A stretch of DNA of 64,000 bases from Ophelia neglecta (lineage: Eukaryota): NCBI GenBank assembly GCA_965285935.1, contig OZ260663.1, positions 20,956,001-21,020,000 of the forward strand. The letters run 5' to 3'. Made by a program: the position numbers and the translations under genes. This document shows positions 1 to 64,000 of the stretch, piece by piece (positions within the stretch are counted from its first letter, which is position 1; every line of letters starts with the position of its first letter). The notes below the pieces were generated by a model, which was given only the letters and a program-made list of their open reading frames with translations, did not search any database and was not told the origin of the DNA.

Positions 1-2666
1 ATTGTATTATCTTTACATACTCACAGCAGTGTCCCTATCTAAGTCACTCAAGATAAGGCCTTAGGATTTTGAAGAAATTGTATAAACAGAATAAACACCT
101 ACAATAGGCAGGAGTAGGCAAAATATTTGTTTATTTTCATAGTAAGATTATTTACAATTATAATAATGGGGCTTGATATTTGTTGACCTGCAGTTGTGGT
201 TTTTAGCGAAGATTTAATCGATCATTCCTGATCAAATATTTTTTGTATTTTCTGCCAGGCATCCACTCCCATGTTTGTTTAGATTGTACGTCCCTATAAC
301 TATCTACCTATAAAACGTTCTATGGTTTGTGCCGAGATCTAGGTACAAAATGTCTGGTGTGCACAAGTAAGCCTAAGTCATAACGGGTTGGGGGACCGTT
401 TTATGTTTCCAATCCTACGAACGAAATGGAATATGCGTACATTTATTTTAAACTTCTTTAAGAGCTAATAATAGTTGGATACATAGTTCTAGGAGAGTGA
501 GTAGAATTTGTCACTTAAATGAAAATGGCAAGTTGAAAGTACACGTGCAGAAAGGTGTTCCTTAGCTGTTTGAAGTTATGCGCTGCACTGCAAGATCTAG
601 CCGTAGTGGCGTGCACCAGGCACTCAATATCACGTTAATAAGTGTAGAGTTGTCGCTGGTTTGTTCGAGTTGCAGCGTCATGCAGAGGGGCGTCAAAAAC
701 AGGCAATCGACCGTTGGAAGTAAGAGATTTTCGCTTTCAGTGCTAAAGATAAATATTTAAAGCAAAACCAATTGTTGAGTCTGGTTCTAAAAAAAAAACA
801 AGTTTGTTAGTTAAAAGCAGTCAGACATAGCTGTCGTATTAAAGCGTAACTTACAACACTTCAAGTTGGAAGGGAATCTCCTCTTATAAATGCTTTCGCA
901 AATAAATATATCGCATGTCGCGGTGACTATCTTAAGACCGACCTATCACACGATTCCTCATAATAAACCATTGATTGGTGGGTGTGGTATTTTGTGTCTG
1001 AACACCGTGCATACGCTCAGATAAGTCCAGGCCAACCACATCACTGCACTCTGGTAGCACATGTACTGCTCGACTTAAGAACCTCCTGAAAAAGAAACCA
1101 GTAGCTTTGACTGATCAAGAAGTGGTCGGTTGATGCCCTGTCACATATAACTATAACCTTTAACTTATTATAAATTCAATAAATATAAAAAAACATTATT
1201 TGATAAAACCTTACACCTAACTCTCGACGATTGTGCAGCCGCTAAGGATCACGCCGCTTTAACAGGCATACAGCACATTTGGTAGCAGTCATATCACTGG
1301 TTCTTTATGATCGGGACTGCGATTAATTTCTTTTCAACTTTGCCTAAGGTAAAACTTTACGGAGCATAATGCAATATTAACAATTTTTACTATATTCATG
1401 TGTGATGGAGAAAAAACCGTCTATACGAATGTAGAACTCTGTGCATGCATAAAAATACACGTTGCAAAGGTTCGCACTCGGCTTGGCCGATGTGGATTGT
1501 CAGTCGATTGGACTTGGCATGTAAAAGTTCATTTTGACTGGGTGCCGCAGGTTTCAATGTTTTAAATGATCTAGATGTACGTTATCGATGTACAGGTAAA
1601 CTTTCTGTGTTTCTGTCGGATATCCATCCTTATTAATTATTAACAATGGTCATTGGGCATACAATGGTGCAGTGTCAGATCCGCTACTATTTTTCATCGC
1701 AGCATGTATGTCTGGTCACAACTAATGGCATACAAGCAGCAGCAATGCAACAATAAGGAAACATCGATTTATTAAGTATATAAAAACATCACAAATGATG
1801 TACCTTATTATTATAAAGGTAAAAACACGGAAGCTTATATATCCTTAGAAGGTCTTCGTCTAATTATAGTACGATGTACAAATATCAGATCCCGTAGACG
1901 TTTTTAATCTCAATTTCTTTGTTATAATACTTCTGATTTTCGAGTGTGTTGCCTTTCTCTATGTACACAAAATATGTTATCATTATAACATCCGAATATT
2001 TTCAACTAATAAAATAAAACAGGATTCTGCACTCAACCATCCCTCAGTGTCAGGTGGGGCCCAGCGTATATCAAAGGGGCAATTGACATGTTTCCTATTG
2101 CAAGTGAAATCAAATTTATGTTTTTGCAGTATATTAACTTTTTGATAGGTTTGAAATAATGTAGTGGTGTGTGGGGGATTTAGGTTGCTAATTTCTGATG
2201 ATTTCGAACCAATTAATGAACTATGATTGATTACTGGTGTCCAGTCCCGATTGTTTAAAACCGCAGCACAGTGTCGAATCCGGACACATTCCATTTACTT
2301 AAATAAATGCCACAGGAAAACTGGTGAAGAATGTTGCCTGTGCAAGGTTGGCAATGCTTTCAAACCAAAAACGCAGATTAAAAGTATCCTCTTTGGTTAA
2401 TTTTAAACACAGCCACTTGCTCCAATAACATCAAATGAAGTGTTTGAGTACAGCAGTGTAGTGATTTTAATTGTTTTATGTGTGGCATTCCATCACATGC
2501 GTTGGCTTTGAAATAGTCATGCTGGTTTTCGTTCTCCACTTGACACTTGTATTTCCGCCGATCGGAATCTTAAAACGAATAGTTTACTCTTAATCTCTTT
2601 ATTATATATGTTTAAAGCCCATTGATCAAGGCTAATAAATACCAGTTCCGTTTTATCTTTCAACAG

Positions 2667-3568
2667 GCTTAGCGGAAAGCTCCCGTCTGAGATTAAACTT
2701 TCGGTTACCTAGGGACTACACAGATATTGATGTGGCGACATTGTCTCGCGTGGAAATGGCATTCGTAAAAAAAACAGGAACAAATCATTTTCACGAGTCC
2801 ATGGATCGACTGAACATAGAGGTGATGTCAGTGCATCGGAAATTGGCCTCTTTCAAACGCCATCGGAAGGTCGTTACTGCGCATGGTCGGTGGGATGTTG
2901 TTGACGTCACTACCCTTATGAAATCGGTTATTTTAGGCAGCGACGACGATGACCACGTGAAAATCGTTTCCGCATCAATAAGTCACAAGGGCGGAATTCC
3001 TTTAAGGCAAATCTATCACGTGGCCTCGGAGGATTCCACACGACGTCCTCTGCTTGTGTTCTACTTTAACATTGCACAGGGCATGGACCACAGGCTGCTG
3101 CCATCTAGCGGAGAAGACGCGAAAGAACGTTATCGCCGCTCACTGAGCGACTTGACACCAATGCCTGCCTCTAGCCTATCGATTTTTACTACTACCACTG
3201 TAAGGCCCTCCACGGAACCCCATGTTCACACGGATGAAGAGATCTGTACACTGCATCGCTGGTATTTAGACTTCCGGCAGATGGGCTGGAACTCTTGGAT
3301 AATTGGACCGGAAGGCTTTACTGCCAACTATTGCTACGGCAAGTGCTTTGCCCCACTTCTCCGTGACACCTTGAACACTTCTAACCATGCTTTCATCAAA
3401 AGTATGTATCGCGCGACGGTAGGGCTCCATCTGACTCAGCATATCCCCGGGGCGGTGTGCGCGCCCATTAAGCTGAGCGCTATCAGCATGCTGTATATTA
3501 ATAAAGCAGGGGAGAACGTGTTAGTTGACATGCCGGAAATGGTCGCTGACAAGTGCGGCTGTCTCTAG
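2667..3568 (+). CDS. Terminal coding exon of a TGF-beta superfamily ligand (BMP/GDF-like): C-terminal prodomain plus mature domain
   Basis: Acceptor ttttatctttcaacag ends at 2666 (phase 1). The frame reads LAESSRLRLNFRLPRDYTDIDVATLSRVEMAF (prodomain-like), then PLLVFY and a furin site RYRR at 3128-3139. The cystine-knot domain reads CTLHRWYLDFRQMGWNSWIIGPEGFTANYCYGKC...NHA...VCAPIKLSAISMLY...MVADKCGCL, with stop TAG at 3566-3568. No signal-peptide exon was identified in the window. Confidence 0.95.
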
Positions 3569-6500
3569 ACATATATCGAATGACCTGTGTCGTCCTTACA
3601 CCTGTCTGAACTACCATACCTAGCATTACGCCACGTAGCACTACCTCCTCATAGCTTCGTAGTTCAATGACCGATCCCTGTAGAATCACTAACTACCTGA
3701 AACAAATTTACCTTGTTATTGAGGTGAGGCTGAGAGCTAGGCATGTGACTCAGTTAGCATGGTTTTTTTTTTTCAAACCGAAACTAAATTCAGTAACATT
3801 GAAACCGCCACTATTATCTAGACCATACAGTCGGTAAATGCATCTATACTGTATATTCTGCATCCTAGTCATTCCCTCCGAATACCACGCATTCATAGAT
3901 GTGTTTTGCAGAGATTATTTATTACACGACTTACCAATAAATATGCAAACAAGCTGTGGGTCAAAATGAAATGTGAATATAGAGAAAAAAGGAGGCGGTG
4001 ACACAGGAACATTATATCCTTTACAAGTGTCGACAGAACTTTTTTATCTTGATTATTTGGTGATCTTTGATAATTGCGTTTGGCCATCTGTTAATGACCT
4101 ATGACCCGTTCTGACATGCATGAAAAAAATACAAACGACGATAATTGGATTAGCTCTCCAAGTTTACAATTTACATAGTGTATATGGTACATATAAATAC
4201 ATATATAAATATATTATGCCTACCTTTTATATACCCAAATTTAGTATATCTAATAATATATATGTTGGTGGAATAATTAATCTTCATATAATTTCCGCCT
4301 TATCTATGGAGAAAGAGAGATCAGTTTCATCAAACAAATAAACACCCGTATTGGTATAAGTTAAAAGACTTGTTGAGCAAAGATCAGATAAGTTATAGTA
4401 AATTGGAACAGGTATTTGCCATAAACCAATGTGTACGTTATACATCGACTTGTCTTATATAAGTGGTATAAGAATGACACATCTCCATAACTAAGTACGA
4501 ATCGGGTGCTCTTTAGCGTTTTAGAAAAAGGGCACCCTAAGAGCGATTATCAGAGTCCTTTGCTTATTCAAAGATGGTTGTGGACTTGGCAGGGAGATGA
4601 ACTAACAGCCCTTGCGGTACCACCACCTAGAAATACGATCCAAACACCTCTACCATCGTACTACAGTCCCACCCCCATTATTAGTTTGGCTTACGAAGAT
4701 TATTTTGCTAACTACCCCGGTCTACTAACCGCAAGCACAAATGACAATTAACAGATGTGCATCCTTAAAAAGGAATAGCATTATTTCAGTCAATTGTTTG
4801 TCCGTCCACCTACATAAGAAAACATTAGGATTGCCTTACTCTGTAATCTTTGCCTGCACATACTCGCCTATGGATATCAGGTACCATACCATGTTGCATC
4901 AATAAATTGACAACGTCACGTAGTTTTTAAAAAAGTTTCCAATTTGTTTTTGTTTGTTTCAGGTTGTGCATACAATTATATATTTGTTTTCTTACAGTAT
5001 CTTCATATATTGCTCTAATACTTCATTTTCGAATACAAGAATATTATACAATCCAACCATATCCAGTTCTTTACACCTATGATATTTCTTGTATCATTTG
5101 TATCAATATTAGTAATAATTATATTAAAATAAGTTGATAGCTGTGAACTTAATGACACCTCCCAGGTCAATTTGCTCATCTCTGATTAAACTAATAATAG
5201 CTATTCAATGTCCACAAAGAGGGATATTATTTGGTTATCAGGCTCTTTTGGTAGAATCAGCCGAACTATCCTGTTGTTAAATTAGCCCATTGCAACTATC
5301 GATTTAAAAACTATAAATAAAGCAGAGCATCGAAAATTTACCCAAAGACACACTGGAGCAACAACGTCGTGATAAGGCTTTCTGAAACTTTGGTGCTCCA
5401 CTTAGGCTTTGGTGTCTGCTTAAAACTACACTTGATGTTGGATCAACTTATTTAACAATTATTAATTGCAAATACATCGCTGTGATATATTAATGTTCGG
5501 CACATTCTGTCAAAGTGGAAATCATAATGTTCGTCGCGGATTTGTAAATAAACGGGTGTAGGCACTCGATTGACAAATACAAATCGGTGTCCCAGAATAG
5601 TTCAGTAATCGGTCCACCATGGCCAGGTTTAGGGATTAGACCGCGCTATTATGTATTCCCATTGATCAGGTTTCAGCTTAAGATTGGCTCAGTTTAAGAC
5701 CAAATCCAGCTCTCAGAAACCGAATAAGCAAGATTAAGCACTTATCCTTATTTTACTCTGGTTAGGAGTTAAGATTCCTTTTGAGAAATGGGGCACTGGT
5801 TAGACCAAAAGCCGTCCAGGACCTGCTAAATACCAACCAGAATTATAAAACGGTAAATGAACTTTATAGGAAATTAAGTCGAATAAGATTATTAAAATCA
5901 ACAACAACCGACCCTCATTTTCATTTGCATAATTAACTTATAATATCAAGCATTATCTTACGTGATTTATAACGAAATCGGGACGGCGCGCTCATATGCA
6001 GTGATGACGTTATACCTCCTCGTATTTATTTGGCCCAAGGGTGATGCCCCTTCTGTGAACAATGAGGTTCTCAATGGCACCTGCAGTGCTTCGATGGTAA
6101 GATTCCGTTGCTGTGGTTGCCGCGAAGCCATTGCTACCCTTTTCCCACTAACATGTCAGTTTATGGTAAAAGCGTAAAAACATTGCAAACAGCGTGTCAG
6201 ACTAACTTTACACAATCTACAAATTATAAGTGAAGCGAATTCTTATTCTTTCAGGCCACCATCACTGAATCATAAATAAATTAATGATGTTTTCTATGTA
6301 TACACCAAAAGTGATTAATGGACCCACAGGGTCTACTCCATATATCTGTTTTATATAAGTTTCGCAAAAAGGTCGTGATCACTATAACATGCGGCTTAAT
6401 TTGGACGATATTTCAGTGTTTAACATTCATGTCGTATCTAGCTTAGTATTTCATTTTGGACACAACTGATAGCATTTGTTAGTGCGGGAATGTTAATGAA

Positions 6501-7893
6501 CGGTTGTATGTGCGAATCGGGTCATGTAACTTTCAAAGGCGTGCACCAAATGATCTGGCTAAAGAAATAGAACTTTTTCACAGGGTTGTTTAGTGCTCTA
6601 CATAAAGATAAAATGCAATGGGCTTAAATAATAGCGCATGATTTTTGAATTTTGCCCTTGTATATAGGAGGTTAACGAAAACTTATTGTACTGGTTTCCC
6701 TGAAGACTCTTAATCTAGGTACTTAATCGCATGATGTAGAGGGGTTAGCTTGGGTTAGGTTAAGGCCTCGTTTACGTTCACACACTACGTTTGGTTACCA
6801 AGGGGAAATTCGACCATTTGGAGGATGTGAAATCCAACACCTTCGCGTCTCGGCTCCCTTTTTACAAGCTCCCAAGTCCATCCCTGTAACTTACAGAGAT
6901 AAATGCCAAATTTTGTTTAATTAAAAGTCACACAGCTACGTGACAGTATACATGCACAACGGGCGAATCTGTTTCTAGGGTAAATGCATTTGTTCCATTT
7001 GAACAAGTGTAGCTCATTGATTGCCTATTCCTCACATAAAAACTAGCCATTGCTTTAGGTTGTAATTCAATAAATGAATGTTTGTTGTCAAGTGGAACAA
7101 ATAAATACATGGTTTACATGACAAAAAACTATATCCAGATCGTAATACATATACATATACACATGAGAACTTAATCATATCTAGATTATAATACAATATA
7201 ATGTAAACAAGTTTTGAGGGCAATATATTTCGAATTTGGGACTGAAGCGTACACATCCCAAATAATATATAAAAGACATATATCCAACAGGTCAATTCAA
7301 GTACAGTACTAATTATAAACGCTTTCAACTATAGCCCAATAGACATTGACAGTAGTAGTAGTCAATCATTTAATTTGTCAAAATATGCAAAGTTACACAT
7401 TACTGCCGATCGTAAAACTAATTAAATTTACTGGTAGACCCAATTAATGAAGTGTATTGGACGAAAAAAAATCATATTTAATAGAGTTCGGCAACAGCAA
7501 TGCACTGATTGTTACTCCTAAGGACGCTGGAGCTAGAGAACGAATTGCACGCTGAACAACATCACGTAGTAACCTAACCCCATGCACGTACGCAGGTCAG
7601 TGTCGCCCTTGCAGTGAATAGCGAAACTTCCGAGTCGAGCCCGAGGGCGTTCCAGAAGATTTATCACCTGCTGTCATGAAGCAGGGCAGGACACCGATTT
7701 AATACCTGTTACAAGTCCCGTTGTCCTCGCCATAAGCCAGATTCAGTCAGGAACAAACTTAGTCATAAAAGGCAACTTGGTAAGGATACATGATTTATTA
7801 AAATTGTGGCTTAGGATAATTTTTTAGAAATTTTCTCTCTTCGCAGTTATGTCACCACTAGAAGCACAATGGTTCGGGGAGTCGAAATGAAAT

Positions 7894-8098
7894 GTGTGTT
7901 TATTGTTGTTGTTTCTTTTTCTCCTATATTTCTTGCTTGCACATTAATTTTGTAACATTCACTTCAGGGCGTCCAGAAACAACAGCTTCATCGGCTACCT
8001 CTGGGGTCCTTGGCAATGCAATCCTTTTTACAAAATAACCTGTTATATGTACCACGTATTATGCCAGATAAAATGAATGAATGAATGAATGAATGAAT
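7894..8098 (+). mobile_element. 5'-truncated non-LTR retroelement 3' end with (ATGA)n tail
   Basis: Closely matches the reverse complement of 50334-50538; ends in GATAAA followed by (ATGA)6. Confidence 0.85.
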
Positions 8099-9857
8099 AC
8101 ATAAAAATATGCCCAGAAACACGAAGGGCTAGTATCGTGTACCTCTTTGGAATAAGAGTTCAATCCACATTATATGGTCATCAGCAGAGCTAACTGAGCT
8201 AACCCATCCCAAGAATGAACCAGTTGAACTTTGAATTATCTCTTAAAACTATCATATATGTAGCGCAAATGGAGCTAACATGAACACACTATCTACGATA
8301 GAGCTTGTTTGTGTGTGGCGGGGTGAGGGGGGGGGTTAAGCAAATTAAACGACACTGGTAATAGACATAACTCAAGTGAACTACATGTAGTTAAAATTTC
8401 CAACTAATTCAAAATCAGCATAACCACTTCAAACCCCTCATTATCCGCCCCCCACCCCTCTAGGCCCCATGTCGTCAAACGTTGGCAAGATCGGCGTCGG
8501 CAGAAGCTCTGCATGTGGACGTCGGCCTGCCATCGGTACAAGGTCGACAAAGACGCTGTCGGCAGTAGGTCGACATGTTTAGGTCGGCCCGATGTTGGAA
8601 AACGTTGGCCAGTTTGGCGTCGGCATAACATATCCAATTAATGTTGGCACATTCTGAAAGAAATTCTGGAAAAAGTTCAGTATGATCCCTTTCCGAAGAA
8701 GGTCAATATATTGCTGTTAGTCCAATTTTGGCTAAGGGTGGCTGAGTTATCGTCGAATGAATTTTTGCGGTTTTATGTAAGACTTAACTGAGATGAATAC
8801 TGTTTAACTGTCCTCATGTCTGACATGAAATAAGTGTGTCAGCGTAAAGGAAAAATTAGCTTATTTCTATGGTAGAAAAGTTAATTATTTAAATTTGTGT
8901 TAATGACGAGCAACGCTTAGGCGGACGATGTTCCGACATTGGGCCAACCAGCTGTAGCTTACCGCTAGAAGGCGCTTGATCCTTAAACGTTTCAACCAAT
9001 CAGAGAAAGGCAAATTCAAAGTTTGACAAATCAGAGAAAAGTAAAAAAAAAAGAAGACATTCAAATAGTTTAGCTCGTGTTTTAGGAAGACAGGAATCGA
9101 TCTAAATGCACAGGGACTAAGTATTATGAGCCTACGAGATTAAACCGGCCAAGTACAAGTCTCAGAGGCGTCAACATTAGACGGTTGGTACACCGACTTT
9201 TTGACCTTTGTGCCAACTTACTGTCAACTGTCTAAAAAAAACGTTCCGCAGACGTCCGGTCGAATTTTGCCGACGCAACACAGTGCCGACGACGAGCTTT
9301 CGGGCTTGAGCCGGCCAAGTAGAAGTCCCCAGGACGTCCACATTTAACGGCGGGCAGGTGGTACAACATACGCCGGGCATACATGCAGTGGCCATTATGT
9401 ATAAGGTATTCCAGCTATAGGAATAAAGCGGGGGGGGGGGGGGGGGGGGGTCGTATATGGAGGGAAGGTTGATCCCAAGATTTTTCATGCAAAGTAAGGC
9501 CCACTAGTTGAAGGCGCCCCTCCCCCCCCCCCCCCCCCCAGAAACGACCACATCCACCTCCCCCTTGCCGGTCTTTGTAGGACTCTAGGCCAAAATAATA
9601 TTATGTTCACCTAGAAAGAAATGTTAAAAACAAGATGAAAATAAGGGGCAGTTTGCCAATCATCCCTAAAATAGTCGAGAGGCGATTAATGATTTCTTAA
9701 TTAAATAAACAATTATGTGAGCCCAAGAACAGTACGAGCGATAAGGGTTAGTGTGCGAAAAGTTGGCAAACATGGGGCCTAGGCACAGTCCACTTTCTGT
9801 GCCTCTTACAGTTTATTTTGTATACATAAGTTTCAAGTGCCAGTGCTTTACATTTCT

Positions 9858-10043
9858 CACGTAGCAACCGCATCGGCCACCCCGGCCGGACCACATTTTC
9901 CCCAAAGCTAAGATGACTAGATTGCTTTAAATAGAACTCGTTGACACCTCATTTTGTAAACATATTCCGTGGGGGGGGGGAGGCATGCCCCCGAACCCCC
10001 TAGCATCGCCGGACCACTCTAAAATACCTGGCTACGTCCCCTG
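9858..10043. mobile_element. Partial hAT-like MITE within a cluster of G/C-run elements (about 9420-10070)
   Basis: Right end CTGGCTACGTCCCCTG; internal GGGGGAGGCATGCCCCCGAACCCCCTAG; repeated GCCGGACCAC. Confidence 0.55.
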
Positions 10044-11471
10044 GCGGGGGGATAGGGGGGGGGGGGGTTACTATTGACAAAGCACATGGCTGGTTTGGTC
10101 AATATGGAAGAAAAATGAGGTCAAATTCCGACTTGTTAACAAGTGCACGCCTGATACCATCAACATTAAGGTTTGAGTTGAACGTGTTTTGGAGCGAATT
10201 CTGCACATATATTCAGGCACTAAAACATGTTTTTTTTGGGTGGTTGGGGAGGGATCCGTCGTGGTCATTTTATGGTTAAGTTTTTGATGTGAATGGGCGC
10301 GACCAACAGTTCGACGTGTTATAAAAAGAAATCATTAGAATATTATTTTCTGGGAGGCTTTCTAGGCAAATCTGTGTAGATATGTGAGAACGGAACAGAC
10401 CAAACAAAGTTGTATGCGAAAAACGGGTCGGGGACGAGAAAAGATGCTGAGCAGACGACATTCGTCCAAAACAAGCCGCAGACGGAAATAGTCAGCACAT
10501 TCATATTGCAGTTTCGCGTTTTACGCAAGGCGCATAGTCCTGCAGATTAACATGTAGATTTTTTTTATATTGTTCGTACGGATCCTTTCAAAGATCAAGC
10601 TAGGAATGGGAAAATCGGATAACTATTAAAGGTTGAACGAATTGGACCAATTTGGGTTTTAACCATTTATTTGTTTATAAGTACATTAAACAATTAATTA
10701 AAATGTTGCACTCACGCCGACCTTAACAATTAAACAATGTTTCAACTCCTAGTAAAAATCTGATATTGTGAAAACTGGTGTATAAATGTGTAGTTTCACT
10801 GTGTTACCGGACGATTTATCGCCTTCTCGGTATGAACTGTCTGCTCGGGGAGGTGTTCGGTGGTAACTTAAGTCCTAGGAGCTTTTAAGGAAAACCCCAA
10901 AGTTCCGATTGTGCTTAGTTCGTTCTATTCGAATGCCACAAGAGTATACACTGAGTAGCTGCCATAGAGAATGGCCAACAAAGACTTCACATGCTAACTT
11001 AGCGGCCGGCTAATATATTGATACAGGACCCCGCCCCGCCCTGGACTCCAGCCGGCCAGGGCCTTTACAGACTTAATCCTTTTCTAGCAACCTATGTATA
11101 TGTTTTAATCCGGATTAAGTAATCTACTCCCAAAATTTAGTAGATTTAATCCTTAGTCCAGGAACCACCAACCGGCCCCCAGCAGGAGGTTATCTCTTCG
11201 CATTGAGTAAGCGGTAGTGTTTGCAGGACTGTTGTGCCAAGCGCAGATTTTATTTGGCTGAAGAGAATAAGGTGATCCCGAGTTGGGCAGTACCAAACCC
11301 GCCGTCATGCGTCGCCACCATACTTCCCAGCCAGTTGTGGGTACCTATATTAATGCCGCAGTCTTTTTTAAAGACTCTTCTTGTTCTGGAATAAACATTC
11401 AATAGGAGAGTGGAATATAATGCTGCACGCACACGTGATGTAATTGTATATTATATTAAACAGTGATTGGA

Positions 11472-11652
11472 CAGTGGAAGATCCAAAATTCAGGAAGGGG
11501 GGGGGGGGGGGCAAATTTTCCAAGGCTGACAATGCAAATTTCCGGATTGTCCCGGTTACCAACCCACTGAAAGAAGATACAGGCCCTGGTCCAGGCCCAC
11601 TTTTTGGGGAAAGGGGGGCTGCCCCCCCCCCCCCTGAATCATGCAGCCACTG
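11472..11652. mobile_element. hAT-like MITE with G-run/C-run subterminal arms
   Basis: CAGTGGAAGATCCA..GGGGGG ... CCCCCCTGAATCATGCAGCCACTG; flanked by TTGGA on both sides. Confidence 0.75.
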
Positions 11653-12199
11653 TTGGAATACTATATTGATAGTCTTATGCATAACTGTTTAATGCATCAT
11701 TGTCTTGTTGATGTACCTTTGAATTTTCTAGCCTCCATGTATATAAGAGAACAATGTTATTAAGAAAATAACCCTGTCTACCCTAATCTAGCCTCACGCC
11801 GAATACTGTGGACGCCAGAGCACTGCATGGCGCCTAGCAAACAGCCCAGCCACACAGGTTACCAATGTGCTTCGAGTTCACTAGACCGTGACGATTTAAG
11901 GCAAGCGCGGGTCAAAAACAATAACCTAGCCATATTATGTTAGGTCAATACTATAGTTGTGCAATATCAGACCTAAAATTTGCCATGGCACTATGGTCAA
12001 TTATTGTTGGATTGTCGACATGTTGGCATGGTTCATACTAGAAACGCTCTGTTCCGAAGTAAGGCATTCTTAACTTTTATGCGCGATATGTAAAAACTAG
12101 AGGGAATACCATAAGAAAGTGTGCACGCCCTTGCACCGAAACAAGCCAAGTCAGTCTAGAGGAATTCCTGAGGATATCGATAATTAAAAGCTGTGAAGA

Positions 12200-13294
12200 A
12201 TGAGGAACACAGAACAAAGGTGGATCATATTAACTTTCACCGTGGGTATTCTTATGTGTCAAATGCTGTTGTTGAACCATTCCGATTTGAAGACCACCTA
12301 TCTACGAACAGAGCCAGGGGTTATTGAAGATACCGACCAGGTGCCGTCTTCTAAGGACACTAGAAAGGAAATTAAGACTGAAGCTGATCGTAATATAAGT
12401 GGCTTAAATAAACCACCTGTAGTCAGTCCATTTGTCTGGAAATTTCTCGTTTTACCTAAGGATCCGTGTCCGGCGCAAGAAACAATTCATTTATTATGCA
12501 TTGTCCCTACGGATCCATTCAAATATCAAGCAAGGATGAACATACGAACTACATGGGGAGCTTCTGCTAACTATAAGTGGTTAAATGTGACCGTAAAAAC
12601 TTTGTTTGTTATGGGCGTACCGCAAAGAGTAAACCAAACCCTGGTTGATGGCCTCCGGTGGGAACTTGAAACTTTCCAGGATATCATAATCGGCAATTTT
12701 GTTGACGATTATTACAACCTTACGACCAAAATGAGGGTTGCTTTCCGGTACGCGTCTCAACATTGTGCACATGCGCTCTATACTCTAAAGATTGACGACG
12801 ATGTTTTGCTGGATGTGTTTCAAATTTTCAAATATTTGCATTTATTTCTGAGGAAATCAAACTTTATTGCATGTCACGCACTGTATGATAAGCCAGTTTT
12901 AAGAGATCCATCTTTAAAATGGTATATTTCCGAGTCACAATACCCTGAACCCACGTACCCACCATATTGCAATGGACCGATGTATCTGATGCCCAGAGGC
13001 ATGCCGTCTGCTATTGATGACTATGCTGCCTACGTCAAGCCCTTCCCGTTAGAGGACGTCAATTTTACCGGCTTAGTGAGAGAAGCCATCGGGGGTATAA
13101 CTCTTTATAATATGAAACACCACACTATTTTGTGGGAGGAAAAGAAAGTACGCTTCCTGCCGGAGGAGATGTTGGTACGGTCTCTCGCCACCCACAGGAT
13201 AAGCGAAGAAAAGTTCTTCAAAATATGGAAGAAGAAAAAGTCTATCTTTTTAAATAAAATGGCCATGGTACAAGTGTCTAAGGTTAATGGCTAA
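12200..13294 (+). CDS. Intronless glycosyltransferase family 31 (beta-1,3-galactosyltransferase / B3GALT1/5-like), type II Golgi membrane protein, 364 aa
   Basis: N-terminal TM anchor WIILTFTVGILMCQMLLL followed by a stem region. GT31 motifs: R..IRTTWG, DIIIGNFVDDYYNLTTK, KIDDDV (DxD), YPPYCNGPMY, PLEDVNFTG. Acceptor specificity cannot be read from the sequence. Confidence 0.95.
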   Translation: MRNTEQRWIILTFTVGILMCQMLLLNHSDLKTTYLRTEPGVIEDTDQVPSSKDTRKEIKTEADRNISGLNKPPVVSPFVWKFLVLPKDPCPAQETIHLLCIVPTDPFKYQARMNIRTTWGASANYKWLNVTVKTLFVMGVPQRVNQTLVDGLRWELETFQDIIIGNFVDDYYNLTTKMRVAFRYASQHCAHALYTLKIDDDVLLDVFQIFKYLHLFLRKSNFIACHALYDKPVLRDPSLKWYISESQYPEPTYPPYCNGPMYLMPRGMPSAIDDYAAYVKPFPLEDVNFTGLVREAIGGITLYNMKHHTILWEEKKVRFLPEEMLVRSLATHRISEEKFFKIWKKKKSIFLNKMAMVQVSKVNG

Positions 13295-13720
13295 AATGCT
13301 TTTGTTTGCAAACTGTAAGGAGGTTATAAATTTAACTGACAGGGACAGTGTTACGAGAAGCGCCGCTGAGAAAAAATTGAAATGTAACAAAATAATAATT
13401 GATATTAAATGTTGTATATAATTCTAGTATTGTTCAGTACAAGTTTAACTCATTTCTTGATACATTTAAACTTATTCGGACCACAACGCAAATCAGTTGT
13501 TGTTTTGTACGCCTGACTACGCCATTAAACTGTGCCTATAATATCGTGCCAATAGGCACTTATCACGTGATATCGTTAGTTACCCCTCTCAGTGGAGCTA
13601 CACAAACTTTGCCGCCATGATGGATACATGTAAAACTGCACGGGCATAATATCAGCTCCAAAGTTTTTGTGATTTAGTCCAGTATCTATGCGTGATTCAG
13701 ACAGCCGAACATGTCATTGA

Positions 13721-14000
13721 GAAAATGCATATGATAATAATTAAACTGCAATTAATTACAACTCCCATGGTAAGAGATTCACACATTGTTTACTGCTGTA
13801 ACATTGCATTTCATTTACAAACTGTGAAAGTAAGATGACACACAAATTGCTAAAATATCCATTAGAAAATATAAATATGATTATATTAAACTGCAATTAA
13901 TTACAAGTCCCCTGGTCAGAGAACCACACAATGGCTACTATTGCGACATTGCAATTCATAAACAAAATGTCATAAACAAGATGACACACAAGTTGCTGAT
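13721..14000. repeat. Diverged tandem duplication of about 145 bp
   Basis: Shared blocks ATTAAACTGCAATTAATTACAA, ACATTGCA and AAGATGACACACAA in 13721-13856 and 13865-14000. Confidence 0.85.
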
Positions 14001-14971
14001 GTAATAGGCATATAAGACCCAATAATATAACTTGCACATTACCAAACCAGACTTATCTGTTATAATACAAAGTATAAATATATTCAAATGATTAAATAAT
14101 TAAGAACTAAATTATATAGCTGGACTGCCTTGTAACCGCTTTTGTCTTTTTTTGTCCACTAGCTGGCACTACTTGTCAGTGCTGGAGATGCATACAATAA
14201 TGTGATGGCATCGATATCGCCCTCTTGGCCAGGTTCAATGTACAGATATTACACAGCCTTCATCACTGAAATCCAGCTGGAATTAAACATTTAGTTCAAC
14301 AAAAAGACTCCCATGTATTTGGGATTAGCCTTGTGAAAATAGACAGATGACAACACAATGAACACTGGATGAATATATATAAATATTTAACTGTCAGTTT
14401 ACTGGTCGTAGGCTTTGTCAACGGTCAATATCGACAAGCTTTATAAAGGCTGCATCAGTATTTGCCATGACTATTGTTATTTTGTCCATAAAATGAATAA
14501 TTACATGACTTGCACAGTCCTAATACACCTCTATTACTGATCCGAATCAAAAATCTGCCGTGTGGCGGACGGGCGATAATATGGGTGATTTATAGGTTCT
14601 TGCGCATACAGTTCGACAGACTTATATTTATTTCTAAATGTTCTTCATGCTGGTTTTGACACGAGGTGATACGTTACAACACGAACCATCACAGGTAAAT
14701 TTTGCTAGGACTTTCTGGACTTGTTCGCGGTTTCCCTTTCTTAATGAGTTTTCTTCGCCGGACAAGAACGAACGCCGCTATAGTGTCGATAATACAGTAT
14801 ATCCTACAACTATGAAAAAATCGCGCTATTTGTAGAAATTGTTTAGTATGTATTTTATGCATTCATTCATATTTTTCTATATAGAGTGCATCATAATATA
14901 TAAGAATATTGTCTAAAAAGAATTCTTTAATATTAATCTGTGCATATTTCAATCTGATCCCATCATTGGTC

Positions 14972-15810
14972 TGTCCCTTATTCCGTCACGCATCCCACCA
15001 TTATACTACATTCATCACGATATCATTTCCCGTATCCAGTCCCTTTTTCCGACTCATATCCTATCATTACCGCATAAAACCCATATCATTTTCTTCATGC
15101 TGTCCCTTTTTTGGTCACACATCTTATCATTTCCACAATAATTTTCCTTATACCGCTCCTTATTCCGTCACGCAACCATCATCACGACACCCATACCCAA
15201 AGCTATTTCCTTATCCCTTCCCTTATTTAATCGCTCATCGTCTTATACCGCGTTCTTACCCTATCATTTTCCTTATCCAGTCCCTTATTCCGTACCACAT
15301 TTTATTATTACGACATACACTCCCTTTTCCCGTCCCTTTGTTTCGTTAAGCATCCTATAATTACTACATCCATGCCCAAAGCATTTCCTTTATCCCTTCT
15401 CTTTTTTCGTCACCTATTCTTATCACATTCGTACCTATATTATTTCCCTAATCTTCCACTTATTCTTTCACGCATCCCATCATTATCATATTTATACTCA
15501 TATCCTTTCCTTGAACCCGTCCCTTTTTCTGTCTCTCATCCTACCATTCCCACATCCATTCCTACAACCATTCCCTTATCCCGTCACGTATCTTTTATCA
15601 TTACTCTACCACTCATATAGCCACGTATTGTGCTGACCAATCCCTTGTTCGGTCACGCAATCAGTCATTACGATATCCTTGCACATCAGGTCCCTTGTTC
15701 CTTATTGTGTCACGTATCTTTCCCATCAACCCGTCCATTCCAGTGCCCGCCCCGTTCTTTTTTATGTCACTTATCTTTTTCATTAACCCGTCCGTTCCGG
15801 TACCCCATCA
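14972..15810. repeat. Degenerate pyrimidine-rich minisatellite, about 14 units of 52-66 bp
   Basis: Recurrent GTCCCTTATTCCGTCACGCATCCTATCATT...CATTTCCTTATCC-like unit starting near 14972, 15038, 15101, 15154, 15217, 15278, 15331, 15395, 15453, 15518, 15570, 15639, 15697 and 15752. Confidence 0.85.
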
Positions 15811-17319
15811 AACACTTTTTTCTGCTTATATGGCCGACACACAATTTTTTCCAAAGTCTTCACCCTAAAGCAGTCACGATGACACTATTACTGCTTTATC
15901 GAATAAAAATTAATTCAACGAATTTTTGTTTGTCCAAGATAAAATTAGGAGTGCAACTTTTGGTCTCAGGCGGCGTTCTTAGCTTAAATCTCATATTTTA
16001 GGTGTTTTCATCAGCGCTGGCCAGCTGATAAACGATACGCCATAGGTCGCAGTTTTTGACTCATCGCCTTCAAGCTCTCTGAGGATCTGCATGTCCTCGA
16101 TCCCCAGGGGTATATAGTTTTTGATGACATTCGCACCGGAATTTACTATTTATCGATGTAAAATTCATTTTCTTTTCGGAAAAACGCTGCAAAAACGAAA
16201 TTTCTTTTTCGGAAAAACGCTGCCAAAACGACAAGCTACAGCACTCACCAAGCAGACCTTTCTTGGCTCTTCTGGATTCTGTTATAAAAGATATCAATCG
16301 TTGTATGAAAAAGTCATTTCCTGTTTCAAAGTTTGTGTGTTGTATTTTAGGAACCAATTGTCGAAGCGACTTCCAGTAAAAATCAAATTGGACGCCTAGG
16401 TAAGCGAACCAACATGCTATAACGTTACTCTTATGCGCATCCGCAAACTTATATTATTGAGGCATGCGTAGCACCAAATTAAAATATTGCAGATTCAGTA
16501 CAGTTCTTTGAATGACTGTGGCGAAATTGTGTCTGCATCCTCCTTTTGGACAATTTGAAGCAAGTTTCCGCCTGGTTCAGACGTTTTTCATTTTTAGATA
16601 TACCACACATGTGTACCGGATGCTATCACGTGACAACTTTTTGACCTAGTGGTGTAATGTGTTATCAAAATGGTGTCCAGTCATTGTTTTGTCGAATGAT
16701 ATAAGCATATGTACTCAAGCTTTAAGAAAACGGGGTTAGCGATGGTACCGGTTGGTTCACGTTTTCGAGGTTATAACAGCTAAACGTCTGCTATTCCGCT
16801 TCAGTACAAATGACAACGCCTATGTGACGTATCCTGTCGAGTGGCCAATATTATATTTACCTATATGAAACCTTCCGCGTTGAATTAACTATATAATTTG
16901 CTATTTTTCTGCTTCAATGTTATTTAAGGGTTGAGTGTTAGTCAGTTTTTACTTAACGGGTATTCTATTACCCGAACGATGAAGGGCGATTTTACAAGGA
17001 AGAACCTTCATGTCTTTAACCTGTCTAGTGCACGATATTATGTCTAGTTATTTAATATTACGCCATAATGGAAGTCCAATCGTTGTTCTATCAAAATGCA
17101 TGCAAATCTTGTCATTAAGTCGAACGTTTACTTGGTTGGCGATTGTCCTTTTCACTCGCCTTTTTTAGCGTATAGTTAAAAGTCTGAAGAGATAACAAGT
17201 TATTTAACCTGTCACTGGGCAAATATAACATCTACGGACATACAGTTTTCAACATGATATTAATTATATGATTTGCTTTTTTTCGTATGCAACAACATAG
17301 GCCGGGACTTTACTGAGTG

Positions 17320-17640
17320 GTTGAGCGTTGGGCATTTTTCTTGGCAGTTTCCGATGAATAGCTATTTTACATGAAGTTTGCGTTTTGCCCCTAGCCTACA
17401 TATAATGAACGTTCTAGATTAGCCAATAATGGGATATTTGATGACATTTTGATATCTGCCGGTTGCCAGGGTGCAGTTCGAGACTGTACACTTGCAGCCC
17501 TACCCTTTTTATGATAACTGTTTTGCACAGGTGCAACTCGAACCCATCTCTTTCACTTATTCCAATGATTGTCAATTCACAAATCACTCTATATTTTATG
17601 TATGCTGCGGTTCAGCCAATTATGCACATAGAAACTCCTT
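17320..17640 (+). mobile_element. Decayed non-LTR RT fragment (L1/Tx1-like)
   Basis: Frameshifted peptides VERWAFFLAV, YNERSRLANNG, GCQG, SPTLFMI and FMYAA occur in the order of the RT motifs VEW.FL / LY...NNG / QGCPLSP.LF / YADD. Confidence 0.45.
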
Positions 17641-18643
17641 TCTAATGCCAATTTGAAGGTAAATGTCAGCGCTAATATTGAGCGCTACGCGCTCTCGTTG
17701 CTGATACTTAGCTTTTCCAAAAGAATGTAGATGAACTATATGTCCTGGAGTCCCTCATGTGAACAAACTTGTGATGCAATGCAACACCATAAATAAATAT
17801 TCAGGAAACGGACAAACTACTTACTCGCTTGCCGTTTCCCACATGGCCTTTTACACCAAATACTACTTCATCACTTGTGCTGGAGAGATTAAAAAACACA
17901 ATGTCCATCAGGTTTACCCTAGACCCAGTGTGTGGCCAAGAATAATACCTTTATCACCCTTTAAACAAAACAAAAATACGCATGGAAAGTTCACGATTCT
18001 AAAGCAAACAGTCGCCTTAATATTGTTTTTAGTATTAAAAGCCCATTCTTAACAAACGTCTTGATGTATGCTAGGGGCATAAGAGTAGCATGCGATGGAT
18101 ATAGCATTTTAAAATGTTACAATATACGTCTTGTGTCCTGTTGTCCGATGCTCTTCCATGCACGATACCAAATTGTAACAGACAACAGTGACTGGCTGGG
18201 CCTATATTACCATGATTAACAAAACCTTTCTTCCCTTCAGAGAGAGTCAGATTTACGATTAGTTACTTTATATTCAGATCTCCTACATTCGAACAGACCA
18301 CTACAGTGCCACCTCCGTCGAGATTCAACGGGCGACTTTTGAAAGAACACAGCCTACTGTATGGCTATCTCGGGGAGGCTTCTGAATCTATATCTAGAAT
18401 GAATTAGGTCGGGTAAACACTTCGCTAATCTAGCTGTAACCCAGACCTAGCTTATCAATGCCGGTCAGACTGGGGCAGACAGATAAGCCGCACACTTAGT
18501 CAACTGTAAAACAGAACATTTTCGCCCACTGGATATGTTCCCGAATGGTGCTAAATTCGCGTAATTTCTAGCTGAAAATATTCCGCTTTACATTGCCAAG
18601 TAAGCCCTTCGTACAAACTGTTGAACATTTCAAGCACTACACC

Positions 18644-20544
18644 ATGGCAAGTAAGTTGTCTTCCTATTTTCGTGTATGAAATAAGAGCAAATTAGTATTT
18701 AGGTTATAAACACTTTCAAATACTACCTCTACTGATGTCCCTATTTCATATCATGTAATGTTATTTGGTTACAGTTTCGAGAATGTAGTTAGCATTTGTG
18801 CATTAGATGTCCTGGGTATCTCTCCTATGATTGGCATGGTATCGATATAGCCATACACTTTCAGTGTATGCATTCATTTGAGTGTACAATGGTCCCTTGA
18901 AACGAGTCCTTGGGCGAAGTATGGGGCAGATTAAACCTGTCAAAGTTGTTATTAGTAGGTAGAAGTGTATGTAATGGACTAATCTCTCTTGTAAAAAGGA
19001 GAAAAGCGATGTAATTGCCCCGCAAACTTATGAGACCGATAGTGGGAGTTCACGGCCTTAAAGTCTGGTGACTATGTAAGTCTTATCTCTTAGTAAGTCT
19101 ACTTTGTAAGTCTTTTTACTTAGTAAAGACACGTTCAGCTTTTCCGAGTCCCAAGCTCATCCTTGTTCGTCCAGCCGATACGGCCAATTCACCACCTATA
19201 ACATTCCCTGATACGTGTCATATTCTACTCATTTGTTCCGTTTTTTCTCTGAAGTTACAATTCACCCAATGCATTAGTTTGTCTACCCAAACGCCATCCA
19301 GAACGGTCAGTGAACAGGGCGCTTGATGCGCAGAACCCATTATAAGGAATGGCACGTGCAATGTCTAATTCGTTTATGCTGACTGTAATTGTCAAATGAA
19401 AGGATATAACGAATTACATGATACATAGGCAGACGTCTAAAATAACCTTTAATAAAAAACCAAAGAACAGTAGCGATCCCTATTCCTTACTGTTTTAGGT
19501 GAAGAAATAAAAGCTCGCACTGGCCAATGGATGGCGCTGTACGCGGCCGGCGACTTTACAAAGTTAGCTGATGATCTTTATACTCCAGACTGTAAGATGC
19601 TTATCCCGACAATGCAAATGGCTTCCGGACCAAAAGGTGATAACCTATAAACTAAGCTACATGTATATACATATACAACAACAACATATATGCAAGAATG
19701 ATTAGATTCTTACTTTAAATTCAAACTGTAATGTTGGTGAAAGACGAGTCATAAGTTCGACTGAAGATAGCAATATCTCTGCTTTAATACACCTCAATAA
19801 CATTGCCTTTTTGCTACGAGGGACATTTGTGAGGAGACAGAAACCTGTAAAAGTAGCGAAAATGTTAATGGTATACAGTGTTATTAATGTAATCTTACCA
19901 ACAAAGATGCGAATAATACTTAAATATGTCTATTGAGAAGTAGGAAACATTACATTTTGGTAATAAACACAATATTCCTAACATTAGGATTCTTTTGGGA
20001 CGGTTGATTATACATAAATAAAACCCAATAAAAGCTATCATTTTTCTTATAACTAAAGCATTCTTTTGCTCAAGCTGTTGCTGCTGTGTTCACTGAGCTG
20101 AACAAGGCGGGCATTGTCGATATGACCATCGAGTCTAAAGAACTGCTGGAGTGTGGGGACGTTTACATCGATAGAGGATACTACACCATGCATAAAACTG
20201 ACAAACAACTATTTGAAAAGGGAAAGTGAGTGGCTTGTTTTTTACATTTTAGTTAAACTGAAGTTGGTGACCAAATGACTTAAAAACAAGACGCTTATAA
20301 CTGTTAACATAAAGCTTTGAAATCAATTTCGAAGAACAACCATGTGTTCTTATTCTACAAAGGCGCGTATTCATCTTTATGTCATTTGCTGCTTTCTTAA
20401 AGATAAATATTTTCTAACTTTTATACAATATTTATTGTGTTTGCTTTATGGTACTCAAGTGCTGTCATGGTTTGGAAACGTATTGGTGGAAAATTGAAAA
20501 TACATTTTGACTGCCCAGCTGCTGAGCATCCGCCGTTACCTTAG
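18644..20544 (+). CDS. Four-exon gene for a 126-aa NTF2-like protein (DUF4440 / SnoaL-like / YybH family); join(18644..18650,19499..19636,20075..20225,20460..20544)
   Basis: Kozak accATGG. All introns are GT-AG (donors gtaagt, gtgata, gtgagt; acceptors ttttag, ctcaag, ctcaag) and the phases are compatible (7+138+151+85=381 nt). Protein: MASEEIKARTGQWMALYAAGDFTKLADDLYTPDCKMLIPTMQMASGPKAVAAVFTELNKAGIVDMTIESKELLECGDVYIDRGYYTMHKTDKQLFEKGNAVMVWKRIGGKLKIHFDCPAAEHPPLP. It matches the family pattern GD...LA.LYT.D....P......G...GD.....G.Y...G....VWK...G..KI..D. Confidence 0.9.
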
Positions 20545-20596
20545 TTTTGGTCTTTTCGTTTAGACTGAGATTCAACTCTTTATTAATTGAGTGAAG

Positions 20597-20602
20597 AATA
20601 AA
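20597..20602 (+). promoter_or_regulatory. Candidate polyadenylation signal of the DUF4440-like gene
   Basis: AATAAA about 50 nt after the TAG at 20542-20544; a second AATAAA lies near 20656. Confidence 0.5.
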
Positions 20603-20896
20603 AAGTTGATAAAATAGTTAAACATCTACATCTTAAATTTGAAATGTTTCTTTTCAATAAAGATTTCGGAAGCTTTACAAATGTATTCGAGTTGATTTCC
20701 TCCCATGCGAAAATAAGAAAAGTATAAACAAACAAAATGTGTTTTTTACATGCGAAAGTTAGAAAAGTATAAACAAAAATGTTTATCATCGACAACGCGG
20801 TTTCTGATGCCAGGTTAACTTCTTTGTAACAAATACACAATGCATTGTGTGAACGTTGTCCCTTATTCAGTGGTTTAAAAGATCCTATTTATATTA

Positions 20897-21072
20897 CAGT
20901 GAAACCTGTCTTAAAGACCACCTTTATAATCAGACCACCTGCCAACCCAGACCAATAATATACAGACCATAGTATACAGTTTAAATGAAATAACCTATGT
21001 AAACAGACCACCTCTGTAATCAGACCAGTTTTTGCCAATTCCTTGCGTGTTCTTAATTCTCAGGTTCCCCTT
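20897..21072. mobile_element. Tc1/mariner-type MITE, family B copy 1
   Basis: TA|CAGTGAAACCTGTCTTAAAGACC ... TCTTAATTCTCAGGTTCCCCTT|TA; internal CAGACCA repeats; aligns with 24934-25111. Confidence 0.85.
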
Positions 21073-23104
21073 TATATGAATGAAAATTAAAGGCTATACT
21101 TGGAGTGGCAGATTTCTCCGTAAGTGGTCAAGTGACTAACCCAGTGCCGTCCTGGATAGAATTGAATAAGTTTGATAAAACCCTGTTACTGTCCATGTTT
21201 CGCTCACCAACATGGCAATTACAATTTGCAGATAAATAAAAAAATGAGTTAGTATCATAACAACTGGAAACCGTCGCCTAAGACCGTATGCGGCGGGTAT
21301 TTTATTAATATACATCGTAACTAATATTTCCAGGCGCCCTGTTAAAGATGGTGTTTTCCTTAAATAGGGGCCATGTTAATAAATTTCCAATATTCACTTC
21401 TGCTAAAATATGGTAAGCGTCTAGTTTGTTTAGAGCTCTTTTAATTATAAGCTAGGTTGATATCGATATAAATTACAAAGATCTTGTCGCCAGTTAAAAT
21501 AGTTCAGATGCAAATGACATCTGTTGAGTATTCATCTGCAATTTGTTATTAGGAAGATATGTTTACACAATCCCTAACAAAATTGATCTGGGCTTCCGTC
21601 ATACAAATGATAGCACTCCTTAACCATATCAACTGCTTAACGCGCATGTCAAAGCTGATTGATTTCTGGGCTTTTAGGGCAGATTGAACGCATTATGTAT
21701 AGTCCGTTTGATATTTTGTCTTCATTCATCAGCCCATAGTAATAGGACAAGGAATTGGTATTATCCAGCTTAGATAATAGACATTACTGAAAATACCTGT
21801 ACCTTTTCGGGGGCCCAGTTGACCTTAAGTTAAGTAGCGAATTTTTTCCTTGTTAATTTTCTAGAAATCCACTCCCGATGTTAGAGTATCTTAAAGATAG
21901 AAAAATGTCTAAATGGTACTCTGTCTTCGAATTTCTAACTAGATAGGTAAAAGCGCCTTAAGCTGCCTGTGATAACCGCATGCCCAGAGGATCCTTATTG
22001 CCTTCGGTACTTAGTTCGGCGGTGATATTTGGCAAGCAGGTCGTATTGCTTTCAGTAAGGTTGGTACCGACGCGTTAAACTAGCAGACCCTTTGACAAGG
22101 TTGCGAAACATTGGCTGTAAAGATCTGTTTGGGTACCGCGCGAGCCTTTATGTGTCCGGAGATAGCCATTTCACGTCTCTGAACAAGAGTATATAATCAG
22201 GGGGAGAGGGTGTGAGCCCATTTACCTTGGAGAATAACCATTACTGCCGGCATAACTTCTCCTTTGTTTCAGGACAAATTGTTCGTAAGGCTGACGACGC
22301 TACTTTACTTCCTTTCTTGTCCAATTAACGGTGTATCAAGCAGTAGAGCTGATAATGGGGAACGTAAATGGATCTGCTCCATCCCTATACATGCCATATG
22401 TAGATTCAAACCTACCGATGTTTCACCATCTTGAAAAACGTCTCCTCACTGTAGGTTGCACAGTAAACTTACGGCAATAAGAAGTCTTTGGTCTTACACC
22501 GATATCAAATGTTTGAATTGGTTTCGTAACTCATTTTCCATCTTTCGAGGAAAAAACTCTAGCTAACAATGGGACAGCTTCGAAATTAATTTTATTTCCA
22601 AAAATTCATTTTTTTTTTTACAAAATGGTATTAACTTTGTCTTTTGTATGACGTAAAATGATTTACTGAAGGGTGTCTTTCATCCGAATATAAACAACGT
22701 TGTTTAAAGAGTGTGCTGGTTAACTTAGCAGCACAACGAATGAAGTAGTATCTTTCGGGCGAATAAGGTGTGAAAATAACTTCAACATTAAAAATCAGTA
22801 ATGCTAACTTGAAAAAGCTTAATATGAATCGTCTTTATCTTTAAATCAAATTAATGCTAAATATCCAAAACACATTGTAATTAAGCTAATTTGATTCCTT
22901 TTCCACCTCACTTTTTTTTGCAAAGTCTGGATCGACCAAACTCTTGCATTAATATGCCTTCGTATCTGACATACAAAAACTCGAACAGTTACAAAGTGAT
23001 GGCAAATTTCTATTCATTTAATATTATAGTTATCATTCAAGCACAGTTCTTTATTATTCTGCCAGACAATTCGTGAATAATACCAAGTAATTTTACATTA
23101 CCGA

Positions 23105-23240
23105 TTATTTTTTCAGTTCGTATCCCAGAGTCAGAAGGCAGGTGGGACGCCTAGTGAATTTTATTTCTGTGTCGATGTGGTTCAGCTGGTGTGTGAACGG
23201 ATTCGCATGACTTTCCCACTTTTTTCCAATTGCGTAGTTT
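23105..23240 (-). mobile_element. Penelope-like reverse transcriptase relic
   Basis: FTHQLNHIDTEIKFTR resembles the conserved F..HLNSI...IKFT.E motif downstream of YVDD in Penelope-like RTs. Confidence 0.55.
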
Positions 23241-24933
23241 CTTAGAAGCAACTTGTCCATTGTGGTGGTCACCCGCATCGAGTGACAGTTCCGAATAGGG
23301 ATCTGATGCATTTAAATGTTGTGCTATGATTTTGATGCGAATTATAGTCAACCTACATGATTTTAATAGGCCGGAGTCAATACCAATACCAATACCGAAA
23401 GATGGGATAACACCTTAACGTCACGCTTTCCTCAGCTGGTGAACGAAGTTTCTGTGTAAATTATTCTATGCTACTTATGAACCTATTTCTTAGCATGTAA
23501 TGTATTAGTTACATAATCTAGGGCGTATTTAACATCGCTGTCTTAAGGGCTCTTGATAGTTAATGATTTGACAAATTTGGAGTTTACTCCTAGTAAATAT
23601 ACCTGATGATAAATGGATTCTCCATCATTTGTTCAAACGACATGAAAAACTGTGCCACCGTCTTCTGACTGTTTCCAGACACCAACCTTTATGATTTGCA
23701 AAAAATTAATTAATTGAATTAATTAAGGGATATATATATAGACATAGGTCATTAAAGAAGCAAAAAATGTTAATGATTGCTGTATTGAGTGAAATAAAAG
23801 TACCGATTTGAATAAAATATTAGCGGGTTTATCAGAGACAGAGTGAAAAGTCATTTCAATTGGGAACAAATATTTTAAAGTATTGTATTATGCTAACAGA
23901 TGAGATCATTTCAAGGTTGTGTTATAATCTGAAAAAGGAAAACAACATATGTGGTCCGTATATGGAGGTTTGATGATGGACTGTAAACTCTCTGACTCAG
24001 GTCACGATGAAACCCTTTGCCATCAAATTTGGGAAAACAGTCCGGTTTGATTGGCAATTAGGTTCTCATGGCAACCAGATAGTTAGAAAAATCCTATCTA
24101 TTTGACCAACGGTGCCTTTAATAGCGCCAGTGAATCAAGAATCAGCTCCTCTAGCCCAATCAATGGATCTCCTGATTGAAGTCACATCGCTGACTGCGCC
24201 ATAATTTACTATAAAACTGGTTAAATATTTGAACACAATTATGGGAAGAGAATTGCCTGAAGGCTTATCAAGGTAAATCAAAGTAATGTAGTAACAGCTT
24301 GCCATTCTTAAGTACTTGGAATGATGAGAAGCTCAACCAATGTACAGCGTGTTTAATTGTTAGTAGAAAGTCCACTTTACAGTCAGAAAAAAGATAATTT
24401 CTTTTTATATGACATTAAAACCTCATGCTTTTGAGCGCATATCTCAAGCCTTATCCCCTACAAACTACATGACAGCAAGACATGCGATCCTTTACATTCA
24501 ATTTGTGACATTCATTAGCATATACCATTTATATTATTCATCTTTCTCGGACTTCGGCTGCTGGTCGCTGTGTAATTTGGACCGATTTAATGAAGTGTTA
24601 TTCCTTATTGATTTTTTTGGCTGCCGGGTAGCCACTTACGTATTACGTTTGAAGTTATTACTGTACTAGCATAGGAAGCGATTTCACACCAAAACGTGAG
24701 TAAACAACTGGCAGAAAATAGAAAATCATTAAACAAAAAACTCCAATTAAATAGTTTCGAATTACATAGTACTCTCCTTAGCTCCGATTATGCATCATAA
24801 GTCCCAATTACCACTGTTTTTAGATGTCTTGGGAGTTGTATGCTCTTCGACGCCTCATTTACTCCACTGTTGTAAGTGTTGCATGTTGATACTAACTTAC
24901 CATTTGTGGTTATTATTTGCGGTTTTGTCAATA

Positions 24934-25111
24934 CAGTGAAACCTGCCTTAAAGACCTACTCTATAATCAGACCACCTGTCAATCCAGACCACTGATATGA
25001 GTACAGTGATGTATACTTTCAATGTTGATTAACCTGTCTAAACAGGCCAGCTCTGAAATTAGACCAGTATTTTCCAGTCCCTTGGTTGGTCTTAATTCAC
25101 AGGCGTCACTG
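24934..25111. mobile_element. Tc1/mariner-type MITE, family B copy 2
   Basis: TA|CAGTGAAACCTG ... GGTCTTAATTCACAGGCGTCACTG|TA; TA target duplication and CAGTG termini. Confidence 0.88.
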
Positions 25112-26256
25112 TACTTTATAGCCGTGGTTGTTTGCCTCGTTGAGATGTATCTGCTGGCCTATTGACGGGTCTACTTGCAGGGGCGAGATTCAAACGGTCA
25201 GTTTCTAATTTTTGATCGTTCATTAATGGCTCAAAATGAGGCTGTTGACCTATTATTAGATTCATATGATCTGAATTGTACTATGATGATTGTTCAATGT
25301 TTTCATTGTGCTGTGTAAGCATTTGTTTGAAAAGATAAGAAAGCAATGGATAGTTTTCTGCACGTGTTACTGTGTAAATTATTACCCGGCATTGGCTGTG
25401 CAGGCGGTTTGTTTGGCTGAGGCTTTAGCCACTATTGTTTGTGCATTGTTTTTTGTATGAGAGGATCATTGGCCTTTTTGCTACCTTCCCATGTTGAGCA
25501 AGATCTTTGGCGATGCGAATATTCAGGGCGCTGAGATTTAAGTTTTCACTTGATACAACGCTAAATTGCCCGGCTTCTGATTGTGGCCTTCGAAATTTTC
25601 GAAAATACATTACCGTCATCGAAAATCATAATTTTGTCACTGAAAATGTAAACTTTGGCATAACATGCTTCTGCCCACCCGGATAGCGTATACGGAGTGT
25701 ACGTCCCTAGCGAAGAGTTTGCTTAGGTTAACCTTTTGAGATTAATCAATGACTTTGTTTACCTGCCCGTATGATCTGAGGGAGATGACAACCATCCTTT
25801 GTTGCCTGTCTTTTCCTGCCTCTTTTTAAGAAAAGGGAATTGAACGTGGTTATGAGCTCTGGTCATGAACGAGATAGAAGCTCTTTGGATATGCATTGCT
25901 TGACTAAATCGATGTAAAGTTGGACCTTGTCGTCTTGTATACTTTGTGAAAATGCGTCTTTTAATTCATCCCCGTTAGCAGTTTTTCGAAGTGTGCAGTT
26001 TGCTAAATAGTGCAGGCTTCCGTGGAAACTGCGATTGTGTTCGCCTTGATATTTTGTTTAATTGCCTCAAGCTAGGAGTTAAGTCGCTTGACTCAATCCT
26101 TACAGCGTCTGACAGCTTTCTGGCCGTCTCCTTACGTCGTTGGTAAGTCTTTAACAACAATTCATTGCTGTAATTTTCACTCATCTCGAGGTTTAAACAG
26201 ACGAGGCAAGTAATGTTGCCACAAATATCACACGAAAACTATACATCAGCAAATTG

Positions 26257-26365
26257 GTATTCTGGTTTACCATTTGGGTGGGGAGAGGCACATGAGAAAT
26301 GAAGCTGCTTGCCCAAAGAACCAAACGCTGCCACCAGTAGGGGTTCGAGTTCTAGTCCCTTAGGC
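26257..26365 (-). mobile_element. tRNA-derived SINE fragment
   Basis: The plus strand reads TGGGTGGGGAGAGGCA..TGAGA...AAG...CTTGCCCAAAGAAC...GGGGTTCGA. This is the reverse complement of the common B-box + GTGTCCTTGGGCAAG core arrangement. A weaker relative lies at about 48450-48520. Confidence 0.55.
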
Positions 26366-26834
26366 TTACCCGGAATACAGAATGTTTTTATCCTCTGCCA
26401 TATCGTAAAGTTTCAGGCCAGATGTAAATAATTTTTTCCAGGGCTATCAACAGAATTCAAAAACTGGACATCGTACAGTGATCGATAACATCAGTGGGAG
26501 GAGTGCTGCGTAATACTAGGCAGCCCCTCGGGAATATGTAGGTTTACGTTAAAGGTCTTTCCCTATGGCAGGTTTTTCCTGCTGGCTAACTCTTGCAGTG
26601 TCTCTCTCATTTATCAAATACGTATGTGATAAAATCCCTAGACTCTTTGATCAGTCTTGTTCATAAAAAAACACGAATCTGTTTGCAGGCATATTTTTCC
26701 CTAACAAAGCCCCAGGAAATATACCTTAGTAGTTTCCAGCTCTCATTTCACTTTGCGGATGTTCGTTTCTGATTTGGACCGATTTAATGATTTTCAAGAT
26801 TAACGATTTTGATTTGTTTGTCGTCTATCCATTC

Positions 26835-27000
26835 CCGTCTTTTCCTAAGTGTATTCCAATGAAATTCTTTGAATATGGACATCACCCCCTGATGTCAGTG
26901 GGGGCAAGGATATATAAGATGGATGACCTAACAGCCTTACTGTTATAATTGAACCATTGCTCAAAATTGTTTTTAGTGATCTTTTTTTTGCGAGCTGACT
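26835..27000 (-). mobile_element. Decayed LINE (CR1/L2 group) RT C-terminal fragment
   Basis: Frameshifted MVQ..KAVR and VMSIFKEFHWNTLRKRR resemble LE.VQ..A.RFI...V..ML..L.W.TL..RR. Confidence 0.45.
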
Positions 27001-27919
27001 TGAGATAAACATGATCGATGTGCCACCTAGGTAACCTGAAGGCGACAAGAATGGTCATATTTACATGTGGTTGATAGATGAGGCTTCCACTAGGTGTCTG
27101 CACTACTTACCACATACATTTACTCGACTGAGTCTGTACCATTAATCATCTCAGGTTTCTCCACGGTAATAAGAGCAACACCAATCTTCTCCCATAAGCC
27201 TCCTCTGCGGTAGAGCATTAGCGACACTGCGGAATATATCTATTAGACTTCATTATGGGGACAATACGGACATACCTCATGTCTGTTATGCCGATCCTAT
27301 ACGTGGTAGAATTTGCGAATGCAATATGGGTTCATAATGACATATTTCAGCTGGAGATCACAGAAAATTAGGTTAATTATTGAAGATAAAAATTGGATAT
27401 TTTTAACTAACCATGTTTATATATTTCATTGTTTTATTAAGGCGTTAGTGGTCAACAGTTAATTTAACCTAGAATGTAATTAATGTCATTAAACCATTTA
27501 AAAAGAAATAAAAGCATTTTCAGGCCATGTCAAAAAATGTTAACAAAATGATCAGTTTTAAAACCAGAAGTTGAACCTTTATATTACTTGGTAAATGATT
27601 TTTAAGGGAAGCAAGGCTCGAAGGGTTTTGAAAAAATTGGTTAGTAAAGAATTTAGTAGAAAACACATGGTTACCCAACTACTTGAACACAAAAATGTTT
27701 TGTTTTACCCAAAGACAATCAACCTTTTTTTTTTCAAACTTGACAGAAATGGTACATGTGTACAAAATGTTTAGTTTGATAGTAGTTTTCTAACCCCTTC
27801 ACTGCCAGTTTTCTAATGGTGTGTTCCTAGCATTTACTGCGCAAACAATGACAAGGGGACTATAAAAAAAATTCTCGACTGTTAATGTTGCATGCTCCTC
27901 GGCGAGATTCAATATCTGA

Positions 27920-28145
27920 GGCTATTGATTAAACGCGGAGGTGCGGAGGCTATGCGGAGGCGGAGGTCATGAGTATTTCTGAGTGGCATGAAGCAAATAA
28001 TAGTCAGCAAGGAAAGGGTTAGGACGGAGGGTTAATTTTAGGGTTAGGGGAAGGGTTAAGGACAGGTTTGATAGGTCCAGTGCTCTGTTCTAATTTCGGG
28101 ATTTACCTTCGCAAGGCTCCGCACCTCCGCTTTTAATCAAAAGCC
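27920..28145. mobile_element. 226-bp MITE, family A copy 1
   Basis: About 40-bp TIRs (GGCTATTGATTAAACGCGGAGGTGCGGAG ... CTCCGCACCTCCGCTTTTAATCAAAAGCC). Near-perfect 8-bp flanking duplication atatctga/acatctga. Internal GGGTTAGG motifs. Highly similar to 57750-57975. Confidence 0.92.
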
Positions 28146-30606
28146 ACATCTGAAGTCTCTCCCAGAAGCAAGAAAGTCCCTTGAACAGGTCATTCCGCGA
28201 CTGTGACATATTTTATTAAGAATTAGTATTACTTGGACAGTGTATGAGACGTTACTGACCTTATAAAGCCTTTTTGTCCATATGAGTTATAGATGTGAAT
28301 TACAATCGGTACGCTAACTGGCTGTCTGACTTTTGCTATCACTAGCAGCCTCCTTCCTAGGATGTTGCTCGCGTTACTGTTTTCAGTCCATTCTTGTTGA
28401 CGAAAAGAAACCGCATGCGAAAACGGCAAAAAGCGAAAGCTTCGGCGAAAGCCGCATAGTCTCCTAAATTGAGCTGATATGAACACAATAATAACCCTAC
28501 CCTTACTCATTTACATCAAAAACAAAATTGAGATGTCTGGGTAAGGGTTTGGTTATAAAATAACTGATATTTTTTATTATTGTATCACCAATGCTGCATT
28601 CGCTTTCGCCGTTAACACAAAGCCCGTTTTTCCACTTGTTTTCTAAAACTTCAGGGCGTACCATTACGGGTCGAATGTCAGAGTAAAAATTAACAAGACA
28701 CAGAAAAAAAATCATAAACAACGTGCAGAATATATTTATTGGTTAGCAGGACGGAGCCATTATGCTCCAAATACTAATTGTATATATTGTGGACAAGTTG
28801 GATGATTTACCTCAAGTGTTTGGCCCAATATATATAATATTGCCTTCCTTTTCTTGATTTTCTTATGGTGCCGGTTATCGATTTGTTTTGTATGACCTTG
28901 GTTTCGGGAGTTATAATGGGATTACCCATTTCATTGATTTATTTAAGCACGCTATATAGTGTTAGCTTTATCTGGCATTATTCTCGCACCAATTGGTGAG
29001 ATACGTAATGGCAAGAATCAGACTTTAGTATGGCATTCGCCATAACAACTAAGACAAATAAGGCAATCTGCATAAATATTATGGCTAATTGTTTATATAC
29101 GCATTACTATGCAGTTTTTAAGTTCATGAAAAATGTACTAACACTAGGAGGAGTATTAAATTTGCTAGAGTAGTATGACACTCTCCGTTTAGTATGCATT
29201 ATTCACGCACTGGATGAGATGGAAATAGGCCTATAAAGGATTTAATCAAACATAGACAAGAAAAAAAATATAACAAAAATTGGCTTGCCGAGGAAGCAAT
29301 ATGAGCTATATACGCCTTCAGCAAATGATATTTCATCAATAATAATATCACTTTATTCAGGCCAATATAGCTTCAGATTGCTTATTCAGAAAGCCAAATA
29401 TTTGTATAATATCTAATACTTCACTTTATTCAGTTACGGTGTGATATGTTTCTCTGAAGGGAAGTTATGCTCTGGGTGATGAAGGTGAACAGTTAGACAT
29501 AAGAGTGATTCCCGACCAGTCATCGGTAAAATTCATGAGCTATCTAAAGTAGATCTAATCGTGTAATATCCCTTAGTAGAAATTTATGACTGGGAGTGGT
29601 GAGACTGCATTTCTGATCCCAGGATTGGCATAAAACAGATTGGTACTTTATAATAATGACCCCTTCGATTCCATGGATATGAGTGGCGTTTCCAAAATTT
29701 ATGGAAGTTGTAAGACAGACGAGACAGAATTCAGAGAGCAATTACTGTACAAATTGGCAGATATAACATTAACAAGGAAATGTTAGCCAGTAACCTTTGT
29801 CTAAGGAGGCATTGTTGCCGATCTATTTATCCTGAATTATGACAGGGCTTATTTGAATTATTTTATCTGTGAACTGGGCTAGGCAAGGTTGGTGCAGTTT
29901 ACATCGCAGTCGATAAACAGGTTAATTTATTGAGAGGCCTCCGATTGGACGAGTGAAAATAACTTGACATAACTGTTCCTAGGCTCGACATAGCAGCTCC
30001 GTTTGTCAGGCTATGAAATTGGTTTCATCGATGTATCACATCCCTTCAGTGAACTGAATTCAAATATCTTAAAACAATAAAACAATAAAAACCAATTGTG
30101 ATAATGAGAATTTATGGAAAGATAATTGGTTTAAGGCTAGTCATAATCCATGACATTTATAATTCAGCCGACCATCCTTTCGCTACCTATGCATATATGA
30201 ATATTTGTAACACGTCCTTTAATTATACAGGGATTATATTTGTTCATATACCATTAACTGAAATTTGCCCATTGGCATGCGTTACATCTGTGCCCGTAGT
30301 CTGATAATGATGCACAAGTCGTCCAATGTACCCCCGTCTTACTTCCGACAATGAATCTGATATTAAATCGTTCAAATTACGGACAATATTTACTCTTTCA
30401 AAATGGATTATGGTGCAGTAAGCTATAAAATTAAATCCACTGCTTGTGCAAAATACACTGATAATCTATGCAAAGGGCGTAAGCCGTATTTGGCTGAATA
30501 AGGGGCTGATAAACTTATGCTTGTCACTAGCATCTTTCTGCTAATCTAACGTAGCCGTGATTTTTCAATCGCCACCAAGATACTGCTCATGCTTTTGAGA
30601 AACCAT

Positions 30607-30800
30607 AAAAAGGGGGTGAATACCCGGCAGACAAGTCAAGTCTTTAATCAAATACTGTCTATCAAATCGTCCCTAAATCGGAACCAGCAGCCCACAGCCC
30701 CACACACTTAAATAATCAATTTCCAGCCCCCAAATATAGTTAACAAACAAGTAACAAAATAATACATTCTGGAAAAAGTATTGATATCACTTGCAATAAA
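30607..30800. repeat. Interspersed repeat, diverged copy 1 (copy 2 at 40708-40900)
   Basis: Collinear blocks CCGGCAG.CAAG, GGAACCAGC.GCC, CCCACACAC, TCCAGC.CCCAAA and TTGATATCACTTGCAAT. Confidence 0.75.
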
Positions 30801-31097
30801 GAATAATATATACTATGCAGTGTACTATGTGTATATTACAGACCATGACATCCTCTGGTGTTTCATAATAACAAGTACTGTGTGAAGAGACATGCCAGCT
30901 CAATTCGATAACGTTATAACAGCTGATGCTGAATAGCCTCTGCTCCTTCAAATAGTCTTTAAAATTTGCCCATTACACAAAGCCCGTTTGCAATAAGTCA
31001 AAATGAAAATCCATATAACGACCACAGTAATCTTTAAACTGATTGATAAATGGGCAGGGGTAGTCTGACTCAAATAAATGCTCTTCGGTGAGACCTG

Positions 31098-31375
31098 GGA
31101 CCGGTTTCCTGAAGTGGTCTTAGGTCTAAACTCGGTTTACAATCAAGATTAAAGTGCTTAATTGGTTTAAACTTGCCAATCGAGGTTTCAGGTGGCTGGG
31201 TTAGGTCTAAAACATTGCTACTTTGTTCTTAAAACTAATTCTGGTTAGTGTAAACACATATTAATTTGGTCTCCATGATCATTAATAGGCTAATCTAAAC
31301 GATTAACTCGGTCTCAGTAATCACTACTAGGCTAATCTTAACCCTAAACGTAAGAGCCCTTCTAGAAACCGGACC
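31098..31375. mobile_element. PIF/Harbinger-type MITE
   Basis: Imperfect ~28-bp TIRs GGACCGGTTTCCTGAAG...CTTCTAGAAACCGGACC flanked by a 3-bp CTG duplication. A diverged relative in opposite orientation appears at about 5600-5798. Confidence 0.75.
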
Positions 31376-33439
31376 CTGGGGCCTTATACAAACATCTCTT
31401 CTTCATTCAAGTAGATTTTTTCTGACAAAGAGGTCGCTCCTTACGCTAATGATATATTCGCAACTAATATTTAATATCCTTCGTTTGCGAGGGTAAAACA
31501 ATTTACTTTCGCCCTGCTGGATCGAATGCAACCCATTTGACCCAGTCTCTGCCAAGCGCCTTGCTTTAGTTTTAGGCACACCCGAATGTCAGAGAATCGC
31601 ATTTGTGAATAACATAAACAGAGAGTGCAGAAAAATCAAGTCAGTGGTGAAGGTTAGGAGAAATAAACACGTCGAAAGACGGTAAAATGCACATACGCAC
31701 ATAAACGCCTAAAGATTGTATCATAAGGAATGCATCTTTACTTTTCCCACTTCACTGTATCACTTATTATATAGTTTGATTTTCAATATAATATGATCCA
31801 TCGGCTTTGACCCAGGTGCACACGTGGCAGAAAATAATGTATCCCTACAACGAAAAGTATAGCCCACGGCGGTCACGACATTGATTATTATTGCAAATAG
31901 GCCCCCGCTAAAGGAAATCACCGCCAATTTCTATAAATCCATACAAACTTCCGGCAAGTGTCTGTGAAAATGTCATCAAATAAAGCATTTTCTAGTGTCA
32001 ATACGAAATATGCTATTGAATATGAAGGATAACTGAAGGTTTATTCGCAGGAACATATGGGCGACAATTTTGTCTATTCATTACCGTCGTCCTTGCGTTC
32101 TCATTGATAAATAATCATTTTATTATCGCAAATGCACCTCCCCCCCCCCCCCCCCCAATATATATATAACATAATAACGTGAAAAAGATTTACATCTTTA
32201 ATTTAGCTATTTTAGGTAAGTGAGAATAATTTAATGCAAAGAAAGAAATTTAAAATGCATTTCCAAACGTTTTAAGCAAAGAATAATACTATCACAAACT
32301 AACCCTTTTTAGTGTCCTCATTAAAGTAACACACACCGTATCTTATTGTACAGTGCATAACTTCTCATCAATAAGAACATTACAAACTGATTGAATACAA
32401 TGCTCATATAACATTGTTGTTTTCAAATTATGATAAAACCGTTGCATTAATTTCAAAACATAATATCGTACCATACTTTGGCTGACAAAATACCATCGTG
32501 GATACTCCATTATTTGAATCTGCCTCTGTGCATTTTATTTTGGCAACAAAAAAAGAAGGTGTTAACATAACTGTCGGAAACAGGTACATTTCGTGAAAGA
32601 TAGAATGGCCTTCCACAGTGTGGGAGTTTAATATATCGCGATGTTTAATCCTCATATGCACGAATCAGCACGTTACCTTTTAGAAAGAAAGTATCATTTG
32701 CCTCGAGTCATATTTACCTGGTTATTAGTGAGCTCATAAAATATCAAGCATTGTATTTCTTGCGCAGTAGGCATTTAATGATATTCAATTGCATTGCAAA
32801 TATTAGCTTTCAAGACGTGGACCCTTTCGGCAATGTTCATTGCTAGATCGAGTTTCATCCTCCTACACTTGTGCCCGTTTTTAGGCTAGCAGAATTGTAG
32901 TTCTTTAAAGCCAGCCCCTGTCAAAAGACTGCCAAACGTAAGAGATGTATTACTTTGAAACATTGAGATAAATAAAAGCGAGATAGCAGAACAAAGCCAG
33001 ACAACACTCCATTGCCAGGGGTTGGTCCCCATGCTGTGATCCAAGGCCACTTATGTCAGAGCGGGCGATGAATGGCCACACTTTTTTGTCCTTGAATGGG
33101 CTTAACGTCTTTTGGGAAACAAATTACTGTTTGCACTAATCGTTCATTTGAAGAGTAGTATAGGAAGGTCGTATTTTGTCATAGTGAACAAGACAAAGGA
33201 AGATACATGCAAAACAAATTACCCACAGAAGTACGATAAAGTAAATTTCCATATTTTCTTTTATCTAATGCCCTTTTCCCATAACAATTTCAAAACCTGT
33301 CCTTTAATTAATATGATCGAGGCCATTTTGTAGAACATGTTATTGGCACATTTGTACCGTTATCCTGTCGCGTCATCCAAGATTTTAGTTCAAACTGGCA
33401 GAATATAATTATTAGTGGAAGTGGCTCGGATTTAATTCG

Positions 33440-34070
33440 GACGTGGTTCGAACTTGTCGCGGAAGAGGCAGACTTTTCCTAGGATGATGGTCTGGCTGTG
33501 GGGCTAAGGGTCATGCTGTAATATAGTTAAACGCAGCAAAGAAATCTGTTGGACGAGGTGATACCGGCACATACATGAGTTAAAAATAAAGGGGCTGGCT
33601 TTAACTCTGCAACTTCACTAATTTTACTGTCAGCGATTGGCGATAATCGTTCACACGTTTATGATTCTCTTGTGGGCTTAGTATTAGTCTACAGTGAACA
33701 CGATTGATTGTTTGGAAGATTACCCGCTGTCGTCCTAAACAAATCCCCAACTAAACCGCCGTCCTATCTTAGGATTCTGTGGAACACTCTCTGTTTATTG
33801 TTCCTTACACGTTTACGATCTAGGCTGGTCGTGGCCTGCTGGTGTTCGTTTGCACCACTCATTAGCGGGTCTGCCACTTTAATCAAGAAGGCCTCTGCTA
33901 CAAAGCCATGATGAAGTCAATTCTTCTCACAAGACTGCTACACTGAAAATGGACCGCATACAAACTGGTAGAGAGTCAGGACGATGCACAAAGCTCTACA
34001 TTTTCGCCCATCAAGGAGGCTTCAATAAGCTCATGTTCCCAAACACACGAGTTCTGGAAAATCGTTAAAG
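33440..34070 (+). repeat. Old duplicated segment, copy 1 (copy 2 at 38706-39240); decayed coding-like
   Basis: Collinear blocks AACTTGTC..GGCAGACTT, GATTGG.GA.AA, CTTGTGGGCT, TGGAAGATT, AACTAAACCGCC.TCCTA and TATTGTTCCTT. Confidence 0.7.
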
Positions 34071-37000
34071 ATTGACAGTTAGGAATTCATTGAACTATTA
34101 CTTAGAAGTGCCTTGGCATCACTTATAAAAAATATAGCAGTGTTAGCGTTTTTATAATATACTGGCTGGTACTTTTAATGTTGGCAAGCTGAACTAGTAT
34201 TAAGAGATCTTTCTGAACAATTACACTTATCAAGCTGGTTTTCAACCAAATAAGTCCCTATGAACAAATGCATACTAGATATTTGTTATATAGGTATGTT
34301 TAAGTGCACATGAATCAAGCATTGTGGACGTTATTTAAATATAAAATTGCATAATTGTAGGCCTACTTGAACATCATGATCATGATTATTTCCAGTCAAG
34401 TAGGTACATGCCTCTTGCTTGTCTGTAAACTGAGGGATTTACATGTATATCAACTACCAAGATAATCCCAATAGTGAGCGAAACTAAAGAATATATTGTA
34501 TGCCCGCATATTTCGCATTGGCATATGGTAAACCATCTTAACTTAAAAGAAATGTCAAATGTGCAATTGAAATGGGTCGATTTCTCCTATTTGCAAGAGA
34601 GACAATCATGAAATAAGAATGACGTTTTACCGTCCTGTGGTCAGATGGCCTTTTTTACTCATACAAACCTGGCCTTCCTCGGACAGATACTATGGTACAC
34701 ATTAGCGCTGTGGGATAGTGTCTACTTATTAAATGTGCCCTTCATTACAATATTTCATGACAACCAGTGATAGTTTCCCATGAATGTTATTACTAATGGC
34801 GTGGTTGGTACGGAAACTAGGTTATTGTTTCCATGTCCTAAGTTATAATGTTTCCAATAATATCAAAGTGGTAACACCCCAAACGCGAGACAGGTGCTTA
34901 AGATTAGTCTCTGTTTAATGTTAATGAATTGTGGTTGTTTTCATTGCTTGCTTAACTGATGTTATACCTCCACAGATTTTTACCTTAAAGTCCCTGGTCT
35001 ACTTGCACGGGTCAACGGTTTTACTGTTTGGCTTCAAAGATATTAAAACAGAGGAGGTGGAATGTTTCCGTATTATTTCAATTGGGTTTAAGTTCAACAT
35101 CGAATACAATTATTACATTAGGTTCACAGATAAGGAAAACAATATTTTTGAATAAGAATATTTTTTAGGTGGGCACGCGAGGGGGTTTATCTGTGCTTTA
35201 AAACACAAAAGCACTGTGAAGCGCGAGAAACTGCTGGAACAACGGCCTTGCTTTTAAACATATATCACAGATGAAAACTAAGACAAGACGCCCACAAAGC
35301 TAAGGGTTACCCCTCCCCCTCCTGCTGTTGATATGACAAGCTTAAAAGCTTCCACTGCTTTACCATTTTGAACGATAGTGTCAATATGTGCTATTTAAGC
35401 AGCCGTTTAGATTATAGTGCGATCCTTTCTCGTAAGCCGTATGTATAACAGTATCGAACAGATACTTCATAGTCAGGCGTTGAGTACCATTATATTAGTT
35501 GAACACACTTCTGACGCTGCGGACGCAGAAGTGACAGTTGGCGGTAATTGGGTGTTTTTATCAGTGTTCCTGACTACGACGATCATCTGACTATGGTTCT
35601 TTGATGACCTTTGTCTGAGACCTAAAAATTACAGTCGAAATGTTTATCACGATATAATTTCGAGTTGATTATTTTGTTTATTAAATATTAACACATTCTT
35701 CATACTACATGATTTAATATACGAAACAATATACTCTGCTATCGAAGTGAACGCAAATTTCTAATGTACAATGGCATTTATTTTTATTTTATGCCGACTG
35801 ATCGCGAAAGAAGCATCGTCGATATTAGTTGTAGACACAAATAAGACGATCCAAAATAGCAATCCATTGTCACTAAAGCCCACGCGGCTCTGGCCGGTAG
35901 CCACTAATTCTAAAGAGATGTGTTGTAAAATAAATTCTGGCAGCTGACCCCTGCTTAGACGTTTGCTCCGTTCCTTTGTTGGCTGAAAACGGAAGTACAA
36001 GATGGATGACATAATGGCTTTAGCATGATAATTTCCCCATTGATCAATGTTCCCTGTATACTCGTTTAGAGGCTTATTTGAGATAAGGATGATGTATGGT
36101 TTACTCGGCTGACCAGAATACGATAGACACCGATAGCTCCGGGCACATCGGCTTAATTGAATGGTGGTGCTTTCGCAAGGTGTCTCATTCCATATAGAAA
36201 GGCTTGATCGGTTGTGAGTAGCATCGGATAACTTCTTGATTAAGCTTATATATGTAAAGCATATATAATGACTCAAGTAGTTTATTGGCCCAAGAAATGA
36301 ATATATATCGACGAGACAAATAAGTATGTACCAAGATAAAAGGAATCACACCATTTGAATAAAAATCCATATTTTAATCTTATTCAAATATGTGGTTATC
36401 GAGGGCAGTGTCTGCTTTAGAAAATTGCTAATCAGTGGATATTTCAAAGATATTTGAGAAAACTTATTCATGTTTATAGTTTTCACATATATATTCCCAA
36501 TACCAAAACAGAAATTAAAACTTTACACTGGAATTACATTTTAAATATCTCAAGAATATAGTAAAGCATAAATAGAAAGTTTCAGCATTCTCTGTTAGAT
36601 TCGAAGCTAGTGTTTCTGCTTACTCCGAATTTATTAACAATTTTTACAGTGCTTTTGGGAGCATCATTGTACCCTGAGGTTTTTGTGATATCACATGTTT
36701 GAGCTGTAAAACAATGTATCGCCAAATGTGTTTTTATATTATTAACACCGATTCACCATACTTACAAAACAAATCACTTCTCCGGAGGAGGCAACATTTT
36801 TAGTTTTTTACAACTATTCATAACATGTTTTATGCCGATTGATATCATCAAATACTATCCAAGTCAATACAGTTTTATGTCTGACTCCATTCCTTAGATT
36901 TCAATAATAACTTTAATCTTTTATTTGGATCAGCTATTCAGTTAAACAATATTACTGAACTCAAGTTAGAGTGATTTGACTCCGTCTTTCGGCACCTACA

Positions 37001-38705
37001 TCTGGTAGTTAAAATAAAATGCCCGATTTATTTTACTTCTTCCCACAAACATACTATAGATGCTTTAATGAATAGAAATGGCTCCCTTCCACTTTTCAAA
37101 GGACGGGGGCCTGCTTCACTGATTACTGGTAATTGGTTAGCTTATATCCATTGCTCAATCGCACATGGAAGGCATTGTGGTCATTTGATTCCGCTTGCTC
37201 TCGACAAGAAAACTTTATAGCAGACATTAATAACTGGAGAGTCCGATTGGTAAATACACTTTAAAGCCATTCCTATAGGGCAAAACTTGTTTAAGCACTG
37301 GTTTAGTAAACAAGATCCGAACATTCCATAACGTCTGACTCTATGATGCTGGAAATTTAGTAGATTTAAAGGATGAATTAAAAGAAGTTAAAAACAGTTT
37401 AATGACCATGACCTAAAATGGAAAACTAATAAAAAAATATTTTACGGTGTAGGATAGCATCACATATAAGCAGATTAGTACATTTAAGACGCCAATGATC
37501 ATTAATTTTTTAACAAGGTAATAAATTAATAAATAATAATATTATATCTATGTCCAATATATCGATATATGGAGTGGAAGTTATTTGCATTTTCAAATGT
37601 TCCATATTTCGTGCATAGGTTTCATGTAGCTAGGAAACAGTGATTCGGATGTTTTCTAATCCTACCCTAAAAAAAGAAAGAAAAAGGGAGACATTATCAG
37701 ATTAGCCTAATAAATAAGAAGCTAACTGTAATAAAATATATCAATATATTTAAACAAATTATTTTGCCTGGGACCATAGCTATCCCTTGACATTTATTGG
37801 AATTGTAAAGATTCTTTAGTCGATACAGTCTAACCAATCTTCAAAGTTGTGTATAGAAGGCATGGCGGATTCTTGGGCACAGTCAATAGGATGTCAACCT
37901 AAGGCGGCATATTGGCTACTTCCTTTTGACGATTTATAGAACTACTACAGCGAATTATCTGCTTGATGATACTTTATTAGTTTGCTGAGCAAGAGTTGCT
38001 CCCATTGAATTATGCATTAAAAAGTACCCTATTAGCGGGTAATCACTGCTGATACCTTTGATGAGAGTGGTTTTAGTAAGGACGGCACGACAGGCCATCT
38101 TGTGGGGCTTGGTCTATATGGCCTGACCCCAGACAACATTGTCTTTGAGATTTGACAGACTGATTTCTTTTGCGGTACCGGATGTGGTTAGGTGCTGTTC
38201 CGCCCGATGTCAAAAAAATGGCGAACGGCTTCAACATACCCAGTTGTGTGTCATTTAGTGTTTTAATCTTAAGGTCTAGTACTCCGAAGCTGCTTATGGT
38301 TGAGTGTCACAAAATGAGATCTTGTTCGGCCGATTTGAAATCGGATTGCCTCATTGGTGATGAAAACGTCTGGTGTGGAACTTCATCGAGGTTCAAAGGT
38401 TCCACAGCATGTGTGAAATTCTCAAAAGTTTACACTTATAATTCTAATGACGATATTGATCTGATAATTCTTCTCCTATATAAAACATTAAATAAACGTG
38501 TTCATGACCAATATAATCTTTTGTGGCCAATAAATATTCCCTTGGACTTTTACAAAAGTAAATATATAAGATATTTAAATCATAAACGAGATAGACGGAC
38601 TTAAAACGTACACGGCTCGGGTATTATAACATTTTTTTTATCGTTTAGGATAAGTGCATCGAAGGAGTGCACATCGAAGGAGTGCATATCTTGACCAAGT
38701 AGAAC

Positions 38706-39240
38706 AGCCGTGGTGCCAACTTGTCACGTAGATGGCAGACTTCGCTGCTATTCAGGATCTAGGTTTGAATTAAAGTATATATCTAGCTTTGTTTGCCAAA
38801 TATCATTACCACTTGGCGGTTGCTGATTGGTGACAACAGTGCAAACAGTCATGGTTCCCTTGTGGGCTACGCAAATTAAGCAGAGCTACCAATCGATTAT
38901 CTGGAAGATTGGCGTCCCTTTATCTACTGCCAATCTGGAACTAAACCGCCTTCCTACCCGGGAACCGCCCGGACACTTTCTAACGTATTGTTCCTTCCGC
39001 ATATGTGGCCTAGATAATTGGTGGAAGCCAAGTTTGTGTTAATTGGAAGCGCTTGATTAAGGAGATCATGGGATAATGGTGAATGGTAAGTTTGTCAACA
39101 ACACTACACACAGTAAAGTAACCACAAAATAGCGTCGCATAATTCAATCGCTCAGGAGAAGTGATCTTTCCATACGCCAGCATGAGAGGTTAATAAAAAA
39201 ACACTTGTCTGCGTTTCAGAACACGAAGCATGGAAGTTCA
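38706..39240 (+). repeat. Old duplicated segment, copy 2
   Basis: Same collinear blocks as 33440-34070. Confidence 0.7.
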
Positions 39241-40707
39241 CAATACTAAATGAAAATTAACAAAGTCGTTATACAAATAAAAATCGAAATACTCCTTCAA
39301 AGTACCTGTAATTGATGTAAGGTAATCAGTCGCATTGTAATTTGCATTATTTTCTTTGATGCGGTTTGTTGACAAATCGTATTTTACTTACAAACTTGCT
39401 TCCAAACAACTATTTCGATTAAATGTCCAACAGGGTTACTTATGTTTCGAGTAGAATAATACAGAACTATGTTTTCGATACATAGAAGAAAATGCCATTA
39501 CCTAATGAACTTTAAAAAACATCAAAGCTTCTTTCCTTTTCAAAATTCTTAATCACACTAGCCCTCTCGGCATGCACGGAATGGTCACGTGGTTGTGGGG
39601 GCGATATTTCCCCCATGCTGCTGGAGCATATAGCTAAGGACGCGTTTAAGGGGAAAGGGGGCAAGGATACACACTTCAAAAAACTTTGTCGACTAATTTC
39701 AAACTGGAGAGTTCAATTGCCCAAAAAATTATAAAGTCAGCAAATTAAGGATTGTCTGAGGCCTGGAACTAGCTAGCAAGTGTCTTTCACCATGGACCTT
39801 TAATCCATTTATGCTAAAGGTACAATACTAGAATAAAGATATCCTTAAAAATACAAGTACAGATACACGCTCGAAAGAGTAATGTGAGTAGTATAAATTA
39901 ATGCTTTTTGTTAACCATGATCAGCTCTGGGGTGTTTTTATTGCGGATTCAGTAAGTAACTACACTTGTCACCAAACAGCATTGACATCCAGTTAAATAT
40001 GCCGCAAAAAATAGTTTATTTGACAACGTAGATAAATGTTTCGGTTTTGATTACTCAAGGCATTGATAATTCAGAAGGAAAGTATTTTCTTCCCAAAATA
40101 TAACGTGTTCGATAAATCATATCGAAGGCGCCTTCCACAGTTAAAGTGATAATGCATATAGAGGGCACCATCATTAGAGACTCCACTCCTCGTTTTTATG
40201 GCAGAAGCTTGCTTTGATCCTAGATTGATTCTTCATTTTGGTCAAGTTATTGTGTTTTTATTACACTGCGTTCGTTCCGATCTCTTCCTGTAACTGAAAC
40301 ATCTCCTCAGGCTGGTAACACAATTTTCCTATGGCACAACCAATAGAGTAACCCTCAGACCATCAGTCCGATGATAACGTAAATCTGACCGGCTGACAGT
40401 TTATTTCTTACAATCGATGTTTATTACTCATCGAAGTAGAGAGAACATGAATATGGTCACATCAAAAAGATATAGGATGACACAATTTAAAGTTATCGCT
40501 TTCTAATATATACATTTGTCTGCTTACTTAGTAGATACTTAGATCTAAACAATTATAAAACTCGCCAAATCACAAAATGTAAAGAACAAACCTATTGTTA
40601 AAAGTACCAATGGAAACCAGTGAACTTTATAAAACAGCATAGCAATATCTGCATCGTGTAATCTTTACAATAAATAATCAATATGAAACTAGTGTTACGA
40701 TAATGAA

Positions 40708-40900
40708 GGATGAAAAAAAGTGGGATTACCGGCAGTCAAGGCAAAATCATGAAGTTCATTCAATCTTCCCGAAATCACCAGGAACCAGCTGCCAAAGGCC
40801 CACACACGTCTATAAACCATCTCCAGCTCCCAAACAGTAAATACATTTGTAATTCAAATAAGAATGATCAAAACATACAATTGATATCACTTGCAATGAA
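40708..40900. repeat. Interspersed repeat, diverged copy 2
   Basis: Same collinear blocks as 30607-30800, in the same orientation. Confidence 0.75.
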
Positions 40901-43900
40901 AAGTAGCAGTTTTCCATGATGAGGCTTGGAGTCACATAACTAGGTGATATGTAAGCTAAACTGCCGGTATACAAAGTATAGTCGTTGAACTAGGTGTCCT
41001 GAGAACCAACGTACAGGGCTTATCCCCGATAGTCCGTGGTTTCAGCTCCTCATTCATCTGCATTATCGAAGCGGAAAATATGTTTCAACGGATACTGCGG
41101 TGTTTGCGACATTCTAGGCGCATATTTCTGGAACTGTACCAATAAAATCTTTGCTTTCAGTTTATGGCTAGCTTGATAATGGTTGCAAAAAGCACGCAAC
41201 GGCCAAAGTAAGGAAACAAAGAGACATAAATTCTTCTATTTTCACTGGGGTAAAAGGCTGCCCCACAAATAAACCGGAATCACCGTTGCAGAGTTGTGCT
41301 TTTCGAGATTAAATCGCCTTAATAAGAAAGTTAATTTCTTATTAGGAGCAGGTAGAAATATATCCATTCAATATCATATACTTACTCACCGGCAGTGGTT
41401 TCTCTATCCTTTTGATTTGTCTCTAAACTTAAGCTTGCCTGCATTTGGATTTCGAGCTCGTTATCATCAATAACTTGCCGTGACTGGCAGTAGAAATAGG
41501 GCTCCCATTACAACCCCTGGTGTGGCCTTTGCTACTTAACAATAATAAGCGATAGACTTAATTCGTATTTGGAATGTGACAACACGATGGTGAGGGTAAA
41601 TCGGTCGAATTATATCCCAATATTACTGCAGCCATTCAGGTGATGTTTAAGTTTAGCCGAGTTTTTTCAAGTAAACACCTGGCAGTTAGCTGGTCTTTAA
41701 TATATACAAAATCTGGATATTGCATGCGCTCTTTGAAATACATGTTTGTTTTTGCTTTGCATGCTTTTGTATTGTTCATTTGTAATTATATGTCTTTTTA
41801 TCCATTAGATCTCATCTGTTGCTTTTCCATGGACTGAATTTTTGTTGTTTATCTACGACTGACAATTATAAATGAATATGCTGTAATCCTGCATGACTCC
41901 ATTTTATCCCACCTGTGTGTTCGATGTTGGGTTTCACAGACGCATGTAGAAAGGAATACATTTAGGTTGATTTTAGCTAGATTACATTGTTTGATTCTGA
42001 GCTCTGTCCTTATATAGGGGGTGGGGGTGTTGCCTGTTATATGAATTTCACATTAACAAACCTGGTCTATCGAACACTATGGAAGATTGACATCATTGGC
42101 CAGTAACGTAGAAGAGTCTGTTGCTTAGTGTTCTGTTCCTGGTTGAAGCTGTTTACTGTCTACACCATGGGTCACCTTCCTCTAGAATCAGGGCCCATCT
42201 AGTACTGTACGATCCCATCTTAATGTATCCTGTCATGCTTATAGCCGCCAGTCTCGAAGCCTTATCCATCACCCACACGTCTTACTTAGTCCAACCATGC
42301 TACTTGACAATGTCACGGAGTACAAATTGGACTTTGTTGACTTGCTTTTTGAGTACATTGATGCGAGATGTTTACTGCGTTGTGTTTTATATTTATGTAC
42401 TCTAGGTTAGGCAGGTTTGAATTGCACCTCCAAGTAAAATTCGATTTATGGCTGTCTGGGGAAGAAATTGGCCGTTTGTATTCTAAATTACCTGTTTCAT
42501 TACTCAGATCATTGTATACAGTACTATAAACACACGTTTTTGTCCTTTAGATCAATTTGTCTTTGAACACACGACATTAATCACAGGATTCCACTCTAGT
42601 GGTACCTTTTCCAATCTGGCTGATTTTATAGTCCCTATCCAACTGTTATGGTCCCTAAAGACGCACCCTGACTAACCCGTACTCAGTGGTAGAAAACAGT
42701 GGGTCCAACTTTATTATTCCTCACAGACAATTATTTTAATTAAGCAGTCCACTACCTTGCACAGTCAACTCTTTTTGGCATGTAGAAGAGAATCAACCCT
42801 CATATAACACCCTTATTTAGAACCTCTCCCTTGTGTACACCAAGGGTCGGTGAAATTAAAAAATGATAATGTTCTATTATACTTGTATAGAATAGAAATT
42901 AAAAGCATGATGCCTGTAATTTCTGCCCTACACAATTCGAAGTATTTCATCAAGCCAATACGACTTGTATGGACCCATTCGACAAAAAATATTTGTATAC
43001 TTGTGAATAAATATAGCTCATGCTCTTAAATATAAGCATGACCAATATGCTCATTTCTAGCTCTTGTTTCCATGTTCAACATGTGGCAACTTGGAAAACT
43101 GTTGCAACGTTGTTGGAAAGGTCTTACATGTACGTTATAATTGACAAAAACACACTTTTTCCTTGTATTAGAAAAAATACGTATCAGATTCTCACGGCAT
43201 ATATCATCCATAATAACAAACGCGATGATCATCTTAATTCTTACGCTTTCGTAAGGCATTATTTATTTCCAGAAAGTTCAGCCATTTAATTGAGACGTTT
43301 CAAAAAAGTAAATTGTTCGTTACCATGGCGTTACCATCCCGGAAAAAATGAAATAGCTTATGGATCCAAATTTTCTTAAGACATTTGTTCTATATATATG
43401 AGCTAAATTTCTTGCTTGTTTCACCATTTGCACGATTAACTGAATGCGCCATGCCGCTGAACTAATGGGGGCTTCCCATGGAATGTGCTGTGCTGCCTGG
43501 CCTGGGCGTTAGCTATGGATATGGATAAGTAAGTCTGCCCTCAAATAGCCAGCACGTCTATGGATAACTAAATCTGCCCTTCCGTAACCAGCACAGCACC
43601 TTCATGCCATGCATCACCAGCAGCGCGGCATGATAGATTTAGTGATCAATAACTTATATGTTTTTTTTTGCAGAAAGCCTTGCATACAGGTCCTGATGTG
43701 TTTGTTGAACGTTGAACATTTTAAGGTATTAACAAACTGGATTCTTTGTAGGTTTAGACAATACACACCTACACAAGATACCCGATGCTAGTTTGAAGAG
43801 CAGGACTTCTGGGATTAGACGAAGTACTAGATCCTACTGCAAACATAGATCATTCACAAGAATGTATCTGTTTGTGGGATTGAGTGTGGGGTGTTTGATG

Positions 43901-46900
43901 AATATGGGTGAGCAATACAGTCCATGGAAATAATGCATTAAGGCACGCCAGGTTGTGTATTATTCTCAGACAGTACCAATCGTAGGTTGCGATTAATAGT
44001 CGAATTGCTAGTTGGATGTCGCCAAAATATCGCGGCATCACTGTGTCCACTCTGCCGGTGTAATTTCACCAAATAACACCGAATGGTTAATATAAAAGCT
44101 ACTAGCTACTACAAGAGCAATGGATGACCAAGGCTGGCTTTCTTTACCGATCATCCTTGCAGACATACTATGTATAAATAACAATTTTGGACATGCTTAC
44201 CGGGGGGAGGGGGGGAGGGGGGAATGCCTGATAAAAAAATTTAACAAAGAAATATCTATATGTAATGCACAAATTCAATTTAAACGTGAAATTGGACATT
44301 TCAAACTAATATTGTTCAGTTATGTTCATCTGTTAAGTGCATGACTGTGTTGTCCTTATAGTGTGCCGAGTATGGGCCTTGGTCTTACGGCATAAATATC
44401 CATGATAGACTTGTGATTCAGTGATCAATAACTAATACGTTTTTTTCTAAGTGAGTTATGGTGCAATCAGGCTTGTGACTACAATCAAGAGAGTCGTTTA
44501 ATAAGTAGTTGATGCACATACCTTCCAGGGATGAAAACCAGGCGAGGCACCTTATTTCTATTGCCCCCAAGTTCTATGTTCTCTGGCGCCATAGCCACAT
44601 AATTGCCAATCTCGCAGGACCCTGTAGTCTCCAATGAGGGCTAAAGGTCCGCATTATGCCTTGGGGAAGAAATGAGATGGAGTTCAGTATCTGCTTGTAC
44701 GTTACGAATCACACATACCAAGTAAGTTAAGCGCGGCACTTTTTTGAAATACTTACTCTATCGGGGAAAGAAATGCCCATCAGCAATCTTGTTTTTCTTT
44801 TGAAATATTATCTTTTTAATCGTCTTATTTATGCCTATAACAATTTTCAAGATATTTCAATGTGTATGTTATATACAGTAGCAATTGATGTCTATACAAA
44901 ATTGTGCTGAAATATCTGCCAAGTCATGGTTTCCTTAAAGTGCGTTGTGCATGTACGTTGCATTGTATATTTATAGAAGGTATTTTGTAATACGCTCGAA
45001 CAATGGAGTATTATTTAATATTATTTATTCAAACATCTTGTTATGTGAAACATATTTCCATTCTTTTTAAACTCATCTCACCTTTACATCTCTAAGGGCA
45101 AATTCAAACTCAAACAAACGCATAAGATAATTCAACTTTTTTGTATTTACTGATAGTTACCTTCGCTATGAATATTAGTTTATAAGTGTACAAATATTTT
45201 TTCATTTGTTTTCATCTGCATAACATTATATCCAAACATGTTATCACTACTAGAAAGTGTCATTTCAAAATTATGTTATAACTACCATATTCTACTAGTT
45301 TCCATAACGAATGAACTTCAGGACATGCACTACAAATATACTAAAACATGAATAAAAGTGTCTCTGTTTCATCATAATAACAGCACTTTTCATAGTTTGT
45401 GTGCTTCATTTTCATGAGCAATAAATTACGAAGATATTTATTATGACCAAGTTTCCACTGAAGAGACGGTGTTTTAGCACCGTTTTCAAGGTATTGACCA
45501 AATTGTAGGCCAGTCAAAATCTTTACCAAGGATCCTAATCCAATAAAGTTCACATGATAATATCTCATTGATATCGATATGACAAAATCTTTACCTAAAA
45601 TCTTAATTTGTTTTTTGAGATATCACCTATCGGAGTATCATTAAACATCACTTGCATAGATACACCAGTCACGGGTTTGACAGTTATCGTGGACAAGGCA
45701 TTATATATCACATTGTCATCCAACAATAGATCACGGTTATTTGTAAAAATGCATTTAAATTTTCCAATATCAAATTAGTAAATATCAACTATCAAAAATA
45801 GGAATTGCCTCACTATCAGCTATTTGGTCAATCAGTGTAATACCTTTATCTGCCTATATTAAAAAATTTTTTTATTGTTCTTGAAAGTAATTGCTTCCTT
45901 TAGCCAAAATAATATCATTAATTTAACCCCTGTCCTGAGAAGTTTCCCACAACTCAGGACCTTACTAATGCTGTATAAAACACTGGAATTGTTCTATGTT
46001 TTATATGTTTACAGAAAACTTCAAAGTTACAATTCAAAGAAAACAATACCTGCTTTGGTACGACTTGCTCAAAATACGATTTAGCAATAGTTCTGATTAT
46101 CTTCAGAGAGTACAATCCTTTTCAGGTTCATAATTTAGGTTCATGATATCGAACAAGCCTGGCATTTTAAAACCTTTTTTCACAATGGCCTTTTATTAGG
46201 GTAATTTTTAACAAGCTAAACCTTTTTCCAACTAAATATGAAACGATTGCTATTTAATAATTGCTGCATGTGAGTCTTAAGCTTGTAATAGGTAAATCAG
46301 TTGGCATATTAAATGTGCTTTTACAATACAACTTTTTCCTATTATTGTCAGTTATCTGTCCTTAAAAGAATTAACATTTTTTTCATGTTTCCTACCCTTA
46401 GGGTTCAATTTTTCTTTATGTTTAATGCCTCAACACAAATATTGAACTATATACCAAGTAAATGTATTTTGATTTCCTTGATTGTGTAGATTTTCCAGGT
46501 TACATATTCAAGCTTTTCTATGCAAAATATCCATGCCCCGATCCAACTTATCTCACATTTATTTCAAATTAAAGTTTAAGCCCAGAGAGTTTTCCAAAAC
46601 TGGCTACCTCCTTCAAACATTCATGGAGGGACGGTTCTGATGAAAAAAAGGTAATGTCGTCGGCATATTGATTCATAAGTATTTTGTTAATGTAAGGTTT
46701 TTCTATTCCATAAATATATTTGGGTTTGCTTTTAATTTAAGCTTCATTAATTCAAAGGTTTACACAAAAAGTAGCATATTTAAACAAAAAGTAGGGTTGA
46801 GGGCATATAATATTTGCGAAATATATCAAGAACAGGTGTAAAGAAAAGCCATTTGGTAATGACAACACGTGCCGACAAGCAAGATAGAGCACGCTTCTCT

Positions 46901-49900
46901 ACCGTCGAGCACGTGATGTAAGAGGACATCCTACGAAAGTAGATAAACAGTGGCATTAGGTTTTACATAGTGTCACTTATAAGATAACAAACTGATAGGG
47001 CAGATGATGTTTAGTCGTGTAAAGAGAGGCTAACAAGCCCTGACCTGGTTTATCGCAACACTTTAAACGATTATATTTGAAATTATAATATCTCATTAAT
47101 AAACAACAATTTAACTTATTTTCGCTTATTTATTGCTAAATCACTCATGTTGTATGCTTGAATCTAGAAACATTATTTGTTGTTAAGACAGCTATGTAGG
47201 TAATGTTTATCTTGATTAGATGTCTATCTGTAAAAGGCACTACATGCTGCTCTCTGTCTCCAAAATTTATTTTGATTGTCATCCCTTCGTCAGTTCTCAA
47301 CGCTTGCTAAATGTATAGTGTGAAAATATGAAATCGATTTCTCATGGATGTGGTCATAACATACTCCAATATGGGACCGCAATTGTCGTGCAATAATATC
47401 ACCTATTAAAGAAATCGATATGATCATAGTAAAGATGCGATATTATACTTTCTACTCGGATTCAATATTTTTATTCAAATTATATTACTTTGCACATGGG
47501 AACAATACGGCAGAACTATAGTACATAACTATATAGTACATTTTTATTTGCATTATTCGTGCGTTCCAAAGTACTCCATTATCACACAAAACACCAAAGT
47601 GACATATTAGAAATAGCGTTAAGAAATCAAACACTCAATGCAATACAAAATAAGCAAAGCCAATTCTGCAAAATGAACAAGTAGAATTTTTCAGAAAATA
47701 ATAATTACCGATATCTTACATCAACGAACAAGTTTGATGCATTATTCCTTTTCAATGTTAAAGGACAAACTCAGCCGATGAAAGATTGATATATATATAT
47801 ATTCATTTAGGAAACACGAACTGAAAGGAAGCGGGGCTGGTGCCATTGAGGTCCATTATTCTACAAGAAATTATGCACACTGATTGTATCTGCCCATCAC
47901 AAATTTCTAGAGAGCTTGTCAATTATTGTCCTAAAAGCACCTGCTTGTCAGGCTGAAAACAAGCTGTACCTCATCAAACTTTAATAAGGTGGTCCGATAG
48001 ATTAACGAAATATCGGCAGTATTCTGTTCAGATAAGCTATTCAACCTCCCACACTAAACCACAAAGCAAACAATTCATTGCTTTTAATCAAAAAAACACA
48101 TGCGCCATTGGTTTTCATTTTGTGAAAATTAATCAAAGCATATATTAGAGCATCACAAAGGAATTCATTTGAACGTATTTAAGGTGATGTAATAAATCAT
48201 TTTTACAGGCACCAGCAACAATACAAGAACCAATGGTAAGGGTGATTTCTAACCTTGAGCTACAATCAGAGCGATAACAAACTATGCTCGCCCAGCTATA
48301 TGGTATTGAGCTGGTTTAATGGGTGAGCGAGAGTAAATTTCGTCTTTCCTATACAAAACCTACTGAGCCGCAGTCGGAGAGCTGTGGTTTATGTCAGCTC
48401 GTGCGGTAAATATATCAGGCTCAGGCAATAAAGGCCTGTAGGCCCTAACCGCAGGGCACCCATTTTATATGGTCCTGAATAGAAATAGACCATTTAGGTT
48501 CTGTGTTTCTTGCTCAATTATTTATTGAATTTCTTATTTTAGATGGCAAATTAATAGCTATGATTTTTTTATAGCAAAATCATTGCCATGAAAGCCACTG
48601 AAAGTCATTGTTATGTAAAACGACTCTGCCAAGAAGGCAAGGAAAAAAAACACAAATTGAATTCATCGTCCTTCCTCTGAAAATCAAATGATGTGCCCCG
48701 AACAATATATCAGGACTGCAATATAATAAACGTAAGTCTTGGTAGAGAGGCGGAATAAATGTGAATTTCCTCTGTTTGGCCTAGCTTATCCGCCTTTCAG
48801 CCAGCTGAGGAATACATTTATGCCTTCCCGACTAGTAACGGCTGACTTTAAACAACCAGCAGCTACCTGGAGAGCATTTCTTGTCGCCTTGTCCTAGGCC
48901 TGTCTCGTTCCATGTGTGAGATCTCGTGAAGCTATGTAGCCACGCGACTAGTTAGATACTAACATTCTCATACTAAACGGATATGTAAAAAAATCAACCT
49001 GTGTTCCAAGGAGGTATTGGAGACTGGATGGAGAGAAAGACGGTTTAGATACAACTTAGAGATCGAAAAAGTTGAACTTTCAGTTTAGCTGCGTCATTTT
49101 ATATCGATTCAAATTGACGTTCCTACATATGTTACTCTACTGACACATCGCGTTTAATAGACGGACCTAAATATGCTCTTAACAATGTAAGAATAGATAT
49201 ATCTGCAATTGTAGAATCTAGGGCATGGTCAATCGTCTGCTATGGATACATCCAAATAATAGATTGGTGGGGAACTGGTGGGGAATTTACAAAGACGTCT
49301 CACAGAAAGGTTCACATACCTATTAATTGCATGTTGTGAGGGGTGTGAGAGGATCTTCTTTTCGCGGTAGCCGGGGGTTATATTTTTACTGAGAGGGTGA
49401 CTTTCTTTGCGACCAAGCATTATCCAGCCCCTTTCCACCGCTTGAAAACTACTGCCTGTATAATACACTTACAGTACAAAGCCTGCTGCCGTTTAATATT
49501 CATTCTAAATATAGGCATTGTTATGATTGGATTATTTTAATTGACAAGCTTGTTACATTTAGCTGTTTGTCCTATATAAATATCTTGGATTCGGCAATTA
49601 CCATGATGATTTTTATGTGAATGTCTGGAACAGAAAATTCGGATGTCTTACGCTCATTGACAATTCGTGCAGAGGATCAACTTCTTAGTGGTCTGTTATT
49701 TGCACACATTTAGTACATTATGTAAATTTAATCAGTGCCTAGCCTCGTCATTTCGCGCCATTTATCGACCTTTCATTTTATTTATCACTGATAGCCAGAC
49801 CAAAGTCAATATAATCAAAGCCATGAAATGGATTTCCCGTAATTGTTTTTAACTCAATATAGCTTGAGGGAGTAGGTTTTACCGACATGCAGGAGACCGT

Positions 49901-50333
49901 GTTATAAAGATGTTGGTTTTAGTTACTAGTTCAATCAATCGATCTTATGCCAACATAATTGTTACTTAACTAAATACTTAAAAGATTCATTCGTTCTTTG
50001 CATCATGGAATGTCAAATTATGATATATTTAAGTTGATTTATAATTCTTTTCAATAGAAATAATTAGGAAATTATGTCCGTGTGATTAGTACAGGCGTAT
50101 GGTATGGCATATTAATACTATTCATTTGATTGCATTTTGAAGGCGACAACTGGTTGGCCTGAAAGGGACCCTTACTGCTGAAAAATGAACCGCAGTTTTG
50201 ACCAATGATGCTGTCTGCAGCATACCCATAATCATTTCGAATGGCCACTGCTCTTCGGCGTTACAACGCGTGTTTTCTATAACACTAGGTTTCTGGTCTA
50301 GTCTAGCTTTAGCCACCGTTTACAAATACATAA

Positions 50334-50830
50334 CATTCCATTCATTTATTCATTTTATTTGGCATAACACTATAACATATAACAGATGATTTAGTAAAAA
50401 GATTGCATTGCCAAGGACGCAAGAGGTAGCTGATGAAGCTGTTGTTTCTGGACGCCCTGAAGTGCATGTTACAAAATTATTGTGCAAGCAAGAAATATAA
50501 GAAAAAGCAAAACAAAAACAAAACAACAATAAACACACGAGTCACTGTGCACATAGACAAAAGAAAAATTACAATATTAAAAGTGATTAAGTATATGATA
50601 TGAAGTGTGGCAGATTTGTTGATTTGCTGGTAAAATGAGTACAATAGCCTAAACAGTTTTGGTGTTCTTTGAGATTTCAATAGTTCGAGAACAGGAATAG
50701 CAATTTTTAACATTGCAGCTAACATTACAGTATTCAATACAGAGCTTTTTGAGATTAGTTTTAAGGTTTGATTCTAAGCGTACATTAAATAGTTTGTAAT
50801 TCTAAAAGACAGATTCATTTGTATTGAATA
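50334..50830 (-). mobile_element. 3' end of an L2/CR1-group (Crack-like) LINE: decayed ORF2 C-terminus, 3' UTR and microsatellite tail
   Basis: The minus strand reads ...LKTNLKKLCIEYCNVSCNVKNCYSC, like the CxxxNCYxC end of such ORF2s. A UTR shared with 7894-8098 follows, then AATAAAATGAATAAATGAATG. Confidence 0.7.
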
Positions 50831-53800
50831 AGGATAATATTCCTTAGCTTGGTAATGTCCGTAAGCTAGATGAATGGGAAAACTATTATTCTAGGAATAT
50901 AATTCAGTTTTAACAGATACGCATGTTTTGTTGCTAGATTTGATCAACGCTTCTCCACAAAGTGACAACACCTTTTTTATGATGGTGACGTTACCTAGCT
51001 ACTGAGTCAGCAGGTTCTGTCGGTGCTATTAACAAGATTGAACAATAGTCATTTTGAAACATTATAATATATAATCTAGCTATATGGACATATTCGCACT
51101 GGTATTAAACATATAACAGGTTTTAGCCCAACATTGAAACTCATTTTCGGCTGCCGTAAATATCCTCATTGTCCGCTAATTGAAATAATTACCAGTATCA
51201 TCTTATTGGGAACAGCCTTCTCAACTTAAGCAAAATTCTATAGGACTATTTGCATGCGGAAAATACCACTCCTTCCACTTATTTTACTTGTTAACGCTGC
51301 CTTCAAGCGACTTAAATGGATCATCTCTTAAATAGATACGCATTTGCTCCACATAATAGTCTAGTCCCACGTCACTTTTTGTAAGGGTGATGTTTTATTG
51401 CCAATAATGAAGGCGTCTTAATATAAGTTGTCATGTGGGATTTTCTTGTAGGAAGATGGGCCAATTAACCGATATTCTAAATAAAGGATTTTGCTAGTAT
51501 TAATTTCGCAAGCAAGTTTCTATGCCACTGTAAATCATAAGCATTTAAAGAACAACAACCATAATAGAACAACCATATAGAGTTGCCAAAAGGCACCTGG
51601 CTCGGGAATGAAAACCTTTTTTTTTATGTGGAAAGGGAACAGATAGCACAAAAAACACAGTAGATCAAACCGTTTGAAAATAGTGTAAACATGTTAATAT
51701 CAAGCTTTCATTTTAGCTCACATGTCAATAACTGAAGTACGTGCAATTTGATTTAAGTCTTAAGCTGTTTCCGAAATGGAATATAAGCGAAACTTTGGTT
51801 GAACTAGAATGGGGTTTACTTAAAGTAGGGTACTATGATACGCAGATGCTTCATCTGTATGTTCTGAAGATTTTCTCTGGGGAGTGGAGGGGGTTAATAC
51901 CCTGGACATTGGTAGGTGTCATGAGGTTTGTTTTGTAAATATGTGTTACATTGTCACACTGATATTATTATATCATGCTAATCAGATTCAAGGAGCAGTT
52001 GAAAATTTTGCCTAAGGGCAATTCAGGGACAATATACATTCTTTCAGAAGCTCATTGTCTATATATGGTCTGGCCCGGTTCATTTAAAGATATCTAATGC
52101 TTTCATTAGAATGTAGACTTCCTCATCAGACACCTTCTAATTCTTCACTTTTTTGAATGATAATGGTTGATAGTTATAACAGTAAATAGTTATGAATCGA
52201 GCAACCGCTATAGCACGAAACAAACAAGCTTTTATACGGTAAGCCAGCTGGATGATTGTGGGTTTGATGCTAACGGTTTCTGATAAAATCGGACCGGTTT
52301 TGTCGATAATTCCTTTTAAATGAGTCTGCCATGTGTGCCTGGTATCAATCCCGGTTTAGAAGCTGTAAATGATCTAAATGTTGGTAGCATAAAGAAGAAA
52401 GATTATATTTAGCACACACTTACGACTGGTGTAGTTTAGTGTACTGCTAAGTTGTTTCCTTTTTGATTCCTCCATTTTTGGAAATCAATTAAAATGAGCT
52501 TGAAGCACAAGGACGATCACATCAGTAAATTCAAACCACCCTTGTTGGTTCTCCCATCAACGAAGGAATGAATTCTTTGATGTCCCGAATAAATTCTTCT
52601 AAAGGCGCCATATTTACTGATTTATTGGTCAATTTATGGGCCTACGGACTCAAAGCAACATCTTTATGACACGTTATGGGGTCGGCCTGCTAAGATCTTA
52701 AAGGGAATTGCCTCTTCGAGGATGAGCAACTCAAGTTGATGTCCTTGATATTATTAGATTTCCGAAGGATAGATAAAACAAATGGAGAATGCGGGTCTGG
52801 AAATCACTCAAACAACTAAGAAAACATCCAATAATTCACAGCATATCTTAAAATACCCAACTCAGGAAACTGGTCCTAGCCTTCCACTGCCGTTGGCACC
52901 GGGGTTTAAGCTTTAAATTGTTTAGTATTCAGTCTTGGCCTGGTGACCAGATTCCAAAGCAATTTAAAAAGATGATTCGTCGAAGAAATGTGTAAATAAA
53001 CTGTGATACAATGCATCATGCAGCAGATATATTGTACACTATATCATACTGTCGTGTACATCAGACGGCGCATGCTGTGTCCTTTGAGGCATCATTTAAC
53101 GGACGATAAAGCGAATGGAATGTGAATCTCGTGAATATTTCCGGATAGTCACCAATATATTTAATTCTAAGCTTAATTTCATCCAAGAAGATCATGTTTT
53201 TAAATCTCTAGGTTTCATTCTAACTCCTACACTTTAATTTTCTACTTATGGCTGATTGAAGACTGACATTGTTTCTTTCTACTTTGGTGATATATACCAA
53301 CCTTGTGCATCAACACTAAACCATGGAATTGAATAGTTGCCTAGGAAACCATTAAACTTATGTAAACTTCTTTATTTTCATCGACAATATTCATGTATTA
53401 TTTACTTACTCTACTCAATATTGGAAAACAATTTGCTCAACACTTATTACTACCATGATATGATATTAACATTGCTTCGCAAACGAGCTTTGATTGCATT
53501 TATGGTTGGATCGCCGCAAACTTCCAGTTTATACCTTTGGCCGTAAGCCAAGGTTTAACACATTATCAACATTGATTTCGCTTACAGACTATAAATTGTG
53601 TTTGTAAATTCGTTTTATGGCCCATGCTACATTGCAAGCCTGCTGCGCATAGTACATTGCAGAAATCTAACACTGACATAACTTTCCCTGGCAATATAAC
53701 TTAACAAATCATTAGCCGGGAATCAATTTAATCGTGTTACGCTTCCAATAGGAGTTCCACGTGGGCTAAGTGTTGGTTTCACCTAGTAGATTTCGATCGT

Positions 53801-54619
53801 ATACATTCGGATTAAAGCTTAGAAGCCCTAATGTGGGGCATGAAGCAGGGAGGTTCGGAGCGTTTCAATAATGTATTGGATTACTAACCGTTCTCAATAG
53901 GTGGCTTGTTATACATATGATTTAGCAGCGGTCCACCTTTTTCGAAAGTTTTAATGTGCTCTTTCTATTTATTTTCTATATATTTTAATTCTTTAGAAAT
54001 GTGGTCATGACACGACTGTAATCTGCTCCTCAACATGCCGGCTCGTAGTCCAAAGACTGATAGTGACATGGCTGAGATTGGCCTATACTGCTATCTCTTT
54101 TTATAAAAGGGCGCATTATAGTCGCAGAAGTGGGTGCACTCCTGATGACAGATATTTGATTCGTATACACTGGCACATATTGGTAACGAATAACAGATTA
54201 TAGTCATATGAAAAGCTCTAGAACATACTCGCATTCGCGTTTCTGAGCTGTGTTCCGGAGCTTACGACAGGAAACTACTGATTTTAAACCACTGCACATA
54301 ATATGTATAATATAAGTGTTGGACGTTTATGACCGATTATAAATAATGTTGGATGCATAGTAAATCTTTGGCTTATGAACGGAATGTCATTCGAGTCAGA
54401 GATAGAGTAGTAAAGGCTGAAGTAATCCTCATGTGCAGGCTTATCACTTATAGTGCTGATGTATGAATGTATAATATGAGTGTTGGACGTTTATGATCTG
54501 CATAAGACATGGTTACATAGACTCGATATGGTAATTGTAAGCTATGCATTATATAGCTGAATATTGAAAAAACCGCTTGGCATCAACGTTTCTGGGGAAA
54601 AAATGCAAAATTTCCTCCG

Positions 54620-54965
54620 CTTTACACGTTGTACCCCGTTGTCGACACGTGCTAGCCCCGCTGCCACGGTTTAACTGTAACACGTTTGACAGCTGACCAC
54701 AAAGTCTTAGATCGAAACACAACGTAGTACAATCATAACATTACGTAGCATATCGTAATTACTGATATCATAGAGCAGTAATACGTGGCACGTTGAAGTG
54801 GATGCAATGAGGCAACAACGTAGCATGGCGCAAAAGAATCTATCAAAAAAACATCACGGCCCGTTCTGTCAATTTTATTGCTACGTTGTTACCACGTTGT
54901 TATTTCGTCCTGCCGCGTTGTTATCATGTTTGTGCCACGTTGTACTACGTTGTACATCGTTGGGG
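54620..54965. repeat. Degenerate ACGTTGT/ACAACGT repeats in both orientations, probable DNA-transposon relic
   Basis: Many CACGTTGT/TACGTTGT motifs and inverted ACAACGTAG copies. Similar CpG-rich motif clusters occur at 8470-8650 and 9180-9320. Confidence 0.5.
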
Positions 54966-56177
54966 GGAAAATGACGTTTAAGTGGTTAAGTGGACAAACC
55001 TTTAGTGTGGCTGGGTGGTAGAACTTTCCGTGTGGGTGAATGGCCATTACCATAGAAGAACTTTCAGTGTGACTGTGTGAACTATGTATCTGTGGACCCG
55101 TCAGCGTAGGTGGCTTATGCCTAGGTACTTTGTCTGAGGGGAAAAGGCGTAAGTAAAACCTTCAACGTGACCGTACGGACAAGAACTCGTCAGAGCTTCA
55201 GTCGGAATGCGTTGATTAGGAATTCGTGTATCCTTCAGCATGAGTGTCCATTGCCTCGGTAGTGTAGCTGTGTGGAACGGACATAGGTAGCACCGTCAAC
55301 GTGGTTTGGTGGACCAGATATCGGCTAAACCCTAAGCCTGGCTTGGTGGATAAGACATTGGTAGAACCCTCAGCGTTGTTGGATAGACCATGCTGTAAGG
55401 GCCATAACCTTGTTCTATCCAAGGGGGGTGTCAACACCAAGTGTGGATGTCTACATTATTTAGTATGCAGCATCAAAGACACAGTTTGTCTAAATTAATT
55501 AGATTGATCTAGAGACGATATTCCTCCAGATGAAATTATACGGAAATGTGTCTTTCGCAGCGTTTGACATTACCATATTAAAGCATTATAATCAATTTAA
55601 ACATGTATCGCAAACAATTGAGTGGCATGTATGTTGCAGCAGCAGGAAAAGATGGCATTGCATTTGGTAATCAGCTGACAGGAATCGATGGATTTAAGAA
55701 AACTTTCGAAGATCTTATAGATATCCGTGAAGTGTGTGTCGGGTTTAACAACATGTCAATCCAACTGGATCCAATTTAAACCGACTCGTACGTAATTTTA
55801 TCGGAAACGTTTTGCAGAAGAAGATTTTTTTTTGTTCCCACCTCAGCTTTAACTACCAAGAACTGCTGGACCCATCGAGTTAGTAAATGTATGGAAGAGA
55901 TAAGGGCATCCAAGTAGCTTGGAAACACATATAGGAGTGTTTAAAATTTAAACAGTTTCATGTACTCTATACGGAATCACGCCGATTGACATATGAGTTT
56001 GGTGCAAGGTATGCATGTACACAGACTTAAGATAATATTATACTAATAACAATGAAAAGGAGAAAATAAACCATATTCAAGCCAGTCACGATTTCTTATT
56101 TGAGCATATATAATTATTAAAGCAGCGAAGATACACATATTATATTGCAATATAGCCTCTCTATATAGATGACAGTC

Positions 56178-56241
56178 AATGCAACTCTCGCTTACCTCCG
56201 GAAGACACTGCTGAAGCTCGGAGGTGAGCGAGGGCAGCATT
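56178..56241 (+). ncRNA. Pre-miRNA-sized hairpin, family unassigned
   Basis: AATGCAACTCTCGCTTACCTCCG pairs with CGGAGGTGAGCGAGGGCAGCATT: 23-position stem with 2 mismatches and 2 G-U pairs, 18-nt loop. Confidence 0.35.
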
Positions 56242-57749
56242 CTGAATTGGAAAATCTAACCATCCAGGGCTTTCGATTGAGCTATGTATTCAAAGAATTA
56301 AATATTAGTTTGTAACCGGTGTCACGTTTATTGTGACAGTGTCAGCATCCCTTATATAATCCCGCAGCTCAAAACACGTGTAGATCATGCGCCATGCCTA
56401 CTGAAGTTTTCTGCGGGGGTTGTTAAGCATGTGCTAATTCGTCCAATGAGCGTAGAAATTAATCAGTTATGGGAGCTCATCCCTTAAAACTTGATTTAAG
56501 GCCATTTTTATTATGTCTGTAATAAGCCTATATTCATATGCCTGTCTTCAATATGATGGAGTCGATACGCACAAGGACAATCTCGCATTTGACGTAAGTT
56601 ACTAATGGGCTGTTTTTATAGCACTACATCTGCACAACATCACGTATTGCCGCTTGTTCTGTCCCAAATATGCTCAATGGTATATAAAAGGAAGCCATAA
56701 GCACTAATGTCATTACGCATGCTTCTCTGCCAGTATCATCAGGTGCTTATCTATAAGAAAGCCGCTCTGATCATTTTAAGATGTCTAGGCATGTTTCCTC
56801 TACTTTTCTTGGTTAATTTTCCTTCGATAATTTATCTGTCCTTTCTGCGCAGACGACAGACAGGGATAAGATGAGATTATCCTCGCTAAAACCATTAATC
56901 TCACACAGAATGAGCAGATGCTCTGACAATACCAATATCAGCTGAAACCTGAAGATATTGCTTGAGTTTCAACTTCGTCTTGAAAACTCCATTGTGCGTT
57001 GCTGCGAAGGAGCTGAAAATAAGGGAATTAACTTGTCATCCTTGAAAGATGCAGTATGCAATATAGACAGGAAAATGTGTTTTGTTAGCAAATGTATTCG
57101 CAGCTATGATGTGCTTAGTAGCGCTAAACTGTTGCGAAAAGAACTGTTTTAGGATTTCATTTCGTACGCTTACTAATAACTAGCCAACTGGTATTTTGGG
57201 AAAATTTCTTCCCATCCCTCAAGCATCTGGCGGCTAAATTTTAGTATTCGTATCAATTATTACATATATATTTTTGTGTGCAGTTTTTATATATATATTA
57301 TATATATTATATTTATCACATAAATGTAAGTACTAAAAGTTACACATAAACACTGTATTCTTACCAATGTATCATATACTGAAGTATTGTATAATAATAA
57401 AAAAATATTCAAAAATCATATAATTCATGCACCCGTTGTTTAGCATAGGAAAACCTCCATCCAATATGCGTGCGGACGTAGGTGGCGACATGATGCGAGC
57501 AGCCCCGACCTGTGGCGTTGCCGATTCCCAGGATTCATACCTGAGGCGTAGTCACAGCGTCCTGACAGCTGACATATTAAGGACTAAATACCTAGCTGAG
57601 CTGGCACTTAAAGTCCCAACATATCCCGAAACGATATATTGGGATAGACCCTGCTTTGTAAAAAACAATCTTGAATCGAGGTATCATGCTATAATCATCT
57701 TATTTGCAAGGGAGATAATGATTGCTTTGGTTGCATTAACCAGAAAAAA

Positions 57750-57975
57750 GGCTATTGATTTAACGCGAAGGTGCGGAGGCTATGCGGAGGCGGAGGTCAT
57801 GGGTATTTCTGAGTGGCATGAAGCAAATAATCGTCAGCAAGGAAAGGGTTAGGACGGAGGGTCAATTTTAGGGTTAGGGGAAGGGTTAGGGACAGGTTTG
57901 ATAGGTCTAGTGCTCTGTTCTAATTTCTGGATTCACCTCCGCAAGGCTCCGCGCCTCCGCTTTTAATCAAAAGCC
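57750..57975. mobile_element. 226-bp MITE, family A copy 2
   Basis: Same length and orientation as 27920-28145 with only scattered substitutions; flanks agaaaaaa/cgaaaaaa. Confidence 0.92.
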
Positions 57976-60327
57976 CGAAAAAAAATACTTATTTGCAGTT
58001 TTTTTCCCGATTACATTATGGACAAAGTCTGCAATTTTTTTTTTATCTTATACTTTCCGCGTCTTTCTTTCTTAAGTTGCAATTTTTTGTTATAAGTTGA
58101 AACGAACTTCTATGAGACTATAGACATTATGATATTAGCCTGGAATTAATTATGATGGTGCATGTATAATTATACTAATGAGCATCTTTGCATTAATGTT
58201 CGAGTTAAAAAAGCCGACAAGCGCGAAGCCACTCAGTCTTGAATTGCACATATTGGTGGAGCTACGTCTCTGTAATCAACGTGACATGCCTCTATGTCTC
58301 CACTTTCCTTTTTTCCTCATTCAATTGAGCATCATGCAAGACGATATCAAAGCAGTTGCGTCGTACATTTCATAATGGCCCTCACAAGCCGCTTGTCACT
58401 TTTAAATTAGCGAACAGAAAGGTGCAGGAGAGTGTTTCTGGCACGCTCTAATTTGATTACTTCCTCTTCAGAATGAGTTGCATGTTTAATGAAGGTGGGC
58501 CTTGAATGCAATGAATTGGTCGAACGGTAATTTGTCTCAATTTTTCGACCTTTTAGCCGTTAGATGCACTGCTGCTAGGTTATTTCTGAAACGATATACA
58601 GTTTTAAGTGGGTCAAGTCATAGCCCCGCATGTTTGATTTATTGCGTTTCCGCTATTCTCGAAGTGTAGCGGCAATTTTTCACGAAAAAGGCAAATATTG
58701 AACCACATCGCCATTACTAGATATAAGCTTTCAGAGAAAATTTCCCCAGTAATACACTCACAATATGTCTATAACTCTGTAGCACATGTAACGACTGCTA
58801 ACTTGAAAAAGGCAGAGAGTTGATACATTCTGAGAGGTAGGGATGACTATACACTGCCCTAAACGGTAAAATTCAGTAAATTATGTTGCATCAATAGGCT
58901 CCGATAGGGCCTGAGTGAAAAAATAAACGTCTATATTATACCTCCATGTGTGGGTGTAAATACCCCCCCCCCCCCTCTCGGCTCTTTCGAGAGGCATTTT
59001 GTGAATTCCAATCAGCGAAAAAGCTAGCCTTGCCTCGTTTGCTCAGCCTCATCGTAATGTTACTGATTCATTTGCCCAAAACTGCAGCGAACGAGGCTCG
59101 GCAATTTCTAACGTTCTTCAGCTTCTTCAGCTATCGCTAGCTAATGCAATTTTTTCAATGTAGGCAGTGCTTATTATTACAGCTGATAAAATTTGAAAGA
59201 ATTGGGAAATAAAGCACAAAAATCTGTAAAATAAAAAGGTTTCATGCATCAAGAGGTGAGGTCATACGACAACACATTTAAAGATAGCTGATTTGCATAT
59301 TGATCTCATACGGCCACTGAGACGGTATGCAGGGTACTCCCCCCCCCCCAGTACATGTGTATAAAACTGTATTTTTACAAGAAATAAAACTGTTGTCATA
59401 ACATGTTTTATTTTAACAGTACTGTTGAGTGGTTTATTTCCACAAATTAATTATAGAAACACAGCCATATATCATCTAACGCTTATTAAATTTGGTAATT
59501 TTCCATACAATTCTATTCAGTATCCGTGTAAATGCCGTTTTCAGCGGGTGTCTTTTGGCCGGCTTCATTCTGTTTATCATGGATGCATGTACTACAAATA
59601 GAATTATTTAGTAATCATACAGGCTAGATTGATGCCCTGTATTTTATCAAACATATGTGATGTAGGTTTTAAAGTGATCGTTTGGTCCGGCCCGGCCGTG
59701 TTCTGCCGGTGTGCTATGGCCCAGCCCGGCCGCCTTTTGCGGGCACAATGCCCCGGCAGGCGCGCCTTCGGCGGGTTAACCATGGCATGGCCACCCATTA
59801 CACCGTGGCTTTAGTGTGATTTTATCGTGGGTCAGATTGTACATCACTGAACTATAGTGTAATACATTCAAAAGAGAGAAATAATATCTACTACAGGCAT
59901 TTATGAGAGAACTATATAGACGCTGCCATATAGCTTTAGTAAATCCTTAGTTCATTTTTAAAGTGTGCTATAAACAATTGAAGAATTAACTTAAGCAATC
60001 TGTGTAAGACCTGTGAGTCAAATTTAATTTGTTGTCCATTGACAGTGTGTTACATGAAAGCGTTCAATTACAATTCGTGAACATATATGCGTCCAATTCG
60101 TTTGTTATTCTTTTGAAATTATGCAACATTAATCGTTGAAATTACTTTTGTTAACACCGCGTGCAAGTCCTGTTGGTCCTATTGTAGCTGTAATTGACTG
60201 AAAGTCTATATACATGTATTGGTGATTGCTTAAAACCTTGTACACCAAGCGGGTCTACCATTGTCACTCCGTAATGTATATTCCAATTTGATAGAACATG
60301 TATTACAATTCTCCTTGCTGTCTTTGA

Positions 60328-60861
60328 TTATGTCTGAGATAATTTATTTTTAATGTCATGAATCCTTTCTTCTTCAATAAACACGTTGGTGGGGTAAAAA
60401 TCGCCGTAGCTCGCCGGTCCCGCTACCAACCCCGGGAGGACATGTTGGATAATATATTCTACTACGTCCTGAATATTATCAAAGAGATCCCCATTTGAAC
60501 CGAGATAATCCGAAAGAGGGCGCTTAACTCCTCCTTTGATTCTGACAAATACATTATCTGTTTGAGGAAATACGAAATTCAACTTTCCAGAATCGTCATC
60601 TTGAAAATCTTTGAGATCTTCTAAAAAGTCATATTCATCATCAATAGCTACTTCATCAAAAGTCACATTTTCCATTTCCAGCAGAGCAGGATTGTTATGA
60701 GTATTTTTTGACAAGATACCCCCTGATGTATATTTTTGTTCTGCCTTTGGTCCATCTTTATATTCAGTATTTTCGATCACGGCGTCCATGTTTGAACTAT
60801 CAAAACCACAATTCGAATGATTCTTCATGGTTATTTCTCCTCCAGGGTATTCCTTTATCAA
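60328..60861 (-). CDS. Uncharacterised acidic 177-codon ORF; probable terminal exon (cytoplasmic tail of a membrane protein) or 3' part of a pseudogene
   Basis: Long ORF for this AT-rich DNA, with protein-like composition (DEVAIDDEYDFLEDLKDFQDDD, then a globular-looking end NIQDVVEYIIQHVLPGLVAGPASYGDFYP). The same frame continues upstream through hydrophobic segments interrupted by stops. Family not recognised. Confidence 0.55.
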   Translation of the reverse strand: MIKEYPGGEITMKNHSNCGFDSSNMDAVIENTEYKDGPKAEQKYTSGGILSKNTHNNPALLEMENVTFDEVAIDDEYDFLEDLKDFQDDDSGKLNFVFPQTDNVFVRIKGGVKRPLSDYLGSNGDLFDNIQDVVEYIIQHVLPGLVAGPASYGDFYPTNVFIEEERIHDIKNKLSQT

Positions 60862-62707
60862 AATTCACTTGTCACATAAGTTCACAAAACAGGTTGAATG
60901 TAGGCAAATGCAAACAGCTGAGATAACGATAATCATATCAACAGCAAGGATGTCTTGGGAATAAAACCAGCTAGAAGCTACGATAATATTTGAAATTATT
61001 CGATATGTGTTATCCTTAGGCTTCAGAGAACAGCAGAGGGATTCGCCTGCACATACATATTACAAGCGAAACCAAACAACCGCCCACACCAATATCAGTC
61101 CTAAGTGTATCCATAGAATTCGGATCTTTGCCCTGCCATAAGGTCCAAGAACTAGGCTCACAGATTTTGGGATATTTTCCGTTATAATTAGCAGGTTTGT
61201 TTTCAAACAGATTCAACGTTTTTCACACTTTGATATGACATGCCTGATATTTAATGGATTTCGGAAAAATACACATTAAGTATATTTTTCATACACATTT
61301 TGGTTCTAATTGGCGTGAAACCATAGAATTTCTAAAATATTCTTTTCATTTTTACAAAAGTTGCTTTTCATTTATAAATAAATACAAACAAATGTCTGAA
61401 CGTTGCAATGTTACAACTGAAAAATAACAAACACATCTAGCAAAAAATAGAGGCCCATGTGCAAACAATATGTATTTAATATTATAAATAATGTCGTTAA
61501 TCGGCCTAGAATCTCAAATATGAAAACACTAAATCACGCCAGTTGACTCCTTCCAGAGAATGTATTGGATTCTAAAAGATATCTAAAATTCAATTTGCAT
61601 AACAGTGGATATTTTTAGTCATGTGTAGCATTTTCACTGGTGAAAAAAGTAATTTGTCTCAAAAATGAGAAGGAAACATGTAAAATTCTAGGCTTTGATC
61701 CCAAATCGCACAAAGAACTAAATCATGCAAGAAGGTCATTGTAAACCAACATTCCATCAAGCGTAGATATCACTCTAGTCTACTCTCCCAGCGCACAAAA
61801 TGATACCCACACTTGGGGGAGTATTGCTTGATTCAAAGCACAGACGGAAAAAACATACACGGAATAAGTAATAGCTAAAACAGAGCAGAGCAAAGATATG
61901 TGTAAATCAACTAACCTTCCAAACAATCTTTCTGCTCATTCTGATTGATGCGGGCAGTGTTATTTAAATGCGTGCTAACAATACCTTATGTCGGCTGATT
62001 GAATATAGATGCACTGTACAAGTCCAAACAATAGACAGCTGGTGGCTTTAAAAGTTGGATCTTTCCGCCGGCCCCCTAGCCCGGGGGAAGGGGGGGGGGT
62101 GCATTTCTGGTGGTGGCCATACTGCGAGAGTGCGGCAAGGAAGGGTTATTTTGTAAGGCATATGTCCCCGTAAACCAACGGTCACTTTTGATCCAATCTC
62201 CCTATCTAAGGGCCTAAAATTAAAGCGGTTACCTAGCAAAGGGTCTGTTTTTCTGACAAGTCTCTCTTTAATTAATATCAGAGTGTCATTTTCAGTTAAT
62301 ATGTGTAGAAGTCCTATGTGGTCTCTTTAGACAAGGCGGTCCTGAAAATGGGTCGTTTTTAGACATTTCCTACAAAGGAATGCCTATATTAGATGTGTTC
62401 TAGCTTGTCCAAAAAATTATATATGAACTTTGAATATAAAGCTCATACAGCTCATATTCCCCAGGAGTAAATACAAAAATTAAATGTCTCCTATATATAA
62501 ATTACGACCTATTGAATTCTTCGCATGTGCTGAAAAGCTTTAAATGCAAATATATTTTAACTGAGGTTCCTCCGTAAATGAATTATACCGAGAATTGACT
62601 TTATAAATTACTGAAAGCAGGAGGGGAAGAATTGGGCCAAAAAAGTATTTATTTTCACAACTTTTCACTTCGCAGCCGCCGCTCTCTAAATACTATTCGC
62701 CGCCGAT

Positions 62708-62778
62708 GTTGCTGAAAGAGATTGGTAGTGGCAATTGAAAAATTCGCATCATGGCATTACTAATGGATTTTTGTTAAC
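62708..62778 (+). ncRNA. Candidate divergent mir-71-like hairpin
   Basis: TGAAAGAGATTGGTAGTG (62713-62730) matches 16 of the first 18 nt of miR-71 (UGAAAGACAUGGGUAGUG, from memory). ATTGGTAGTG pairs over 10 bp (including G-U) with CATTACTAAT (62755-62764), with further pairing below. Confidence 0.4.
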
Positions 62779-63052
62779 CAATCTTAGCTCCGATCGATCC
62801 CAGGTGTGGGTCTAGTTTTTAATAGGATTTAAATTAGAATGGACGGGGAACAAGATTGTTTTCGAAGGATTTGATCAAGTGCACTTGGCTACTACAAGAA
62901 ATGTTGACATAACATTTTCTTAGGCCGATGATCACATGGAATGGTAGTGCTTTCGTGTTAGTTTTACCATTGTCGTTTTTTCGCTTGGATTTTTTTATTT
63001 TCCATTTGATACCGATTGGTTCATCTACCGGAAAACAACTATTTGGCAACTT

Positions 63053-63136
63053 CAACGTTTATCGGCAACCGGAGGGTTGTCTGCGTGCATATCACAGGTC
63101 GCCCCCGTATTATCACAGCCCGCTTGGGTAAAGTTG
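63053..63136 (+). ncRNA. Candidate mir-2-like hairpin
   Basis: TATCACAGCCCGCTTGG at 63111-63127 has an intact miR-2 seed and lies on the 3' arm of an imperfect stem (gggttgt/acagccc, tttatc/ggtaaa, caac/gttg). It is about 330 nt downstream of the mir-71-like hairpin. The loop is atypically large. Confidence 0.35.
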
Positions 63137-64000
63137 CGGCTTTGTTGGTATATATAGCAAGATTGGGAAGGAAAATTCAATGGTTATATTAATTTCAGTA
63201 GTGGAAATATACACATCAAAGGCCCTAATTAATTAATATAGTTGATCTAAATCCGCCGTCTTTTTAAATAAGACGTTTTTGTGGGAGAGATGATAGCACA
63301 TTTCTAAAAACAAAAGTGAATTGGAAATTTCTTTTGGTGGACTTTGCAATGGGTTTACTCAGTGCTGTAATTAAAATTTAGTACTGAAATAAATAGTAAA
63401 CTGCATTGCACCACCCCTGGCATTTAAACCTAGACACAATACGTAAACTTTGTGCTTAGAGCACACTGAGAGATAATTTGCACAAAACACCACTATTACA
63501 CAAAACACTGGCTATTAATCTGAATCGCGGGTTTATAATTAAGTTGGGTTGGCGGATGTCACATTGCGTATGAGATTGACTACCACTACTCTATCACTGT
63601 AAGTGTGTGTGTGTGTATTGTTGATTGCTTGCATGGGACTAATTTCAGAGGAGACCAATCGCTCTACCAAGGAACTGGCTGGCTGGGGAACTGACTACCA
63701 ACACAGTCCGGCAAAACGCTCTACCAGCATTCACCATGTCAAGTTCAATTATACTGATGAAGACAAATAATAATAGTATCCCAACAACAAATAATAATAG
63801 TGTCCCAACAGCCCGCATGTAACCAGACCTTCTATCAAGCCAATACAATGGAATGTGGAATGTTAAACGAGCCTATTATCGCGCTTTGATAAAGATAATC
63901 AATGCAAATCAGCCACACATAATATTCCGGTGATCCATTGACGAAGGATGAATTTCCGACAAAATTAGATGCGAGATAGGCTTATCACTTCTAAACAAGA

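Follow-up and report, generated by a model that had tools for sequence, protein, structure and literature searches.

The window analysed here, i.e. the whole stretch of 64,000 nucleotides from Ophelia neglecta, carries a gene for a divergent BMP-like ligand of the TGF-beta family in which a Val codon stands in place of the cysteine that would link the two subunits. The gene is intact and under strong purifying selection. Judging from its mature domain, it is likely a member of an old bilaterian subfamily, most of which is unnamed. We give a rough probability of 0.55 to the reading that its product is a secreted, furin-cut, six-cysteine BMP-like agonist, predicted to form a non-covalent dimer, to use type II receptors with a shifted preference for type I receptors, and to swap subunits with a paralog.

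Gene structure and the interchain position

The TGF-beta domain lies at the end of an open frame of 309 codons (2639-3568, + strand) and matches Pfam TGF_beta (PF00019) with an E value of 8e-26. A search of the genome (762 Mb, 223 contigs) revealed two further copies with open frames, at C2:89.86 Mb (Val at the interchain position, GTA) and C5:18.56 Mb (Arg, AGG). By its DNA likeness to both paralogs, exon 1 was located outside the window, about 2 kb upstream (G000:C5:20,954,004-20,954,310, 102 codons). It codes for a signal peptide and the first prodomain helix; the leader has a mean hydropathy of 2.5 over 9 residues (a hydropathy measure, with no SignalP run), and the match to Pfam TGFb_propeptide was weak (E = 0.0027, below the cut-off). 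Predicted splicing gives a two-exon gene and a putative precursor of 402 aa with a hydrophobic leader, a prodomain, a furin site, a Ser/Thr/Pro-rich extension and the knot. The single intron (4,356 bp, phase 1, GT-AG, GTAAGT...TTCAACAG) has an identical position in all three genomic copies. The features within the window are as follows, with the basis of each in brackets.

1..2666, +, 3' part of the intron (exon 1 located by paralog likeness; joined frame open for 402 aa)
2667..3568, +, exon 2 (paralog comparison, open frame)
2667..3139, +, prodomain part of exon 2, free of cysteines (open frame; modelled as a beta-rich arm domain; fold matches include pro-TGF-beta1)
3128..3139, +, furin-type site RYRR (sequence; putative cleavage)
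3140..3244, +, N-terminal extension (35 aa) of the mature peptide, rich in Ser, Thr and Pro (sequence; pLDDT <50)
3245..3568, +, cystine-knot growth-factor domain with six Cys, and stop codon (PF00019, E 8e-26; model against BMP2)
3260..3262, +, Trp208 (BMP2 Leu19), a signature residue of the group that falls in the predicted interface of the dimer (row counts, interface list)
3374..3382, +, N-glycosylation sequon N-T-S at the position of BMP2 Asn56 (sequence, alignment; putative use)
3383..3451, +, helix of the wrist (residues 249-261, including Phe252 and Tyr257), then the post-helix loop, the latter 5 residues longer (BMP2 alignment, model)
3455..3457, +, Val273 (GTG) at the interchain Cys (BMP2 Cys78) (sequence, BMP2 alignment, Logan contigs; paralogs have GTA, Val, and AGG, Arg)
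3545..3547, +, Ala303 (BMP2 Val108), a signature residue of the group that falls in the predicted interface of the dimer (row counts, interface list)
3936..3941, +, candidate polyadenylation signal AATAAA (sequence only)

The product is recognisable as a TGF-beta ligand by its six-Cys knot together with the hydrophobic leader and RYRR, the propeptide match being weak. Both Arg positions of the furin-type site are kept in at least 90% of 31 aligned relatives. The N-terminal extension is the fastest-diverging part between the paralogs; it is predicted to be disordered and is possibly O-glycosylated.

The codon GTG (Val273) at 3455-3457 (+) is in frame and lies immediately 5' of TGC (Cys, 3458-3460). 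It aligns to BMP2 Cys78, the first C of the CC pair and the interchain cysteine. The knot cysteines (residues 203, 232, 236, 274, 306 and 308 in exon-2 frame numbering) are intact and follow the pattern of six intrachain cysteines, C, CxGxC, C, CxC. These six are the only cysteines of the 402-aa precursor. Therefore, no substitute interchain bond is possible. Logan contigs of three runs showed no alternative letters at 3455-3456. The sole variant at 3457 was G>A in one contig of one run, giving GTA, which also encodes Val and is the codon of the paralog on C2. The three runs stem from a single sample of one study; the assembly may have been made from them, and they are not independent. Sequencing error was ruled out as the origin of the Val, as a Cys codon was absent from the contigs and the paralog keeps Val through the change from GTG to GTA. 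The earlier note had described a Val codon for the dimer cysteine beside six intact knot cysteines, which the codon, the BMP2 alignment and the paralogs bear out; the TGY codon that it asked to be looked for at 3455 was absent from the contigs of these three runs (one sample).

Compared with the C2 paralog, the knot has 27 synonymous and 4 non-synonymous differences (dS 0.51, dN 0.016, dN/dS about 0.03), and the last 91 codons have 22 synonymous differences and no amino-acid change. The prodomain diverges faster (dN/dS about 0.4-0.45 against the same paralog). Gene conversion was considered as a source of the near-identical knots and was ruled out, with dS at 0.46 in the last 91 codons and 0.52-0.63 in the rest of the gene. 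Synonymous divergence is thus alike across the gene, indicating that the knot is kept by purifying selection and not by gene conversion. Among the three copies dS ranges from 0.5 to 0.9, and whole-gene dS for the older duplication is about 0.8-0.9. Since all three copies lack the cysteine, its loss is older than the older duplication.

DNA likeness between the paralogous loci was limited to the exons and short flanks in the microsynteny comparison. A 160-bp stretch about 600 bp past the stop codon (window 4192-4352) has 71% identity with sequence some 2.2 kb beyond the C2 paralog, and is either a shared regulatory element or a repeat. The next gene downstream is a single-exon galactosyltransferase (window 12197-13294, +; Pfam Galactosyl_T, E 5e-36). 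It is followed at 14000-16000 by a pyrimidine-rich low-complexity stretch with a GC skew of -0.32, which is a source of spurious open frames.

Relatives of the ligand and the repertoire of the genome

A full HMMER scan returned 2,227 proteins at E <=0.001. The best 150 of them were aligned with the ligands of the same genome and the first cluster members (162 distinct mature domains). The top matches, among these best 150 of 2,227, were unnamed proteins sharing the helix motif of the window gene, and not BMP2/4. The highest-ranking match was an annelid protein, from which the source animal would likely be a spiralian. FastTree placed the gene in a group of 35 rows with a support of 84, or 33 rows after removal of two near-duplicates. 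The interchain cysteine was absent in 22 of the 33 group rows but in only 8 of the 127 other rows, and in 19 of the 30 group members from other sources (all among the 162 aligned domains). Of 30 proteins looked up, 29 of them from the group, five carried an organism name. The annelid Ridgeia piscesae (KAK2178947.1, 'hypothetical') and the brachiopod Lingula anatina (XP_013394129.1, automatically named 'GDF3-like') have His at the position and Octopus sinensis (XP_036355991.1, 'BMP4-like') has Phe. The amphioxus Branchiostoma lanceolatum (XP_066297780.1, 'BMP8A-like') and the centipede Strigamia maritima (T1J1K9) differ from the window gene in retaining the cysteine. All five share with it the tree group and the Trp/Ala signature. 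The automatic names of the group point to four different families, none of which is supported by the tree. The earlier note had taken the gene for a lineage-specific ligand. This is not supported, given the two paralogs without the cysteine and the 19 of 30 outside members, including those of an annelid, a brachiopod and a cephalopod: as the cysteine is missing in many relatives, the ligand type is not lineage-specific.

The group has a characteristic set of residues. Trp208 is present in 32 of the 33 group rows (1/127 of the others), Ala303 in 31/33 (10/127), an aromatic residue at 257 in 30/33 (6/127) and one at 252 in 27/33 (10/127). The window gene has all five signature residues (Trp208, Asn230, aromatic 252, aromatic 257 and Ala303). 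However, these counts are partly circular: resemblance to the query decided which matches were taken, and the group was defined on the very columns that were counted. Trp208 also occurs in members with the cysteine. Therefore, the signature permits the loss of the cysteine and does not predict it. Among the best 150 of 2,227 matches, the closest outside knot (P0005, 54% identical) keeps the cysteine, and a protein of the Ridgeia cluster (51% identical) lacks it; the latter also shares the spacing of 37 residues between Cys3 and Cys5 and a similar post-helix loop.

Word-index protein searches returned 1, 0 and 3 matches, and as such searches are nearly blind to this family these numbers are no evidence of rarity. 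An Atlas search with the Ridgeia homologue retrieved generic TGF-beta/BMP clusters only. The second structure match of the Ridgeia protein was a BMP15 cluster (TM 0.64), a weak lead.

Maximum-likelihood trees set the gene apart from the known ligand families. In the LG+G4 tree (65 rows, cysteine column left out), 28 canonical rows lay on one side of a branch at 83/93, with the group and four further rows on the other. On this tree 2 changes were needed for the group, which formed one clade in only 46% of bootstrap trees, and the test of a single clade did not reject it (p-AU 0.446). The mixture-model tree was built on about 106 columns, with five long or partial rows removed, one of them from the group. 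Here the 32 group rows formed one side of a branch at 83/83, a moderate, unstarred value with the bootstrap not fully settled, which separates them from BMP2/4, BMP5-8, Nodal, ADMP, BMP3 and GDF3/Vg1. In the mature-domain trees the window gene groups with none of Nodal, ADMP, BMP3, Maverick and myostatin; the reference ligands of the same genome in these trees are presumably what their family motifs suggested by eye. The view of the earlier note that this is a divergent BMP-like ligand thus agrees with the trees, which place it outside the canonical groups. The BMP2/4 and BMP5-8 of the same genome are 37-39% identical to the knot and lie in other well-supported branches.

The state of the cysteine required 7 changes on the tree, which does not settle the sister of the three copies in this genome. 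One starred trio carries Ser, Cys and Tyr at the interchain position, indicating that this residue is labile. From these sequences, the loss seen here would be either shared with relatives or one of several parallel losses. Mammalian rows of the P0024 group, which we take to be GDF3-like, have Val at the same position and 48% knot identity. Orthology to GDF3 through this common Val was nevertheless ruled out by the tree, in which the GDF3-like rows join the Vg1-like rows at 99/94, away from the window gene.

The rest of the ligand repertoire, named by eye from motifs, presumably comprises BMP2/4, BMP5-8, ADMP, BMP3, BMP10-like, Maverick, myostatin, activin/inhibin-like and Nodal genes. No Lefty- or Univin-like gene was found among the 51 family matches in the genome (scored candidates). 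A tandem array (G000:C1:128,523,590-128,681,006; L010-L030, L047) holds 29 near-full ligand domains and one partial domain, which we take to be Nodal-like from their motifs and tree grouping. Its unit of about 5.0 kb includes both exons, some blocks are inverted, and mean identity among 21 copies compared is 99.3%. The contig depth of one Nodal unit was 560-780 against 23-27 for the window gene in runs X1 and X2, and about 270 against 11 in X3, i.e. roughly at least 24-fold. Although this depth gives no exact copy number, it is in keeping with a genuine amplification. One more Nodal, a single gene apart from the array, is located at C8:55.76 Mb.

Several other loci showed unusual arrangements. 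A BMP5-8-like gene (G000:C12:16,053,101-16,054,418; L008, L009, L046) has two distinct last exons, separated by 1 kb, each encoding most of a mature domain; these are possibly alternative terminal exons yielding two ligands from one prodomain. Another BMP5-8-like gene has a 454-codon open frame, is possibly intronless or a retrocopy, and lies 150 kb from Maverick (G000:C5:75,704,800-75,856,987; L005, L038). Two activin/inhibin-beta-like genes lie in opposite orientation about 23 kb apart (G000:C5:47,255,734-47,279,750; L041, L045). On C2, a myostatin-like gene is 41 kb from a very divergent activin/inhibin-like ligand with a long branch (G000:C2:39,860,550-39,902,149; L039, L040), and another divergent ligand, its gene split by an intron, is located at C2:80.44 Mb (L044).

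Dimer interface, receptor sites and alternative readings

The AlphaFold model of the knot (pLDDT 76-95) superposes on BMP2 with a TM score of 0.89-0.90 by target length and an rmsd of 1.6 Å. The best solved-structure matches are BMP2/4 and BMP5-8 (E 5e-25, about 41% identity, rmsd 1.6 Å), which share the residues of the type II epitope and differ in having seven cysteines. The spacing from Cys3 to Cys5 of the knot is 37 residues, compared with 31 in a fish BMP4 and 32 in the BMP2/4 of the same genome. In the alignment with BMP2, one extra residue falls in the pre-helix loop and five come after the helix. The modelled wrist helix itself (residues 249-261, 13 aa, high pLDDT) is no longer than that of BMP2, which we take to span about residues 59-71. 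The earlier note had the helix/wrist region several residues longer than in BMP2/4; this holds for the total spacing and not for the helix, as the additions are in the loops. Spacing among relatives ranges from 29 to 45, and therefore the longer loop of the window gene is not special.

When two copies of residues 200-309 were folded together, the score was 0.79 in three of three runs against 0.01 for the best control, with contacts in 100% agreement and pLDDT of at least 88. In calibration, 17 of 29 eukaryotic single-chain pairs (7/16 from animals) attained this mark, and none of 30 single chains did. It was reached by only one of seven eukaryotic pairs without an older solved relative, and the pass of the homodimer may be memory, because BMP dimers have been solved many times over. 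The modelled interface is of the usual helix-on-fingers type and includes Trp208, Tyr257, Val273 and Ala303. A non-covalent dimer, which the earlier note had named as likely alongside a monomer, is thus the best model of the ligand, bearing in mind that its score may partly reflect remembered structures.

By alignment with BMP2, the residues that we take to form the type II knuckle match (Pro35, Ser88, Leu90 and Leu100), and the presumed type I wrist carries changes (Phe49>Ala, an insertion of one residue, Ile62>Phe and Tyr103>Met). Equivalents of BMP2 Leu51, Asp53, Trp28, Trp31 and Met106 are retained.

These features suggest the following mechanism. Two large residues, Trp208 and Tyr257, would together with the small Ala303 enlarge the hydrophobic two-fold interface, and the enlarged interface would make the interchain disulfide dispensable. 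Such dispensability could explain why the bond was repeatedly lost or changed in the group and rarely outside it. Without the bond, the ligand could trade subunits with its paralog of 96% identity, in the manner of GDF9 and BMP15. The kept knuckle would allow signalling through type II receptors, and the changed wrist may alter the preference for type I receptors. By analogy, our guess is that the role of the ligand is local, probably adult and possibly gonadal.

The protein might instead be a ligand-type antagonist, which would fill type II receptors through its intact knuckle without recruiting type I receptors and so damp BMP or Nodal/activin signals. BMP3, inhibin, GDF3 and Lefty act in this way. 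Here the type II residues are preserved and the type I wrist carries four changes; such a remodelled site fits an antagonist as well as an agonist. Several six-Cys vertebrate ligands are antagonists or co-ligands (Lefty as a Nodal antagonist, in passages of PMC4729200). The genome has no Lefty-like gene among the 51 scored matches, and Nodal is massively amplified. However, Lefty is not known to have a wrist helix between Cys3 and Cys5 of the knot, whereas the window gene has a modelled helix of 13 residues and keeps the NHA motif together with the five retained BMP2 equivalents. Moreover, the wrist changes are common to the group and therefore suggest a different receptor fit rather than decay. 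We consider an antagonist unlikely.

It is quite unlikely, in our estimation, that the protein acts mainly as the heterodimer partner of a canonical ligand such as BMP2/4, BMP5-8 or Nodal. Vg1/GDF3 pairs with Nodal, the mammalian GDF3-like rows have the identical Val, and a free interface would permit subunit exchange; a TIG-2/TIG-3 heterodimer has been proposed in the available part of PMC11210861. On the other hand, the Trp, Tyr and Ala changes lie on both sides of the two-fold interface and fit pairing of like with like, the homodimer appears to model well, and the GDF3/Vg1 rows are elsewhere in the tree.

A monomer would agree with the absence of an interchain cysteine from the whole precursor. 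It is improbable given that the hydrophobic face for dimerisation is retained and has even gained bulk, that the predicted homodimer passes the mark, and that the six-Cys GDF9 and BMP15 are stable dimers according to passages of PMC11210861. A decaying duplicate or an assembly error with a meaningless Val, to which the presence of three copies and the faster divergence of the prodomains (dN/dS about 0.4-0.45) might point, is highly improbable in view of three open frames, a knot dN/dS of about 0.03, a Val kept through GTG and GTA, and contigs free of a Cys codon.

Known six-cysteine ligands and implications

Six-Cys invertebrate ligands as such are already published. Loss of the dimer cysteine is described for Lefty, GDF3, GDF9 and BMP15 in passages of PMC4564238. 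Parts of PMC11210861 report that TIG-2 and TIG-3 of C. elegans are six-Cys ligands with Lys at the dimer position, that TIG-2 was modelled as a butterfly homodimer, and that GDF9 and BMP15, with Ser at the position, form dimers that are stable in the absence of the bond and can swap subunits. TIG-2 and TIG-3 thus resemble the window gene in being invertebrate ligands without the dimer cysteine. They differ in the Lys and in being nematode genes, one BMP-like and one activin-like, that act in immunity, and they are absent from the tree here. GDF9 and BMP15 likewise lack the interchain cysteine and form non-covalent dimers, shown for them and modelled here; they differ in having Ser where the window gene has Val, and the amphioxus member of the group keeps Cys. 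Neither was recognised by name among the matches or found among the 60 PDB matches listed. PMC4729200 describes Lefty as a Nodal antagonist and regards both Lefty and Univin/Vg1 as innovations of the deuterostomes. For Strigamia, the genome paper speaks of 'two divergent BMP sequences' (passage of PMC4244043).

A gonadal connection comes from the oyster, in which a TGF-beta-like gene marks follicle and Sertoli-type niche cells of the gonad (in part of PMC10987912) and a gonad-specific TGF-beta-like factor (Fleury et al. 2008, Gene 410:187) is cited in passages of PMC3191543 and PMC3958495. The window gene and this factor, compared by description only, are both divergent spiralian TGF-beta ligands. 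The oyster og-TGFbeta-like protein of that 2008 report is said to have six of the seven cysteines. Should it belong to the group, a described six-Cys member from the gonad would already exist.

The group is named nowhere in the available passages of PMC5979292, PMC13121700, PMC7418201, PMC7522025, PMC11994790, PMC4729200 and bioRxiv preprints, and XP_013394129 is absent from three supplementary files of the Lingula 2026 paper. Within the literature searched, no publication describing the group was found; the likeliest places for such a description are Kenny et al. (2014) and the 2008 report by Fleury et al. It may well be that a six-Cys ortholog has already been described, which would remove the novelty claimed in the earlier note.

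A broader reading, which we offer as tentative and regard as doubtful, is that the group is an overlooked ancient bilaterian subfamily (annelids, brachiopods, cephalopods, myriapods and amphioxus), dispersed among incorrect automatic names, in which an aromatic dimer interface arose that made the disulfide unnecessary, the bond then being lost repeatedly. In invertebrates it would correspond to GDF9/BMP15 and to the gonadal TGF-beta of the oyster, a non-covalent, subunit-swapping gonadal signal predating the split of protostomes and deuterostomes and triplicated here for cumulin-like heterodimers of paralogs.

As a single six-Cys ligand the gene is of modest interest, the type being known in vertebrates and nematodes; the oyster reportedly has it as well. 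The greater interest lies in the group, which spans at least three protostome phyla and amphioxus under four different automatic names. Its labile dimer cysteine, missing in 22 of the 33 aligned group rows, provides a natural series on what makes an interchain disulfide dispensable. If the group is orthologous to GDF9/BMP15 or to the oyster gonadal factor, gonadal TGF-beta signalling would date back to the bilaterian ancestor, and the ligand would be a candidate regulator of fecundity in farmed invertebrates.
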